Part shown: piece by piece, positions 1 to 64,000 of the stretch
Layout: the number at the start of each line of letters is the position of its first letter
Position numbering within the stretch: position 1 is the first letter of the stretch
From: Vulcanimicrobiota bacterium
Lineage (GTDB): Bacteria; Vulcanimicrobiota; Vulcanimicrobiia; Eremiobacterales; Eremiobacteraceae
NCBI GenBank assembly: GCA_963812135.1
Contig: CAWETU010000001.1
Location: 1,312,001-1,376,000, forward strand
Reading direction: 5' to 3'
Length of the DNA: 64,000 bases
Notes under the pieces: generated by a model
Told to the model about the DNA's origin: nothing
The model's database searches: none
What the model saw: only the letters and a program-made list of their open reading frames with translations
Translations under genes and position numbers: made by a program

Positions 1-1
1 A

Positions 2-577
2 CACAGGCACGGAAAACAATGGAACCGACCGAACGGCGGCAATGGTAACAAACAACGGAGCCAACCGGCCGAACACAGGCACGGGAACAACAACACCGTC
101 AACCGACCGAACAACGGCAACAACAACACCGTCAACCGACCGAACAACGGCAACAACAACATCAATAATATCAACAATAACAACATCAACGTGAACCGCA
201 ACGTCGTCGTCAATCCCGTCTATCACGGCGGTGCGGCTTGGGGTTGGAACCGCGGCGTCATCTGGGTTCCCGCGCCGGCGTATTATGGCGGCGGGTTCTG
301 GGGTCCATTCGCGATCGGCGTCACGAGCGCAGTCATATGGGGCTCAATCGTGAATTCCCAAACGCATCAGACGGTCACATCCTATCAGGTGCAACCGAGC
401 AGTCCCGGCGCAACGCTCTTGTCCAACTATCAACTGACGCAGACGCAGTGCGGCCCGCCGAATCTTGTCGTCATCTACGGCCCGAACAACAGCGCCATCT
501 GCGCCAATCCGAACAGCTTGGTGTCAGCCGGCGAATACACCGTCGATTCGTCGAACCTCTCGATCGTCTCGCTGTAG
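2..577 (+). CDS. Partial hypothetical protein with Asn/Gly-rich repeat N-terminus and a W/G-rich hydrophobic segment (begins before window)
   Basis: Frame of ORF 191-577 stays open to the window edge; encodes NNTVNRPNNGN repeats then WGWNRG...GFWGPFAIG. Confidence 0.7.
   Translation, partial: HRHGKQWNRPNGGNGNKQRSQPAEHRHGNNNTVNRPNNGNNNTVNRPNNGNNNINNINNNNINVNRNVVVNPVYHGGAAWGWNRGVIWVPAPAYYGGGFWGPFAIGVTSAVIWGSIVNSQTHQTVTSYQVQPSSPGATLLSNYQLTQTQCGPPNLVVIYGPNNSAICANPNSLVSAGEYTVDSSNLSIVSL
86..160 (+). repeat. 33-bp coding tandem repeat (NNTVNRPNNGN) x2+
   Basis: aacaacaccgtcaaccgaccgaacaacggcaac at 89 and 122. Confidence 0.85.
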
Positions 578-641
578 GGGATTCTCGTCCGCGAGCCCGC
601 CTGTCTAGGGCTGCCTTTCGTTTCGCAGTGAGGATATCATT

Positions 642-1109
642 ATGAGCCGACGATTTCCAACAGACAATTTCGGTGTGCGTGCAAGCGTTCTGGTTCTCTT
701 GATCGCGTGGTCGGCGGTCGCTTTTGGCTGCGCGAAGAATCCAAAGCAGTCAAGTGAAAGCCCGAGCGCCGCGCCGGCGGCGACAGTTGCAGCGGCGCCG
801 GCAACGGATAATCTCATGGCAAAGCTGCCAGTGTATCCCGGAGCGGCGCTTGCCATGTCGAATACGGGGACAATATCCGGCAAGCATGTGGTGCTGCAGG
901 TGTACACCACTCGGGATTCGTTCGACAAGGTGTACACGTGGTACCAAGGCGCACTGCCCGCACATTCCGAGACGTCGCACAACACGTCCCAGAGTCAGGA
1001 ATCTGCGGTGTTCACATTATCGGGCGGCACGAAACAGCAGAGCGTATCGATCTTGAAGACCGGCGGGGTTGAGGTCGTCAATATCTCACTCTCAACGACT
1101 GGGGAATAG
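642..1109 (+). CDS. Putative lipoprotein
   Basis: Hydrophobic stretch ending AFGC lipobox-like motif, Ala/Pro linker, LPVYPGA motif; start uncertain. Confidence 0.7.
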   Translation: MSRRFPTDNFGVRASVLVLLIAWSAVAFGCAKNPKQSSESPSAAPAATVAAAPATDNLMAKLPVYPGAALAMSNTGTISGKHVVLQVYTTRDSFDKVYTWYQGALPAHSETSHNTSQSQESAVFTLSGGTKQQSVSILKTGGVEVVNISLSTTGE

Positions 1110-1631
1110 CGCGGAGGCGGGAGCGATGTCCGCCACTTTTCCGCGAGCCACGCGATGCACGTGCTCGCGGATCTGGTCTTCGCTCAGCCCGCCCGCCGCG
1201 AATGTCGCGCTCCCATCCTCGACTAGCGTCACGCGGTAGCCGCGGCGTTCAGCCTCGCGAATCGTCGCGTCAACGCAGAACTCCGTCTGCATACCGCACA
1301 CGATGAGCTGCTCCACGCCGAAACGCTCAAGAACATCCTCCAGGTCGGTCTCGCGAAAGGAGTCCCGAAAGCGCTTTTCAACGATGGGATCGCCCTCGCC
1401 GGGCGCTATCTCGGACGCGATGTGCCACGCCGCAGAACCCGGAACAAACTCTTCGTCCTGGTGGCGGATATAGATCACCGGCACGCCGGCAGCGCGGGCG
1501 CGGCTTCGCAAGTTAGCGAGCGTGGAGAGGAAACGCTCGCGCCGCGAGGGTTCGAGCCCATCGACCAGCAGGCGCTGTACATCGACGATGACAAGCGCAG
1601 ACGTCGCGCCGGAGTCCCCGCTCGTCGTCAT
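1092..1631 (-). CDS. Isochorismatase/cysteine hydrolase family protein
   Basis: ALVIVDVQ, VEKRFRDSF, GMQTEFCVDAT give the D-K-C triad. Confidence 0.92.
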   Translation of the reverse strand: MTTSGDSGATSALVIVDVQRLLVDGLEPSRRERFLSTLANLRSRARAAGVPVIYIRHQDEEFVPGSAAWHIASEIAPGEGDPIVEKRFRDSFRETDLEDVLERFGVEQLIVCGMQTEFCVDATIREAERRGYRVTLVEDGSATFAAGGLSEDQIREHVHRVARGKVADIAPASALFPSR

Positions 1632-2305
1632 TGCGGATTTCCCGAGCAGATGAACTGATTGTCCGCACCACTATCGTTGATATGGTATTTCCAACCGGCC
1701 CACGTCATGCCGAGCCCGCCGTCGCAGCCTTTCAACCAGGCCGTCAAGCCGCTTACATCCGCGGCCTCCGTGTTGCCGAGGACGTTGACGTTGTCGCGTA
1801 CCATCGTGAGTGTGCTGTACAGATAGTTCTCGTCGAAGGTCAACTCGTTCTTCATATCGCTCACTTCTTGGGCGAGCTGCGCCTCTTGCGCAGCCATTTG
1901 TGCCTCCTGCGCAGCGAGCTGGGCGACCGTCGGTGGCGGCGTCGGCAGCGGATAAATATGCGGCCAGTTCGTTGACAGCTTGAGGAACGAAGCGTGATGG
2001 GACTGAAGCGACGCCAGGCCAGGCCCGATGTCCTCGATCTTTGCGGTATGTTTTTTTGGGATAACCATCATGTGCTTGCTCGGGGGAGCCGCGGGCACAT
2101 GGACCTGGGCGTGCATCCCGGATGTGCTCCGTTCGAGCGCACTCACGCGGGTCTGCAGCTGCTTGATGAGCTTGCCTTGCGCGGCGACCGTCTGTTGAAG
2201 CGATGAGACCGATGGACCACTCGCGTTGGCTCCGGTGATGGCCGCGGCGGCGATCCAAATCGACGCGAATGCAATCGCGGCGACGAGCCAGGTTCGAACG
2301 TTCAT
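1628..2305 (-). CDS. Secreted coiled-coil hypothetical protein
   Basis: Signal peptide, two heptad regions (AAQEAQMAAQEAQLAQE), 4-bp overlap with hydrolase. Confidence 0.65.
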   Translation of the reverse strand: MNVRTWLVAAIAFASIWIAAAAITGANASGPSVSSLQQTVAAQGKLIKQLQTRVSALERSTSGMHAQVHVPAAPPSKHMMVIPKKHTAKIEDIGPGLASLQSHHASFLKLSTNWPHIYPLPTPPPTVAQLAAQEAQMAAQEAQLAQEVSDMKNELTFDENYLYSTLTMVRDNVNVLGNTEAADVSGLTAWLKGCDGGLGMTWAGWKYHINDSGADNQFICSGNPQ

Positions 2306-2329
2306 GTCCCTGCCCTCCCAAGGCGACCG

Positions 2330-3007
2330 TTAGCTGGAACCTTGGGTTGGCCCTTGACGGACGGAGTCGTCCGGTGTCGCGGAGAGGATCACCGTCATCT
2401 TGGTGCCTTGATTTGGGCTCGATTCCACACGCACGCCGCCCGCCAGTGTGCCGATGAGAAACAATCCGCGGCCCTTTTCGACAAGATCGCTGTTGGGAAG
2501 CGTCGGAGAGAACCGTCCAAGACCAGGCCCGGTGTTGACGATCGTGACGGTTGGCTGATCTCCCGAGCGATCGATTTCGACTTTCACCAGACCCGGCGCA
2601 TGCTCGACCGTGTTGGCGAGGATCTCTCCGATGATGAGCTCGATCCGGAACAGCTCGTCTTCGGTGCCGATGAAGCCTCGGATGAATCGCATAAGCTCGT
2701 GACGCAGCGCGCGGGCGGCGTACGCATCGCTCGAATGAAATGCCCAGGTCTTGCGAAGTTCGCCGTCAACGCTGACCGGCGCGGTCGAGGTCGTCGAGGC
2801 AAGCTGAAGGACCATGATCACCGCGTCGTCGGCGGGCCGTTCGGTGCCCATCACGGCGCGTTGCACGACAGCCGCCGGCTGAGGGTTGGCCACGTCGCCG
2901 ACCAGTGTTGCGACGACGTCGCGCAGCGCCTGCTTGGCAGACGCGATGTCGCGCTTGAATTCAGTCACGCCATCAGTATAGAAGAGGATGACTGCGTCGC
3001 GCTCCAA
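2330..3007 (-). pseudogene. 5'-truncated PP2C(SpoIIE)-HATPase (RsbU/RsbW-like) remnant
   Basis: ILFYTDGVTE and ADDAVI (PP2C C-terminal half), GEILANTVEHA and GRGLFLI (anti-sigma kinase); GGDWYD half missing. Confidence 0.7.
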
Positions 3008-3274
3008 CGCGATGCTCTACCGGTTCCCCATATCGCGATCATCGATATGTTCGCGATCGCCAGCGTCGTCGCACGCTGGTGAAAGCGCAGCGCGATCGGC
3101 ATATCAATGCCGAGCGTACGGGCCTTGGGTACGGCAGAAACCGCCTGGCTCATGGGCGCGAGACCGTTTCGCCGAGCCGTAGTAGGTAGCATTTGTTGCC
3201 CTATCCCTCCCGGCATGAATCAATCCCGTGCAAACGAAACCACTCGGACTGCGTCATTGGAGGCGCATAAGGCG

Positions 3275-4219
3275 ATGGCTAAGACGATCACCAGTCCAGC
3301 AAAGCCGAAGAAGAACGGCGAGGCAAAACTGAAGAAGAACGGCGCTGCCGCCTACGCGGATGGCCGACCACAGGATCAGGTGCAATTCTTCGACGCAAAG
3401 CTGATCTTGAAGCCCGACTTTTTCGCAAGCGTGAGGGGTTTCAAGGCTTTTAGCGATCTTGTCGCCGAGGCCGCGAGCAAAGTTCCCAAGGTCACATATA
3501 CGGCTTTCGACCTCACGAAGATGCGGCCCAAGATCCGAGAGGTCATGTTCGTCGACACGGCCGACTTCCGGATGTACAACAACTCATTCATCCTGCGCCG
3601 GCGCACGATGTACCAGGACGGTTTCCCCATCAGCGATCCCGAGATCGTCGTCAAATATCGAAGCGATGATCTTGCGAAAGCCGCGGCGATCGATATCCGG
3701 CCGAATGTCTCCGGTCCATATCGCATCAAGCTCAAGGCCGAAGCGCTGCCTCTGAAAGACTCCGTGGGCGGTTATCGCATGCTGTATGCGCACAACTGCA
3801 TCATCCCGTCAAGCTCCATCCATGCGGGCGATCGCACGAACCTCCAGACCATCGCGCGCCTCATGCCCGCGCTGCGCGGCCTGATCGGCGACGCGGAGGG
3901 AAGCGTCGAACTCGTCAATTCGACGCTCGTCGAAGAAGTGCTGATGGATATCGGTACGCTCGATTTCGGCAAAGGATTCACCGCGAAGGCGAACATCTCG
4001 CTGTGGCGATCGCTGGGCGACCATCACGTCATGTGCGGCGAATTCGCGTACCAGACCAAGTTCGCGGACAAAGCCGCCGTGAATCAGAAGATCAGACAGC
4101 GCGTCGAAGAGCTCTTCATGAAGCTGCAGCTGCTCGCGACCGGCTGGTTGTTCCTCGGCACGACGAAGACCGGTCTGGTCTATCAGCTCAAAGGTAACCC
4201 GCCGCAAGCACATGAGTGA
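3275..4219 (+). CDS. Conserved hypothetical protein, CYTH/triphosphate-tunnel-like
   Basis: GGAGG RBS before ATG 3275; KLILKP, FVDTADFRMYNNSFILRRR, EIVVKYRS, EFAY and TTK resemble CYTH spacing. Confidence 0.55.
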   Translation: MAKTITSPAKPKKNGEAKLKKNGAAAYADGRPQDQVQFFDAKLILKPDFFASVRGFKAFSDLVAEAASKVPKVTYTAFDLTKMRPKIREVMFVDTADFRMYNNSFILRRRTMYQDGFPISDPEIVVKYRSDDLAKAAAIDIRPNVSGPYRIKLKAEALPLKDSVGGYRMLYAHNCIIPSSSIHAGDRTNLQTIARLMPALRGLIGDAEGSVELVNSTLVEEVLMDIGTLDFGKGFTAKANISLWRSLGDHHVMCGEFAYQTKFADKAAVNQKIRQRVEELFMKLQLLATGWLFLGTTKTGLVYQLKGNPPQAHE

Positions 4220-4823
4220 TGTCGCAACGCCGGCTGCTCCCGCTTCGGCGGAGACGCCGGCGGCGAAGGTGTCCGTCGGCGAGATATTCCTCGCATTTCT
4301 GACGATCGGCGCCACGAGCTTCGGCGGAGGCGCGGTTGCGTATCTCAGGGCCAGCCTCGTCACCAAGAACCAATGGCTCGATGACAAGAGCTTCGTCGAG
4401 CTGTTCTCGATCAGCCAATCGCTGCCGGGCCTGAACACGACGAACATGGCGATCCTCGCCGGCGACCGGCTATGCGGTTGGATGGGCGCGGTCGCGGCCG
4501 TCGTCGGCGTGATCCTCCCCGGTGCGATTCTCATGACGTTGGCAGGTGTCGTGTACGGAATGGGCGGCAATCGACCGCTCGTCACCGCAGGATTGAAGGG
4601 CGTCGCCGCGGCGGCGACGGGCCTGCTGCTTGCGACGTTTCTCCAGCTGGCGCGCAAGACGCTGCGCGGCTGGCTCGACGTGGTCTTCATCATCATCGCC
4701 GTCGTCGCGGTGAACTGGTTCCACATCTCGGTGCTTTACGCGCTCCTCGGCATCGCAGCGTTGGCGACCCTCGCCTACCGGCCGCGCTCCTCCGATACGA
4801 AACCGGAGCAAACGGCCTCATGA
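4212..4823 (+). CDS. chrA: Short-chain chromate transporter (CHR), first subunit
   Basis: IGATSFGGG and SQSLPGLNTTN motifs. Confidence 0.9.
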   Translation: MSDVATPAAPASAETPAAKVSVGEIFLAFLTIGATSFGGGAVAYLRASLVTKNQWLDDKSFVELFSISQSLPGLNTTNMAILAGDRLCGWMGAVAAVVGVILPGAILMTLAGVVYGMGGNRPLVTAGLKGVAAAATGLLLATFLQLARKTLRGWLDVVFIIIAVVAVNWFHISVLYALLGIAALATLAYRPRSSDTKPEQTAS

Positions 4824-5376
4824 ACCAAATATCCCAGCTCGTCGCCGTGTTCGCCTATCTTTCGCTGCTCACCGTCGGCGGCGGCATGGCGGCGTATCCG
4901 GAGATGGAGAACCTTACCGTCAACGTGCACCACTGGGTGACGCAAGACCAGCTGGTGCATTTCTATTCGCTCGGGCAGATGGCGCCCGGACCGAACTTGA
5001 ACATGGTCGCGGCCATCGGAGAACACGTAGCGGGAATCGCGGGAGCGATCGCCGTCCTGCTCGCGTTTTACGCCCGACCGGACTCTTCGCGCTCATCATC
5101 GGCCGGGTGTGGACACGGCTTGCGAATTGGCCGTGGCGCACCTCGATCCAGAACGGGCTATCGCCGACCGCTCTCGGTCTCATGCTCGCGGGTTTGCTAT
5201 CCTTCGGAACGACGGCCCTACGCCTGGGTCACCCTCGCGTCGCGTTCTTGGTCGGACTTGATTGGATCGCGGTCGCGATGGCCGTCTTTGTGCTCGTCAT
5301 GATGCTGCGCACCAAAGTCAATCCGGCGCTATTGGTGCTTGGCTGCGGCATCGTGGGCGCGTTCACGTTCCGCTGA
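4820..5376 (+). CDS. chrA: Short-chain chromate transporter (CHR), second subunit; frameshift near 5073
   Basis: LSLLTVGGG and GQMAPGPN, continuing in another frame as PTGLFALIIGRVW...KVNPALL; one C missing in a C-run restores it. Confidence 0.82.
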
Positions 5377-5425
5377 GCGCAACCTTCAAAAGAATGAGTC
5401 AGACGAGCGCGAACCGCCCGCGCCC

Positions 5426-5454
5426 TTGACGCCCGTTATCTTTCGCGGGATAGT
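5426..5454 (+). promoter_or_regulatory. Sigma70-like promoter upstream of tnpB
   Basis: TTGACG-17bp-GATAGT, followed by hairpin agggcggc-tgta-gtcgccct. Confidence 0.45.
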
Positions 5455-5546
5455 GCGGACCAAGGGCGGCTGTAGTCGCCCTAAGTGCGTATGCAGCGAA
5501 CGGGCACACAGTCGGAGCATGCACCTGCGGGGACGCCCTCAAGCGG

Positions 5547-6770
5547 ATGGCGCGGGTAAAGCTTTACCCTAACCCCTCCCAGGCGGCCGCGCTGGGAAAG
5601 GCGCTCGACATCTGCCGCCAGCTCTATAATATCGCGCTCGAGCAGCGGCGCGACGCATGGCGTACCCGCCGGCTGCAGGTAACGCACCGTCAGCAGTATG
5701 CGCAGCTGACCGAGTTGCGTCAAAACGATCCGCGCATCGCTTCGATCTACCGCGAACTGCTTGATGCCGCGCTCCACAAGCTCGATCTCGCCTTCGCGGC
5801 ATTTTTTCGAAGAATGCGCAAGGGGGAGAAGCCCGGGTTTCCGCGTTTTTGCGCTCGTGCTCGGTACAACTGCCTCGAGTTCCCGCACGGCAACCGAGCC
5901 CTCACGCTCAGCAGGACGCAGCGCGAAGTGCGAGTGCCAGGCGTGGGTTCGGTACGGCTGCGCAAGGGGAGAGATATCGGCGCCTTCGGGCGCGCCATGA
6001 TAGTGCGTAACGCGCGCGGGTGGTATGCACTCTTCGAATGCCACCGAGAGGTCGAACCGAAATCGCCAACGGGCCGGCGAGTGGGTCTGGACCGAGGTAT
6101 TATCACGTTTGCGGCCACCAGCAATGGGGATCGGTTGACGCACCCACGCCTGGGAAATCGTAAACAAGCTCAAGTGGCCCGCTTAGCAAGGATCGTGGCG
6201 CGGCGCCGACGAGGCGGAGCAAACCGTCGCAAGGCCGTGAAGATGCTGGCAAGGGCACACGACCGATTGCGCTGGGCCAGACGAGACTTCATACACAAGC
6301 TTACGCGATCCATCGTCAACAGCCACGATTTTATCGCGATCGAAGCGCTCAACGTACGCAATATGATGCGCTCGGCCAAAGGGAGCACCCAGCAGCCGGG
6401 CAGTAACGTACGTGCGAAGGCGCGCTTGAACTTTGCGATTGCTGACGCAAGCTGGACTCTGTTTGCCTCGATGCTGCACGCCAAAGCGGAAGAAGCTGGA
6501 CGTACGGTTGTCGAGGTCGATCCTCGTTACACGAGTCAGACCTGTTCAGGGTGCAACTGGGTCGACGCCGCATCGCGTAGCTCTCAAGCGGCGTTCATCT
6601 GTACCCATTGTGGTGTGCAGCTGGACGCAGACGTCAACGCCGCCAAAGTAATACTCAAGAGGGCCGAGTTAGCGGCCTGTGGGGAGGGGCGCCGGGTTAC
6701 CGGACCTCAAAGATCCACGAAGTGCACTAGCGCCGGGGCGGACCCGGTTCGCGCGGCTTCAGCCGCGTGA
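5547..6770 (+). CDS. tnpB: RNA-guided endonuclease TnpB (IS200/IS605 family)
   Basis: KLYPNPSQ HTH; RuvC GLDRG, IAIEAL, DADVNAA; CSGC/CTHC zinc finger; true start possibly ATG 5491 via a 1-nt indel. Confidence 0.95.
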   Translation: MARVKLYPNPSQAAALGKALDICRQLYNIALEQRRDAWRTRRLQVTHRQQYAQLTELRQNDPRIASIYRELLDAALHKLDLAFAAFFRRMRKGEKPGFPRFCARARYNCLEFPHGNRALTLSRTQREVRVPGVGSVRLRKGRDIGAFGRAMIVRNARGWYALFECHREVEPKSPTGRRVGLDRGIITFAATSNGDRLTHPRLGNRKQAQVARLARIVARRRRGGANRRKAVKMLARAHDRLRWARRDFIHKLTRSIVNSHDFIAIEALNVRNMMRSAKGSTQQPGSNVRAKARLNFAIADASWTLFASMLHAKAEEAGRTVVEVDPRYTSQTCSGCNWVDAASRSSQAAFICTHCGVQLDADVNAAKVILKRAELAACGEGRRVTGPQRSTKCTSAGADPVRAASAA

Positions 6771-6805
6771 GGGGGCATGCAACGAATAGGTCAAGCACGA
6801 CGTAC
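6660..6805 (+). ncRNA. Putative TnpB omega/reRNA overlapping the tnpB 3' end
   Basis: Position at the right end and the gcttcagc-loop hairpin; boundaries inferred from family behaviour. Confidence 0.5.
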
Positions 6806-6811
6806 GGTCTC

Positions 6812-7846
6812 TTAGGCCAAGATAAGGTGCGAGTCTCCGAACTCGTGCCAGAGGTAGCCGGCCTTTAGCGCGGTCGCATACGCATGCGCGACGGAGTCCG
6901 GCCCAGCGATCGCCTCTAGCATCGCCAGATGCGACGACGTGGGCTCGTGAAAACCCGTCACAACACCGTCCACGGCGGAGACTCCCAACTGCGGTGTGAT
7001 CACAAGGTCGCTCCAGCCGCGCGATGCGATAATTCGGCCGTGCTCGTCGAGCGACGACTCCAGCGCGCGGACGACCGTCGTCCCGACCGCGATGACCCGT
7101 CCGCGATTTCGCCGCGCGCGCTGGATCGCGTGCACCGTCTCGGTGGGGACGCTATACCATTCCTCATACGGCGGTTCGTCGCGCTCGGGGCTCGAGACGC
7201 CCGCGTGCAGCGTGACGAACGCGATGTCGACGTCGCGTTCGCGCAGCCGCCCGAGCACCGCATGCGTGAACGGCCGCCCAGCTGACGGCATCTCCGCGGA
7301 GCCGGGCTCGGACGCATAGACGTTCTGATAAGTCTCCAGCGGCCAGTCGCCTGCTGCGTGGCGATATCTGATGGGCTCACCGAAGCGCGAGATGTATGAG
7401 AGGAAGGGTGCGGGCAGATAGAGGCGCGCCACCCAAAGGCGCTGCGAATCGCGATACGGCGTGAGTATCTCAGCCATGCCGCCGCCGGCGAGACGCAAGC
7501 GCTCGCGCGGCTCGACCTGTGCGTCGCGCACTTCGACCACCGTCAGGTCAGCGGGCAGCCGGGTCGAGAGATGGAGTTGGACGTTGCTCTCATCGGCGCG
7601 CCGAGCGGTAAGAGCCGCGGGAATCGTGGCCGACTGGTTGAGGACGATCAGATCGCCGGCGTCGAGCAGATCCGGCAGTTGCCGAAAGCTGGCGTGCACG
7701 TCGCGGCTGCCCGCTTTCGTCACGAGCAGCCGCACGTCGTCGCGGCCGTTGCCGCGCTCCTCGGCGGGTTGCCTTGCTTCAAGCGCGGGAGGAATGACGA
7801 ACGCTGGGCGCCGGACTTCCGGTGCGAGCACGTCAGCGGACAGCAT
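6812..7846 (-). CDS. queA: QueA-family SAM:tRNA ribosyltransferase-isomerase-like protein
   Basis: GDLIVLNQSATIPA, YQNVYA, GSAEMPSAGRPFT, AVGTTVVRALES, TGFHEP, WHEFGDSHLI. Confidence 0.88.
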   Translation of the reverse strand: MLSADVLAPEVRRPAFVIPPALEARQPAEERGNGRDDVRLLVTKAGSRDVHASFRQLPDLLDAGDLIVLNQSATIPAALTARRADESNVQLHLSTRLPADLTVVEVRDAQVEPRERLRLAGGGMAEILTPYRDSQRLWVARLYLPAPFLSYISRFGEPIRYRHAAGDWPLETYQNVYASEPGSAEMPSAGRPFTHAVLGRLRERDVDIAFVTLHAGVSSPERDEPPYEEWYSVPTETVHAIQRARRNRGRVIAVGTTVVRALESSLDEHGRIIASRGWSDLVITPQLGVSAVDGVVTGFHEPTSSHLAMLEAIAGPDSVAHAYATALKAGYLWHEFGDSHLILA

Positions 7847-8552
7847 GAACCGCGAGCTCCTGGGCTTTGTAACGGCCCGAGGCAATACCCTGATCTTCCA
7901 AGAGCGCGACGATCGCGGGCGCGACGACGCGGGCCGGCGGCAGCTCGGAGAGATCGACCCCGGGCTCGGCCAGCTGATGCATCGGCGTGTTCATGTCGCC
8001 GGGATCGACGATCAGCACGCGCACGCCGCTGTCCTCGAGCTCTGCGATCAGCGTGTTTGAGATGTGCTCGAGTGCGGCTTTGCTGGCGCCATAGCCGCCC
8101 CAACCCGGATACGAGTTCACGCCGGCATCGGAGCTGACGTTGATGATCGTGCCGTCGCGTCGTTCGCGCATTCCGGGCAAGACCAGCTGCGCCAAGTGCA
8201 GCGGCGCCAAGACGTTGACCCGCATGATGTGCTCGAGGTCCTGCCATCCGAGCGAATCGAGCCGCGGCATCGGACTTGGCCCCAATTCCGATGCGTTGTT
8301 GATCAAGGCATCGATGCGGCCGAAGCGGCGCAACCCCTGCGCCACAATAGTCTCAGCGTCTTCGCTGACGTCGGCGGCGAGCGAGACGACATCCGTGTGT
8401 TCGCGCATCGGCGCGGTCGCGCGCTCGAGCGCGGCGGCGCCGCGCGCCGCGACGATCAGGCGGGCGCCCCGCCTCGCGAGCAGCAAGGCCGTCTCATAGC
8501 CGAGACCGCTGGACGCGCCGGTGATGAGAACCACTGAATCTTTGATTGTCAT
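7833..8552 (-). CDS. Short-chain dehydrogenase/reductase
   Basis: TGASSGLG, INNAS, YGASK; overlaps queA-like start. Confidence 0.93.
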   Translation of the reverse strand: MTIKDSVVLITGASSGLGYETALLLARRGARLIVAARGAAALERATAPMREHTDVVSLAADVSEDAETIVAQGLRRFGRIDALINNASELGPSPMPRLDSLGWQDLEHIMRVNVLAPLHLAQLVLPGMRERRDGTIINVSSDAGVNSYPGWGGYGASKAALEHISNTLIAELEDSGVRVLIVDPGDMNTPMHQLAEPGVDLSELPPARVVAPAIVALLEDQGIASGRYKAQELAVHAVR

Positions 8553-8610
8553 ACGGTGAGTATGCGCCATGCGCGCAGCCAGTGCCATCGTGCAGTCGAG
8601 CAGGCGGCGG

Positions 8611-8628
8611 CCTGTCCGATCGGACAGG
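8611..8628. promoter_or_regulatory. Perfect 18-bp palindrome, candidate operator
   Basis: CCTGTCCGATCGGACAGG in divergent intergenic region. Confidence 0.65.
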
Positions 8629-8714
8629 GATGGTCGAATCCGTACGAACATATGACCGGATGGAACTTCTCGTGTTCGTGAGAACGTTCTCTGACGGGAA
8701 GGGTTAGGTATTTC

Positions 8715-9512
8715 ATGCTGCTTGAAATTATCGCCGCTTCAATCTTCGCGTTTGCCACCAACACAGTGCCGGCCAACGCGCCGCAGCCGGCGACACAGCC
8801 GCTTCCAAAGCTCACATGCGCCGGCTTCGGCTTGAAGGAAGTGATCATCATCGATAACGATCGATTCCCAGTGCCGGCCGGCACGATCGTGGAGTGGCAA
8901 CTTCCGGCGGAAACGCATCTTGTAGGCGGCGGTGACGTCTACTTCCCGCCAGCGAGCGGGTTCTACGAGTTCCAACAGCCGCTGATCCCAGGGGGTCAGT
9001 TCGCCCTCAACGCGCCCCTGCCCGCGCCTGCGTCAGGCGGGCCGGGAGGGCCGCAGCCTCCGCCGGAACTAGTGGCGCTCGTTATTGAGTTGTTTCGCGG
9101 CTGCAACATAAGTTACTCGACGCGCGCCGCGATGATGGCCCAACAGATGCAAGTGCATAGCATCGTCGCGCTCATGCCCGCCACGCCGACGGGAGTGTCT
9201 GTACGCCGCACGGACGCGAACACGGTGCGCGTGGCATGGAACGGCGGTCTGGCCACCGCCCATTTCTCGATCTACGACCTGACGACCGCGTCGAGTCCGC
9301 CGAACAGCTACCATGGCTGGCAAAACCCGGTGACGGTCGCCGGCAACGTTCTCACATCGACCGTATCGATTCCGGCGGCGACGAAACCGCAAACCAACTA
9401 TTATATGGTGTGCGCCGCAAACGCCAACGCGAGCATCGTCAATTGTTCGGCACCCGCGGTCGAGAGCGCCCTCCCGTACGCCGCACCGCATCCGCTCGTG
9501 CAGCCGCATTAG
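8715..9512 (+). CDS. Secreted protein with C-terminal fibronectin type III-like domain
   Basis: Signal peptide; PATPTGVSV...VRVAW...YYMVCAANA. Confidence 0.65.
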   Translation: MLLEIIAASIFAFATNTVPANAPQPATQPLPKLTCAGFGLKEVIIIDNDRFPVPAGTIVEWQLPAETHLVGGGDVYFPPASGFYEFQQPLIPGGQFALNAPLPAPASGGPGGPQPPPELVALVIELFRGCNISYSTRAAMMAQQMQVHSIVALMPATPTGVSVRRTDANTVRVAWNGGLATAHFSIYDLTTASSPPNSYHGWQNPVTVAGNVLTSTVSIPAATKPQTNYYMVCAANANASIVNCSAPAVESALPYAAPHPLVQPH

Positions 9513-9524
9513 GATCAGGATGCA

Positions 9525-11282
9525 TCAGAGGAGGCGGCGGCGCGCGGCAACAGCGACCGCCTGGGCCCGATTGTCGGCGCCGAGCTTGGTCATCACGGAG
9601 TTGAGGTGGAACTTCACCGTGCGTTCGGCGATGTCCATGCGGCCCGCGATCTGCTTGTTCGAAAGCCCGTCGGCTACGAAGCGCAACACTTCCCGCTCGC
9701 GCACGGTCAACGCCGCCGGCGCCGGCTCGCGGACCTCCGCCGCCAGCACCGCGGCGATGGGCGGAGGGAGGAACGAACCGCCGGCATAGACCTCGCGGAT
9801 GGCGCGGGCTACTTCGGTCGCCGGTGCGCCCTTGAGGATGTAGCCGCGCGCGCCGGCGCGCACCGCGCCGACGATCTTGTCGTCGTCGGCATACGCGGTG
9901 AAGATGACGACGCGCGCGTCCGGCATCGCCCGCGCGAGCTCGCGCACCGCCTGCACGCCGCTCAGACCCGGCATCTCGAAATCGAGCAACACGACATCCG
10001 GCCGCCATTGTGCGCCGTGCGCGATGAGATCCTCGGTTGAGCCCGTGGCGCCGACGATCTCGAGATCCTGCTCGCCGTCCAGGGCCGCCGTCAGGCCTTC
10101 GCGGACAACCGGATGATCATCGACGAGCGCGACCCGGATCATCGCAGTCGCGGCCGCCACCGGCACCGTGACCGCGACGGTGGTGCCGCGGCCGCGCGAG
10201 CTCGCGATCTTCAGCGAGCCGCCGGCGAGCTGCGCGCGCTCGCGCATCCCGATGACGCCTTGACCCGACCCGCGCGACGACCGGCGATAGCCGAGGCCGT
10301 CGTCGTGCACCTGGAGCGTCGCGCGGTTGCCGCGTTTCGACAAAGTGATCGCGACCGCCGTGGCGCGCGCGTGCTTGTCGACATTCGTGAGGGCCTCCTT
10401 CGCGATGGCGAGCAGCTCGCTCTCGACGGATGCCGGCAGGTCGAATTGAGCGGCCTGCACGCGCACCTGCACGCCCGTGCGCGACGTGAACGATCGCGCG
10501 AGCGACTCCAAACCAGTTGCAAGCGGCTCGCCCGCCCGCGTGGCGCCGCGCAGCGACTGCATCGAACCGCGCGCCTCGCCGATGCCTTCACGCGCGACGT
10601 CGAGGGCCCGCGCGAGTTCGCCACGTGCGCGGTCGCTCGCGCCATCGAGGTGCTTGAGCGCTCCCTCTAAGTGCAAGGCGATCGCAGTGAAGCGCTGCGC
10701 CAGCGTGTCGTGGATCTCGCGCGCGAGCCTGGTCCGCTCCTCGATCCGCGCGAGACGCGCGCCTTCGCCCGCCAGCCGCATGCGCTCGATCGTCGCGCCG
10801 GCTTGCAGCGCGATCGTCTCGAGCAAACGCAGCTCACCTTTCGAGAGGCGGCGCCATTTCGGGCCGGTGAGGTTCATGATGCCGAGCGGCTTGCCGCGAA
10901 AATACAGCGGCACGCTCGCATGGTAGCGCAGGCCGCCGGTCAGCTCGGTGTGTTCGCCCGCGACCGCGGGTGCGAGCCGGCTGCACTCGATGACGTCGAC
11001 ATTGTGCGGCGAGAGTTTGCCGTCGCGGAAGTCCTGCGTGCATTGACACCAGCTGCCCGCCATGCGCACCGGTTCCCGCAAGTATGGAGGAAGATTGTGC
11101 GCGGCCACATTGTAAAAACGATTGGTGTCAGGATCGATCAGCCAAATCCAACCGGTGCGCAATCCGAGTAGGCCTGTGACGATCGCGAGCATGCGCTCGA
11201 GCGCCCGCCCGAGGTCGGTGGCGGCGTTGAGCTCGTCGGCGATGGCGTACAATATGCGCAGCTCTTTCGCGCGAGCTTGCAT
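9525..11282 (-). CDS. GAF sensor histidine kinase (HisKA_3) read in frame into a NarL/LuxR response regulator (RR part 9525-10142)
   Basis: GAF with WCQC...IECSRL, ERTRLAREIHD, EALTNVDKHA, DDGLG; then MIRVALVDDHPVVREG, LLDFEMP, GLSNKQIA HTH. Confidence 0.9.
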   Translation of the reverse strand: MQARAKELRILYAIADELNAATDLGRALERMLAIVTGLLGLRTGWIWLIDPDTNRFYNVAAHNLPPYLREPVRMAGSWCQCTQDFRDGKLSPHNVDVIECSRLAPAVAGEHTELTGGLRYHASVPLYFRGKPLGIMNLTGPKWRRLSKGELRLLETIALQAGATIERMRLAGEGARLARIEERTRLAREIHDTLAQRFTAIALHLEGALKHLDGASDRARGELARALDVAREGIGEARGSMQSLRGATRAGEPLATGLESLARSFTSRTGVQVRVQAAQFDLPASVESELLAIAKEALTNVDKHARATAVAITLSKRGNRATLQVHDDGLGYRRSSRGSGQGVIGMRERAQLAGGSLKIASSRGRGTTVAVTVPVAAATAMIRVALVDDHPVVREGLTAALDGEQDLEIVGATGSTEDLIAHGAQWRPDVVLLDFEMPGLSGVQAVRELARAMPDARVVIFTAYADDDKIVGAVRAGARGYILKGAPATEVARAIREVYAGGSFLPPPIAAVLAAEVREPAPAALTVREREVLRFVADGLSNKQIAGRMDIAERTVKFHLNSVMTKLGADNRAQAVAVAARRRLL

Positions 11283-11336
11283 GGTGCCGCGAGTTCGGTC
11301 CCGAACGCTCTTTGTCCGCCCCGAAAGGATGCGATC

Positions 11337-11906
11337 ATGGCCGGTAAGATCACGTGGGTTCCGACTCTTGATGACGCGCTCGCCCAGTCCAAAGGTTCCG
11401 GCAAGCTCGTGCTGCTGGATTTTTTCAGCCCTACCTGAGGGGGCTGCAAAGCGCTGGATACCGTGACGTATCCACAGACCTTCGTCCAAGACATCATCAA
11501 CGAGTTTTGCGTCCCCGTGCAGATCAACAATTCACTTGACGAGAACAAGCCATTGCTCACGCGTTTCAGGCACATCTGGACGCCCGATCTGCGCGTGCTT
11601 GACACCGATGGGTACGAACTCTATCGCTGGAACGGCTATCTGCCGCCGGCGGAATTTGCCGCACAGACGCTGACCGCGCTCGGTCTGGCGCGGTTGCGCT
11701 TGCGGCAATTCGACCAGGCGCAGGGCCACTACACCGACGTGCTGCGCCGCTTTCCGACGTCGTTTGCGGCGCCCGAAGCGGCCTATTTCCTCGCCGTGAC
11801 CAACTACCGCAGCTCCGGCGAAGCGAATGCGCTGCTCCACGGCTGGCACGATCTCGAGAAAACGTATCCCACGAGCGAGTGGACGGCGAAGCAGAACTTC
11901 GACTGA
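11337..11906 (+). CDS. Thioredoxin-like selenoprotein (UGGC) with C-terminal TPR-like helices
   Basis: ATG 11337 in frame with ORF 11463-11906; VLLDFFSPT-TGA(11436-11438)-GGCKAL matches CxxC; downstream hairpin. Confidence 0.85.
11455..11474 (+). promoter_or_regulatory. Putative bacterial SECIS hairpin
   Basis: tggatac-cgtgac-gtatcca; loop starts 23 nt after UGA. Confidence 0.6.
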
Positions 11907-11910
11907 CGCG

Positions 11911-12489
11911 CTAGTCCAGTCCGATCCATTCGCGGATCTGCCGCGCCACGCCCTCGGCTGATGGCGGGTCGTAGTTCGACAAGACGACGAGCGTATAGCC
12001 GCTTGCGGGATCGATCTCAAGATCGGCGTTGATGCCGGGTGCACCGCCCGCGACTCCGATACCCTCGCCGAGGACGGAACGCGTGCCCGCAGGGTCGAGC
12101 AGCTTCCCGCTCTCAAGCGCAGCGCTGTTGCCGATCGTATCGTCGTGCGAGAGCTTGCGCTGAGCGACGAGCTGTTCGACCGCGATGCGCGTCATAAGCT
12201 TGTTGATCGAACCCAGATTGAACCGCATGTCGAGTGTGTTCGGCGCGGCGTACTCCTTGCTCGCCATGCCATAGGCGCCGCTGAACACGACATCGCCATG
12301 TCGAGCGAGCACGACGACACCTGAAAACGCGTCGGCGAGCGCTTGCGTCGCCAAGTACGACCTGATGCGTGCGGCAAGGTCCGCCGGCACGGGCGGCTGC
12401 GTTTGCGCGGCGACCGTTTTCGAAGGCGCCGCTGCCATGAGAACGGCCAGCGCGATGACAGCCAGCGCCGCACGGCGTATCGCCTTCAT
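11911..12489 (-). pseudogene. Serine hydrolase/beta-lactamase family protein with large in-frame internal deletion
   Basis: FSGVVVLA, FNLGSINK (SxxK), then DDTIG jumps to ALESGKLL and GGAPG; LLxHxSG and YSN regions absent. Confidence 0.72.
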
Positions 12490-12524
12490 GCGTTCACCGT
12501 AGATCGGTCGAATAAATTCGACCG

Positions 12525-13019
12525 CTACACGGCGCGATCGAAGAACGTATCGTCGGCGGAGCGGCGGACCGGCAAGTCCGTCGGCCGCATATCGTCGGCC
12601 TTGGGCGTCGCGGCATCGCGCGATATGCCCGCCTGGGACGTGATCGAAGAATCGCCGACGGAGTCCGCGAGGCGCTGCAACGCCACCCGGCGTTCGCGGT
12701 AGAACTGCCGCAGCGAGATACTAAGATCAGCCGCTACGCGATCGCGCAGCTGGCCGCCGACGTCATACTGCTCGATGATGGCCCGCTGCCGTCTGCGTTG
12801 CAGGGCGCCGCGGAGCGTGTGCTGCTCGGCGTCGAGCATCGTGACGCACCACAGGACGAAGCGCTGCACGTTGCGGACGTCCGTTTCGTCAAATGGACGC
12901 GCCGCCGGCGATTGCCGGCGGAAGAAGCGGATGGCGTTCGCGAGCGGATCCCTGCGCAGGGCGACAGGGTGGTAGAGATTGCGCAGCAACCGCTTCACGG
13001 AGCCAGGCGTGGCTTCCAT
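12525..13019 (-). CDS. Uncharacterised HTH-like protein (paralogue 1 of 3)
   Basis: LLRNLYHPVALRR...YDVGGQLRDRVAADLSISLRQFYRERRVAL. Confidence 0.7.
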   Translation of the reverse strand: MEATPGSVKRLLRNLYHPVALRRDPLANAIRFFRRQSPAARPFDETDVRNVQRFVLWCVTMLDAEQHTLRGALQRRRQRAIIEQYDVGGQLRDRVAADLSISLRQFYRERRVALQRLADSVGDSSITSQAGISRDAATPKADDMRPTDLPVRRSADDTFFDRAV

Positions 13020-13159
13020 TGATCCCTCTTACGCCGCCGTGATCGAAATGTTTCACCCCGAAAGGGGTCGCCGCTGACACCGTCGTTCGGCCAGCCCGTG
13101 GCATTTCCTTGTCACCGAAAGGTGCATATGCACGTTTTCAGCGAAGATACAGCCGTTCC

Positions 13160-13615
13160 ATGAAAACAAATCGTCTCGACCCCGAACGGCTGGAGCAGTG
13201 CGCTTGTCTGAGCGCGCGCAAGACCGCGCGCGCGGTCACCCGCGCGTTCGACGCGGCGCTCGCCCCGAGCGGCCTGGAGGCGACGCAATTCACGGTGCTC
13301 GCAGCGCTCGCCGGCGCACCGCAGACCGTGGGCCGGCTGGCAGACGAGCTGGTCATGGACCGCACGACGTTGTCGCGCAACGTCCAGCCGCTGCGGCGGC
13401 TCGGCTTGGTGTCCGTACGTCCGGATCGCGATGCACGCCGCCGCGTCGTCGCGCTCACCGGCGCGGGCACGCGCAAGCTCAAGGCAGCATTCCCGTTGTG
13501 GCGTAAAATGCAGCGCGAGACCATGGCTGCGGTGGGTCGGGCGCGATTCGTCGACGCCCTCGAAAGCATGTCAGAACTTACCGCGGCTTCGATCGCGCCG
13601 CGGTCGAGCCGCTAG
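13160..13615 (+). CDS. MarR family transcriptional regulator
   Basis: CACLSARKTARAVT, MDRTTLSRN, DARRRVVALT. Confidence 0.92.
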   Translation: MKTNRLDPERLEQCACLSARKTARAVTRAFDAALAPSGLEATQFTVLAALAGAPQTVGRLADELVMDRTTLSRNVQPLRRLGLVSVRPDRDARRRVVALTGAGTRKLKAAFPLWRKMQRETMAAVGRARFVDALESMSELTAASIAPRSSR

Positions 13616-15021
13616 TAGCGGGTCACCGGACGCAGATCGTCGATCCGCGGGTCATAGTACACTGTGGCCATCGAGTTGTCACGATGCTCAAGCGCCAAGA
13701 CCAGGTATCGCTGAGCGAGCTGCCGCTCGTTGAGCGCGTCATAGACCAGGGCGAGCGAGTACCACGGCCGCGGATGTTCTGCAAGCAGCTGGTCGAGCGA
13801 TGCCTCGGCTTCGCGCCGCCGGTGCTGCAGCGCAAGGATGCGGCCGCGCTCGGCGACGTAGGTTGGATCGGGATTGAGCCGGTTCGCCTCGTCGATCGCC
13901 TTGAGCGCATCGTCGTATTGGCCTTGCTGTTCTTGTGAGAGCGCCATGCCGAAAAACGTATAGTCGTTCCTCGGGTCGATCGTGGACGCTTCGGTGAACG
14001 CGACCAGCGCACGATCGAACTGCCGGACGTAGAAGAGCTGCCAGCCAAGCGCGATCTTGATGATGCTTGAGGTGGGCTCGAGCTCGCTCGCCTTTTCGAT
14101 CTCGGCAAGGCTGGCGGCGCTGTGGCTGCGGCTATAGAAGAGCAGCCACGAATACCATTCGTGCGCGGTGGCGTAGTTCGGATCGAGACGGATCGCCTCT
14201 TCGAATTCCGTCTGGGCGACCCTCATGTCGCGGTCCACGTTTTCGGCGACGAAGGCGACCGATGCGTGGCATTCGGCGCAGGTGTCGTCGAGCGCGACGC
14301 TGCGCGCCGCGGCGACGCGCGCGAGTTCTCCAAGCCGCTTGGCTTCCTCGGGCGAATCCGACGCGAGCCGCATGACCGAGTACGTGTCGGCCAAACCCGA
14401 ATATGCCTGCGGATACTGCGGGTCCAGCCTGATCGCCGATTCGAATCGGTTGAGCGCGATCTTGACGTTCGGATCGGTGCGCCGGCTCCAATAGAAGCGT
14501 CCTTGCTCGTAGGCAACCCTCGCCGCTGGATCGGCGGTCGCAAGCGGCGCGTGGGAGGGCCGCACCGTCGACAACAGCGCGATGAGACTGAGCGCGAGCA
14601 CGCCGCCGATGAGCGCGGCGCGCGCCGGGAGCGACCAGCGCTCCAAGCGCTGCGAGGACAACGTGGGGGTTGACGGGTCTTCTGCAAGCGGCGCCGAGCT
14701 TTCGCGACTCGCGGCGGAAACAAATCGATAGCCTTGGCCAGGTACGGTCGCGATGATCTCACCGTCGTCGCCCGCGATCTTGAACGTGCGGCGTAGCACG
14801 TAGACGGTTTGCGGCACATTGTTGGGTTCGACGCAGCCTTCGGGCCAGACCGCGGCGAGCAGATCGTCTTTCGTGACGATCTCGCCTGCATGCTCGAGGA
14901 AGTATCCAAGCGCGGTCGCGCACCGCACGTTGAGCTCGATCGGGCGGCCATCGCGCGTCAGCGTCTTGGTCGCGGGGTCGAAACGATAGCGGCCGAACCG
15001 CACGACGGCGCCCTGTGCCAT
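13612..15021 (-). CDS. OmpR/CadC-type winged-helix, TM and TPR regulator
   Basis: FGRYRFDP, VTKDDLLAAVW, IATVPGQGYRF, TM helix, TPR repeats. Confidence 0.88.
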   Translation of the reverse strand: MAQGAVVRFGRYRFDPATKTLTRDGRPIELNVRCATALGYFLEHAGEIVTKDDLLAAVWPEGCVEPNNVPQTVYVLRRTFKIAGDDGEIIATVPGQGYRFVSAASRESSAPLAEDPSTPTLSSQRLERWSLPARAALIGGVLALSLIALLSTVRPSHAPLATADPAARVAYEQGRFYWSRRTDPNVKIALNRFESAIRLDPQYPQAYSGLADTYSVMRLASDSPEEAKRLGELARVAAARSVALDDTCAECHASVAFVAENVDRDMRVAQTEFEEAIRLDPNYATAHEWYSWLLFYSRSHSAASLAEIEKASELEPTSSIIKIALGWQLFYVRQFDRALVAFTEASTIDPRNDYTFFGMALSQEQQGQYDDALKAIDEANRLNPDPTYVAERGRILALQHRRREAEASLDQLLAEHPRPWYSLALVYDALNERQLAQRYLVLALEHRDNSMATVYYDPRIDDLRPVTRY

Positions 15022-15144
15022 ACGGTCTGGTTCGGTTCGATGGCACGCAGATGCTCCTCGACAGGCACCCGTTTGGCATTCTCATGGCAAAAAACCGCCG
15101 ATTATTGAGCGATACTTGATTGCCTAAAGCGCGCTTGGGCGCGT

Positions 15145-15620
15145 ATGGTTGGACGCGAGGTCATCGCTTTGTTCACACCGGCTGCCGTCACCCAGTTCCT
15201 CCGGCACCTGCACTACCCGTTGGCGCTGCGCCGCAGCGCCGCTGCCCGAGTCATCTGCTCGGAGCGGCGGCCGATCCAGGCGGACGAGCCGCTGCGCAAC
15301 GATGACCTCGTCTTCGTGCAAAGCGTCGCGCACAGCTGTCTTGCGCAGATCGAAGCCGAGCCGCAGACCTTGCGCGGGGCGGCCAGCCGCGCGCGGCAGG
15401 CGGCGATTTTGACGCGTTACGAGGTGAAGGGCGAACCGCGCGAGCGCATCACCGCCGAGCTGAGCATCTCCGCGCGGCAGTTCTATAGAGAGCGCGCGCG
15501 CGGCTTGCAGACGTTCGCCGCGCTCTTAGCCGACCGCGTGCTAGCCGGCGTCAGCGGCGGCCGCCGGGCGCGCGGCGTGCCGGTACTCGCTGGGGTTGGT
15601 GCCGGCCACTCGCTTGAACG
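15145..15620 (+). CDS. Uncharacterised HTH-like protein (paralogue 2 of 3); 3' end uncertain
   Basis: FLRHLHYPLALRR...YEVKGEPRERITAELSISARQFYRERARGL; frame runs on over the next gene. Confidence 0.6.
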
Positions 15621-15745
15621 TCTTGGAAGTGGCTCTGGTCCGCAAAGCCCGCCGCGACCGCTGAGGCTAGCGCTCCCGCTCGGCACTTCCTCGCCTTTCG
15701 CAGCAAAAAAAGGGCCGCGACGCGTGCATGGCCGTATGTTGCCAG

Positions 15746-16078
15746 ATGAAAACGGGCGAACGGCTGACGTTCGCGCAGTTCTGGCCGACGTATCTGCGCG
15801 ATCACAGCAATCCAACCACGCGCGCCATCCATCTCGCGGGCACCGTCGCAGCGCTGCTCTGCCTCGCTACCGCGCTCATCGCGCGCAACCCGTGGTGGAT
15901 CCTCATCGGAATCATCGCCGGTTACGGCCCGGCGTGGTTCGCGCATTTCTTCGTCGAGAAGAACCGCCCCGCGACGTTCAGCCACCCCTTTCTCTCGCTC
16001 GCCGCCGACTTCGCCATGTTGGGCCACGCGCTGCGCGGCACGCTCGACGACGAAGTCCGCAAGGCGACGCAGCAGTAG
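15746..16078 (+). CDS. DUF962/Mpo1-like membrane protein
   Basis: FWPTYLRDHSNP..RAIH, GYGPAWFAHFFVEKNRPATF. Confidence 0.9.
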   Translation: MKTGERLTFAQFWPTYLRDHSNPTTRAIHLAGTVAALLCLATALIARNPWWILIGIIAGYGPAWFAHFFVEKNRPATFSHPFLSLAADFAMLGHALRGTLDDEVRKATQQ

Positions 16079-16118
16079 CGCAGGCCTCCCGCGGGGTGGA
16101 ACAGAATGCAGGCGGCGC

Positions 16119-16191
16119 GCCGAGATAGCTCAGTTGGTAGAGCACCGCACTGAAAATGCGGGTGTCGTCAGTTCAATTCTGACTCTCGGCA
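16119..16191 (+). tRNA. tRNA-Phe(GAA), CCA not encoded
   Basis: GCCGAGA/TCTCGGC acceptor stem, ccgca-CTGAAAA-tgcgg anticodon arm, GTTCAATTC T-loop. Confidence 0.96.
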
Positions 16192-16257
16192 TATCGCTTT
16201 TGTGCAGCACCCCTGCCGTACACGCTGCACTTCCTTTATACCGCGGGATCTGGCGCC

Positions 16258-18104
16258 CTACATATGGCCCCATTGATCTTCGTAAAGGAAGTTGTTCGGA
16301 TCGACCTGGTGCGCTTGCGCTTGGGATCCTGTGAAGTCGCCGTCGACGACCCACGCGTTGATATGAATCGCCTGACCTTGCATGCCGGCGATGCAGAGAC
16401 GGTTCTCAAGCTCGGCGCCGCTCAACCATCCGTTCTTGGGGCCGTTCCCCGCTAACGTCTGCGTCAACTCAGGGCAAAACGGCGAAACGCTTCCGTAGTC
16501 GATGATCGCGGTGATGTGCTTCTTGATGTAGAGCTGTGTGATGGTCGACGTGGTCGCATACGTGTAGTGCGCGACGATGACGACGTGGCCCGGTTGAGCA
16601 TGTCCGAACAGGCTGTAGCTGGCGGAGCCGTCATCAACTTGGCCGCCGGGACGAGTCGGCCAGCCGAGTGGCGCGAGACTGATAAATGGCCGCAGCAGCA
16701 GACAGACCCAGCCGTGTCCCTTGCCTCGCCCGATGTTCATCCCGCCAGAACTGTCGCTGACAAGTAGGCCCTTGTCGACGCCGAAAACGTTGTCGGGAGG
16801 ATCGCACGACGACGAAGCTCGCCGTTGTCATCATCAGGCTTTGAACCGTTACTGTTCTGTCCGCCGTTGTTGCCGCCGCCACCCCCGCCGCTGCTGTCAT
16901 CCGGGCTCTGACCGGGGTTCGGCGAGTTACCGTTGTTCGGCGCCTGACCGGGATTTGGCGCGCCGTTGTTGCCATTCGGTTCTGAACCGGGATTCGGTGC
17001 ATTACCATCCGGAGGAATGCCGGGGTCATCCCCCGGTTTCGGATTCCAACCAAGCGCCTGAACCGCGCCGCCAGATAGCCGGCCCACCCGGTGCTGCCCA
17101 GGTCCGTTCCACCGAATCCGGCAGCGATCGCGTGCGGCAATCCGCGATTGCTCAAAGTCGCGAGTTGGACGCCGTTCGCAGACACGGCTTGGCGCGTGAC
17201 CCGAATCTCGAGCACGCCGGGGTTCAGATAGCCGCCCTTGTCGAGCATGCGCGCGTAGACGCTCGGCTTGACGATGCTCCACGGAGTCGGCGCCAGGTCG
17301 CCCGGGACTCGAGCGACGCCGATGGTCGCGAAGTCCCGCATGATCGAATCATAATCCGCCGCGTTGGCGATGAGCTCATTGCGGATGTCGCGCACCTGGA
17401 TGATACCTTGCCGACATCGCCCATCTGTCCGAGCGCAGCGTCAAAGCTGGGAACGCCCGGCACGTTGGATGAGATCTGACCCCAGTACCGCTGAAGCTTC
17501 TCGTAGAAGCTCTCCTGCATTCGCGATTTGAACTCGGGTAGAACCGTGTCCACGAGATGCCGCGAAGCAGGGGAAAGCTCTTGGTACTTCATCCCGGCCA
17601 GCAACGACCAGGTGAGGATTTGGACGTCATGGGGATTGTAGCCATAAGAAGTGCGAGCGAACAGCGCCGAGGCGATGTCGGCCCATTGCCCCTGGATCGG
17701 CGTGAGGCGGAACTTGTTGCGGGTCGGCACATGGACGTGCGCGAGCATGCAATAATTGAAGACGCTGATGGCATAGTCGCCGGCGGGAAAGAGCACGTGG
17801 CCGTCGCGTGAATGCGCGTACAGGTTCTAGACGACGTCTTGACTCACCGGACGAAAATGCCCGCCGGGCAGCGTCGCTACGATCGGATATTCCGCATCTG
17901 CGCTGAGGCGCAGGGGCTGCTCGAGGAAGAACTCATCACCCATCTTCTTGACGAGCTCTTTCGAAACAACGTCCTTTGCGGCTTGGTTCACAGAAGGAAC
18001 GCCAGGCACGCCTGGAATCCCTGGCAAGCCCGCCCGGGCAGGCCCCATCGTCAACGCGAGGATCAACGCCACGAGAGAGACGAAGTCGCAACAGCAGCTT
18101 CATG
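16258..18104 (-). pseudogene. Disrupted secreted protein gene (one in-frame TAG and several frameshifts)
   Basis: Successive minus-strand fragments 17827-18072, 17224-17796 (same frame across TAG), 16634-17395, 16737-17282, 16258-16740 read as one protein with signal peptide and G/N/P linker. Confidence 0.62.
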
Positions 18105-18136
18105 TCGGTTTCGAACACCGCTTTCTGTCGAAGGCA

Positions 18137-18589
18137 TTATACCACGGGCCGGCGCGGCACGATCAGGCGCGCGATCTCGCTCAGCACCAGCTCGTCGTTC
18201 TGATTGCGGGTCGTCAGGCGCACGCTGACGATGCCGCGCGGCTGGCCCCGATCTGACGCTTTGACATCGACGATCTCCAACGTGACGCGCAGCGTGTCGC
18301 CTGGCCGCACGGGACGCGGCCAGCGCAGCTCGTCGATTCCGATCCCGATGATGCCGATCGCCGCCATGACCCCGCTATTCACGGTGAGCCGCATCGTGAG
18401 CGCAGCCGTGAACCAGCCGCTCGCGGTCAGTCCTTTGAAGATGCTCGCATCTGCCGCGGCGTCGTCGAGATGGAACGGCTGGGGATCGTAACGGCGCGCG
18501 AACGCCATGATCTCATCGCGCTCGACCAGCGCCGAACCGGCCTCGTGAACTTGGCCCGGTTCGAAGTCCTCGAGATAGCGGTAGGTCAT
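18137..18589 (-). CDS. MaoC family dehydratase
   Basis: YLEDFEPG, FARRYDPQPFH, ASGWFT, PVRPGDTL. Confidence 0.92.
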   Translation of the reverse strand: MTYRYLEDFEPGQVHEAGSALVERDEIMAFARRYDPQPFHLDDAAADASIFKGLTASGWFTAALTMRLTVNSGVMAAIGIIGIGIDELRWPRPVRPGDTLRVTLEIVDVKASDRGQPRGIVSVRLTTRNQNDELVLSEIARLIVPRRPVV

Positions 18590-18636
18590 GCAGCCGCGCG
18601 TTCAAAGAACGCGCACGCACATCCTCGGACCCGGGC

Positions 18637-19971
18637 TTAAGCGGCCGTGACTGCGTCTTGCGTGCGGGTGGGCGCTTCGCGGATCTTGGGTTTGTCCGAG
18701 ATCAGCGGGAAGATGATCGCGACAAGCAGCATGATCGCCACCGGCAATAGCGCTCCGGCGAACGAGCCGGTCATGTCTTTGACCGTCGAGACGAATGCCG
18801 GACCCACCAACCCCGCACAGCCCCATGCTGTGATGTTCAAGCCGTAGTTGGCGCCGAAATGCTTGGTGCCGAAGAAGTCCGCGTTGAACGCGGGCATGAC
18901 GCCGAAGCCGCCGCCGTAGCACAATAGCACGATCGCGTACACGGCGGCCACCGCCGCGAGAGTATGCAGTTCGCCCAGAAAGAAGAAGAGGATCACCTGG
19001 ATCCCAAAGATCAGCGCGTATGAGAGACGCCGGCCGATGCGGTCGGACAGCCAACCCCAGAACAACCGTCCGAAACCGTTGAAAAACGCAAGATACGCGT
19101 AGGTCGCGATGACGACCGGCGCGCTGACCGAGGTGAGTTCCTGCATGATGCCGGTCGCGTTGGAGATGACGATGATGCCGGCGGTGACGTTCAAGAACAG
19201 CATGACCCACAGCAGATAGAACTGCGGGCTGCCGAGCATCTCGGCGGTCGTATAGGAAAGCTCGTCGTCGTTCGACGGGAAGCCGTGCACCGAGAAACCG
19301 TATGGCGGTTCGCGCAGCGCGAACGCGAAGATGCAGCCGAACACGATGAACGCGATCCCAGAATAGGTGAACAGATTCATGAAGTTCGCGATGACGTCGG
19401 GCTTGAGCGCGTATTGCGCCGCGTTGAAGGCGCTTTGCGATATCTCCGCGGCAGTGCGCGCGCTGATGAACGCCGCGGCCGCCTTGGCGGCGTTGGCGAA
19501 GGCAGGCAGGCTTCGGATCACGAGCCCGTAGATGGGCGCGCCGAGACCAAAGCCCATGATGACGAGGCCGCCCCCGAATCCGCGCGCTTCAGGAAACCAC
19601 TTGATGACGCTGGTCACGGCAGCGATGTACGCCATGCCGCAGCCCAGTCCGCCGATGACGCCGTACGTGATCCACAGCCACTCCACGCCGAAGCTCGCGG
19701 TGCCGTAGCCGGCGAGGATGTTGCCGAGGCCCCAGAGCGTGACGCCTACCAGCGCCACACTGCGCGTTCCCAGGCGGTATGCGAGGATGCCACCGAGCAC
19801 GCCGCCGAGGCCAAGGAAGAAGTTCGCCAAGGCGAAGCCCCAGGTCGTCTCGGTCGTGGTCCATTCGAAACCCGCCAACAGCGGCTGGGTGAAGAGGCTG
19901 TATGAATACAGCGCGCCCGGGCCGAGCATGACCATGATTCCGGCGAACGCCACGAGCCAGCGGTTTCTCAT
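18637..19971 (-). CDS. OFA (oxalate/formate antiporter-like) MFS transporter
   Basis: NRWLV..GALYSYS, KWFPEARG, NGFGRLFWGWLSDRIGR, FFGTKHFGANYG. Confidence 0.9.
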   Translation of the reverse strand: MRNRWLVAFAGIMVMLGPGALYSYSLFTQPLLAGFEWTTTETTWGFALANFFLGLGGVLGGILAYRLGTRSVALVGVTLWGLGNILAGYGTASFGVEWLWITYGVIGGLGCGMAYIAAVTSVIKWFPEARGFGGGLVIMGFGLGAPIYGLVIRSLPAFANAAKAAAAFISARTAAEISQSAFNAAQYALKPDVIANFMNLFTYSGIAFIVFGCIFAFALREPPYGFSVHGFPSNDDELSYTTAEMLGSPQFYLLWVMLFLNVTAGIIVISNATGIMQELTSVSAPVVIATYAYLAFFNGFGRLFWGWLSDRIGRRLSYALIFGIQVILFFFLGELHTLAAVAAVYAIVLLCYGGGFGVMPAFNADFFGTKHFGANYGLNITAWGCAGLVGPAFVSTVKDMTGSFAGALLPVAIMLLVAIIFPLISDKPKIREAPTRTQDAVTAA

Positions 19972-20170
19972 CAATACCCTCAAAGAAAACGTGATGCTAT
20001 GCTCACATTAGAACGTATTCGGACTATCGGCGTGACGCCGGCTGGACTTGCGCGACTGCTCTGTGTGACCGGTCACATGCCTGCGACGCGGCGGCGCGGC
20101 GGCGCGCGCCGATGTATACATCAAGAGGGTCCCATCGCAATCGCTCCGCGCTGGAGTGTCTACGAACCAC

Positions 20171-22414
20171 ATGAGATACGTAACGCACGCACCTCGGGAA
20201 GCGCCGTCGTCGCAGGTCTGGCTGACGATCGGGTTGGTCGTGTGCGTCCTGGCGTTCACCGGGGCGCTGTTCGGCACCGTGCTCGTCAACGCCGCGATCA
20301 CCGTCCGCTCGCAAGCCAACATCAAATTGGTGAACGTCGCCGCGCGCCAAAGCGAGCTCATGCAGCGCATGACGAAAGATCTCGCCGAGATGCAGCTCGC
20401 GCAACGCGCCAATCAGGCGCCGGCGCCGTCGACCGTGTCCGACCTGGCCGACGCGGCGAACACGTTCGAAGCGACGCTCAAAGCATTTGAAAGCGGCGGC
20501 ACGACCACCGATCTCGCAGGATCGCCGTTCGCTGTCGCACCCTTGAAGGGCGATTCCGAGATCGCCGCACTCTCGCAGGCACGCGCCGCATGGTCGCCGG
20601 TGAAGCAGAAGATCGCCGCCATCGTCGCTGGGCCGGTGACGCCGGCCGTCGTCGATGAAGCCGCCTCGGCCGCCACGGCGTCCGAGCGCCAGATCTCGAA
20701 CATGATGAGCGACGTCGCGCTCTCGATCGAGCGGACGGCGACGCAGAGCGCGAAGGATCTGACCTTCATGCGCAACCTGTTGATCGGGCTCGCCGTCATG
20801 TGCGTCGTGGTGATCGTCGCCATCCTCTTCACGCGCGTCACCGAAGGCCAGAACCAGATCCAGGTCTACGCGAGCTCGCTCGAGCTGCGCAACGATGAGC
20901 TCGCCGAAAGCTCCTCGGCCCTGGCCCAAGCCAAACTGGGCACCGACCTGATCATGGAGACGGTGCGCCAAGGACTGTTGCTCATCGGTCCGGATTATCG
21001 GATCGAGACCCAGTACTCGCGCGAGCTTGAAGACATCTTCCGGATGAAGGAGCTTGCCGGCTACCATTTCCTCAACATCTTGCAGCGCATCCTCACCGAG
21101 CGCATGTTCAACACCTCGCGCGATTATCTCGGCCTGCTCTTCGACCCGAAGAAGAAAGAACGCGCCGTCCTGAAGGTCAATCCGCTCGACGAGGTCGAGG
21201 TCAACTTCCCGAACCCCGAGGGCGGCTTCATCTCCAAGTACTTGGCGTTCTCGTTCCGCCGGATCGTGCAAAAACGCGAGATCACGCGGGTCTTCATCGC
21301 GGTGACCGACGTGACGGAGCGCGTGCAGCTGGAACGCCAACTGCGAGAATCGGAGCATCGCAAAGAGCGCCAGTTCGAGCTGCTGCTGGGCATCCTGCAC
21401 GTCGAGCCGCAGATGCTCGACGAATTCATCGCGGGAGCACAAGCGCGCACGCACGAGATGAACGATGCGCTCAAAGCGCAGGACTTTGCGGCGGCCTCGA
21501 GCGGCCAGATGAGCCTGTTGCGCCAGCGGCTTGACGTCGTCTTCCGCTGCGTGCACAGCATCAAAGGCAACGCGGCATTGCTCAACCTCGATTATTTCCA
21601 AAAGACCTGCGATGCGTTCGAGCAGAAGATCGTCGAGCTGCGTAACCGGCCCGCGCTCGGCGGCGACGACTTCTTGTCAATCGTCATCGCGGAGTCGGAT
21701 TTGCGCTCTGACCTGGCCGAGCTTCAGGATCTGCGTGAGAAACTGACCGGCATCCAGCGCGCGGTCGCAGGACCGGTCGCCGGCGCGCCTGCGTTCGCTG
21801 GAGTCGCGCCGCCTAAGCCCAATCGCGACGACGTCGTCGAAGCGATCAGCGGCCTGGCGCAGTCCCTCGCGCTCAAGCTGGGCAAGGACGTGCGCGTCCG
21901 CGCCGCCGGATTCGACACGCGTGCGCTGCCGCCAGAACTGCGGCGCACGGTCAAAGACGTGCTCATCCAGCTCACGCGCAACAGTCTTGCGCACGGCATC
22001 GAGGCGCCGGCCGCACGCGAAGCGGCGGGCAAGCCGAAGACGGCGACGATCGAGATCCGGCCGTTGACCGCTAGCGCACCCGGGTCGTTCGGCTTCGCGT
22101 TCCGTGACGATGGCCGCGGGCTCGATCCGGTGCGCATCAAAGAACGAGCGCTCGAGCTCGGCCTGGTCTCCAGCGACGAGGCCGCCAAGAGCGACGAGAG
22201 TCAGCTCGCACGATTCATCTTCGCGCCCGGCTTCACGACGAGCAACGGCGCGACGACCGACGCGGGGCGCGGTATTGGGATGGATCTCGTCAAGCACATC
22301 GTGGTCGACGATTGCGGCGGCGAGATCGGCGTCAGCTCGGATCCGGGGCGGTACTGCGAGTTCAGCTTCGTGCTGCCGCGCGCGCCGCTCGCCGTGCCGG
22401 TGCCGGTGGCGTGA
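20171..22414 (+). CDS. Membrane sensor-fused CheA-like kinase (2 TM, PilJ/NarX-like sensor, PAS-like, Hpt, HATPase; no CheW domain)
   Basis: VNVAARQSELMQRMTK; VHSIKG Hpt; QLTRNSLAHGIE, DDGRGLD, IFAPGFTT, AGRGIGMDLVK. Confidence 0.88.
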   Translation: MRYVTHAPREAPSSQVWLTIGLVVCVLAFTGALFGTVLVNAAITVRSQANIKLVNVAARQSELMQRMTKDLAEMQLAQRANQAPAPSTVSDLADAANTFEATLKAFESGGTTTDLAGSPFAVAPLKGDSEIAALSQARAAWSPVKQKIAAIVAGPVTPAVVDEAASAATASERQISNMMSDVALSIERTATQSAKDLTFMRNLLIGLAVMCVVVIVAILFTRVTEGQNQIQVYASSLELRNDELAESSSALAQAKLGTDLIMETVRQGLLLIGPDYRIETQYSRELEDIFRMKELAGYHFLNILQRILTERMFNTSRDYLGLLFDPKKKERAVLKVNPLDEVEVNFPNPEGGFISKYLAFSFRRIVQKREITRVFIAVTDVTERVQLERQLRESEHRKERQFELLLGILHVEPQMLDEFIAGAQARTHEMNDALKAQDFAAASSGQMSLLRQRLDVVFRCVHSIKGNAALLNLDYFQKTCDAFEQKIVELRNRPALGGDDFLSIVIAESDLRSDLAELQDLREKLTGIQRAVAGPVAGAPAFAGVAPPKPNRDDVVEAISGLAQSLALKLGKDVRVRAAGFDTRALPPELRRTVKDVLIQLTRNSLAHGIEAPAAREAAGKPKTATIEIRPLTASAPGSFGFAFRDDGRGLDPVRIKERALELGLVSSDEAAKSDESQLARFIFAPGFTTSNGATTDAGRGIGMDLVKHIVVDDCGGEIGVSSDPGRYCEFSFVLPRAPLAVPVPVA

Positions 22415-22418
22415 CGGT

Positions 22419-22778
22419 ATGGCGATGAAACTGCTGATCGTCGACGATTCGAACGTCATCCGCCGCGCCATCACTCGGCAGGTCGCGTCGTCCGAATACG
22501 AGGTCCGATCGGCGGGCAACGGTCAGGAGGCGCTGCGCGTCTTCGACGAGTTCAACCCGGAGATCGTGACGATGGACATCACGATGCCCGAACTGGACGG
22601 GCTGTCGTGCGTCGAGGCGATTCTCAACCGTAACCAGGACACCAAGATCTTGGTGATCTCGGCGCTGGCCGACAAGGCCACGGCGGTCGAGGCCATCAAG
22701 CGGGGGGCACAGGGATTCTTACTCAAACCGTTCACAGCGGAGATGCTGCAAATCGAGCTCGCCGAGCTGCTGACGTAG
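22419..22778 (+). CDS. Single-domain CheY-like response regulator
   Basis: LIVDDS, TMDITMP, ISAL, LLKPF. Confidence 0.92.
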   Translation: MAMKLLIVDDSNVIRRAITRQVASSEYEVRSAGNGQEALRVFDEFNPEIVTMDITMPELDGLSCVEAILNRNQDTKILVISALADKATAVEAIKRGAQGFLLKPFTAEMLQIELAELLT

Positions 22779-22801
22779 GCAACACCGAGGACGACCTCAA
22801 G

Positions 22802-23260
22802 GTGTTCGTCCACGGTGCGGCGCGCTTTTTCAGCAAGATCTCACCGGTGCCGGCGCAGGTCGGGACGCCGTTTTTGCGCGAGGAATCGGACCGGGTCATG
22901 TCCGACTTCTCGGCCGTCATCGGCATCTCGGGAAACCAGCGCGGCTGCGTGTACTACAGCGCGCCGCGCGAAATGGTGCTGGCGCTCGCAGACCTGTTCG
23001 GCGAATCGGATCTGTCGGACGACATCTGCGCTGATTTCGTCGGCGAGATCGCCAATACGATCTCGGGCAACGCGCGCGAACACCTCGGTCCAGGCTTCCT
23101 GATCTCCGTGCCGGTCGTCATCCGCGGCCGCGCCGACGACGTCCGGTTTCCCGATGATGCGCCCGCGTTCGTCATCCCGATCAGCTGGAGCGGCCACCGC
23201 TCGAGCCTGATCATCTGCCTGAAGGAAGAACCACGGCGACGGAGCCCACGCCCGCGATGA
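22802..23260 (+). CDS. cheX: CheX-family phosphatase (start uncertain)
   Basis: SAVIGISG..G, VGEIANTISGN, ISVPVVI; similarity to the paralogue extends upstream (NTEDDLKVF). Confidence 0.87.
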   Translation: MFVHGAARFFSKISPVPAQVGTPFLREESDRVMSDFSAVIGISGNQRGCVYYSAPREMVLALADLFGESDLSDDICADFVGEIANTISGNAREHLGPGFLISVPVVIRGRADDVRFPDDAPAFVIPISWSGHRSSLIICLKEEPRRRSPRPR

Positions 23261-23727
23261 GCGACTCCGATCTGAAGATGTTCATCGACATCGTCACGCA
23301 CTATTTCAGCACAGTCGTGGGGGAACCGCCCGCGCTCGACGACCCCGTCATCGAGTTCACGGCTCCCAAACTGCTCGACTATAGCGGTTTCATCCAGATC
23401 TCGGGCAGCGACGATGGGTGCGTCTACATCACCGTCGCGCGTGATTTCGCGGCTGCGTTCCTGCGCCGCATAGGTGAGAACGCAAGCGACGACGAGCTGT
23501 TCAGCGATCTGGTCGGCGAGATGGCTAGCACCGTTGCCAGCAATGCGCGCGAGCGCTTCGGCAACCAGTTCCGCATCTCGGTCCCGCGCACGCACATCGG
23601 AGCGCAGCAGCCGGCGTTTACCTTGCCCCAGACGCGTTTCGTGCTGCCGATCAAATGGAACGGGCAGACCGCCCGGCTGGGCGTCGGCGTGTTCTCGAAG
23701 GTCGAGGCCGCGAGATCGCCGTCATGA
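23257..23727 (+). CDS. cheX: Second CheX-family protein with degenerate motif
   Basis: SGFIQISG, VGEMASTVASN (ExxS in place of ExxN), ISVP. Confidence 0.8.
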   Translation: MSDSDLKMFIDIVTHYFSTVVGEPPALDDPVIEFTAPKLLDYSGFIQISGSDDGCVYITVARDFAAAFLRRIGENASDDELFSDLVGEMASTVASNARERFGNQFRISVPRTHIGAQQPAFTLPQTRFVLPIKWNGQTARLGVGVFSKVEAARSPS

Positions 23728-24626
23728 GCGCGGGCAAAGACGTCTTCAAACGCCCGCGCGATTTCGACGATCGCGCGCTCGGCGTGAGCTTGCGTCCCTA
23801 CGAATGGGAGGTCTTGCTCTCGCTCGACGGCCGCACGCCGCTCGTCCAACTGCTCCGGCACATGGGCCTCGAAGAGCTCGACGCGGACGACGTGGCCGAC
23901 GAACTGGGCGGCAAAGGCCTCATGGATCAATGCGTGGTCACGTACGGCGAGTTCATGCGCGAACGCGGCATGCCCGCCCAGGGGCCATCGCCCGCAATCG
24001 TCGCCTCCGCCGGGCTGCCGCCGCCAAGCGTTGCCCCGCCGAGCGTTGCGCCACCCAGCGTTGCGCCGCCCAGCGTTGCGCCACCCAGCGTTGCGCCACT
24101 CAGTGTTGCGTCACCGAGCGTTGCGCCGCCAAGCGCCGTCGCGCCCCCGACGTCGACAGCCCTGTCGCTCGACACGACGCCGGCGATGATCCCAACGCCG
24201 CCCGTGCCAGAGACGCCGGTGAAATCGCAGACGAATGGATCGACGACGCCCGCGCCGTCTCTGATCATCAGGGCAACGATCAAACCGCCGCCGCCCCGAC
24301 TTGCGTTCTCGCTCAAGCCTGGCTCGGCTGCGCCGCACATCGCGGTCGGCATCACCGGTTACAAGTTGAAACCGCTGTTCGACTTCATCATCGACAAGGC
24401 CGGCGGCGACGCGCTGCCGAAAGTCGCGGCGCAGCTCGCGGTGTATCGCGTCTTCCGGCGCGTGCCGCGCGAGTTGGTGCTCGCAGACAACATCCATTCG
24501 CTGAACATCGCCGACCCGACGATCGAAGTGCACAACAAGGAGCTGTACGACGCGATCATCCGGGCGATCGAAGCGACCTTCGGTGTGAAGTACGATTCAG
24601 ACAACGCCAACCGCGCCACCGGCTGA
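23724..24626 (+). CDS. Hypothetical two-domain protein with Pro-rich repeat linker
   Basis: ATGA-coupled to cheX; EWEVLLSLDGRTPL winged-helix-like N-domain; (PPSVA)7 linker. Confidence 0.75.
   Translation: MSAGKDVFKRPRDFDDRALGVSLRPYEWEVLLSLDGRTPLVQLLRHMGLEELDADDVADELGGKGLMDQCVVTYGEFMRERGMPAQGPSPAIVASAGLPPPSVAPPSVAPPSVAPPSVAPPSVAPLSVASPSVAPPSAVAPPTSTALSLDTTPAMIPTPPVPETPVKSQTNGSTTPAPSLIIRATIKPPPPRLAFSLKPGSAAPHIAVGITGYKLKPLFDFIIDKAGGDALPKVAAQLAVYRVFRRVPRELVLADNIHSLNIADPTIEVHNKELYDAIIRAIEATFGVKYDSDNANRATG
24021..24134 (+). repeat. 15-bp coding tandem repeat x7 (PPSVA)
   Basis: agcgttgc cores at 24027, 24042 ... 24117 (agtgttgc at 24102). Confidence 0.9.
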
Positions 24627-24639
24627 CCACCCGCGCTTC

Positions 24640-24712
24640 TCCGTGATCGTGCCCGCTCGCAACGAAGAGCGCTATATCGGCGCGTGCCTGGAGTCTATCC
24701 GAGTCGCGGCGC
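24640..24712 (+). repeat. 73-bp direct repeat, left copy (dead 5' fragment of glycosyltransferase)
   Basis: Identical to 25802-25874; reads FSVIVPARNEERYIGACLESIRVAA then QP-stop. Confidence 0.95.
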
Positions 24713-24775
24713 AACCTTAACCCGCTGCGTCCCGCCAATCGGGATGCGGACCCGTGTGGGGCAATATGCTAATGC

Positions 24776-24804
24776 TTGACGTATTACGCTAAGCGTAATA
24801 TGAT
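24776..24804 (+). promoter_or_regulatory. higBA promoter with internal palindromic operator
   Basis: TTGACG-17-TATGAT; TATTACGCT-A-AGCGTAATA at 24782-24800. Confidence 0.85.
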
Positions 24805-24810
24805 ACACAT

Positions 24811-25086
24811 GTGATTGGGTCGTTCAAATGCAGCGACACCGAGGCGCTCTTCAACGGTGAGCGGGTACTCAACTTCAGACAGTTCGAGAGCCCGGCGCGG
24901 CGCAAACTGCAAATGCTTCACGCTGCAACTGAGCTACGCGATCTTAGATCGCCCGGAAGTCAACTGGAGAAACTCAAGGGAAACCGAGCGGGCCAATGGA
25001 GTATCAGAATCAACGCCAGATGGAGACTCTGCTTCGTTTGGAAGGATGGCGGAGCGCACGACGTTGAGATCACGGATTATCACTAG
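24811..25086 (+). CDS. higB: HigB (RelE family) toxin
   Basis: ISFK-like start, ARRKLQML, LEKLKGNRAGQWSIRINARWRLCF, ITDYH. Confidence 0.93.
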   Translation: MIGSFKCSDTEALFNGERVLNFRQFESPARRKLQMLHAATELRDLRSPGSQLEKLKGNRAGQWSIRINARWRLCFVWKDGGAHDVEITDYH

Positions 25087-25106
25087 AGGAAGAACGAGGG
25101 AAGAAA

Positions 25107-25418
25107 ATGAGCAAGGCAACGCGGCTGGCACCGATACACCCGGGAGAGATTCTCCGCGAGGAATACCTGAGGCCGATGAAGATGACGCCGAACGCTCTGG
25201 CGAAGGCGCTAAGTATGGACGCTCCAGCGATCTCGGACATCGTAAATCGCAAGCGCGGTATTACAGCGAAGACCGCGCTGCGTCTGGCGAAGTATTTCGA
25301 CACGACCCCAGACTACTGGATGAACCTTCAATCGCAATACGAACTCGCGACGGAAACGGAAACCTGTGGATCAACTATCGAGATGCAGGTAATCCCGATG
25401 GCGGCGCGCGCCCACTAA
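25107..25418 (+). CDS. higA: HigA antitoxin
   Basis: PIHPGEILREEYL, RGITAKTALRLAKYF, YWMNLQ. Confidence 0.94.
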   Translation: MSKATRLAPIHPGEILREEYLRPMKMTPNALAKALSMDAPAISDIVNRKRGITAKTALRLAKYFDTTPDYWMNLQSQYELATETETCGSTIEMQVIPMAARAH

Positions 25419-25467
25419 TCCTAACGGAAAGAATCACAACAGCTCAGTCTGCTAAGCTACGGAGGTA

Positions 25468-25752
25468 TTGACGACAGTGCGAAAAGACAAAGCGTTATCA
25501 AAACGGGTGCAAGATAAACTCGATGGCTTCGAAATAGGGATGCGCCTTTGGGAAACAGCGCCCGACGAGCGTCGGCTTGAAAAGCGCTTCACGATTAACT
25601 TCCACATTTCGCTTTGCAACCTACCCGCAAAATGGCGAGAGGATGAATATGGTAGCGGCTACTGGCACACGCCGCTGGGGGACGCTCGAACATTCGGCGA
25701 TCTTCGAGTAATCTTACGCCGTATGTACGACGAGACCGGATTGGCCTCTTGA
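25468..25752 (+). CDS. Hypothetical protein inside TA islet
   Basis: GGAGG RBS before TTG; 94 aa. Confidence 0.5.
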   Translation: MTTVRKDKALSKRVQDKLDGFEIGMRLWETAPDERRLEKRFTINFHISLCNLPAKWREDEYGSGYWHTPLGDARTFGDLRVILRRMYDETGLAS

Positions 25753-25771
25753 AAACTGCTACGCTTGCTAG

Positions 25772-26503
25772 ATGACGACCCCAGCTGAACGCTCACATTT
25801 TTCCGTGATCGTGCCCGCTCGCAACGAAGAGCGCTATATCGGCGCGTGCCTGGAGTCTATCCGAGTCGCGGCGCGGCCGTATCCCGGTCTCGTCGAAACG
25901 ATCGTCGTCTTGAATCGCTGCGACGACCGGACCGAGGAGATCGCTCGCGGATTCGGCGCACGCGTGGTCCAGGCGGAAGGCAAGAACCTCTCGGTCGTGC
26001 GCAATGCTGGCGCGCGCGCCGCATCAGGCGACTATCTCATCACGATCGATGCCGATTCAGTGATGGCCCCGAACACGCTGGCCGAGGTGGAGCGTCACCT
26101 CGAAAGCGGCAGGTATGTCGGGGGCGGTGTCATGATCCATCCCGAGCGCATGTCACCCGGCATCGCAGCCACCGGCGTGCTGTTGGTGTGGCTGATGGTG
26201 CGCTACCGCGTGTCGGCCGGACTGTTCTGGCTGCGTCGCCCGGATTTCGAAACGCTCGGCGGCTTCGACGAATCGCTGGTCTCGGTCGAGGATCTCGACC
26301 TGGCGACGCGCCTCAAAGCGCTGGGACGGGCGCGCGGCCAACGCTTCGGCACGCTCTGGCGCGCGCCGATCACGACATCGTGCCGCAAGTTCGATCACTT
26401 CGGCGACTGGTTCATCTTCCGCAACACGTGGCTGTGGCGCGCGATCCTCGGCGGGCGCGACGAGCAGGCGGCGAATCTCTACTTCTACGACTTCCCGCGA
26501 TAG
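25772..26503 (+). CDS. Glycosyltransferase family 2
   Basis: SVIVPARNEE, IDADS (DxD), GGFDE, VEDLD, TSCRKF. Confidence 0.92.
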   Translation: MTTPAERSHFSVIVPARNEERYIGACLESIRVAARPYPGLVETIVVLNRCDDRTEEIARGFGARVVQAEGKNLSVVRNAGARAASGDYLITIDADSVMAPNTLAEVERHLESGRYVGGGVMIHPERMSPGIAATGVLLVWLMVRYRVSAGLFWLRRPDFETLGGFDESLVSVEDLDLATRLKALGRARGQRFGTLWRAPITTSCRKFDHFGDWFIFRNTWLWRAILGGRDEQAANLYFYDFPR

Positions 26504-26509
26504 CGCGGA

Positions 26510-27013
26510 CTAGCTGCCCACCCGTATGAACCGCGGCGGTCCCATGGGCGGCACGGCCAAGCGCAACAACGCGAGCCCCGCGTCGTTCTGCGTCTGATCG
26601 TCAGCTGCCGGCGGCCGTAGCGCGGGTCCCCCTGAATCTCCCGCCGCAGCTCGCGCCTTCTCGATGATCGCTTGCGTCTGCGTCTCCAAACCGCTCTGCG
26701 CGGCCAGGATCGCTTTCGCTTCGCGCGGTGTGAGTTCGGCGTCGAGCGTCTTGGCGGCGGCGTTCACATCCGGAGTGCCCGCCACGGCGAGTTGTCCGAC
26801 GACCTGACTCAGCAGCGTGCGGCTCGCCGGCGTGAGCGCATTGAGCGCCGCAGTGCGCGCCTGCACGCGGACCTGATCGAGCTGTCCGCGCACTTGGCCC
26901 ATCGGGCCGCCAGGACCGCCCGGCGGCGGCGCCGGCGGCGAGGAATCCGCGAACGAGGGTAAAGGTGCGAAAATCAATGCGACGACGAGCGCCGCTCTTG
27001 CGAGTTGTCTCAT
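26510..27013 (-). CDS. Secreted helical hypothetical protein
   Basis: Signal peptide, PPGGPGG linker, ALTP repeats. Confidence 0.6.
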   Translation of the reverse strand: MRQLARAALVVALIFAPLPSFADSSPPAPPPGGPGGPMGQVRGQLDQVRVQARTAALNALTPASRTLLSQVVGQLAVAGTPDVNAAAKTLDAELTPREAKAILAAQSGLETQTQAIIEKARAAAGDSGGPALRPPAADDQTQNDAGLALLRLAVPPMGPPRFIRVGS

Positions 27014-27062
27014 GCGGTTATCCTATCAATGGGCGCTGAGAGCCGCCTGGGATGCGGGCATG

Positions 27063-28208
27063 TCAGCTCTGGTGCGGCAGCATCATCGACGGCAGCGTAT
27101 AGCCGTCGTAGACGACCGCGGTCACCAGGCCGCTCATGACATCGTGATTGTCCACCATGTGAGACACGATGTGGCAGTGCAACGGCCACACGCCGGGATT
27201 GTTGGCGATAAAATCGATGTCCACCGTACGGCCTGGATCGACCGGAATCGTGTTCATCGGGCGCGGCTGGGGAAGCGGTGCGCCATCTTGCGCGATCCAG
27301 CGGAACCAGTGACCGTGCAAATGCATCGGATGCGCCATGTGCGTGATGTTCGCGAAGCGCACGCGCACCAGATCGCCACGCTTGACCCGAATCGGATCGG
27401 TGGCGGGAAACGTCTTGCCGTTGAAACACCAATATTCGGTCATATCCATGCGTTCCATCGCATCGCCCATGCCCGGATTTGGATCGGCTTTCGGATCCGC
27501 GGCCATGGCCGGCATCAGCATCGAGTTCGCCAAGACGGCCTGGGCTTCGACGTTACGCGCCGGCTCCCAATCGACTGAGGTCACCGCGATCGGGAAATCG
27601 ACGTCGTAACGTGGCTCGCGCGACGCATCCTGCGGGCTGACGACGATCATGCCGAACACGTTCTCTTGGTCGATATCGTTGTAGTGCGCGTGGTACATGT
27701 AGGTCCCCGCTTGCGGCGCGATCCAGCGATAGACGAACTGATCGCCCGGTTTGATCGGCGCCTGCGAGAACATGGCGGCGCCGTCCATCGCGAACGGCAC
27801 CGGAACGCCGTGCCAGTGGATGCTCGACTCCTGCGCAAGGCGGTTCACCACCGTGATCTCGACATCGTCGCCCTCCGTCATCCGCAGCACTGGGCCGGGC
27901 GAGATGCCGTTGACGCCGCGCGTCTGGACGCTGTGGCCGGGCAGCGGTTCCATCATGATCGAACCGAGCACGAGCGTGAACGTACGCTTGCGCCCGGTCC
28001 GCTTGAGCGCGCCTGCCGGTTTGAGCACGGGCAGCGCGCGCAGATCCGCGGTCGTCAGGCGGCGCAGCTCGTCCGTGGCCGCGCCGGCTCGCGCCGGCGC
28101 CGAATTCGCCATCGGCATCGCTCCCGCCATGGCGGCCGACGCGCGTGATGCCGCGAGCGCGAATGCGCCTGCGCCGGTGAGCTTGAGAACATCCTTGCGT
28201 GAGATCAT
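27063..28208 (-). CDS. Two-domain multicopper oxidase with Tat-like signal
   Basis: MISRKDVLK; HWHG, YHAH, HPMHLHGH, HCHIVSH. Confidence 0.92.
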   Translation of the reverse strand: MISRKDVLKLTGAGAFALAASRASAAMAGAMPMANSAPARAGAATDELRRLTTADLRALPVLKPAGALKRTGRKRTFTLVLGSIMMEPLPGHSVQTRGVNGISPGPVLRMTEGDDVEITVVNRLAQESSIHWHGVPVPFAMDGAAMFSQAPIKPGDQFVYRWIAPQAGTYMYHAHYNDIDQENVFGMIVVSPQDASREPRYDVDFPIAVTSVDWEPARNVEAQAVLANSMLMPAMAADPKADPNPGMGDAMERMDMTEYWCFNGKTFPATDPIRVKRGDLVRVRFANITHMAHPMHLHGHWFRWIAQDGAPLPQPRPMNTIPVDPGRTVDIDFIANNPGVWPLHCHIVSHMVDNHDVMSGLVTAVVYDGYTLPSMMLPHQS

Positions 28209-29360
28209 TTGACGCCAAGCGTTTCTAAGAACGCAGTCAGATCCGCGATGTCCTTGTCGGTGAGACGCAAGGGCGGCGTGACCGCGACGTGTTGTTTGAT
28301 GTGCCACGCGATGTGGCTCGGCGTGAAGTGCGTGGCCATGTCGCTCAATTCCGGCGCCGTGCCCGCGCCTTGCCCGCCGGCGCCGTGGCATTGAGCGCAA
28401 CTGCGGCCGTAGATCGCTCGACCTGCAGACGGATCGCCGGTCTCGACGCCGGAGAAATACGTGAATCCGCCGGCGTCAAGCGGCGGCTGGTCCACGGGAT
28501 AGACCGGAGGTGGCTGCGCCATCGACATCTGCATCCCTTTCATATTCATGTTCATCCCAGGCATTGATCCGCTCGCCGGCGCGGCATGCGCCTGCGCGAC
28601 TTCGGCAGCGACGGTTCGCCCCGGTGTCAACGTCACGACGTAGGCGACGAGATTCGCGATGTCGGAGTCGCTGAGCGGAAAGGTCGGCATGGGCGGCATG
28701 GGGTGTTTGATTCGCTCGTACAGCTCGTTATACGAGACGCTGCCGGCGATGCCGACGAGCTTCGGTCCGATGCCGCCACCGGCGCCGCCGGCGCCGTGGC
28801 ACGCTGCGCAGTTGTTAGCCGCGAAGAGATGTTCGCCCGCGACCGCGTCTCCGTGGGCGAGCGTCGTGTCGAGCGGCGACATAGGCATGGGCGTGGCGTT
28901 GGGGCCGGCCATGCTCATGCCTTGCATGCCGGGCATGTTCGCCATATCGGACCCCGACATGTTCATGCCCCGCATCTCGCCCAACACCGGGGACGCAAGC
29001 ACATTGCGCCTCGTCCACGGGCCTGCCCACTCGAGCTGTTCGAGATAGTAGGTGAAGTTCGGGCCGAGAAAGCCACCGGACAAGATGCCGAGATTATCGG
29101 TGAACAGTTTCGGCGGCGGCGGGTTGCCCTTCGAGAGATACTGCTCCGACACGACGATCACGTAAAGCCAGTGTTCTCGCGCCGAACGCGAAAACCCCCC
29201 CTAATTGTCCGGCTAGCGCCCGTGCGCTTGGCGAACATCGGAATCGCCTCGGCGGGATGCGGCCGCAGCGCCTGCGCGCCCCATGCGAGCACCGATGCCA
29301 CGATGACGATCAAGATGATAGGAACGAAGGACGAACGTTTCAACGACTCGAGCGTTCGCT
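28205..29360 (-). CDS. Diheme cytochrome c with Met-rich linkers; disrupted N-terminus resembling Cyc2-type proteins
   Basis: CAACH and CAQCH; upstream out-of-frame piece has signal peptide and AIPMFAKRTGAS but no CxxCH; start approximate. Confidence 0.65.
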
Positions 29361-29449
29361 TCGGCGACAGCCGGGCCTCGCGACGCGACAACCGCAGACA
29401 GAGGCGGGAGCGTCGCGCGACGCCGCCGAAACGCGGCACATGCAGGCAT

Positions 29450-29522
29450 GCGGGAGTAGCTCAGTTGGTAGAGCGATAGCTTCCCAAGCTATAGGTCGCG
29501 GGTTCGAGGCCCGTCTCCCGCT
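29450..29522 (+). tRNA. tRNA-Gly(CCC), CCA not encoded
   Basis: GCGGGAG/CTCCCGC stem, atagc-TTCCCAA-gctat, GGTTCGAGGCC. Confidence 0.96.
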
Positions 29523-29528
29523 CGCCGA

Positions 29529-30425
29529 TCACTTCGCCGCCGTAGCCACCGGCGGCACCGAATGCACGTACATCCATAACGCCTTGATCTCCGGGTCCGT
29601 CATCTGCGCGGTTTCTGCCCACGGCATGAACGGATTGATCGTCGTGCCGTCTGGCCGCTTGCCGGCGCGCAGCGCGTGGAAGAAGTCCGCTTCGCTCCAC
29701 GAGCCGATCCCCGCGGGCGTGAGGTTCTGCGCGTCGGGGAAATCGGGCGGCGTGCCCGGCACGTGCCCGCCGGCAAGGTTCGCGCGATGGCAGCCCGTGC
29801 ATCCGCCGATCTGCGCCATGTAACGGCCATATTCCAACGTCACGGCGGCCGGCATGGTTGCGGGTGGTTGGGCGTTCTGGTCGATCGTGTTGGCGTCGGA
29901 TTCCGGCATTTGGCCGACGGCGAGCAACATTCGTCCGAGCGGACGGATATCGGTCGGCGGCAGCGTGCGGTCCACGGGCGCGACCGACTTGGCGTACGCG
30001 ATGATCGAGGCCAAATCCGCGTCGCTCAGACCCGCATACTCGCGCGACGGCATCACGAGCAGACCGTGGCCATCTGGGGCGACGCCGTGGCGGATGGCGC
30101 GCACGTAGTCCGCATCGCTCAACGACCCGCCGACGCCGCCGGCGCCTTTCGTGAGATTGGGCGCGACCACGCGGAAGGGCGGCGCTTCGATAAAGATCGT
30201 GCCGCCAAGGTCGGCGCCATGGCACACGGTGCATTTGGTGATCGCGACCGCGAGGTGCCGGCCGCGCGCGACGCTCGCGGCGTCGCTCGGCACCGAAAGC
30301 GCGAGTGACTGAGGGGCGATGTCGAATTTGCGGTTCAGTTTCAGCGAGCCGATCAAATAGATCGTCGCCGCCACGATGACGATCAAGATGATGATGATTC
30401 CCAGGACGCGAGCAAGCAACGCCAT
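29529..30425 (-). CDS. Membrane-anchored diheme cytochrome c
   Basis: N-terminal TM; CTVCH, APNLT, CTGCH, FMPW. Confidence 0.9.
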   Translation of the reverse strand: MALLARVLGIIIILIVIVAATIYLIGSLKLNRKFDIAPQSLALSVPSDAASVARGRHLAVAITKCTVCHGADLGGTIFIEAPPFRVVAPNLTKGAGGVGGSLSDADYVRAIRHGVAPDGHGLLVMPSREYAGLSDADLASIIAYAKSVAPVDRTLPPTDIRPLGRMLLAVGQMPESDANTIDQNAQPPATMPAAVTLEYGRYMAQIGGCTGCHRANLAGGHVPGTPPDFPDAQNLTPAGIGSWSEADFFHALRAGKRPDGTTINPFMPWAETAQMTDPEIKALWMYVHSVPPVATAAK

Positions 30426-30472
30426 GATGAGCAACCCTCCCCGCCCAGCGCTCGAGGCGGTAGAATCCTTCG

Positions 30473-31447
30473 CTAGGCGCCGGCTTCCTCTGTCGCCGGG
30501 ACATCTCCGCGGGCGAGAATCGCGCGCGCAACGGCTACCAAGCGCTCGCGCAACTCCAGCGGCTCCATGAGCCTGACGCAGTCTCCCCATGCGACCAGCT
30601 GGGGCAGCGCCGCATCCACCGATGGGAAGATGACGCGTGCCTCGATCCAACCGTCGGGCGCAGCGCCGCGGTCCGTGAATTGGACTTCCCAGTAGCCGGT
30701 GACATCCTCGATCGCCGCGGGCGACACGTGCAATCTCACGGCATAGGTGGTCAAGCTTTCCTCGAACCGCGTGCTCCACGATTGCCAAAACGCCGCAAGA
30801 TCAAAGCCGGCAGGCCGTTCGAACGTGCCGCCCTCGACGTCGACCGTGAGGATGCGGTCGCACCGGAAGACGCGCATGTCGTCCTTCGAGCGCGCGACCA
30901 GATACCAGACGCCGGCCTTCGCAACCAGTCCGAGGGGCTCAGCCACGCGCACGGTTTTCTCGCGCTTGCTGTCGCGATAGCCAAGCTTGATGCGCCGGTC
31001 TTCCCAGATCGCGCGCCGAAGCGTCGCCAAGTGTTCGCGCGGCGCAAGCGCCTGTTTCCAGCGGCGGGGATCGAAGAAGATGAGACTGCGGCTGCGCTCG
31101 GCCGTCCGTCTTTGCGGCGCGGGCAGCGCGCCGGCGAGCTTTTCGAGCGCCCTAGCCAGACCTTCGCCAAGGCCGATGTCGGCTAGCGGGTTGGCGGACG
31201 CGATGAACAGCGCCCGGATCTCGTCATCGCCGAACTGCGTGAGCGCCTTGCGGTACCCGTCGGCGAGTCTGATGCCGCCGCCGACTCCGCGTTCGGCATA
31301 CACGGGGATGCCGGCGGAACTGAGCGCGTCCATGTCGCGATGGATGGTGCGCTCGGAAACCTCCAACCGGCCCGCGAGGTCCGCCGCCGTGAGACGGTTG
31401 TTGGCCTGCAGCAAGAGCAAGAGGTTCAGGAGACGGCCGGACTTCAT
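30473..31447 (-). CDS. YafY-family HTH-WYL transcriptional regulator
   Basis: LEVSERTIHRDMDAL, EPLGLV...VWYLVA, FRCDRI. Confidence 0.94.
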   Translation of the reverse strand: MKSGRLLNLLLLLQANNRLTAADLAGRLEVSERTIHRDMDALSSAGIPVYAERGVGGGIRLADGYRKALTQFGDDEIRALFIASANPLADIGLGEGLARALEKLAGALPAPQRRTAERSRSLIFFDPRRWKQALAPREHLATLRRAIWEDRRIKLGYRDSKREKTVRVAEPLGLVAKAGVWYLVARSKDDMRVFRCDRILTVDVEGGTFERPAGFDLAAFWQSWSTRFEESLTTYAVRLHVSPAAIEDVTGYWEVQFTDRGAAPDGWIEARVIFPSVDAALPQLVAWGDCVRLMEPLELRERLVAVARAILARGDVPATEEAGA

Positions 31448-31470
31448 GTTGCAAGCATGCTACACAAATA

Positions 31471-31485
31471 TGACATCAGGTGTCA
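31471..31485. promoter_or_regulatory. TGACA-N5-TGTCA palindrome, probable WYL regulator site
   Basis: tgaca-tcagg-tgtca between divergent WYL and VOC genes. Confidence 0.7.
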
Positions 31486-31548
31486 AGTATTAAGGCGTAC
31501 TATGGCTTTCGTCAGATCACTGTTCGAACGAAAGGACACGTTTCTATC

Positions 31549-31926
31549 ATGGCTATCGCGACCACGCCGGAGATCTCCGGCATCGACGTTCACTGCTATC
31601 TCGTGAAAGAGCCGTCCCGCGCCATCAAATTCTACCGCGATGTCTTAGGTCTGCCGCTCACGCGCGAGCTGGATGGCAACGGCGCCGAGTTCGAGCTGGG
31701 CGACGGCTCGACGTTCGGGCTGTGGCGCATGCAAGACGGGTCATGGCATCCCAACAACGGCGTGATGTTCGCGGTCAAAGACATCGAGCAAGCCGTCGAG
31801 GGCTATTGCAAGCGCGGCGGCAAGCTGGTCGGCGAGATCTTCGACAACGACCACTGCCGGATGGCGATCTGCGAGGACACCGAAGGCAACGGCTTCATCC
31901 TGCACCAGCTGAAGTCGGCGGCTTAA
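31549..31926 (+). CDS. VOC/glyoxalase family protein
   Basis: AIKFYRDVLGL, MFAVKDI, DTEGNGFILHQ. Confidence 0.9.
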   Translation: MAIATTPEISGIDVHCYLVKEPSRAIKFYRDVLGLPLTRELDGNGAEFELGDGSTFGLWRMQDGSWHPNNGVMFAVKDIEQAVEGYCKRGGKLVGEIFDNDHCRMAICEDTEGNGFILHQLKSAA

Positions 31927-32033
31927 GATCATGCGGCGTCATGTCACGCGCCAAAGTCTCGCGCGCATCTTGCACGACCTCACGGCGACCGTGATCGTTC
32001 GAATCCCGTTCTGGTAGAGCCTAGAAAACGCGG

Positions 32034-32072
32034 ACGTGCCGGCGGCATCTGCCGTCGGCACGTTTTTTCTTT
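32034..32072 (+). terminator. Rho-independent terminator
   Basis: acgtgccggcggca-tc-tgccgtcggcacgt followed by a T-run. Confidence 0.75.
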
Positions 32073-32087
32073 TGGAGCGCGAAGCGC

Positions 32088-32762
32088 TTAGCGGAAGAAC
32101 CCGCCGCGGGAGGGCGTGCAATCGTCATGGCCGTGGCCGATCGTGATGCCGCCGAAGGTGCTGTCACCACCGCCGCCGCCCAACGGGCCTGACGGCGCGC
32201 GATCGCTCATCACTTGGCCGGTATGTCCTCGGGTCGGTTCGTACGAGTCGTTCGCCGATGCCGCGACGCTTTGGCCGGTCGTCGGTGCGGTCGCGAGCGT
32301 GTTTGTTGGCGAACCAGTGCCGGCCGTGTATACTTTGGCGGCCTTTGCGGGCTTGATCCGGGGCAGCAAGAGCATGCCCGTGCTGTGCGCGGGTGAGCCG
32401 TGAGCCGGCGCTGCCGCGACGCGCGGTGTCGGGAGCAGCGCGCTGGCGGATGCACTGCGCGCAGTCATGCTCGTATGCGTCGGCCGGGAGACGTCGACTG
32501 GGATCGGCTTTTGAGATTGCACGATGCGCGTGGGTCGGACCACGCTTTGCGGCGTTCGCACCAACGTTTCGATCGTGATGATCTGGCTCTTCACCGGCGT
32601 CGGCTCCGGTGTTCGCGACACTGTGTAGACCAACGCTCCGGACAAGAGCATAAAAACGGCGCTGACGTGCACGATGGTCGACGTGCCGAGACCGAGCGGT
32701 AAATCCCGCCGGTACTCTTCCTTACCTCGTCGTCCTGCGGTGGGGTCTTGTTCGCCGAGCAT
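32088..32762 (-). CDS. Membrane-anchored Pro/Thr-rich hypothetical protein
   Basis: STIVH TM anchor (TonB-like SxxxH), low-complexity stalk, no clear TonB C-domain. Confidence 0.55.
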   Translation of the reverse strand: MLGEQDPTAGRRGKEEYRRDLPLGLGTSTIVHVSAVFMLLSGALVYTVSRTPEPTPVKSQIITIETLVRTPQSVVRPTRIVQSQKPIPVDVSRPTHTSMTARSASASALLPTPRVAAAPAHGSPAHSTGMLLLPRIKPAKAAKVYTAGTGSPTNTLATAPTTGQSVAASANDSYEPTRGHTGQVMSDRAPSGPLGGGGGDSTFGGITIGHGHDDCTPSRGGFFR

Positions 32763-32933
32763 ATGAGCCCCCTGACACCGTCCTGATATGTGGACGTTGA
32801 GCGCGTGTCGGCGATGTGCCTGCCGTTTCTTTCAGCAAAGGCGCTTCCCCACGAATTCCCAGGTTCGGGCGCGCTGGTTGCGAGGCTTGCTTGCTCGACC
32901 CAAGCCCAGGCCAGGTTTCGGCTTTATGAAAGG

Positions 32934-32954
32934 CTGACCGGACACGCCGGTCAG
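32934..32954 (-). promoter_or_regulatory. Putative bacterial SECIS hairpin
   Basis: ctgaccgg-cgtgt-ccggtcag; loop starts 16 nt after UGA. Confidence 0.65.
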
Positions 32955-33175
32955 TGGATGCTTCAGCCGCCCCCGAAGCCGACCGTGACCGCGCCGTCGG
33001 GTGAGACGATGACGGGCACCGTCAACCCGCCGGACAGTTTGCGCATCTCTTCGCGCGCTTTTGGATCCCCTTGCGCGTTGATCTCCCTGAACGGAACGCC
33101 GCGAGCGCGGAAATCCTTCATGGCCGCAGCGCAGTATGGGCAGCCTGGTTTGGTGTAGATCACTGTCGTGTCCAT
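32951..33175 (-). CDS. Glutaredoxin-like selenoprotein (Uxx-star-like): CPYC plus C-terminal Sec
   Basis: IYTKPGCPYC, TVPVI, VGFGGG-TGA(32963-32965)-S-I-H-TGA. Confidence 0.8.
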
Positions 33176-33269
33176 GCGCGCGTGGTTCAACGTAGCAGGC
33201 GGCGACACCCCGGGCTACGGCTCCTGACGTTCCCAAATCTTCGAAACGCTGCTTGTACCTGTGTCCATC

Positions 33270-33386
<117 letters not shown>

Positions 33387-33387
<1 letters not shown>

Positions 33388-33905
33388 TACTTGATGGGCT
33401 GCGGAGAACACTCGCTCAGCGTTTGATACTGAAAGACGACGTTCTCGACCTTCGGGCTCGGATGCTTTATGCTCGTCACCGACACGTTCGACAGCGTAAA
33501 TACTGTTGGAGGTTGCCCGCCGGCCTTGCGCATCGTGATGGCGACGGTTTGGAGCACCATGTGATTCACGACCATGTCGAGAAGATTTGGCGAGGCTGCA
33601 TCGGTCTGCTTGGTGACGGTGATGAAGCCGTGCCCGCCGTGTCCTTCCTGTCTGCCTGGCTGCAACTGCATTGAGGCCGCGCTTGTGCCGGCCGCGATGG
33701 ATTGCGCTTGGAAGTTTGGAACTCCGGGAATGACCACCCTATCGCCCGCGCCCGACGCAGGCACGCACGGGCCGACCGGCATAGCGTGGATCGGTTGGGC
33801 GATGGTGTGGGTTTGTGTGGTGGTCGTCGTGGTCGTCGCGGCAAGCGCCGGAGCTGTGGCGAGAAGCGCCGAAAGCGAACAAAAGACGCCAAGAAACATG
33901 CGCAT
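33387..33905 (-). CDS. Signal-peptide-bearing Hcp (T6SS tube)-like protein
   Basis: ITVTKQTDAASPNL, TMRKAGG, FTLSNVSVTS, ENVVFQY; AAGGAGG RBS. Confidence 0.7.
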
Positions 33906-34001
33906 TATGAAGCCTCCTTGTCTAACAGACGAACGCTTCCGCGACACAATTCGTTTCGCGGCTCATCGCGCCGCGGATCGGCGGCTTCGAGCCGGGCCTC
34001 C

Positions 34002-34613
34002 CTATGGGAGCCGGGTGACGAGTTGTGGGTGCGCCGTATAGCCGGGGTTACCGGGCGAGGTTCCGTGGCTCTGGTTGTCGCTATGATAGACGAGTTCGAT
34101 CGCATCGGCGTGCGTGAGCAGATGCGGCACCGTGACGGTGATCGACGCGCGGCCGTCTTCGCCGGATCGGAACGAGTTCGTGTTGCCGGTGCCGTCGAGC
34201 GGCGTGAAAGTCGCACGGTCGTGGTCGATGTGGCTTTCGAACAGACTGTAGTCGGCGTCCGGGATCAGTCCGTAGAAGGTCGCGCTCACGGTTTCCGCAT
34301 TGGGTCCCGTTGGCGTCACTTCCGCGATGCCGTGCGCGCCGAGCCACTGGACCAGCGACACGCCGAGCTGCGTACCGTCCGCGTTGTACAGCGGCGTCGC
34401 TCCGTCATCGGACAGCATCGCTGGGCGCAGGCCTGCCTCGTGCACGATGTTGAGCGGACCTGCCTCCGACTTCGCGTTCTGCGCCGGCCTGCTCTCCTTG
34501 ACGAAGACGAACGGATCCAGCGGCGTGCCCTGATTGGTCTCCGTCGTGAAGAACGCGCCGTGTGTCATGAAATTAAGCGTTACCGCAGCGAGGAGCGCGA
34601 TTGGTTGCATCAC
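34002..34613 (-). CDS. Exported hypothetical protein
   Basis: Hydrophobic N-terminus; GLIPDADYSLF, PLDGTG, LVYHSD. Confidence 0.65.
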   Translation of the reverse strand: MMQPIALLAAVTLNFMTHGAFFTTETNQGTPLDPFVFVKESRPAQNAKSEAGPLNIVHEAGLRPAMLSDDGATPLYNADGTQLGVSLVQWLGAHGIAEVTPTGPNAETVSATFYGLIPDADYSLFESHIDHDRATFTPLDGTGNTNSFRSGEDGRASITVTVPHLLTHADAIELVYHSDNQSHGTSPGNPGYTAHPQLVTRLP

Positions 34614-35152
34614 GCTTGGCTTTGGACGGGATTACGCGCGACTGCGTTCACTTCAACGGCGCCGTACTTAGCCAGGACGTCATCGACGTCGGCGCGCGCG
34701 AGTGCGCCGGTAGGCAGAGAGATGGAGACGATCGCGCCACCGCCGGTCACGATGCGCTGATATTCGCTCGCATGCGCGGCGCTCACACCCTGATCGATCA
34801 GCAGTCCGGCGATGCCGCCTGCAACGGCGCCGCCAACGGCGGCGCCTGCGCCTGCCGCGAGCGCCGTCGCCAGCGCGCCTCCGCCGACCACGAGTCCCAC
34901 GCCGGGGATGAAGAGACTGGCGAGTACTGCGAGCACACCCAGGCCGGCGCCGATGCCCGCTCCCTTGGCCGCGCCGACGGCCACATCGGTAGCAGTCGTG
35001 GTGGTGATGCCATCGGCTGACTGGGACGTATGGTCGACGTTGCCGACGACGACGCTGATATCTTCGGGCATCGCGCCGCGGTCAAGGAGCGCGCCGGCCG
35101 CTTGCTCCGCTCCGTTCGCGTCTGCAAACGCCGCAAAAACTGTTTCCGCCAT
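34610..35152 (-). CDS. General stress protein with glycine-zipper TM region
   Basis: VFAAF..AEQAAGAL, GAGIGAGLG, IPGVG, GLLIDQGV. Confidence 0.78.
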   Translation of the reverse strand: MAETVFAAFADANGAEQAAGALLDRGAMPEDISVVVGNVDHTSQSADGITTTTATDVAVGAAKGAGIGAGLGVLAVLASLFIPGVGLVVGGGALATALAAGAGAAVGGAVAGGIAGLLIDQGVSAAHASEYQRIVTGGGAIVSISLPTGALARADVDDVLAKYGAVEVNAVARNPVQSQA

Positions 35153-35245
35153 GGCCCGTCCCTTCTGAGTGAGCGCGCAGATGCTGGCATTTGCGTATAC
35201 CCAGATTTTGCATCCGCTCAATCCTCTGGGACGGATCTTTTTCTG

Positions 35246-38200
35246 CTAGGCCGCCTCGTCGCGGATGGCGCGCAGGAACTCGAGCGCGTCCGGCCGGCAG
35301 AACTGCTCGCCGATATAACTCGCGACGAATCGTCCGCCGCGCACCACGCCTTGCAGCTCGAGCCGCCGCAGCGCCATCAACAGGTCCCGCCACGGCGGCG
35401 CGTGCGTCTCGCGCTGGACGACGTCGCGGAACACGATGCCCCAGCGCGCCAGCAGCTGGTGCGCATACGCCTCGAGGTCGGTCTCGGTGCGCACGACCGG
35501 ACGAAGCAGCGCCCACCGCCCGATCGCGTTGCGTGGACGCGACATGTTGTGACGGCCGAGCGCCAAGCGCCGCTTCGGATCGATCAGCGCGCGCAGATTA
35601 TCGAAGCCGTCCGCGGTGACTAGACCCGCCGCCACGAGTTCCCAAAGACCATCCTCGATCTCGCTCGGGAGGCGGCCGGTCGCGCTCACGAGATCGGAGA
35701 AGAACGACGCGCCATGGCGCTCGATCGCGCCACGCACGTCGATCGCCGCAGCGGAAAGCGACGCATCGGACGCGTGGCCGCGGGCGTTCGCTGCGCGCGC
35801 CAGCAGCCAGCCGGCGTCTTGGCGTAAGAAAAGCGAGACCGGCGCGACGCGAGTCGGCCGCACGCGCCGCCCGCGCTGAGCCGGCGCGCTGTCGAACGCC
35901 GGATGCGGCGACAAACGTCCCCACATGACCTCGCCCGACGCGCACAAGCAGTCCAAGTACTCGGGTTTGTAGCGCGCCACACGCGAGCGCAGAACGTCGC
36001 TCTCCCATGCGGATGCGGGGAACTCCAGGCCTTGGAGCTGCTTGATGATCTGCAGCGTGCCGTCCACGCCATGCAGTTGCGTGCCTGGCGCGAGATGCTG
36101 CCACTGCGCCAGAAAGCGCTCGTAGCGCGCGGTGCTCACCGGTTCGATCTCGCGGCGCAGCGTCGCCAGCGTTCGGCCATGGATGCGCGCGAGCACGCGC
36201 CGGTTGCACCACTGCGCTTCGACGCCTGGGTCGAAGCTGCCGCGCAAAACCTGTCCCTGTGTTTCGAGCGCAAGGAGCGCCGCTTCGATCGCCGGTTCGG
36301 GCAGCGCAAGGCGCTGCGCGAGCTCGGCCGCAGTAATCGGCCCGATCGATTCCATCCAGCCGCGCACGATGTCGGCTGCCGCGGTCTCGGCGCCGTCCGC
36401 CGCGTCTGAGCGTCCGTGGGCGGCGCCGAAGACGTCGAGCTTCTCGGCGGGCACCCAGAAATGGTGGCCGTCAACGATTTCGGCGGTGGCGCGGTTGGCC
36501 GCGCGCAGCTCTTCGAAATAGGGAAGCCAGCCATCCGCTTCGGCGACGGGCAGCTGGATCAGCGTGAGCAGCGCATCGTGCAGTTCGTCGGCGCTGCGCA
36601 CGACGGGCCACGATTCGGCCTCGACCGCGCGGATCGCCTCGGGGTCCAAAACGCCTGCGCCGGCGGCGACGTCGCTGCGCAAGGTGTTGCGCAGCTGGAC
36701 GGCGCGGGCTCGGCGTTCCTCAAGCGGCGCATCGTCCAGATACGCGAATGGATTCGCGTTGAGGATCTCGTGCGAGAACTTCGACGGCTCGGCGGTGTCG
36801 ATGGCCACCGTGCGGATCGACCCCTCGCGCATGCCGCGCAGCACATCTTTGAGCCCGTCGAGGTCCATGGCCTCGTGCAGGCAGTCCGCGATGACCTCGT
36901 TGACCAGCGGATGATCTGGGATGCGCACCGGGGCGCCGTCCAAGTTCTCCGGGCACGCCGCTTGATCGGGAAAGACCGCCGCGAGCAGATCGTCCGCGCG
37001 CATGCGCTGGATGTTGGCGGGCACTTTGCGGCCGCCGCGGAAGCGCAACAGCGCCAAGAAGCGCTGCGCGTCCCAGCGCCAGCGCGCGGTGAACATCGGC
37101 GAGGGCAGCATGGCCTGGACGAGCACGTCTTCGACGCTCGCCTCCTTCAAGAAGCCGAATACGGACGCCAGCGGAAATGCGTGCTGGTCGCTGAGCGAGA
37201 TGACGATGCCGTTGTCAGTCGCCGCGGCTTGCAGCTCGAGATTGAACGATCGGCAGAACCGCTTGCGCAGCGCCAAACCCCACGCGCGGTTGATGCGCGC
37301 GCCGAAGGGCGCATGTATGACCAATTGCATGCCGCCGGACTCGTCGAAGAAGCGCTCCGCGACGACGGTTTCGCACGTCGGAATGGCTCCGAGCACAGCG
37401 CGGCCTTCCTTTATATACTGCACGGCCTGCTCGGCTCCAAGGCGGTCGACGCCGCTCTCGCGCCGCAGGTATTCCTGGGCGGCTGCTTCCCCCTCAGCGT
37501 CCACGATCTGTCCGATGCGTTCGCGCAGACGCGATACTTCTTGCGACAACTCGCGCGTGCGGCCGGGCGCTTCGCCCCGCCAAAACGGGATGGTCGGCGG
37601 CGCGCCGTGCGCGTCGTCCACGCGAACGCGCCCCTGCTCGACGCGCCGGATGCGCCACGAGTTCATGCCCAGCAAGAAGATGTCGCCGGCGAGGCTTTCG
37701 ACCGCGAAGTCCTCATCGACCGATCCGACGACAGTGCCATCCGGCTCCGCGACGACGGCGTAGGTCGTCGTGTCCGCGATGGCGCCACCGGATGTGATGG
37801 CCGCGAGCCGCGCGCCGCGTCGGCCGCGGACGCGTCCGTTGATGCGATCGCGATGCAGCAGCGCGCCAGATCGACCGCGCGATGTCGCGATGCCTTCCGA
37901 CAGCATCTCGACAACTGCGTCGAAGTCGCGCCGCGCCAAGTCCCGATAGGGATGCGCAGCGCGGATCAGCGCGTACAGATCGTCCTCGAGCCAGTCGTCC
38001 GCCGCACATGCCGCGACGATCTGCTGAGCAAGAATGTCAAGCGGTTTCTCGGCCGGTTCGAGACGGTCCATCGCGCCCGTCCGGATGGCCTTCACGACGG
38101 CGATGCATTCGAGCAAGTCGTCGCGCGTGTTCGCGATGAGAATGCCTTTGGGGCGTGCGCCGACCCAGTGGCCGGAGCGGCCGATGCGCTGCAGGGCGGT

Positions 38201-39274
38201 CGCGATCGACCGCGGCGAACCCAGCTGGACGGCCAGATCAGCCGAACCGATGTCGATCCCGAGCTCGAGCGACGCGGTGGCGACGACCGCCTTCAATTCG
38301 CCGTGTTTGAGCCTGCGCTCGGTGTCGAGCCGGATGTGCCGGGCCAGACTGCCGTGATGGGGCATGACCGAGCCTTCGCCGAGGCGCGCCGAGAGGTTGT
38401 GCGCCACGCGTTCGGAGAGCCGGCGCGTGCTCACGAAGATCAGCGTCGTGCGATGCTCTTTGATGAGTTGGGCGAGGCGGTCGTAGATCTCGCCCCACAT
38501 CTCGGTACTGGCGACAGGGCCGAGCTCGTCCTGCGGCACTTCCACGCTCAAATCCATCTCGCGTCGATGGCCGATGTCGACCGATCGTGCGGACGGGCTG
38601 AGAAAACGCGCGACCTCCTCGATCGGCTTGACGGTCGCAGAGAGCCCGATGCGCTGCGGTCTGCGACCGCCGCGCTCGGTCACGAGCCGGTCGAGGCGCG
38701 CCAGCGACAACGCCAGATGCGGCCCGCGCTTGTTGGCGATGATGGCATGGATCTCGTCGACGATGACAGTCGAGACGTTGCGCAGCGCTTCGCGCGAGCG
38801 CTGCGCCGTCAAGAGGATGTACAGCGATTCGGGGGTCGTGACCAGGATGTGCGGCGCCTTTGCCAGCATGCGCGCGCGATCGCGTGCGCTCGTGTCGCCG
38901 GTCCGCAACGCGACGCGGATCGGATCGAGCTCGACGCCGCGCGTCGCGGCCAACTCGGTGATCTCCGCGAGCGGGAGCTCAAGATTTGCATGCACGTCAT
39001 TGACGAGCGCTTTGAGCGGCGAGACGTACAGGATCTGGGTCTGGTCCGGCAGCGAGGCTCGGGCCACGCGCAGCAGGCGGTCGACCGCGACGAGGAACGC
39101 CGCAAGGGTCTTGCCCGAACCGGTCGGCGCCGATATCAGCACGTCTTGGCCAGACTGGATGAGCGGCCAGCCCGCGATCTGGGGCGCCGTTGGGCTCGCG
39201 AACCTGTCCTGGAACCATTCTTCGACGAGCGGGTCAAAGTCGATGGCTGTGCGATTGAGGGGCTCGAGAAGCAT
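35246..39274 (-). CDS. lhr: Lhr-family ATP-dependent helicase
   Basis: APTGSGKT, DEIH, GLSAT, SLELGIDIG, QRIGRSGH, long C-terminal region. Confidence 0.95.
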   Translation of the reverse strand: MLLEPLNRTAIDFDPLVEEWFQDRFASPTAPQIAGWPLIQSGQDVLISAPTGSGKTLAAFLVAVDRLLRVARASLPDQTQILYVSPLKALVNDVHANLELPLAEITELAATRGVELDPIRVALRTGDTSARDRARMLAKAPHILVTTPESLYILLTAQRSREALRNVSTVIVDEIHAIIANKRGPHLALSLARLDRLVTERGGRRPQRIGLSATVKPIEEVARFLSPSARSVDIGHRREMDLSVEVPQDELGPVASTEMWGEIYDRLAQLIKEHRTTLIFVSTRRLSERVAHNLSARLGEGSVMPHHGSLARHIRLDTERRLKHGELKAVVATASLELGIDIGSADLAVQLGSPRSIATALQRIGRSGHWVGARPKGILIANTRDDLLECIAVVKAIRTGAMDRLEPAEKPLDILAQQIVAACAADDWLEDDLYALIRAAHPYRDLARRDFDAVVEMLSEGIATSRGRSGALLHRDRINGRVRGRRGARLAAITSGGAIADTTTYAVVAEPDGTVVGSVDEDFAVESLAGDIFLLGMNSWRIRRVEQGRVRVDDAHGAPPTIPFWRGEAPGRTRELSQEVSRLRERIGQIVDAEGEAAAQEYLRRESGVDRLGAEQAVQYIKEGRAVLGAIPTCETVVAERFFDESGGMQLVIHAPFGARINRAWGLALRKRFCRSFNLELQAAATDNGIVISLSDQHAFPLASVFGFLKEASVEDVLVQAMLPSPMFTARWRWDAQRFLALLRFRGGRKVPANIQRMRADDLLAAVFPDQAACPENLDGAPVRIPDHPLVNEVIADCLHEAMDLDGLKDVLRGMREGSIRTVAIDTAEPSKFSHEILNANPFAYLDDAPLEERRARAVQLRNTLRSDVAAGAGVLDPEAIRAVEAESWPVVRSADELHDALLTLIQLPVAEADGWLPYFEELRAANRATAEIVDGHHFWVPAEKLDVFGAAHGRSDAADGAETAAADIVRGWMESIGPITAAELAQRLALPEPAIEAALLALETQGQVLRGSFDPGVEAQWCNRRVLARIHGRTLATLRREIEPVSTARYERFLAQWQHLAPGTQLHGVDGTLQIIKQLQGLEFPASAWESDVLRSRVARYKPEYLDCLCASGEVMWGRLSPHPAFDSAPAQRGRRVRPTRVAPVSLFLRQDAGWLLARAANARGHASDASLSAAAIDVRGAIERHGASFFSDLVSATGRLPSEIEDGLWELVAAGLVTADGFDNLRALIDPKRRLALGRHNMSRPRNAIGRWALLRPVVRTETDLEAYAHQLLARWGIVFRDVVQRETHAPPWRDLLMALRRLELQGVVRGGRFVASYIGEQFCRPDALEFLRAIRDEAA

Positions 39275-39357
39275 TGTCCGGCCTCGATTCTGCAGGCCCG
39301 CCTGTACTTCCGTCTGGCCGGGCAAGTGGCGCCCGCGAAGCCGTCGAAGCGCGGCGC

Positions 39358-39960
39358 ATGACGGACGGCTTCACGATCAACAAGGCGCGCTTCGAAGCGT
39401 TCTCCGACGGCGTCTTCGCCATCGCCATCACGCTGCTCGTGCTGGAGTTCCACCTGCCGTCATTCGCCGGGCAGCCGTCGCTCGCGGAACAAGCACACGC
39501 CCTATTCTCGATCTGGCCGCAGTACGTCGTCTATGCCGTCACCTTCCTGACGATCGGCATCATGTGGCTCAACCACAACGCGCAATTCCGCCACATCGAG
39601 CGGATAACGTACGGCATTTTGCTCGCCAATATCTTACTGCTGTTGTTCATCGCGTTTTTGCCGTTCCCGACGGAAGTGCTCGCTCGCTTCGGCATCACCG
39701 GCGTCTCGGTCGTGTACTACGGTCTCACCTTGAGCCTCATCTCACTCGCCTATAACATCGTCTACTGGCAGATCCTCGCGGCGCATCCAACGATCCCGCG
39801 CCGACCATTGGCCTGGAGCATCGTCGGGTTGTCGGCGTATCCGATCGCGACGGTCGTCGGATTTTTCTTCCCCTTCGCTGGCGTAGCACTCTTCACGTTG
39901 CTCGCCATTTTCTACACGCTGCCTGTCAACATGACAAGCGTCGCGCTGCGGCCCGAGTAG
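39358..39960 (+). CDS. TMEM175-family potassium channel
   Basis: RFEAFSDGVFAIAITLLVL, WLNH, FLPFPT. Confidence 0.92.
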   Translation: MTDGFTINKARFEAFSDGVFAIAITLLVLEFHLPSFAGQPSLAEQAHALFSIWPQYVVYAVTFLTIGIMWLNHNAQFRHIERITYGILLANILLLLFIAFLPFPTEVLARFGITGVSVVYYGLTLSLISLAYNIVYWQILAAHPTIPRRPLAWSIVGLSAYPIATVVGFFFPFAGVALFTLLAIFYTLPVNMTSVALRPE

Positions 39961-39966
39961 CGGCCG

Positions 39967-41589
39967 ATGGTCCCCATCCTCCCCATCCTCGCCGTCTTCG
40001 CGCTCATCCTCTTGCTGGTGCCGCTTTCGAAGCGCATCGGCGTGGCGTACCCGATCGTCCTGTTGCTGGGCGGCGTGGCGGTCGGCTACATCCCCGGTTT
40101 TCCGACGTTGACGATGCCGCCGGAGCTGGTGCTGGTCATCTTCTTGCCGCCTCTGCTCTATTGGGAAAGCGTGACCGCGCCGGCGAGCGAGTTCCGCAAC
40201 AGCGCGTGGTGGATCTTCCAGCTCGCGTTCGGCCTCGTGATCGTCACGACGGCGGTCGTCGCCGTGGTCACACACGCGCTCGTGCCGGCGATCGGCTGGG
40301 GCGCCGCGTTCGTATTCGGCGCGATCGTCTCGTCGACCGACGAAGTCGCCTTCGCGCCGATCATCGACCGCTTGCCGATCCCGCGCCACGTGGTGGCGAC
40401 GATCGAGGGCGAGAGCTTGGTCAACGACGCGACCTCGCTCGTGCTCTATGGAGTGGCAGTCGCGGCGGTAGTCACGGGGACGTTCTCGCTCGGGCACACC
40501 GCAGTAGCGCTCGTGCTCTCGGTGGCAGGCGGCATCGCATTGGGCGTCGCCGCAGGGTGCGTCGCCGTGCTCGCGTGGCGGTTCACCGACGATCCGGCGC
40601 TGCAGGCGCTCATCTCGATCTCGGCGCCGTATCTCGCGTATATCCCCGCGCAGTACGTCGGCGCATCCGGCGTTCTCGCCGTCGTCGTCACCGGTCTCTT
40701 CGTGCAGCGCTATACGCCGCGCGTGCTCACGCCCGCTGCGCGCGAGCGCGCGACCGGGTTTTGGGTCACGGTGGTGTTCGTCGCCAACTCCGTGATCTTC
40801 GTGCTCGTCGGCATGCAGTTCCACGCCATCGCGAGTAGCCTCACTGGGTACTCTCCGGTCACGCTCATCGGCTACGCTCTCGCGATTTCCGCGACCGTCA
40901 TCGTGTTGCGCCTCGCGTGGGTGTTCGCCCAGGCGCTCCTGCCGGTCACCAACGAGCCCGAGCATGTGGAAGGCAAGGCGGACTGGTCGCACGTCGCGCT
41001 GCTGGCGTGGTCTGGCATGCGAGGAGGCGTGACCATCGCGGCCGCCCTCGCTATCCCATTCACCGCCGCGGCCGGGCCTTTTCCGGGACGGAACCTCATC
41101 ATCTTCTTGACGTTTTGCGTCTTGCTCGCCACGTTGGTCGGCCAGGGCGGCACCATCCCATGGCTCATCCAATGGCTGCATATAAAGGAAGATGATGTCG
41201 ATCAACGTGAGGAGCGGCTCGCGTTTGGCGAGATGGCGCGCGCGGCGCTGGAACGGCTTGATGAGTTGGAGAAGAAGGGCGAGGTTCCTCAGTCGGTGAT
41301 CGACTTGCTGCGCAGGCGCTTTCAGGTCCGCGAACTCGAATTCGCCGAGGAGGTGGGTACCAAAGGCCGCAGGGTGGCGCGCCTGAGCGAACTCTATCGC
41401 AAGGCCGTCACGGCGGCGACCGACGCGCAACGTCAAGCGCTCATCGAGCTGCGGGATGAGGGTAAGATCGACAACACCGTGCTGCGCAGGCTGCAGCGGC
41501 TGCTCGACCTCGAAAGCGAGGAGATCCAGCTGCTCGGAACCACCGCGGGCCACAGCGACATCGAGTCTCCGGAGGATCACGGCACGTGA
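39967..41589 (+). CDS. CPA1 Na+/H+ antiporter
   Basis: IFLPPLLY, IEGESLVNDA, WSGMRGGVT, TLVGQG. Confidence 0.93.
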   Translation: MVPILPILAVFALILLLVPLSKRIGVAYPIVLLLGGVAVGYIPGFPTLTMPPELVLVIFLPPLLYWESVTAPASEFRNSAWWIFQLAFGLVIVTTAVVAVVTHALVPAIGWGAAFVFGAIVSSTDEVAFAPIIDRLPIPRHVVATIEGESLVNDATSLVLYGVAVAAVVTGTFSLGHTAVALVLSVAGGIALGVAAGCVAVLAWRFTDDPALQALISISAPYLAYIPAQYVGASGVLAVVVTGLFVQRYTPRVLTPAARERATGFWVTVVFVANSVIFVLVGMQFHAIASSLTGYSPVTLIGYALAISATVIVLRLAWVFAQALLPVTNEPEHVEGKADWSHVALLAWSGMRGGVTIAAALAIPFTAAAGPFPGRNLIIFLTFCVLLATLVGQGGTIPWLIQWLHIKEDDVDQREERLAFGEMARAALERLDELEKKGEVPQSVIDLLRRRFQVRELEFAEEVGTKGRRVARLSELYRKAVTAATDAQRQALIELRDEGKIDNTVLRRLQRLLDLESEEIQLLGTTAGHSDIESPEDHGT

Positions 41590-41639
41590 CAGGAACCAAC
41601 AGATACGAGCATGCGTTTCCGGTACGAGGGAGGCCGGCC

Positions 41640-42308
41640 ATGACTCGTCAGATCGCTCTCGCACTTGCAATGGCGCTCGCAGTCGTCGGCACTCATGCCG
41701 CGCCAGCGGCCGCTGCGTACGATTTCTACATCCGCATACAGGGACCGAAGCCGACGAAGACGACGTCAGCGGTTGTGCCGAAGCACGTCGCGGTCATCGC
41801 GTTTGAATTCTCCGTTGTGTCGCCACGCGATCCGGCCTCGGGTCAAACAACCGGGAAGCGGCAATGGGGCTCGATCACCATCGTGCGCGAAGCGCCGACC
41901 TCCGCGGCACTAGCGCTCGCCAACGCCGCGGTCATTCCGCCAACGTCGCCAAGTCCAGGCGTCAACGCCGGCATGGTGCACGAAATCGTGACCGTCGGCT
42001 GCGACGGGCTCGACGTCCAGGCGGACTACGGGCAGGGCGCGGTGCGCGGCGTGCTCGCTGCCCAAAGCGTCGATGGGGTGTGCATTTTCGGGGTTTCGAT
42101 GCCGTCGCAGTCGGCAAACGCGATCGTGCGGGTCGGGCTCACGAACACGCCGCCGGGCTGGTCCTTCAACAGCCCGCCGCAATCGAAGTGCGTGCATTCC
42201 GGCGAGACGCTTGACGGGACGCTCGGGGCTTCGCCTGCCATCTTCAGCTTCCAATGGGAAGCGGCGCGTTCCGGCGCTCTGCCACCCGGTCCTTGCGGCA
42301 AGCCGTAA
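41640..42308 (+). CDS. Secreted protein with Hcp-like N-terminal half and Cys-containing C-domain
   Basis: Signal peptide; FYIRIQGPK, FEFSVVSPRDPASGQTTGKRQWGSITIVRE. Confidence 0.62.
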   Translation: MTRQIALALAMALAVVGTHAAPAAAAYDFYIRIQGPKPTKTTSAVVPKHVAVIAFEFSVVSPRDPASGQTTGKRQWGSITIVREAPTSAALALANAAVIPPTSPSPGVNAGMVHEIVTVGCDGLDVQADYGQGAVRGVLAAQSVDGVCIFGVSMPSQSANAIVRVGLTNTPPGWSFNSPPQSKCVHSGETLDGTLGASPAIFSFQWEAARSGALPPGPCGKP

Positions 42309-42311
42309 GCC

Positions 42312-43169
42312 ATGGACGCAATGAGCTATTGCTGGAGACCCGGCGCGCGCCAGAAACTGCGTAGCTTCCGTCCCGACGACACCGACGGCTACGAAGACAA
42401 GAACGCGGCGAAGCACAAGCTCAAAGCCGACATCAAGAAGCTTCGCAGCTTGCAAGACGTCCTGATCGCCGGCGCCGAGCACGGCATCCTCATCATCTTA
42501 CAGGGGATGGATACGGCCGGCAAAGACAGCGCCATCAAACACGTCATGTCCGGCGTCAATCCACAGGGCATCGACGTGCATAGCTTCAAGGCGCCGACGG
42601 ACGAGGAACGCCGTCACGACTACCTCTGGCGCTGCGCCAAGGTGCTGCCCGAACGCGGCCGCATAGGCATCTTCAACCGTTCCTATTTCGAGGAAACGCT
42701 CATCGTCCGAGTCCAGCCCGAACTGCTCGGGCCAAAGCTCGCGCGCAAGGCGAACGACTCGTTTTGGAAGCGCCGCTACCGCGATATCAACAACTTCGAG
42801 CGCTACCTCGTCGACAATAGGATCCATCTGCTCAAGTTCTACCTGCATCTCTCAAGAGAAGAGCAGGCGAGACGACTGCTCGCGCGGCTCGAACAGCCCG
42901 ACAAGCACTGGAAGTTCTCGCTGTCGGACCTGCAGCAGCGCGCGTTCTGGCCCAAATACGAAAAAGTCTACGAAGAGATGCTCAACGCGACGAGCACGCC
43001 GTGGGCGCCGTGGCACGTCGTGCCGGCCGATCATAAGTGGTTCGCGCATATCGTCATCGCCGACACGATCGTGCGCAAGCTGCGCTCCCTCAAGCTCGAA
43101 TACCCGGCGCTGCCGCCGCAGATGAAGAATGCGATCCGCGAGGCCAAGAAGCGTCTGGAGCGCGAGTGA
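42312..43169 (+). CDS. ppk2: Polyphosphate kinase 2 family (class III-like)
   Basis: QGMDTAGKD, HDYLWR, IFNRSYFE, PADHKW. Confidence 0.93.
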   Translation: MDAMSYCWRPGARQKLRSFRPDDTDGYEDKNAAKHKLKADIKKLRSLQDVLIAGAEHGILIILQGMDTAGKDSAIKHVMSGVNPQGIDVHSFKAPTDEERRHDYLWRCAKVLPERGRIGIFNRSYFEETLIVRVQPELLGPKLARKANDSFWKRRYRDINNFERYLVDNRIHLLKFYLHLSREEQARRLLARLEQPDKHWKFSLSDLQQRAFWPKYEKVYEEMLNATSTPWAPWHVVPADHKWFAHIVIADTIVRKLRSLKLEYPALPPQMKNAIREAKKRLERE

Positions 43170-44119
43170 AAGCGTTGCACCGTCCGCCGTCGCCGGAGAT
43201 CGCCCGTGCCGCCGCCGCGCGGATCGCGCCCTACGTCAAGCGGACCCCGGTCATCGAGAACGACGGCCTCATCTACAAGCTCGAATGCTTGCAGGTCACC
43301 GGGTCGTTCAAGCCGCGCGGCGCGTTCAACGCGGGGCTGCAGCTGGACGACGAGGCAAAGGCGCGTGGCCTCGTCGCGGTGAGCGGCGGCAATCATGGCG
43401 TGGCCGTGGCTCACGTCGGCAAGCGCCTCGGGATCCGAACAACCGTGTTGATGCCCAACACCACGCCGTCTTGGGTCGTCGAACGCGCGCGGAACGACGA
43501 CGCAGAAGTGCTGCTCTTCGAGTCGATCGCCGACGCATTCGTCGACATGGAACGGCGCACCGCCGCCGGCCAGACGCCGCTGCATCCCTTCGATGACGCG
43601 CGGGTCATGGCGGGCCAGGGCACGATCGGGCTCGAGATGCTCGAGGATATCCCCGACCTGGAGACGGTCGTCATCTCGATCGGCGGCGGCGGAATGATCG
43701 CGGGCATCGCGTCGGTCGTAAAGGCGGTGCGCCCGCAGGTCCGGGTGTACGGCGTGGAGACGATCGGCGCCGACGCGATGCGCAAGGCGCTCGACGCGGG
43801 TCATCCGGTCGCGCTCGAACGCATCGCGTCGATCGCCCGGACGCTTGGCGCTCCGATCGTCAGCGAGTCGACGCTCGCCGCCACTCGGGCGCTGGTCGAC
43901 GACGTCGTGGTCGTCACGGACGCGGAAGCCGTCCGCTCGATCGTCGAGTTGCAGTCCGCCTTGAACCTCACGGTCGAGCCGGCCTCGGCGTGCTGCCACG
44001 CCGCGCTTCGTCTTGGGCTGGTGCCGCGCAGCTCGAAGGGCGCGACCGCTATCGTCTTGTGCGGCAGCAACATCGGACTTGACGAGCTCGAGCAATGGCG
44101 GCGCAGGTTCGGCGTATGA
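43166..44119 (+). CDS. PLP-dependent threonine/serine dehydratase
   Basis: KLECLQVTGSFKPRG, SGGNHG, GGGGM, CGSN. Confidence 0.9.
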   Translation: MKALHRPPSPEIARAAAARIAPYVKRTPVIENDGLIYKLECLQVTGSFKPRGAFNAGLQLDDEAKARGLVAVSGGNHGVAVAHVGKRLGIRTTVLMPNTTPSWVVERARNDDAEVLLFESIADAFVDMERRTAAGQTPLHPFDDARVMAGQGTIGLEMLEDIPDLETVVISIGGGGMIAGIASVVKAVRPQVRVYGVETIGADAMRKALDAGHPVALERIASIARTLGAPIVSESTLAATRALVDDVVVVTDAEAVRSIVELQSALNLTVEPASACCHAALRLGLVPRSSKGATAIVLCGSNIGLDELEQWRRRFGV

Positions 44120-44135
44120 TTCGCGCACGGGGCGC

Positions 44136-44768
44136 ATGAAGGTCATCGCGGTCGCGTTCGGCGCGGCGTTCGCGATGCTTGCGGCCTCTCCGACGCCGAC
44201 GCCGACACCCGCTCAGGTGAGGACCATCACGCTCACGCCGGTGGAACTGGCGAGCGCGTCCGCCAAAGAGTGCGCGGGTCCGCTGGCAGCGCCGTACGCG
44301 CATCTATCCGGCACGATCTTCGTCGGTGTGGTGATCCGCGGCCAGACCACATGCCCTGCGTATCAGGGCTTGGTGCGGTTCGATCTCGATGGGCTTGACG
44401 CGGCCTCGATCGCCAGTGCGAAGCTGTTCTACGAGTCAAAACAGAACTATAAGGCAGACGGCAGCACGGAACGAGGTCGCGCGTTGTGCGTCGGCGCGAT
44501 CGGCACGACCGCGGCATCGTGGACGTCCGACGAGAAGCCGATCAGTCCTCCGTTGGAGATGAAGGACCTATTTCGGCCTGCGCGCGGCCCGTTCAAAGCA
44601 CCTCCGTTGGACGTGACGGCGTTCTTGCGCGCTCACCTCGACGACGTCAAGGCCAACGGGATCGTGCTAAACGGAGCGCTCGAGGATCCGACCGCGCGCC
44701 GGTGCCTCGCGGCGGTCGGTCAGATCGAACTGCGCCTCGGGATAAGCGCCGCGCCGGAAACGCGATAA
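44136..44768 (+). CDS. Secreted hypothetical protein
   Basis: Signal peptide, PTPTPTP linker, GLVRFDL..IASAKL. Confidence 0.62.
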   Translation: MKVIAVAFGAAFAMLAASPTPTPTPAQVRTITLTPVELASASAKECAGPLAAPYAHLSGTIFVGVVIRGQTTCPAYQGLVRFDLDGLDAASIASAKLFYESKQNYKADGSTERGRALCVGAIGTTAASWTSDEKPISPPLEMKDLFRPARGPFKAPPLDVTAFLRAHLDDVKANGIVLNGALEDPTARRCLAAVGQIELRLGISAAPETR

Positions 44769-44776
44769 ACTGAGTA

Positions 44777-44810
44777 CGAAAAGCACCCGAGCGCGCTCGG
44801 GTGCTTTTCG
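44777..44810. terminator. Bidirectional terminator
   Basis: cgaaaagcacccgagc-gc-gctcgggtgcttttcg between convergent genes. Confidence 0.85.
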
Positions 44811-44847
44811 TTGCGCTCCGCGGAGCGGTCTTAGGTCGTCGGGCTGT

Positions 44848-45111
44848 TCACGCTGCGACGCGCCGGCCCGTGACCGCTCTAATGATGAGCAACAATACGA
44901 CGCCGCCGACGAACGCCACGACGATGCTCCAGATGTTCAACCCTGTGGCGCCGATGTGGCCGAAGTAGTTGAACAGCCAGCCGCCGAGTATGGCGCCGAT
45001 GACGCCGACGATCAAATCGCCGAGCACGCCGCCAGGGCCCTCGCCCGGCACAACCGATTTAGCGAGGAAGCCGGCGATGATGCCGACGACGATCCAAGCA
45101 ATGATATCCAT
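44848..45111 (-). CDS. GlsB/YeaQ/YmgE stress membrane protein
   Basis: IIAWIVVGIIAGFLA, GVIGAILGG, AFVGGVVLL. Confidence 0.92.
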   Translation of the reverse strand: MDIIAWIVVGIIAGFLAKSVVPGEGPGGVLGDLIVGVIGAILGGWLFNYFGHIGATGLNIWSIVVAFVGGVVLLLIIRAVTGRRVAA

Positions 45112-45388
45112 AGTGGTTTCAGCTCCTCTTTTTCACAACTGCGAATGATGGGTATGTTGTCTCCGTGAAAGACCTCATCAAAACCACGTCCAATCCGAGG
45201 CATAACAGGCGTTTTGGAGCCTGCGCGGGACAGCGATTGGAGGTATGAAGCGCAATTAAGCAAGTAAGATAGATTGATTGACTGCAAAATAGAGACTTTG
45301 CACCTCCCGCGTCGAACACCACAGGTTGAAATACCGTAAGGATGCTAGGGTCACGGACAATAGAATAAATTCGGGGGGTCGTTTTTTT

Positions 45389-45679
45389 ATGGTTGAGAAG
45401 GACGGGCGAATCTATCTTCGTCGCGTCTCGATGAATTTACCGGAGCCCCTGTTGATCGATGTCCAAGAGCTCGCGTTGAAGTTGCGCCGCAGTGGCACTC
45501 AGGTCTCGCTGTCAGCGCTCGTCGAAGTCGCACTCAAAGAACTTGTCGCTCGAGACAACGTCGTGGCCACCGTGCGCAAACACGGTGCAAGCGCACGGCG
45601 AAACGTGAGCGGTCTTAACGGGGCCGCCACCGATCGGAAGGCCATGACCAAAGTCCGCGTCGACGGTAAGGCCAGCTAA
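45389..45679 (+). CDS. Small ribbon-helix-helix-like protein
   Basis: RRVSMNLPEPL...SLSALVEVALKE. Confidence 0.55.
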   Translation: MVEKDGRIYLRRVSMNLPEPLLIDVQELALKLRRSGTQVSLSALVEVALKELVARDNVVATVRKHGASARRNVSGLNGAATDRKAMTKVRVDGKAS

Positions 45680-45777
45680 GGCCGACCTAGTCGAGCGCGG
45701 ACTCAAATGCCGCGACGGCGGATCACCGCTGTCTGGTCTGCAGCCGCTGTCCTTTCACGATTTGACTCCGAGCACCA

Positions 45778-46032
45778 TCACTTCTCAAGCTTGTCGCGCA
45801 GTTCGCGCTTCGTCTTGTCGGCCTCAGCTGCGACCTTGTGGCCGGCCTCTTTGATGACCGAGCCCGCTTTTTCGGTCGTCGTCATCGCGTCACCGGCGAT
45901 CGCGCGCTTGGCCTCCTCGGCGCCCGCTGCGACGCGGTGTTCGAGTTCTTGGGCCGCGTCTTTGACGTCGGCCTCGGCGTGTTGCAGTTTGTCGGTCGCC
46001 CGTTTTTCGGCTTCGGTGCGTTGTGTGTCCAT
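45778..46032 (-). CDS. Small hydrophilic stress protein (CsbD/LEA-like)
   Basis: AGGAGG RBS; A/E/K-rich amphipathic helices. Confidence 0.7.
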   Translation of the reverse strand: MDTQRTEAEKRATDKLQHAEADVKDAAQELEHRVAAGAEEAKRAIAGDAMTTTEKAGSVIKEAGHKVAAEADKTKRELRDKLEK

Positions 46033-46130
46033 GAGTACCTCCTGGTTTCCAGTGCACGTGCCGTATCCCCACGCGCCCAAGGGGGCAAACCTGGGTATAG
46101 TACCTTAGGCAAAGGGATATCTAAAGCGAC

Positions 46131-48521
46131 TTGAACCTAACGACGAGACAAAAAGCATGGATGATCGCCGCCATATTCGCTGCGACCATCGCGGTCGCAT
46201 TGCTCGACTATGCGATGCCGGCGATCTCGTTGAGTCCGCTTGCGTTCATCTTCGTCATCGCGATGTCGGCCGTCGCCGGCCTGAGGTGGGGCCTTGGGCT
46301 CGCTTTGTTCGCCGCGCCGCTCTACACGTTCGCTGACCGGAGCCTAATCGGGGTTCCCAGTGGCCCGGCCTACATCAACAGCCTCATCATGTTCGCTGCG
46401 CTGGCGACGACCGTCGTGCTTGTCGCGGTCAGCCGCGATCGTTTTGCCGCCGCCCGATTGGCAGCGAAAGACCTCGAGCAGACACGCGCTGAGAATGAGG
46501 CGCTTCGGCAGCTGCATTTGGCGCAAGATGCGGCGCGCCTGGCGGAACGACGCTACCGGGAGCTCGGCGAATCACTGCCCTTCGGGATCTGGCAGCTGGA
46601 TGCGTCTGGCACGAACCTGCTCTACGTGAGCGATTCATTCACCCAGATGCTTGGGATGACCAAAGAGCACATCGTCGAAGGCGGCTGGATGCAGCGGGTG
46701 CCCACGCAGGATCGCGAGCAATTCATCGCTGCGTGGGCCGCTCGCGATCCCGATCGCGTCTTCGAAGGAGAGTATCGCATCCGCGGCGCGGATGGCAAGC
46801 AGTACTGGATCTTGTCGCGTGGCGTTGCGATGCGCGACGAGAACAACGACGTGAGCGGCTGGGTGGGATTCTCGCTGGACGTGACCTCTCGCCGTCAGGG
46901 AACCGATCAAGTCGCGTTCTTGGCCGAGCTCAGCCGGGTTCTTTCGCTATCGCTGGATCCGGCGACGACGCTCGAACGTACTGCGCAGCTCATGGTCCCG
47001 CGTGTGGCGGACTGGTACGCGGTCGACCTGCTCACTGAGAGCGGTAACGTCGAGCGCGTGTTGATGGTGCATTCGGATCCGACCTTGACGCTGCAGGCGC
47101 GCGCGCTGCTCAAGCATGCTCCGAGAGACCTTTCGTTTCCAGAAGGCGCGCCGCATGTCATCGCGACCGGCAGGCCGGCGACCTACGATCGCCTGCCCGC
47201 GGACGCCGTGGCCCAATTGCGAGACGACGATCCGCTGCGGGCGGTGCTCGAGCAGTTCGCCTCTTGTTCGGCGATCGTCGTGCCGCTGGCCGCGCGCGAC
47301 CGCACGATCGGCGCGTTGACGTTTGTCTCGTGCGACACCGAGAAGCATTTCGATTCTGACGACTTACTGTTCGCGTATCTGATCTCTCGACGAGTCGCCA
47401 TCGCGTACGATAACGCGCAGCTCTACGCTCGCGAGCATCAGGTGGCCGACATCTTGCAGCGCGCATCGCTGCCTGAGACGCTGCCCGAGGTGCCAAGCAT
47501 GAGCATCCGAGCGTTCTACGTGCCGGGCGCGCGCGAGGCCGAGATCGGCGGCGACTGGTACGACGCGTTTCAACTGCCCGACGGCAGGCTCGCATTGTCC
47601 ATCGGCGACGTCGCCGGCAAGGGGTTGCAGGCCGCGGCGACGATGAACAGCGTGCGTTTGGGCCTGCGCGCGGCCGCTTTCGAGAATCTGCCGCCGGCAG
47701 CCGTCATGGCGCGCGCGAATCAGCTGCTGCTCAACGACAAGCCGACGATGGTGACTGCGATCTTCGGCATATTGGACGCGGTGACGCAACGTTTCACGTG
47801 CTCGATCGCCGGGCATCCCATGCCGGTGCTCATTGATGCCGCAGGTAACGCCACGTCACCGGAACCCGTGTCCCCGCCGTTGGGAGTGTTCCGCGAAAGC
47901 ACCTTCCCGGAACAGAGCCTGGACATCGGGCTTGGATCGCTCTTGATCCTGTTCACCGACGGATTGATCGAAGTCGAGCGCGACATCTCGGCCGGCGAGA
48001 TGCGCCTGCGCGAGGCTGGTCGTCTCGCGTTGCAGCGAGGCGAACCCAATGCCGCGCGGTTTATCGCCGAAACGCTGGTCGGCATCGCGCCGAGCGATGA
48101 CGTCGCGGTGCTCACCGTCGCCACTTCCGTGGAACCCTTGCGCGAACTGGACTTGACCCTGCCTGCACTGCCCACGAGCGGGAGGCTCTTCCGCCAAGCC
48201 CTACACCGCCTGTATCTGGCTGTCGGCTTACCTGAGGATCGCATCGCGAGCATGCAGGTCGCCGCGGGCGAGGCGATCATGAACGCCATCGAGCACGCGT
48301 ACGGCGTGCGTGGGGGGCTCGTGCGCGTCCGCGGAACGGTGGAGAGCGGCAAACTCGTCATCGAGGTAAGCGACCGCGGACGTTGGCGCGCGCCGCGTGA
48401 TGACGACCGCGGTCGCGGCCTCGAGATCATGTCGGGTCTGGTCGGCGACGTGACGGTCGACCGCAGCAAAGAAGGCACGGTGGTGCGGCTGGTCTCTCCG
48501 GTCGGTGAAAGCGCCTTTTGA
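46131..48521 (+). CDS. TM-PAS-GAF-PP2C(SpoIIE)-HATPase partner-switching regulator
   Basis: GGDWYD, IGDVAGKG, AGHP, FTDGL, DDVA; GEAIMNAIEHAY, GRGL. Confidence 0.92.
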   Translation: MNLTTRQKAWMIAAIFAATIAVALLDYAMPAISLSPLAFIFVIAMSAVAGLRWGLGLALFAAPLYTFADRSLIGVPSGPAYINSLIMFAALATTVVLVAVSRDRFAAARLAAKDLEQTRAENEALRQLHLAQDAARLAERRYRELGESLPFGIWQLDASGTNLLYVSDSFTQMLGMTKEHIVEGGWMQRVPTQDREQFIAAWAARDPDRVFEGEYRIRGADGKQYWILSRGVAMRDENNDVSGWVGFSLDVTSRRQGTDQVAFLAELSRVLSLSLDPATTLERTAQLMVPRVADWYAVDLLTESGNVERVLMVHSDPTLTLQARALLKHAPRDLSFPEGAPHVIATGRPATYDRLPADAVAQLRDDDPLRAVLEQFASCSAIVVPLAARDRTIGALTFVSCDTEKHFDSDDLLFAYLISRRVAIAYDNAQLYAREHQVADILQRASLPETLPEVPSMSIRAFYVPGAREAEIGGDWYDAFQLPDGRLALSIGDVAGKGLQAAATMNSVRLGLRAAAFENLPPAAVMARANQLLLNDKPTMVTAIFGILDAVTQRFTCSIAGHPMPVLIDAAGNATSPEPVSPPLGVFRESTFPEQSLDIGLGSLLILFTDGLIEVERDISAGEMRLREAGRLALQRGEPNAARFIAETLVGIAPSDDVAVLTVATSVEPLRELDLTLPALPTSGRLFRQALHRLYLAVGLPEDRIASMQVAAGEAIMNAIEHAYGVRGGLVRVRGTVESGKLVIEVSDRGRWRAPRDDDRGRGLEIMSGLVGDVTVDRSKEGTVVRLVSPVGESAF

Positions 48522-48877
48522 CGCCCGACGCACATCTCTCGAGGCAAGTGGTCGAAGGGGTTGCCGTCGTGGTCGCGCGTGGCGAGATCGACATCGGGAA
48601 CGTCAACGAGCTTCGAGCGTTTCTCGAGACGTCGACCGATCCTGACGGTCCGGGCATCGTGGTCGACCTAAGCGACGCGACCTATTTCGACAGTCGCACG
48701 ATTGCGACGCTCGCTGAATTCTGCGCGCGTATGCGCGTCAGCCGCCAACGGCTCGCCATCGTGGCCGCCGACGGCGGCTTCGCCGCTAAGGTGCTGCGCA
48801 TCGCCGGGCTGACGCTGATCGTGCCGACCTTTCCGGGGGTCGCGGACGCGGTCGCGCTCGTCAAACGCCCGGGCTAG
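48518..48877 (+). CDS. STAS anti-sigma factor antagonist
   Basis: GEIDI, VDLSDATYFDS, VLRIAGL. Confidence 0.9.
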   Translation: MTPDAHLSRQVVEGVAVVVARGEIDIGNVNELRAFLETSTDPDGPGIVVDLSDATYFDSRTIATLAEFCARMRVSRQRLAIVAADGGFAAKVLRIAGLTLIVPTFPGVADAVALVKRPG

Positions 48878-49029
48878 GCGACCCGTCTGCCGGTAACGAG
48901 GTTGATCACGAACACGACGAGCGCGATCACCAGCAGAATATGGATGAGCGCCCCGCCGATATGCATCAGCAACCCGATCAGCCATAGGACGAACAACACG
49001 ACGATAATCGTCCAGAGCAAGTTAGCCAT
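48874..49029 (-). CDS. lmo0937/DUF5670-like small membrane protein
   Basis: LLWTIIVVLFVLWLIG..GGALIHILLVIA. Confidence 0.85.
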   Translation of the reverse strand: MANLLWTIIVVLFVLWLIGLLMHIGGALIHILLVIALVVFVINLVTGRRVA

Positions 49030-49136
49030 TCGTTCAATCTCCTCAGGAAGTTTGGGCAAAGTATCCCACACTCATATTCCCGACAACGACGCGCCGCAAA
49101 CAATTTGAGGCGCTGTTTGCGCGCGTCTCCCGCGGG

Positions 49137-49349
49137 CTATGTGGATTGCGGATTAGGTGCAGCCGTCGCGGGCGGCGCGGCGGTGGGTTGGACCACCGTC
49201 GTCGACGTGTTATTGGTCGTCGATGTTGGCGCCGTCGTCCACGGGTGCCACGCGAACATCACGATGAGCGCCGCGATCACCACGACCGCGACGATGCCGA
49301 AAATGGTCGGGCCGTTGTTCGTATCGCGGACCTCGGGTGTGTAGCTCAT
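49137..49349 (-). CDS. Small single-pass membrane protein
   Basis: AAAGGAG RBS; TM helix and T/P-rich tail. Confidence 0.65.
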   Translation of the reverse strand: MSYTPEVRDTNNGPTIFGIVAVVVIAALIVMFAWHPWTTAPTSTTNNTSTTVVQPTAAPPATAAPNPQST

Positions 49350-49431
49350 GAAACTTGCATCTCCTTTTTCGAGCGGTGCTGCGACCACGTATACCCGCTT
49401 CATTTCGCACTCTAACGGGTATAAGAACGAC

Positions 49432-50013
49432 ATGAGTACGATACAACATCGCGCGCAACTGTTCGCCCTCGCATGTGCTTGTTTGGCCGCGCTGACCATC
49501 GCTGGCTGCACGCAGAAAGGCGCTGCAACCACGAACCTCGGCGACAAGCTCGCGCCGTTCGCGCAGACAAGAAGCCAGGCGATCGCCATGGTGACGAACG
49601 CGAAGCGCGTATTCGACGCACCGTCGATCAACCAGCTGATGCTGGCCTACACGGATCTTGAGCTCAAGAGCAACGCGTATGCCGGTTTCCTTGTCGAGTC
49701 CGCCAAGACCGGCACGTTCGATACGCGCAAGAACGATGAGTACGCGTTCGGATTGCGCAGCGCCATCGGCGCGTTCAACGTGACGTACGCGACGCTGCAG
49801 AGCGCATCGCCGACTCCGTCAAAGGCCATGACTTCGACGTGGCTGTCCGACGCTTGGGTCGCGCCGTTCGCGCAGTCGGTCCAAGCGTATTGGGAGCGGT
49901 ATCACGACACGCTGGCGTCGTCGCCGCAGACGGTAGCCTACGTCACGCAGCAGATCAAGAGCGACACGATCTACCCGAACTTCGAAGACATCGCCACCGA
50001 GCGCATCCGCTAG
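49432..50013 (+). CDS. Putative lipoprotein
   Basis: IAGC lipobox. Confidence 0.68.
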   Translation: MSTIQHRAQLFALACACLAALTIAGCTQKGAATTNLGDKLAPFAQTRSQAIAMVTNAKRVFDAPSINQLMLAYTDLELKSNAYAGFLVESAKTGTFDTRKNDEYAFGLRSAIGAFNVTYATLQSASPTPSKAMTSTWLSDAWVAPFAQSVQAYWERYHDTLASSPQTVAYVTQQIKSDTIYPNFEDIATERIR

Positions 50014-50022
50014 ACCACGCGC

Positions 50023-51393
50023 ATGAGCCCACGGGTGAAAAGGGCGCGTGGCTCTGCGCGCAACGAGCGAAAAGCCGGCAGGGTACGGCCGGCGACCGAC
50101 ATCGGGGTTCGCGAAGCCAAACTGCGCCGCGAACCCAACTTCCTTCGGCGGTTCTGGGCCCTCTTAGGACCAGGGCTCATCACCGGCGCTTCGGATGATG
50201 ATCCTTCCGGCATCGCGACCTATGCAGTGGCCGGCGCCTCGCTGGGTTACTCGACGCTGTGGACCGCACTGGTCACCCTGCCGATGATGGCGGTGACGCA
50301 GTTCCTGTGCGCCAAGATCGGGCTGGTCACCGGGCGCGGACTGGGCGAAGTGCTTCGCCTGCGCTATCCGCAATACATCGTCGTTCCGCTCGTCGGCGCG
50401 TTGGTGATCGCCAACTGCATCAACGCCGGTGCGGACATCGGCGCGATCGCGGCCTCCATCAACCTGCTCGTCCCTATCCGGATCGTCATTCTGGTGGCGC
50501 CCATCGGTCTGATCATTCTGGCGCTCCAGGTCTGGGGCTCGTACAGGCTGATCTCGACGATTTTTAAGTGGCTCGCTTTCGCGCTGCTCGCCTATATCGG
50601 ATCCGCGTTCTTCGCGCGACCCGACTGGCTTGCGGTGCTGCGCGGCACGTTCATCCCGACGATATCGTTCAACGCGACGTACCTGACGACGCTTGTCGCG
50701 ATCTTGGGCACGACTATCTCACCGTATATGTTCTTCTGGCAAGCAAGGATGGAAGTCGAAGAAGACATCGAGTTCGGCAGACACACGCTTCGCGAGCGCA
50801 AAGGCACCACCGACGCCGAGATGCGCTACACCGCCGCGGACGTCGGCACCGGCATGCTCTTCTCGCAGATCGTGATGTTTTTCATCATCTTATCCTGCGC
50901 CGCCACGCTCCACGCGTCTGGCCAGACGCACGTCCAGACGGCGGCCGACGTCGCCAAAGCGCTCGTGCCGCTGGCGGGCAAAGGCGCCGAGCTGCTCCTG
51001 GCGATCGGGATGATCGGCGCCGGCTTCTTGGCGGTGCCGATCTTGACCGCGTCGTCGGGCTTTGCGCTTTCCGGCGCATTCGGATGGAAGGCCGGGCTAT
51101 CCACGCACCCTGGGCGCGCGCCTCAGTTCTATGCTGTGATCGTCGCGTCAACGGTGATCGGCATCGCGATAAATTTCCTGGGGATCAGCCCGGTAGCGGC
51201 CCTCTTCTGGACAGCCGTCATCAACGGCGTATTAGCGCCGGTGCTCTTGGTTTTCGTCGTACTGCTGAGCAACGACGCGAAAGTGGTCGGGAAACGGACG
51301 AATCCACCGCTTGTCAATGCTGTAGGATGGTTGACGACCGCCGCGATGGGGGCTGCGGCGGTCGCGCTGTTCGTGTTCTGGGGGAAGTCGTAA
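50023..51393 (+). CDS. NRAMP-family divalent metal transporter
   Basis: GPGLITGASDDDPSGI, GTTISPY, AVINGV. Confidence 0.92.
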   Translation: MSPRVKRARGSARNERKAGRVRPATDIGVREAKLRREPNFLRRFWALLGPGLITGASDDDPSGIATYAVAGASLGYSTLWTALVTLPMMAVTQFLCAKIGLVTGRGLGEVLRLRYPQYIVVPLVGALVIANCINAGADIGAIAASINLLVPIRIVILVAPIGLIILALQVWGSYRLISTIFKWLAFALLAYIGSAFFARPDWLAVLRGTFIPTISFNATYLTTLVAILGTTISPYMFFWQARMEVEEDIEFGRHTLRERKGTTDAEMRYTAADVGTGMLFSQIVMFFIILSCAATLHASGQTHVQTAADVAKALVPLAGKGAELLLAIGMIGAGFLAVPILTASSGFALSGAFGWKAGLSTHPGRAPQFYAVIVASTVIGIAINFLGISPVAALFWTAVINGVLAPVLLVFVVLLSNDAKVVGKRTNPPLVNAVGWLTTAAMGAAAVALFVFWGKS

Positions 51394-51522
51394 ACGTCGC
51401 GTCGCGCGCGCGCGTCGTTTGACGCTTCGCTCTGCGGGAATAAACGTTGCACCGATGCTCCTGCGCTGAGCAGGAGCATCGGTGCAAACCCGGGGGCATG
51501 CGTGAAAGGCGCGTCAACACCG

Positions 51523-51900
51523 ATGAAACAGCAGATCGTCGCGGTTCCGAATTCGATCGGCGATGCGCTCGATGCCATCGATCAGCTGGCGGACGCTGGC
51601 GAGCTTGGGCGCGCGAGCGCCCAGACGCTGGAGCTGCTGTGCATATGGGGCTGGGACGACGGCTTCGCCTCGGTGCGCCGGCTTGACGCCAACGAGTTGT
51701 TCGCGATGTCGCCGGCTGAGCTGAAACGCGCGCTCCACGACTTGGCATCGCGCGGGTTCATCCAGTTGCGCGACGCTGGAGAATGTTACGCCATCGAAGT
51801 GACGTCGCTGGCGGTCGCCGCCATCGCCGCGGGCCTCGGCATCTCGTGGTGGCGGTACTATCACGTCGATATCGACGTGGAGAGCGACACCGGTGCCTGA
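51523..51900 (+). CDS. Hypothetical winged-helix-like protein
   Basis: MSPAELKRALHDLASRGFI. Confidence 0.55.
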   Translation: MKQQIVAVPNSIGDALDAIDQLADAGELGRASAQTLELLCIWGWDDGFASVRRLDANELFAMSPAELKRALHDLASRGFIQLRDAGECYAIEVTSLAVAAIAAGLGISWWRYYHVDIDVESDTGA

Positions 51901-52075
51901 TCGCAAATGCGCGCATGAGTCATGCACGTGCAACGTCCGCGACGACGCCAAGGCGTTTTGTTCGGATGCGTGCCGCGAGGCGCGCAACGAGCTCGGCCGT
52001 TGTCTGTGCGGCCACGCGGCCTGCGCCGAGAATCAAGAGCAGCTTCAGCAAACCGAAGAAACCAGCGGGTCATAG
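51893..52075 (+). CDS. Bacterial metallothionein-like protein
   Basis: CAHESCTC, FCSDAC, CLCGHAAC (8 Cys, 2 His in 60 aa). Confidence 0.78.
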   Translation: MPDRKCAHESCTCNVRDDAKAFCSDACREARNELGRCLCGHAACAENQEQLQQTEETSGS

Positions 52076-52144
52076 CGTCCGCCGTAGGTTCGCTCGTGGC
52101 CTTTGGTGGGTAAAACGACCCTACAGGAGGTCATACGCTATCTC

Positions 52145-53206
52145 ATGATCAGAACAGAACGTGGCCCCGCTCTCGCGATCGCCGCGATCGCTGCACTCGT
52201 CGCACTCGTCCTGCTCTTCATCCCGCAGATAGCCCGAGCCGACGTGCGCGTCGTCGTCAATGGGCAGACCGTGCAATTCGACCAGCCGCCGATCGTGCGC
52301 GCTGGACGCGTCTTCGTCCCGCTGCGCGGCGTGTTCGAGCGTCTGGGCGCCAGCGTCGTCTACGACAATGGCACCATTAACGCGACTGGCGCAGGTCATC
52401 AGATCCAGGTCCGCATCGGTTCGACGCAGGCGCTTGTGGACGGCCAATCGCGAACGCTCGACGTCGCACCGTTCCTCGTCGGCGCGCGCACGCTCGTGCC
52501 ACTGCGCTTCGTCTCGGAATCCCTTGGCGCAAACGTCCAGTGGGACGACAATTCGCAAACGGTGACCATCAACGGCAACGGCAACTCGTACGCGCCGCCG
52601 CCGCCGGCTGCGACCGTCGGCCTCACGAACGTGCAGCCGGGACGCAACAGCTCGGTGCAATCCTCGCGGCCGGCCATCTCCGCGCGCTTCAACTCGCCGG
52701 TCGACCCCAACAGCGTGCGTATCCTGCTGGATGGACGCGACGTCTCGAGCACGGCATACGTGTCGGCGAACGATTTTCTGTTCACGCCCTCGTATGACTT
52801 GACGGCGACGACCCACACGGTGGAAGTCACGGGCAAATCGACCAGCGGTGCGAGCTTCGATCGGTCATGGACGTTCACGGTTGGCGGTGGCGCCACGAGC
52901 AACTACCTCAACAACCTCTCGCCGCAAAACGGCGCGACGGTCGGCAGCACGTTCACGGTGTCAGGAAGGACGCTACCGTACGCGCACGTGCGCGTGGCGG
53001 CGACGGCTTCCGCCATCTATGGCGGCATCTTGCGCGCGGTGCTCGGCACGTACACGACCGACGTCGTGGCAGACGCCAACGGGAACTTTTCTGCCCAGGT
53101 GAGCTTGGGAAACACGACGAGCGGCGGCAACGTCACCGTGCGCATCACCTCGCAGGACCCGAACACGAACGCGGGCGCGACGGCGACCTTGAGTTTGAAC
53201 TCCTAA
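52145..53206 (+). CDS. Secreted protein with copper amine oxidase N-terminal (stalk) domain and Ig-like domains
   Basis: GRVFVPLRGVFERLGA, RTLVPLRFVSESLGANVQWD. Confidence 0.85.
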   Translation: MIRTERGPALAIAAIAALVALVLLFIPQIARADVRVVVNGQTVQFDQPPIVRAGRVFVPLRGVFERLGASVVYDNGTINATGAGHQIQVRIGSTQALVDGQSRTLDVAPFLVGARTLVPLRFVSESLGANVQWDDNSQTVTINGNGNSYAPPPPAATVGLTNVQPGRNSSVQSSRPAISARFNSPVDPNSVRILLDGRDVSSTAYVSANDFLFTPSYDLTATTHTVEVTGKSTSGASFDRSWTFTVGGGATSNYLNNLSPQNGATVGSTFTVSGRTLPYAHVRVAATASAIYGGILRAVLGTYTTDVVADANGNFSAQVSLGNTTSGGNVTVRITSQDPNTNAGATATLSLNS

Positions 53207-53231
53207 AGAGAACGGAGGTTCGATCAATCAG

Positions 53232-53939
53232 ATGAAACAACATCGTGAAGCGATCTATGGGGCTACCGCGGCGATCGCTCTGGCGGCTGCGTTCGCGCTT
53301 GGCGTCCACGACGCGCGTGCGGATGCTCCCGCGATGCAACCGCCGCAAACCGATGTGCGGGTGATCGCGCTCCAGCCGAGCATGGACGCGATCGTCCCCT
53401 CGACGCGGCCCGGCTTCTCCGGCGAATTCGGCGTGCCAGTCGATGCCAACAGCATCCGATTCTTGATCGACGGTCAGGACGTCTCAAGCAGCGCCTACGT
53501 GTCGCGCACCGACTTCATGTTCAGCGCGCCGTTCGATCTGGCGCCGCAACGCCACACGGCCGAGATCACCGGCAAAGCGATGAACGGTGCCGGCTTCGAC
53601 AAGTCGTGGAACTTCGGGTCTAGTGCGAGCGGCAGCGTCGACAACTTCGTCAACGACCTAACTCCTGCGACGGGCACCCTGGTAGGCGCGTCGTTCACCG
53701 TGACCGGGGCGACCCTGCCCAATTCGCGCGTGCGCGTTGCGGCATCGCCGGCGCTGGCGCCGTCAGGCGCACTGGCCACCAGCGACGCCACCTTCACCAT
53801 CGATGCGATTGCGGGTGCCGACGGACGCTTCGCCGCGCCGATCCAGATGGCCGCGCCAGGTCCACTGACCGTGCGCGTCGTCTCGATCGAACCGGCGACG
53901 AACGCCGGGGCAAGCGCGACGATTTCGCTTCACGACTAA
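53232..53939 (+). CDS. Secreted Ig-like paralogue of the upstream gene's C-terminal half
   Basis: PVDANSIRFLIDGQDVSSSAYVS versus PVDPNSVRILLDGRDVSSTAYVS. Confidence 0.8.
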   Translation: MKQHREAIYGATAAIALAAAFALGVHDARADAPAMQPPQTDVRVIALQPSMDAIVPSTRPGFSGEFGVPVDANSIRFLIDGQDVSSSAYVSRTDFMFSAPFDLAPQRHTAEITGKAMNGAGFDKSWNFGSSASGSVDNFVNDLTPATGTLVGASFTVTGATLPNSRVRVAASPALAPSGALATSDATFTIDAIAGADGRFAAPIQMAAPGPLTVRVVSIEPATNAGASATISLHD

Positions 53940-53946
53940 AAACGCA

Positions 53947-53982
53947 GAGTCCCGGGCCAAACAGCCCGGGACTCTTTCCTTT
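53947..53982 (+). terminator. Rho-independent terminator
   Basis: agagtcccgggc-caaaca-gcccgggactct then tt-cc-ttt. Confidence 0.75.
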
Positions 53983-54018
53983 CACCGACTCTGCCAGAGC
54001 GCGGAGCGCGCGACGGCA

Positions 54019-54248
54019 CCTGCGCCTCACCGCGCGGCGAATCTTTGGGAGATTTTTGACTTCGCCGCTCCTTCGCCGGCTCTCGCCGACTCAAAGGGCT
54101 CGGCTTTCGGCTGCCGCGCGCGTCCCCGCGCGATCTGCACGAGCGCGAACGAGGCCGCCGAAAGCCGAACCCTCTGAGTCGGCGAGAGCCGACGAAGGAG
54201 CGGCGAAGTTAAAATCTCCCAAAGATTCGCCGCGCGGTGAGGCGCAGG
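54019..54248. repeat. Long imperfect inverted repeat, arms about 92 bp
   Basis: 54019-54111 versus reverse complement of 54157-54248: about 4 substitutions and 1 indel. Confidence 0.92.
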
Positions 54249-54284
54249 CCGGCCTCGTTCGCGTGAAGTGCGGGTGCGCGGGGG

Positions 54285-55379
54285 CTAGTGGGATGCGCGG
54301 GCGATCGCGGTATGCGCCGCGAGATAGGAAAGCGTGCTCTCCGCGCCCATGTTGCGATTGCGCCGGCCAACGCCGATGCCGTCGTGGCAGCCGCCCGTCT
54401 GGGGGTCCGCGACGACGAGTCGTTCCGTGTTCGCGCCGACGAACCAGGCGAACGCCTCGAGGGCGCGTGCGCGGTACGCTGCGTCGCCGGTGTACTCCTC
54501 GGCGGCGAGCCAGGCGTCGACCATCGCGCACGCCTCGATGGGCTGCTGGTCGTGGCGCGCTCGCGTGCCGCCGCGCGGGTACCAACCTTCATTGCCGATG
54601 GGGACGAAAACATTTCGCTCGTGCGTGACATCGCCGAGAAATTGGAGCGCCCGGATGCCGCAGTCGCCGAACGCCTTGTCGTCAAGCGCTATGGCCGCAC
54701 GTAACATCGCTTCGGGCAAGCGCCCGTTGCCCCACACGAGGGTCGGTTCCCACCAAGGCCAGTCATCGGTAGCGGCCGCGTTGAACTCGTCGAGCAGCAA
54801 GCGCCCGAGCACTTCGAGCGTACGCCGCGCCTCTTGCGATCGCGCCGCCATCAACGCAGCGCCCAGCATCGCGTACGCGCGCGCACGCGAGGCCGTCAGC
54901 TGACGCGCCGTGCTCCACTGGCGCGCGAGCAGAATCTCCGCGCGCTCGCGCCACTGCGCTTGCGTACCGCGCGATGCCGTCACGCCGAGCGCCCAGATCG
55001 CGCGGCCGGTCGCATCTTGCGAGCGTCCGCCTTCCACGATGAAGTCGCCCGCTTGATCGAGCATATTGTGGAAGCCGTCAGGCAGCTGCGTCCGTTCGAG
55101 CAGTGCGAGCGCCGCTTCCCCGACGCGATGCGCCTCGGCGTTGCGCGGATCGATCGCGAGCACGTCGACGGCGACGATCAGTGCTCTCGCGTTGTCGTCG
55201 ACGCAGAATCCTGAGGAGAGATCGCGCGTGTCGCCCTGGGCGAACTGGACGACGCCCAGATGATGGCAGAGCGCGCCCAAATGCGTGAGATTCGGCGCCT
55301 TGCCTCGCGCGGCGTCGAGCATGAGCGGATGCACGGCTCGGCCTGGCACCCGCGATGAACGCTGCGTCGCCTTCAGCAC
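54285..55379 (-). CDS. Six-hairpin glycosidase-like partner of GT4 glycosyltransferases (start uncertain)
   Basis: FCVDDNARAL, WPWWE, GNEGWY, DQQPIEA, GGCHDG, NMGAESTL. Confidence 0.8.
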   Translation of the reverse strand: MLKATQRSSRVPGRAVHPLMLDAARGKAPNLTHLGALCHHLGVVQFAQGDTRDLSSGFCVDDNARALIVAVDVLAIDPRNAEAHRVGEAALALLERTQLPDGFHNMLDQAGDFIVEGGRSQDATGRAIWALGVTASRGTQAQWRERAEILLARQWSTARQLTASRARAYAMLGAALMAARSQEARRTLEVLGRLLLDEFNAAATDDWPWWEPTLVWGNGRLPEAMLRAAIALDDKAFGDCGIRALQFLGDVTHERNVFVPIGNEGWYPRGGTRARHDQQPIEACAMVDAWLAAEEYTGDAAYRARALEAFAWFVGANTERLVVADPQTGGCHDGIGVGRRNRNMGAESTLSYLAAHTAIARASH

Positions 55380-55380
55380 A

Positions 55381-56664
55381 TCACTGGAGGCCGGCGCCCA
55401 ATGGCTCGTGCGCACGCAGGGTGGGCGCGAGCAAAACGGTCGGCCTGCCGAAGGAGCGGACGACGTGGGTGCCGTCAAGACGTTGCGTCAACCGTAGGGC
55501 TGCTTCGTACTCGCGCGCGACGTTGCGCCAGATCATGCCGCGGCCGAAACGATACGCCGCCAGCTCGATCGAGCGGCGCGCTGCAGGGTTGTCGAGCACG
55601 CCATCGATCGCGTCCACGAGCGCTTCAGTGTCGCGGAACGGCACGGTGACGCCGCGGCCGTCGGCAAGCAGTTCGCGCGCGCAGGCGCTTGCCGTGGCGA
55701 CCACGACGCGGCCGCACGCGACGGCGTACGACAGCGTGCCGCTGACGACTTGGTTCGGGTCGAGTGACGGCGACACGTACACATCGGTGGCCTGCAGCGC
55801 TGTCACGACCTCTTCGTTCGAAAGATAACGGTTCTCAAAGCACACGCGCTCTTCGATGCCGAGGTTGCGCACGCGCTGCGCCAGCGATTCGCGATAGGCC
55901 TCGCCTTCGCGCCGGCGGATCGTGGGATGGGTTTCGCCCAACAGCACGTAGACCGCGTCAGGGTGACGCTCGAAAATGGCCGGCAGGGCGTCGATAAGAA
56001 ACTCGATCCCCTTGCCCGGTCCGATCAGCCCGAACGTCGAGATGATCGTTCGGCCAGGAAGACCCAGGCGGCGCTTGAAATGGCGGCTGGCGCGCAGCGG
56101 CACATCGGGAACGCCGTGCAGCACGACGCGGATCTTGCGCGGGTCGATGCCGTAATGGTGCTGCAGCAGGTGGCGGCTCGTATGCGACATGACGACGACG
56201 ACGCAGCTGTGATGGCAGAGCTCGCGCGTGACGCGGCGCAAGACGCCGTCCGGCTGCGGCAGCACGGTGTGCAGCGTGGTGGTCACGGGTTTGGTCAGCC
56301 GCGAGAGCAGCTCGAGGACCATCGCGCCCCGTTCGCCGCCGAACAGCCCGTATTCGTGCTGCAGGTTGACGATATCCGCCGAGTGTGCGTTGATGTCGCG
56401 CGCGGCGAGCGCATAGGAGTCGGGGTCGTCGCGGTCGATCACGCCGACGACGTCGGCGGGATACGCGTGTTCCTCGGCGGATTCGTTGATCGCGATGACG
56501 TCGCCGCGCGCGCCGGCGCGCTCGTCTAACGCGGACTTGATGTCCTGGGTGAACGTGGCGATGCCGCACTCGCGCGGCGGATACGAGCCGACGTAGAGCA
56601 CCTGTGGGATCGCCCGCATTCGCGCGAAGTGTGAACGAAAAATGCCGGGTGATGCTGCCAGCAT
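55381..56664 (-). CDS. Glycosyltransferase family 4
   Basis: YPPRECGIATFT, QHEYGLFGG, FGLIGPGKGIE, SGTLSYA. Confidence 0.92.
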   Translation of the reverse strand: MLAASPGIFRSHFARMRAIPQVLYVGSYPPRECGIATFTQDIKSALDERAGARGDVIAINESAEEHAYPADVVGVIDRDDPDSYALAARDINAHSADIVNLQHEYGLFGGERGAMVLELLSRLTKPVTTTLHTVLPQPDGVLRRVTRELCHHSCVVVVMSHTSRHLLQHHYGIDPRKIRVVLHGVPDVPLRASRHFKRRLGLPGRTIISTFGLIGPGKGIEFLIDALPAIFERHPDAVYVLLGETHPTIRRREGEAYRESLAQRVRNLGIEERVCFENRYLSNEEVVTALQATDVYVSPSLDPNQVVSGTLSYAVACGRVVVATASACARELLADGRGVTVPFRDTEALVDAIDGVLDNPAARRSIELAAYRFGRGMIWRNVAREYEAALRLTQRLDGTHVVRSFGRPTVLLAPTLRAHEPLGAGLQ

Positions 56665-56715
56665 GGACTCTCATTTCTTGGGTTGTGAACCGACGACTAG
56701 TCGGCGTGCTTCAAT

Positions 56716-56754
56716 TATACCTCAAGAATATACCTCAAGAATATACCTCAAGAA
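56716..56754. repeat. 13-bp perfect tandem repeat x3
   Basis: tatacctcaagaa at 56716, 56729, 56742. Confidence 0.95.
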
Positions 56755-56809
56755 GCGGCACGCAAAACATCCGTGCTATGCTCTTGCGGGACATAAGTTG
56801 ATGGACCCT

Positions 56810-59299
56810 TTAGGCTTGTTCGCGCAACTCGATGAGGCGGTAGCCGTGCACTTCGACCGACATCGCAAGCGACGTCAGCCGCTCGCCCTTTTGGCCGTTG
56901 AACTCTTCCCACGCGTCCCGCTCGCTATCGTAGATGCGGACTTGGTAATCCTTCGCATGATCGATGATGCGCGCGAGATTGAAGGGTACGGCGCTCGTCT
57001 GCGTGCCGACGTTGCCGATCAAGACGACGATCTCACCGGGCCGCCGCAGGGCGACGGCCGCCGCGGTCTCGGAAAACACCGTCACGTCGCTTGAAACGTC
57101 CTCCGTGTATGATTGACCCACGTGGTCGGTCTCGAATTCGACCGTCGCATAGACGTGGAACTTGCCGTGTTGGCGTGCGGCGAAGTAGGTGAGCTCCTTG
57201 CCGTGATACGGCAAGCGCCGCAGGCCGAGCCACTTCCAACTCGCGGGCACGAGCGGATTGATGCGCGGCTTGTCGGTCGTCAGCATCAAGCCGCAGATGC
57301 CCTCGACCGCTGCCCACAAGAAACGCGGCGGCTCCCAGGGGCTCAAGCGCATGCCGCGATTGACGAGGCTTTCGCCGTCGAACCATTCGCTGAACTGGCC
57401 GGGCACGGTATTGCGCGCCTTTGGATCTTCCGTGTAATGGACGGTCGACGAACGCAGCGCGGTCACCATGACGTCAGGGTAGTAACGTGCCGCCGCGAAC
57501 GCGTACCACCAGCTTAGGCCGGGCCAGACGCCACCGAGCAGGCCGAAGGCGCCGGACGGATCGTACAAAGGGTCCTCGCGCGAGACGGTGCGCAGGCCGG
57601 CTTCGGTCCAGAAATCGGGCGAGTTGAGCCGGCTGATGACGCGGAACCCCGTCTCCTCGTCGCACACCCGGAACATGACCGGGAAGACCTCGTCGCCGGT
57701 GACGTCGGTGTGGATGTTGCCGGCGGCGTCGACGTTCAGATAGTACAACCCGTTCTCGGGATTGCGCAGATGCGCATCCATCGCTTGGCGCACGCGCTGC
57801 GAGGCATCCTTGAAATCTTGCGCCTCGCGCGGGTTGCCGCCGATATCCTCGACGAGATGCGCGCACGCGCGCAAGGCAGCGGCGCACTCGGCATTGATCT
57901 CGGTGACCGCGCCGTTGAGCGTGTAACCCGGGATGATGTTGCGCCATCCGACGATCGCCCATACGTCGCCGCGCGGATCGTCGGCGGTGCACACGACCAG
58001 CCCGCGTTCATCGCTCTGCGAGATGATGTAGCGCGCCGCTTTGGTGACCGCAGGCAGCACGCGGCGGAGCCAGTCGTGATCGCCGGTGGAACGGTAGTGG
58101 TGGTTGACCGCCAAGATGAACAGCGGCGTGTTGTCGTTGATGTTCAGCCCATAGTCCTCGCGATGGCCATCGACCCCGTCCCAATACTCCGGCATCTTGC
58201 CGTTGCCGTATTGCAGCGACGCGACCTTGTCGAGCATCTGGCGCGAGAACTCCGGCAAGAAATGATCGCAGCCGTAGACGAACCACGACACATCGCGCAC
58301 GACGATGTTCGACGAGACGCCGGGATCGTTGGTGAACGCGAGCCCTTGCGGGTACGCTGACATGACGCGCCGCATGTTCGCCTTGCCCCACAGCGCCCCG
58401 GCATTGACCGCCGGATCGGGCGTCAGGACGTGGCCGCGCTGCAGTTCGCCTTCGAAATAGTGGACCGTGCGATCGAAGGCGCCGTCGTATTCGACGGTGC
58501 GCTTGAACTCCGCCGTGGCCTTGCTCCGGCCGTGAGCGTACGCGCCGATCGCAAAACACAGGCGTCGCGTCTGATCGGGATCGAGCGTCAGATCCAGCTG
58601 CAGCGCGCCCAGCACGTCGCCGGTCGCGTCGGTCGAGTTCGGCAACGGATCGACGTGCGAGGGCTCGTAGACGCTGCCGAAGTCGAACGTCGCCGCGTAC
58701 CGGTCCGGCGCCGTCGACAGCCCGAAGATGCGCACCGCATCCGGCATGCTGCGATTGCTCGCGACGAGGGCGTTGAGGTTCTTGTCGTAATCGACGATGA
58801 TATCGCCCGGCAGGCTGCCGCGCAGGCGTGCCGAGCCGACGACGCGCAGATTGTAGGCGACCAGGTCGCGATTATGCAGTTCGATGGCGAAGTACGCGAT
58901 CGGCGGATCGGTGAAACTGTCGCCGACCGGCAAGAAGATGGTCTCCATGATGTCGATGGCGCCGCCGATCGAGAATCGCCTGCGCTGATATGCGGGGTGG
59001 ATCTCGACGTCGCCCGGCGCGTCTTGGCGCAGGCCGACAAACGGCTGGTCATGCAGCGAGAGACGGCTCTCGAACATGCGCAGCGAGCGGCCGAGCCCGC
59101 CATAGCGGACGCCGACGGCGCCGACGCAGCTCTCGCCCAGCTCCACGGAAAAGACGCGCTCGATCGCGCCGCTGCCTTTGGTGTTGATCCATGCCGCGCT
59201 ATTGCCGAAGCTTGGGCCGACCCCGAGATTTTCATCGCCAAGCGAATAGACCGGCAGCGAGCGGTGGTGCGGACGATAGGTGACGGTCTGTCCTGGCAT
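56810..59299 (-). CDS. Six-hairpin glycoside hydrolase (amylo-alpha-1,6-glucosidase/debranching-like)
   Basis: RDVSW, DNTPLF, AGLRTVS, GGVWP, FSEWFD, SPW. Confidence 0.8.
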   Translation of the reverse strand: MPGQTVTYRPHHRSLPVYSLGDENLGVGPSFGNSAAWINTKGSGAIERVFSVELGESCVGAVGVRYGGLGRSLRMFESRLSLHDQPFVGLRQDAPGDVEIHPAYQRRRFSIGGAIDIMETIFLPVGDSFTDPPIAYFAIELHNRDLVAYNLRVVGSARLRGSLPGDIIVDYDKNLNALVASNRSMPDAVRIFGLSTAPDRYAATFDFGSVYEPSHVDPLPNSTDATGDVLGALQLDLTLDPDQTRRLCFAIGAYAHGRSKATAEFKRTVEYDGAFDRTVHYFEGELQRGHVLTPDPAVNAGALWGKANMRRVMSAYPQGLAFTNDPGVSSNIVVRDVSWFVYGCDHFLPEFSRQMLDKVASLQYGNGKMPEYWDGVDGHREDYGLNINDNTPLFILAVNHHYRSTGDHDWLRRVLPAVTKAARYIISQSDERGLVVCTADDPRGDVWAIVGWRNIIPGYTLNGAVTEINAECAAALRACAHLVEDIGGNPREAQDFKDASQRVRQAMDAHLRNPENGLYYLNVDAAGNIHTDVTGDEVFPVMFRVCDEETGFRVISRLNSPDFWTEAGLRTVSREDPLYDPSGAFGLLGGVWPGLSWWYAFAAARYYPDVMVTALRSSTVHYTEDPKARNTVPGQFSEWFDGESLVNRGMRLSPWEPPRFLWAAVEGICGLMLTTDKPRINPLVPASWKWLGLRRLPYHGKELTYFAARQHGKFHVYATVEFETDHVGQSYTEDVSSDVTVFSETAAAVALRRPGEIVVLIGNVGTQTSAVPFNLARIIDHAKDYQVRIYDSERDAWEEFNGQKGERLTSLAMSVEVHGYRLIELREQA

Positions 59300-59365
59300 T
59301 GACCGCCCACTCTACGCCCTTCGTGCGAGGGGTCCCTCGCCCGAAGCATCCGAACTTCGCGCACG

Positions 59366-60406
59366 ATGATCTTGCACGCCGACCTCGATGCGTTCTACGC
59401 GGCAGTCGCGTCGCGCGACGACCCGGCGTTGCGCGGCGTGCCGTTGGTGGTCGCGGGTTCGAGCCGGCGCGCGGTGGTGCTCACCGCATCGTACGAAGCG
59501 CGGCCCTATGGCGTCCACAGCGCGATGCCGCTCTATCAAGCGCGTGCGCGCTGCCCAAAACTCGTCGTCGTGCCGCCGGCGTTCGAAAAGTATCGGGAAG
59601 CGAGCGCGGCGGTGTTCGACATCTTGCGCGCGCACGCCAGCGCCGTCCAAGGGCTATCGCTCGACGAGGCGTTCTGCGATCTTGGCGACATCGCGCTTGC
59701 CGAGGCGCTCGACGTCGGACGGCGCATCAAAGCGAATGTCCGGGAATCGACGGCGCTGTCCATCTCGATCGGCATCGCGGCGAACAAGATGGTCGCGAAG
59801 ATCGCGAGCGACGACGGTAAGCCCGATGGATTGGTCGGCGTGCCACCGGGCGAGGAGGCGGCGTACATCGGCGGCAAGCCGATCGCAAGGCTGTGGGGGA
59901 TCGGTCCGAAGACCCAAGCTCGGCTCAACGCGCGCGGCCTCGAGCGCATCGAGCAGTTGGCGGCGCTGTCTGACGAGCAAGTGTATCAGCTCCTCGGGCG
60001 CTGGGGGCGCGAGCTGCGCGAGCTCGCGCGTGGGCACGATGAGCGGACGGTCAGCGAAAGCGATGAGATCCGGTCGATCTCGAGCGAGGAGACGTTCGAG
60101 CACGATGTCGCGGCCATCGAGGACCTGCTGCCGGTCATCCGGACGCAAGCCGACGAACTCGCGCAGCGGTTGCGCGAGCGCAGCTTGCGAGCGTACACCG
60201 TCGGTGTGAAGATCAAGCTGTCGGATTTCACGATCGTCGGCCGGCAGACGTCGCTCGCGCAGCCAGCCGACGATGCTCGCGTCATCAACGCGGCGGCCGC
60301 GTTCTGCTTGCGGCGAGCCGCGCCGGCCAAGCCCGTCCGCTTGATCGGCGTGCGCGTGGCCTCGCTTGTCCAGGCGGGCGCCAAGCAGACCAGTCTTTTT
60401 TCGTAA
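59366..60406 (+). CDS. dinB: DNA polymerase IV
   Basis: HADLDAFYA, ASYEAR, SLDEAF, AKIASD..KPDG, LWGIG. Confidence 0.95.
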   Translation: MILHADLDAFYAAVASRDDPALRGVPLVVAGSSRRAVVLTASYEARPYGVHSAMPLYQARARCPKLVVVPPAFEKYREASAAVFDILRAHASAVQGLSLDEAFCDLGDIALAEALDVGRRIKANVRESTALSISIGIAANKMVAKIASDDGKPDGLVGVPPGEEAAYIGGKPIARLWGIGPKTQARLNARGLERIEQLAALSDEQVYQLLGRWGRELRELARGHDERTVSESDEIRSISSEETFEHDVAAIEDLLPVIRTQADELAQRLRERSLRAYTVGVKIKLSDFTIVGRQTSLAQPADDARVINAAAAFCLRRAAPAKPVRLIGVRVASLVQAGAKQTSLFS

Positions 60407-60487
60407 GCGCTCCCATTCGCGCGACGGCCCTCTCTGGCAGCGATCTGTCAGCGGGCGCAAAACCGCCCGCGCAGAAGCATCGCCGTC

Positions 60488-61555
60488 ATGAATCGCTCCC
60501 GCTGCGGAGGCGCGTCGATCGCGCCGGCGTTGGCGGTCGCACTGCTGTGGCTGTCAAGCGCAGCGCCATGCGCCGCCGAGGATTTACAGCAGCGCGAGCT
60601 CACGTCGGCGCTGTCGCAGCTCGCGGACAACTACCCGACCATTGAGCAGCGGATGGGGCGCGAAGGCGCGGCGGATCTCGAGGAGCGGCTGTTCACCGAC
60701 TTGGGCGAGGTCGCGCTCGACAACGCGCCGGATGTGTATCCAGCGGAGGCGTGGCACGAACGGGTCACGCGCGTCGCCCAGCTGGACGCCAGCATCGTCG
60801 CGCAAGTCGTCGGCACACCGGTTCCCGTCGCCGGTTCGCGCGGATTGGTCGAGCGGCTGATCGTCGCGCACGACGGCACGCTGCAGCCATTTGCGCTCTA
60901 CGTGCCCGAGGATGCGACCGCCGCGCGCGAACGCTCGCTCGTCGTGCTGTTGCACGGCAGGCCGCAGACCGAGTCGGAGATCCTTGGGGCGCCGTACTTC
61001 CGCACGTTGGCCGATCGAACGGGCACCGTGATCGCCGCTCCTTGGGGGCGCGGGATCTACGACTTCGCGCCGCCGGGCGACGACGAAGTGTACCAGGTGG
61101 CCGCGACAGTCGCGAGCACGTACGGCATTCCCGCACGGCGCGTGTTTCTCGCTGGTTACTCGATGGGCGGCTTTTCCGTCTTCAAGATCGGTCCCGAGCA
61201 TCCGGAGCAATGGGCGGCGGTGATGTGCATCTCGGGGTCGGTGCTCAACAGCGGCGCCGACGCAGTGCGGTCGGCGTTCGCGCGGACGCGCATGTACGTC
61301 ATCACCGGCACCCTTGACGACAGCATCCCGACGCAATACCCGCAAGGCACGGCTGCGTATCTGGCGAGCGTCGGAATCCCCACCGGTCTCTACATCGAGC
61401 CCGCCGGCACGCACGGCATCTACACGCTGATGCCTTCTCTCACGCGGGCGTGGACGGATATGCTCGCCGGGCGGCTCGGCGGCGTCGTCCCTGGCGGAAC
61501 GAGCGCCTTGCCGGCGATGGCCCCGCCGGGATTGAGCACCGCGCCACGCTCGTGA
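60488..61555 (+). CDS. Secreted alpha/beta hydrolase
   Basis: VLLHG, GYSMGG, GTLDD, GTHG. Confidence 0.85.
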   Translation: MNRSRCGGASIAPALAVALLWLSSAAPCAAEDLQQRELTSALSQLADNYPTIEQRMGREGAADLEERLFTDLGEVALDNAPDVYPAEAWHERVTRVAQLDASIVAQVVGTPVPVAGSRGLVERLIVAHDGTLQPFALYVPEDATAARERSLVVLLHGRPQTESEILGAPYFRTLADRTGTVIAAPWGRGIYDFAPPGDDEVYQVAATVASTYGIPARRVFLAGYSMGGFSVFKIGPEHPEQWAAVMCISGSVLNSGADAVRSAFARTRMYVITGTLDDSIPTQYPQGTAAYLASVGIPTGLYIEPAGTHGIYTLMPSLTRAWTDMLAGRLGGVVPGGTSALPAMAPPGLSTAPRS

Positions 61556-61567
61556 CGTGAAGGCGAG

Positions 61568-62143
61568 CTACGCGGGGAGGGCTTCGCTCCTGCGCGGACG
61601 CGCGCGCAGTTCGCCGCCGCAATTCGGGCAGAGGGTGCCGAGCGCGGAGGCGCACGACGGACAAAACGTGCACTCGAAGCTGCAGATGAACGCGCTCGAC
61701 GCCGGGCTTAGATCGGCGGAGCAGCGCTCGCAGGACGGCTTCATGTGCAGCGCCTCGCGCATCTTCTTGCGCCAGTGCGGCGTGAGCCTGGCGCGTGCTG
61801 CGACCGTCCGCGGCGGGCGAAGTTCGCGATCCACGGTCATCGCAACGAGCTCGATCGCCATCGAGCGGTAGCGGAAGTACGAGCGCAGCGAGAGCCCCAA
61901 CGATGCGGCGACGCGGCGGGCTTTGTTGCCGTCCAGGTCTTGGGAGAGGATCGCGGCGCGCATCAGCTGATTCAAATCGCTCGACCCGGGCAGGGCCCGC
62001 TTGATCGCGGTCAGGACGGCTTCGCAGGCCGACTCGCTGGCGTAATGTTCGCGCAACTCGCCAGCCAGCGCGTCGCCTTCCAGCTTGGCCGGCAGCCGTA
62101 GCAGATGCAGCAGCCGGCGGATCTCGGGGTGGTGCCTCTCCAT
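61568..62143 (-). CDS. HTH-like domain (paralogue 3 of 3) fused to DUF1272 Cys-rich domain
   Basis: DLDGNKARRVAASLGLSLRSYFRYR; MKPSCERC...ICSFECTFCPSC...CPNCGGEL. Confidence 0.78.
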   Translation of the reverse strand: MERHHPEIRRLLHLLRLPAKLEGDALAGELREHYASESACEAVLTAIKRALPGSSDLNQLMRAAILSQDLDGNKARRVAASLGLSLRSYFRYRSMAIELVAMTVDRELRPPRTVAARARLTPHWRKKMREALHMKPSCERCSADLSPASSAFICSFECTFCPSCASALGTLCPNCGGELRARPRRSEALPA

Positions 62144-62309
62144 GCCTGAGTACTACAGACTGACCCCCGCTGGGTCCTTCGATTTTGCCAGCTTGGCAGG
62201 CGCCCGGCAGTGAAGCATACTTGCGCCAGGATGACAGGAGGGGAATCGTTCGCCTGGATAAATACCAGGCGGCTGTTTTCTTACCACATGCGGCAAAGGA
62301 GATTCTCGC

Positions 62310-62456
62310 ATGCAAATCTGCGATGTCTGCAAGGAAGAAAAAGAAGAGACGTTCACCGTGCCGGGTACTAGCGCGGCGATTTGCGACGCGTGTCTGAGGG
62401 CGGGCCGGATCGGAGAGCTGTTGGGGCCCGAACATGCCGCCGCCCCCTCAGAGTAA
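62310..62456 (+). CDS. 48-aa CxxC-CxxC zinc-finger microprotein (not in ORF track)
   Basis: AAGGAG RBS; MQICDVCKEE...AAICDACLRAG... Confidence 0.7.
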   Translation: MQICDVCKEEKEETFTVPGTSAAICDACLRAGRIGELLGPEHAAAPSE

Positions 62457-62527
62457 TTTCATAATTTAGGGTACAAGACACGGGGGACGCTCGAGGTCGC
62501 CCTATCGAGCGGCCCCACGCGCGTGCT

Positions 62528-63355
62528 TCACGCCTCGAGGGGCAAGTCGACCTGCGTACGGCGCGCCGCGTACGCGCGCGTGAACTCCGCTCCGAACAAA
62601 ACCACCGTCGCCGAATAGAACAGCCAGGTCAGGACGATGAGACCGGCTGCGGCGGCGCCATGGATCGAACGTAGCACGGTATGAGTGACGAGTAGGCTGA
62701 CGCCCCACTGCCCGAGCACGAACAACGCGCCGGTGAACAGTCCGCCCGGCAGCGCATCCGCCCACGCGACGGGCGTTGCCGGCACGAATCTGAACAACGC
62801 GGCGAACAGCGCGCCGATCGCGAGCAGCGCCGCCACCAGCACGACGAGCTGCCCGCCGGCGTTTGACATCAAACCGCCGTTTTGGCCGCCGACGTGAGCC
62901 ACGAGCATTGTACCGAGGATCTGCAGCGCGAGCAGCAGCAATCCGATGACCAGCACCATGCAAAATGCGAGCGCGCGCGTGGCGAAAAGGCGCCCGACGC
63001 TGAGGCGCAGGCTTTGGGTATCGAAGACGATGTTGAGCGCGTCTTGCAATTGCGTAAATGCGCCGCTGGCGCCGAGAAGGAGCGCGACGATGCCGATGCT
63101 CGCCGCGACGATGTTGGGCGCGGGGCGGCTTAGCCCGTTCACCAGGTTGGTGAGAAAACGCGCGCCGGTGGGGCCGACGAAGGTGGCCAAGGGCGCGAGC
63201 ACGTCTTGCGCGGCGTGCTTTTGACCGATGATCAGACCGGCGATCGCGATCGCGATCACCAGCACCGGCGCCAGCGCAAACGCGAGATAGAATGCCAACG
63301 CCGCCGCCAGGTGCGACGTGTGATGCCGGTTCCAGCCATCGAATGCTTCGCGCAC
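62528..63355 (-). CDS. YihY/BrkB family membrane protein
   Basis: LAAALAFY..ALAP, LQDALN, WLFYSA..LFGAEF; start uncertain. Confidence 0.9.
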   Translation of the reverse strand: MREAFDGWNRHHTSHLAAALAFYLAFALAPVLVIAIAIAGLIIGQKHAAQDVLAPLATFVGPTGARFLTNLVNGLSRPAPNIVAASIGIVALLLGASGAFTQLQDALNIVFDTQSLRLSVGRLFATRALAFCMVLVIGLLLLALQILGTMLVAHVGGQNGGLMSNAGGQLVVLVAALLAIGALFAALFRFVPATPVAWADALPGGLFTGALFVLGQWGVSLLVTHTVLRSIHGAAAAGLIVLTWLFYSATVVLFGAEFTRAYAARRTQVDLPLEA

Positions 63356-63486
63356 GACCTCGACGATAACGGCCTCCTGACAACGGAGCCCATGAGTTCA
63401 CGCCGGCCACGCGGGGCGCCTACACGGTTTGACGCGCGGGGCCGTTCGGTAGGATACTAGTAGAGCTCAAAGGAGGGCGTCACATC

Positions 63487-63702
63487 ATGGCACAGCGCAA
63501 GCGGACCCGTAAATACGGGCCAAAAGCATCCGAAGACGTCGAGCGGGCGATGCGCGAGATGAAGCAGGGCAAGCTCCGTTCGGGCCGGTCCGGCAAGAAA
63601 GTCACCAACCCGCGGCAAGCGGTCGCCATCGGCCTGTCCGAGGCGCGGGCAGAGGGCGCCAAGGTGCCCCCGTCACCGAGCACGCGGAGACGCAAAAAGT
63701 AA
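63487..63702 (+). CDS. DUF6496-like small basic protein
   Basis: MREMKQGKLRSGRSGKKVTNPRQAVAIGLSEAR. Confidence 0.85.
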   Translation: MAQRKRTRKYGPKASEDVERAMREMKQGKLRSGRSGKKVTNPRQAVAIGLSEARAEGAKVPPSPSTRRRKK

Positions 63703-63855
63703 TCGGGCGCACGAACGCAGACCCTGGTGCGGGCCGCTGTGACGGCGGTCTAATGTGAGCCCCGCGCCTTGTGTGCGCCTGGAGAGCGCCGATATACTGG
63801 GTAGTGGGTAGCGCCTTAGGTGGGGGACCGCAGGCGTCGCTCCGGAGACAGGATT

Positions 63856-64000
63856 ATGCCAGTATGCAGCGCCTGCCATCGCGATCTCGGTGACGTGTTC
63901 GTCGTCGAAGACGGCTCGAAGCTGTGCGCGCGTTGCCTCGAGATGGGCGTGAACGATAAGAAGCCGCTCGAGGAGCGCGAACGCCTCATGCTCGTGCTCG
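63856..64000 (+). CDS. Partial CxxC-CxxC protein running off the window
   Basis: MPVCSACHRDL...KLCARCLE. Confidence 0.55.
   Translation, partial: MPVCSACHRDLGDVFVVEDGSKLCARCLEMGVNDKKPLEERERLMLVL

Follow-up and report, generated by a model that had tools for sequence, protein, structure and literature searches.

A QueA-like paralogue paired with a short-chain dehydrogenase and a putative redox-sensing two-component system, beside an unrelated selenoprotein gene, in a Vulcanimicrobiota genome

The window, that is the whole stretch of 64,000 nucleotides that was analysed and to which all coordinates refer, corresponds to positions 1,312,001-1,376,000 (forward) of contig CAWETU010000001.1 from Vulcanimicrobiota bacterium (GCA_963812135.1), a soil organism. 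The locus encodes on the reverse strand a histidine kinase (10139..11282), a NarL/LuxR response regulator of 205 residues with REC and GerE domain matches (9525..10142), a classical short-chain dehydrogenase/reductase (SDR) of 239 residues with TGASSGLG and YGASK motifs (7833..8552; adh_short, 2.6e-46) and a QueA-like paralogue of 344 residues that starts with MLSAD (6812..7846; PF02547, 253 bits). The arrangement given in the original prediction is present in all its parts. The kinase, with its ATG at 11282, and a selenoprotein on the forward strand, with its ATG at 11337, are divergent with 54 bp between them, the SDR and QueA-like genes are coupled with an overlap of 14 nt, and these two genes lie downstream of the regulator with a secreted-protein gene in between and a perfect 18-bp palindrome (8611..8628) upstream.

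The secreted-type protein (8715..9512, forward strand) belongs to no family, with no match in Pfam or NCBIfam and no counterpart in the loci of 20 relatives or in 80 wider loci, and its gene is partly covered by contigs from four runs. It is a private insertion between the regulator and the operator and is outside the cassette described below.

The kinase is cytoplasmic with a GAF-HisKA_3-HATPase organisation, and has a C79-x-C81-x18-C100 motif and H121; the three cysteines and the histidine are invariant in 121 of 121 sequences. No match to the GAF domain, and hence no solved relative, was found in PDB. Orthologues of the regulator, 42-77% identical, are encoded directly downstream of the kinase in the relatives. 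The kinase may bind a redox cofactor, likeliest an Fe-S cluster on C79, C81 and C100 with H121 perhaps as the fourth ligand, and would phosphorylate the NarL-type regulator. Of the oxygen- or thiol-responsive system proposed earlier, what stands is a two-component system that probably senses redox state and has a conserved operator of its own, and the sensing of oxygen or thiols is what we infer from the conserved cysteines only.

The palindrome, a probable response-regulator operator, lies ahead of the SDR gene, about 67 bp from its start. As the genome contains 73 perfect palindromes at least 18 bp long, its significance on its own was rejected and its conservation is what counts. Of 17 loci from relatives, 14 have it with at most two mismatches and 15 at a distance that agrees within 3 bp, and its best match in the Dos-type, SoxR and SufR-type loci has at least three mismatches. 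All five genomes with the box and no kinase nearby (one of them, G112, unpublished) encode a Cys-GAF kinase elsewhere, and this kinase is found in none of five genomes with Dos, SoxR or SufR type sensors. Since the position of the box is conserved and the box co-occurs with the kinase, we infer control by the regulator through the palindrome; as to its direction, the regulator would bind 8611-8628 and activate a short-leader SDR-queA-like transcript. A conserved hexamer that resembles a -10 element and immediately precedes the SDR start (8559..8564, reverse strand) was recognised by eye in most relatives' upstream regions, a sigma-70 scan gave no full promoter, and the transcript is predicted to be leaderless or to have a short leader. 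The cassette comprising the Cys-GAF kinase, NarL/LuxR regulator, operator, SDR and QueA paralogue is complete in 16 of the 20 relatives' loci; two of the remaining four are cut by contig ends and two have SoxR instead.

A sensor gene within 6 kb of the SDR-QueA-like pair has been identified, as a raw count, in 59 of the 80 wider loci and in 12 of 20 further loci that were chosen once the idea had been formed; none is nearby in the other 21 and 8 loci respectively, and loci L258-L260 have neither a sensor gene nor a recognisable box. The 80 loci include 25 with Dos-type kinases, 18 with SufR-like regulators, 12 with Cys-GAF kinases and 4 with SoxR; L061, a false regex match to the Cys-GAF motif, was dropped from this tally. 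The four sensors (Cys-GAF kinase, DosS-type haem-GAF kinase, SoxR and SufR-like) are unrelated, each with its own operator, and the SoxR association requires at least four changes on the paralogue tree. The Dos-type kinases carry the HP motif of the DosS/DosT GAF-A domain, whose histidine we take to be the haem ligand, in 25 of the 80 loci, and the best PDB matches of the L093 kinase are 2vzw (8.5e-31) and DevS (1e-27). The SoxR proteins match TIGR01950 (197 against 117 bits, two of two scanned) and have the CxxCGCLSxxxC motif in 14 of 14. Although three cysteines and a glutamate are kept in 17 of 18 of the SufR-type regulators, these are called SufR-like only, because all five scanned score below the TIGR02702 cut-off (73-125 against 179 bits). 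Hypoxia and NO are the cues of DosS and DosT, oxidation is that of SoxR and cluster loss that of SufR. As the four sensors differ in sign, 'oxidative stress' is too simple a description of the signal. AirS, a cysteine-containing GAF kinase compared below, is in its active state when oxidised and is switched off by peroxide or NO (PMC8774646).

The QueA-like protein has the QueA fold: its model (pLDDT 91.9) gives Foldseek E-values of about 1e-25 to 1VKY, 1WDI and 1YY3, its PDB matches, three by sequence and four by structure, are every one QueA, and in the ESM Atlas it falls in PF02547 clusters only. It scores below the equivalog cut-offs (NF001140, 197 against 324 bits; TIGR00113, 163 against 267 bits), and a quick tree separates the paralogue clade from 13 canonical QueAs by a 100% branch. 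Comparison of 92 paralogues with these 13 reveals fixed replacements of AAPTAGLHF by EMPSAGRP, PLPPY by PIRY, TNFHLP by TG.HEP and YRF.SYGD by YLWHEFGD. The basic residues of canonical QueA at the R74, R79 and R333 positions are lost in the paralogues, which are also more acidic (median pI 5.9 against 6.8). An SDR match precedes the paralogue in 75 of the 80 loci; no other conserved accessory gene that hints at the substrate adjoins the pair, and the insertions between regulator and SDR vary between loci.

The earlier remark that no tgt is present in the window is true and irrelevant, as tgt and canonical queA are both encoded elsewhere in the genome. The suggestion of a QueA paralogue whose substrate may not be preQ1-tRNA gains from the distribution of tgt. 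In an evenly drawn set of 151 Actinomycetota genomes, tgt accompanies the paralogue in 7 of 35 genomes and canonical queA in 66 of 66, which makes preQ1-tRNA an unlikely substrate, a conclusion well supported by the distribution. In a further count of 50 genomes with the paralogue, 25 yielded no tgt, and these include all 11 of the named isolates. In the source genome and its relatives, tgt being present, the gene content is compatible with a tRNA role, which the paralogue may have there.

The selenoprotein (11337..11906, forward strand) is a thioredoxin-fold protein of 189 residues with a TPR region and a UxxC motif; U34 is encoded by an in-frame TGA (11436-11438) in the context PT-U-GGC. PF13098 is its top match, over the cut-off, and TPR_16 a weak one, below it. 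The TGA is kept in 21 of 21 genomes bearing an orthologue and in 77 of 79 metagenome loci, the other two of which end before the codon. A SECIS-like hairpin (11455..11474, forward strand) begins 17 nt after the UGA and has a conserved stem of 6-7 bp. Its six inner pairs are maintained in all 20 sequences, where the changes comprise one compensatory and three G-U ones, and pairing amounts to 90%, compared with 26-52% when the partners are slid; since 19 of 500 shuffles do as well, the covariation alone is weak. The genome encodes tRNA-Sec, selB and selD over their cut-offs and, by eye, a selA-like gene beside selB. Close orthologues with cysteine are found neither in the 79 loci nor among 120 listed matches. 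The best 120 homologues are, with one exception, recorded in databases as products of 123-150 residues that cover at most 79% of the protein, and the sole full-length match has a W at the site that looks like a misread TGA. The protein is a true selenoprotein.

The part of the original prediction in which the selenoprotein is a component of the module and tunes the sensor, here read as an action on the cysteines of the kinase, did not survive the survey of neighbourhoods, although the two genes are divergent and only 54 bp apart, their junction is spanned by an independent contig (run X2, 10960-11374) and by locus L164, and a UxxC oxidoreductase could act in trans on the GAF cysteines. The kinase is absent from the thioredoxin loci of all 19 relatives and is missing from 78 of the 79 metagenome loci, 47 of which have more than 1.2 kb upstream; the single linked one, L164, is a near-identical strain. 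None of the 80 cassette loci contains the thioredoxin, which is encoded in 8 of 22 kinase genomes, the kinase in turn being found in 8 of 21 thioredoxin genomes. In the seven other genomes with both (one of them the unpublished G016) the two are on different contigs or more than 140 kb apart, and in two same-genus genomes (L142, L144) the thioredoxin adjoins the genes of its other side. These counts of linkage and co-occurrence, which give the lack of linkage in relatives that the original prediction had itself set as evidence against it, led us to reject the selenoprotein as a part of the module, and its tuning of the kinase is very improbable. It is a chance neighbour of the cassette, and would be a free-standing thiol-disulfide oxidoreductase that a rearrangement peculiar to this species placed beside the kinase. 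Three genomes from a single genus (G058, G041, G053) have the thioredoxin 7-9 kb from SoxR-SDR-QueA-like genes with unrelated genes in between; as it is 400 kb away in a fourth and others have one of the two only, this is one clade's arrangement. A second matter of layout, unmentioned in the original prediction, is that the kinase and regulator form one open frame of 585 residues in this assembly. A genuine hybrid sensor in this strain agrees with the open frame and with the lack of a contig across the junction in the closest run, X1 (the evidence from runs X1, X2 and X3 is in the form of assembled contigs, and the single RNA run, with a small share, gives no information on expression), yet the frame is due to one extra base near 10146, and a contig of run X3 has one base fewer at 10146. 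P0003, 99% identical over the first 180 residues of the kinase, stops at 380 residues, and the kinase and regulator are separate in 16 of 16 relatives. The assembly also has other single-base breaks, as in the chromate transporter at 5071, where X1 differs, and its canonical queA is in two frames but intact in five of five same-genus genomes. The hybrid kinase was thus rejected as a novelty; the fusion is probably an assembly error by insertion of one base, and a genuine one is unlikely.

Two unrelated things, the SDR-QueA-like cassette with its sensor and the selenocysteine thioredoxin-TPR gene, are situated side by side, and on balance we favour two independent units in which the redox-regulated four-gene cassette serves a pathway on something other than preQ1-tRNA. 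The SDR and the paralogue would constitute a two-step pathway with a substrate other than Tgt-made preQ1-tRNA. Tentatively, the pair may represent a widespread undescribed SAM-ribosyl (sulfonium-ylide) pathway on a small-molecule or protein amine, the first QueA chemistry beyond tRNA, which different lineages would have put, each on its own, under one of four kinds of Fe-S or haem redox sensor. Our best guess for the chemistry, offered with low confidence, is that the paralogue might still cleave SAM to adenine and methionine and move the ribose-derived C5 unit to a small-molecule amine that accumulates when redox or oxygen conditions become stressful, while the SDR, with NAD(P)H, would make the acceptor or reduce the product. 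The paralogue could instead be a stress-induced back-up QueA, or act on another RNA or on free preQ1 or queuine in salvage, as the shared fold and many common invariant residues, the tgt of the source genome and of 25 of 50 carriers, and eight Solirubrobacterales-type genomes with tgt and the paralogue but no canonical queA might indicate. It is retained, however, where tgt was not found (28 of 35), lacks the three basic positions, has the lower pI and almost always accompanies an SDR, and to our knowledge the queuosine pathway uses no such SDR; we consider a back-up or salvage role improbable. A comparably low likelihood is given to the disposal or recycling of SAM, or of a damaged SAM or ribose product, on a change of oxygen status without an external acceptor. 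Hypoxia-type and oxidation-type sensors would both suit such housekeeping damage control, no conserved transporter or acceptor-making gene adjoins the pair, and QueA chemistry releases adenine and methionine (available part of PMC10491745), but salvage genes are not clustered with the pair and the reading is without direct evidence.

A tgt-independent sister clade of QueA points to a new SAM reaction, and its existence implies that the 'QueA' labels in Streptomyces and many soil bacteria wrongly suggest queuosine synthesis. That four unrelated redox sensors recur beside the pair shows an experimenter which conditions to try, and the selenoprotein adds an annotation correction only. No published study of the paralogue or the cassette was found in literature that mostly excludes subscription journals.

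Among known systems, a UxxC/PF13098 selenoprotein family listed in PMC9312934 and PMC13188914 shares the top domain and motif; the available parts of these papers do not mention TPR, and C-terminal TPR-like helices are a feature of the present protein. In Streptomyces coelicolor, SCO1801-SCO1804 have the same four annotations in a row (regulator, kinase, oxidoreductase and 'QueA'; PMC9739842, PMC4932002, PMC3897704, in their available parts), a likeness by annotation alone in which the fourth gene is listed simply as QueA. In these sources all four genes increase jointly in aged liquid cultures (log2 1.3-2.6) and only slightly on solid medium (0.2-0.5); with a larger increase of the flanking chpE (7.2), the co-induction is weak evidence. 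The kinase of the related Actinomycetes is of DosS type and not Cys-GAF. The literature searched holds no study of SCO1801-SCO1804 as a unit, which offers a tractable model for the pair.

The Staphylococcus aureus AirSR (YhcSR) system, a [2Fe-2S] GAF kinase with a NarL-type regulator, resembles the present one in the soluble GAF-HisKA_3-HATPase kinase, the C-x-C-x17/18-C motif and the adjoining LuxR-type regulator. The AirS motif, C-x7-C-x-C-x17-C, is taken from the available part of PMC4601167, and a Bacillus homologue with C-x-C-x17-C, which aligns over the kinase GAF domain (E 4e-27), stands in for the AirS sequence. Unlike AirS, the kinase has three of the four cysteines, the upstream one being absent, a spacer of 18 or 19 residues (18 here) and a local target in the SDR-QueA-like operon. 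QueA (PF02547; TIGR00113; 1VKY, 1WDI, 1YY3) is described in the available part of PMC10491745 as the sole known enzyme with SAM as ribosyl donor, its mechanism and substrate binding unresolved and its mode of SAM binding unknown. The paralogue is similar to it in fold, length and many invariant residues (LH.G, GTT..R.LE, GD), and differs in its remodelled motifs with new invariant Glu, His and Arg, its separate clade, its independence of tgt and its partnership with an SDR and a redox regulator.

A sensor cassette, in which a Cys-GAF kinase and a NarL/LuxR regulator are linked to an SDR and a QueA-like paralogue, is encoded in a genome of 2.79 Mb (6 contigs, 98% complete), and every component named in the original prediction has been found at the locus. 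Among named homologues, those most similar to the window's genes carry the labels Eremiobacterota or Eremiobacteraceae, so the genome is taken to belong to that group. The start codons of the kinase gene (11282, minus strand) and of a divergent selenoprotein gene (11337, plus strand) lie 54 bp apart. The SDR gene (7833-8552) and the QueA-like gene (6812-7846) overlap by 14 nt, and the palindrome upstream of the SDR (8611-8628) is perfect, as had been noted; perfect palindromes of at least 18 bp number 73 in the genome. A TnpB of an IS200/IS605-type element (5547-6770) is encoded immediately 3' of the QueA-like gene. In contigs of X1, the closest matching sequencing run, position 5374 is followed directly by 6810 and 5455 by 6654, which indicates that related strains lack the element or have a shortened one. 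The window also has a ~314-aa gene without Pfam match (3107-4219) and a serine-hydrolase (beta-lactamase-fold) gene (11911-12489, 192 aa) that appears internally deleted; its homologue in locus L164 is ~980 nt long and X1 diverges at 12127.

The QueA-like gene has been identified at 48% identity or above in 27 of 61 genomes (our own and 60 relatives, three unpublished), 26 of which have a second, canonical-type match. The order kinase, regulator, SDR, QueA-like gene is conserved in 16 of the 20 relatives' loci fetched out of 26; of the remaining four, two are truncated by the contig and the last two feature a divergent soxR instead. The palindrome upstream of the SDR is retained with at most two mismatches in 14 of 17 regulator-bearing loci, at a distance equal within 3 bp in 15 of the 17, and is also present in loci of Chloroflexota, Acidobacteriota and Latescibacterota. 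Where the box occurs without a nearby kinase, a Cys-GAF kinase is encoded elsewhere in all five genomes tested (G112 being unpublished); none was found in five tested genomes with other regulators. The sensor kinase would act on the regulator, which would bind the operator and govern the SDR and the paralogue. This chain, with its observed linkage and conservation, is the best reading of their control; its cofactor and signal we infer. No study of the paralogue or the cassette was found in a literature search that had subscription journals and bioRxiv supplements outside its reach.

In the assembly the kinase and regulator form a single 585-aa frame. This fusion is probably an error, since the genes are separate in all 16 relatives with both (kinase of 355-405 aa in 15, broken frame in one), the homologous kinase P0003, 99% identical to the window kinase over the first 180 residues, stops at 380 aa, a contig of a further matching run, X3, has one base fewer at 10146, and other single-base breaks occur. 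The canonical queA (G000:C1:1552439-1553450) is in two frames here and intact in five of five same-genus genomes. A frameshift at 5071 interrupts the second of a pair of short chromate-transporter genes (4212-5376); it is probably also an assembly error, as an X1 contig has one more base there. The fusion may instead be a private mutation of this strain, a reading that keeps some weight because the junction lies outside the coverage of X1.

The selenoprotein, proposed earlier to tune the sensor, does not belong to the module. The kinase is absent at 19 of 19 relatives' loci of this thioredoxin and lies beside it in only one of 79 metagenome loci, where the kinase is 96% identical; the thioredoxin was found in none of 80 cassette loci. 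The adjacency in our species is real but recent, and the combination with the cassette is a positional coincidence. The protein matches the PF13098 UxxC family as listed in PMC9312934 and PMC13188914. UGA occupies codon 34 in 21 of 21 orthologue-bearing genomes; of the 79 metagenome loci, 77 have it and two end too early. A hairpin 3' of the UGA has one compensatory change, and tRNA-Sec, selB and selD are encoded in the genome. Among its best 120 homologues (P0123-P0242), 119 are products of 123-150 aa covering at most 79%, and the sole full-length entry has Trp at the site.

A search of the genome has located canonical queA and tgt, both outside the window. The QueA-like protein is other than canonical QueA: it scores below both equivalog cut-offs, and a QueA fold is predicted by modelling; in a quick tree, a branch with 100% support separates 92 paralogue sequences from 13 canonical ones, and its motifs are remodelled, with invariant Glu, His and Arg gained and conserved basic residues gone. 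A wider set of 80 loci provided 50 genomes, selected for their longer contigs, and in 25 of these, including 11 of 11 named isolates, no tgt was detected; it is present in all 15 with canonical queA over the cut-off. Among 151 Actinomycetota genomes, drawn evenly, 35 carry the paralogue at 158 bits or more (five partial matches, one genome unpublished); tgt is present in 7 of these 35 versus 66 of 66 with a canonical-type match, and the WHEFGD motif with an upstream SDR in all 20 carriers fetched. The contrast is large, though kin are non-independent and some genomes incomplete, and the substrate is very probably other than Tgt-made preQ1-tRNA. Eight genomes (G063, G064, G070, G072, G079, G080, G083, G088) combine the paralogue with a lower-scoring tgt and no canonical queA; this is perhaps a queuine-salvage Tgt. 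Our tentative preference is a SAM-ribosyl transfer onto a small-molecule amine, with a coupled redox step of the SDR, over a role in RNA or queuine salvage and over SAM disposal by the paralogue and SDR, both of which seem unlikely. The core is a real, undescribed variant within the QueA family, with a redox-sensing link open to testing.

In the 80 loci (four duplicating relatives' loci) an SDR match lies upstream of the paralogue in 75, and a sensor gene within 6 kb in 59 as a raw count: DosS/DosT-type GAF kinase in 25, SufR-like in 18, Cys-GAF kinase in 12 and SoxR in 4. With full flanks the figure is 47 of 52. Each sensor group has, as judged by eye, a distinct palindrome upstream of the SDR, AT-rich in the SufR-like loci, and the tree needs at least four changes for SoxR, three for Dos-type and two for SufR-like. 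The SufR-like proteins score below the SufR family cut-off; their gene is coupled directly 3' of the QueA-like gene in 17 Acidimicrobiia-type loci (L042-L088) and is divergent and upstream in L096. A sensor gene lies at 12 of the 20 loci of a second set, picked once the sensor idea existed (5 Dos-type, 5 SoxR, 2 Cys-GAF); in five others only a Dos-type or SoxR-type box is visible by eye, and three have neither sensor gene nor known box. L258, L259 and L260 share another motif upstream of the SDR with no recognised regulator close by, possibly a fifth regulator type. It counts against the sensor idea that the SufR-like scores fall short and that AirS (described in PMC8774646) and the DosS/DosT-type, SoxR and SufR sensors have no single response sign in common.

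SCO1801-1804 of Streptomyces coelicolor has the four annotations of the cassette and is jointly up in old liquid cultures, weak evidence because the neighbour chpE rises more and the likeness is one of annotation. The kinase itself can be compared with AirS, whose cluster motif is given as C-x7-C-x-C-x17-C in PMC4601167. C79, C81, C100 and H121 are invariant in all 121 close homologues (at least 60% identity); the last three Cys of AirS are kept, with a spacer of 18 residues in the window kinase. A Bacillus homologue, aligned across the GAF domain, has C-x-C-x17-C, with regulator and azoreductase genes after it. The window kinase is likely to be an Fe-S sensor.
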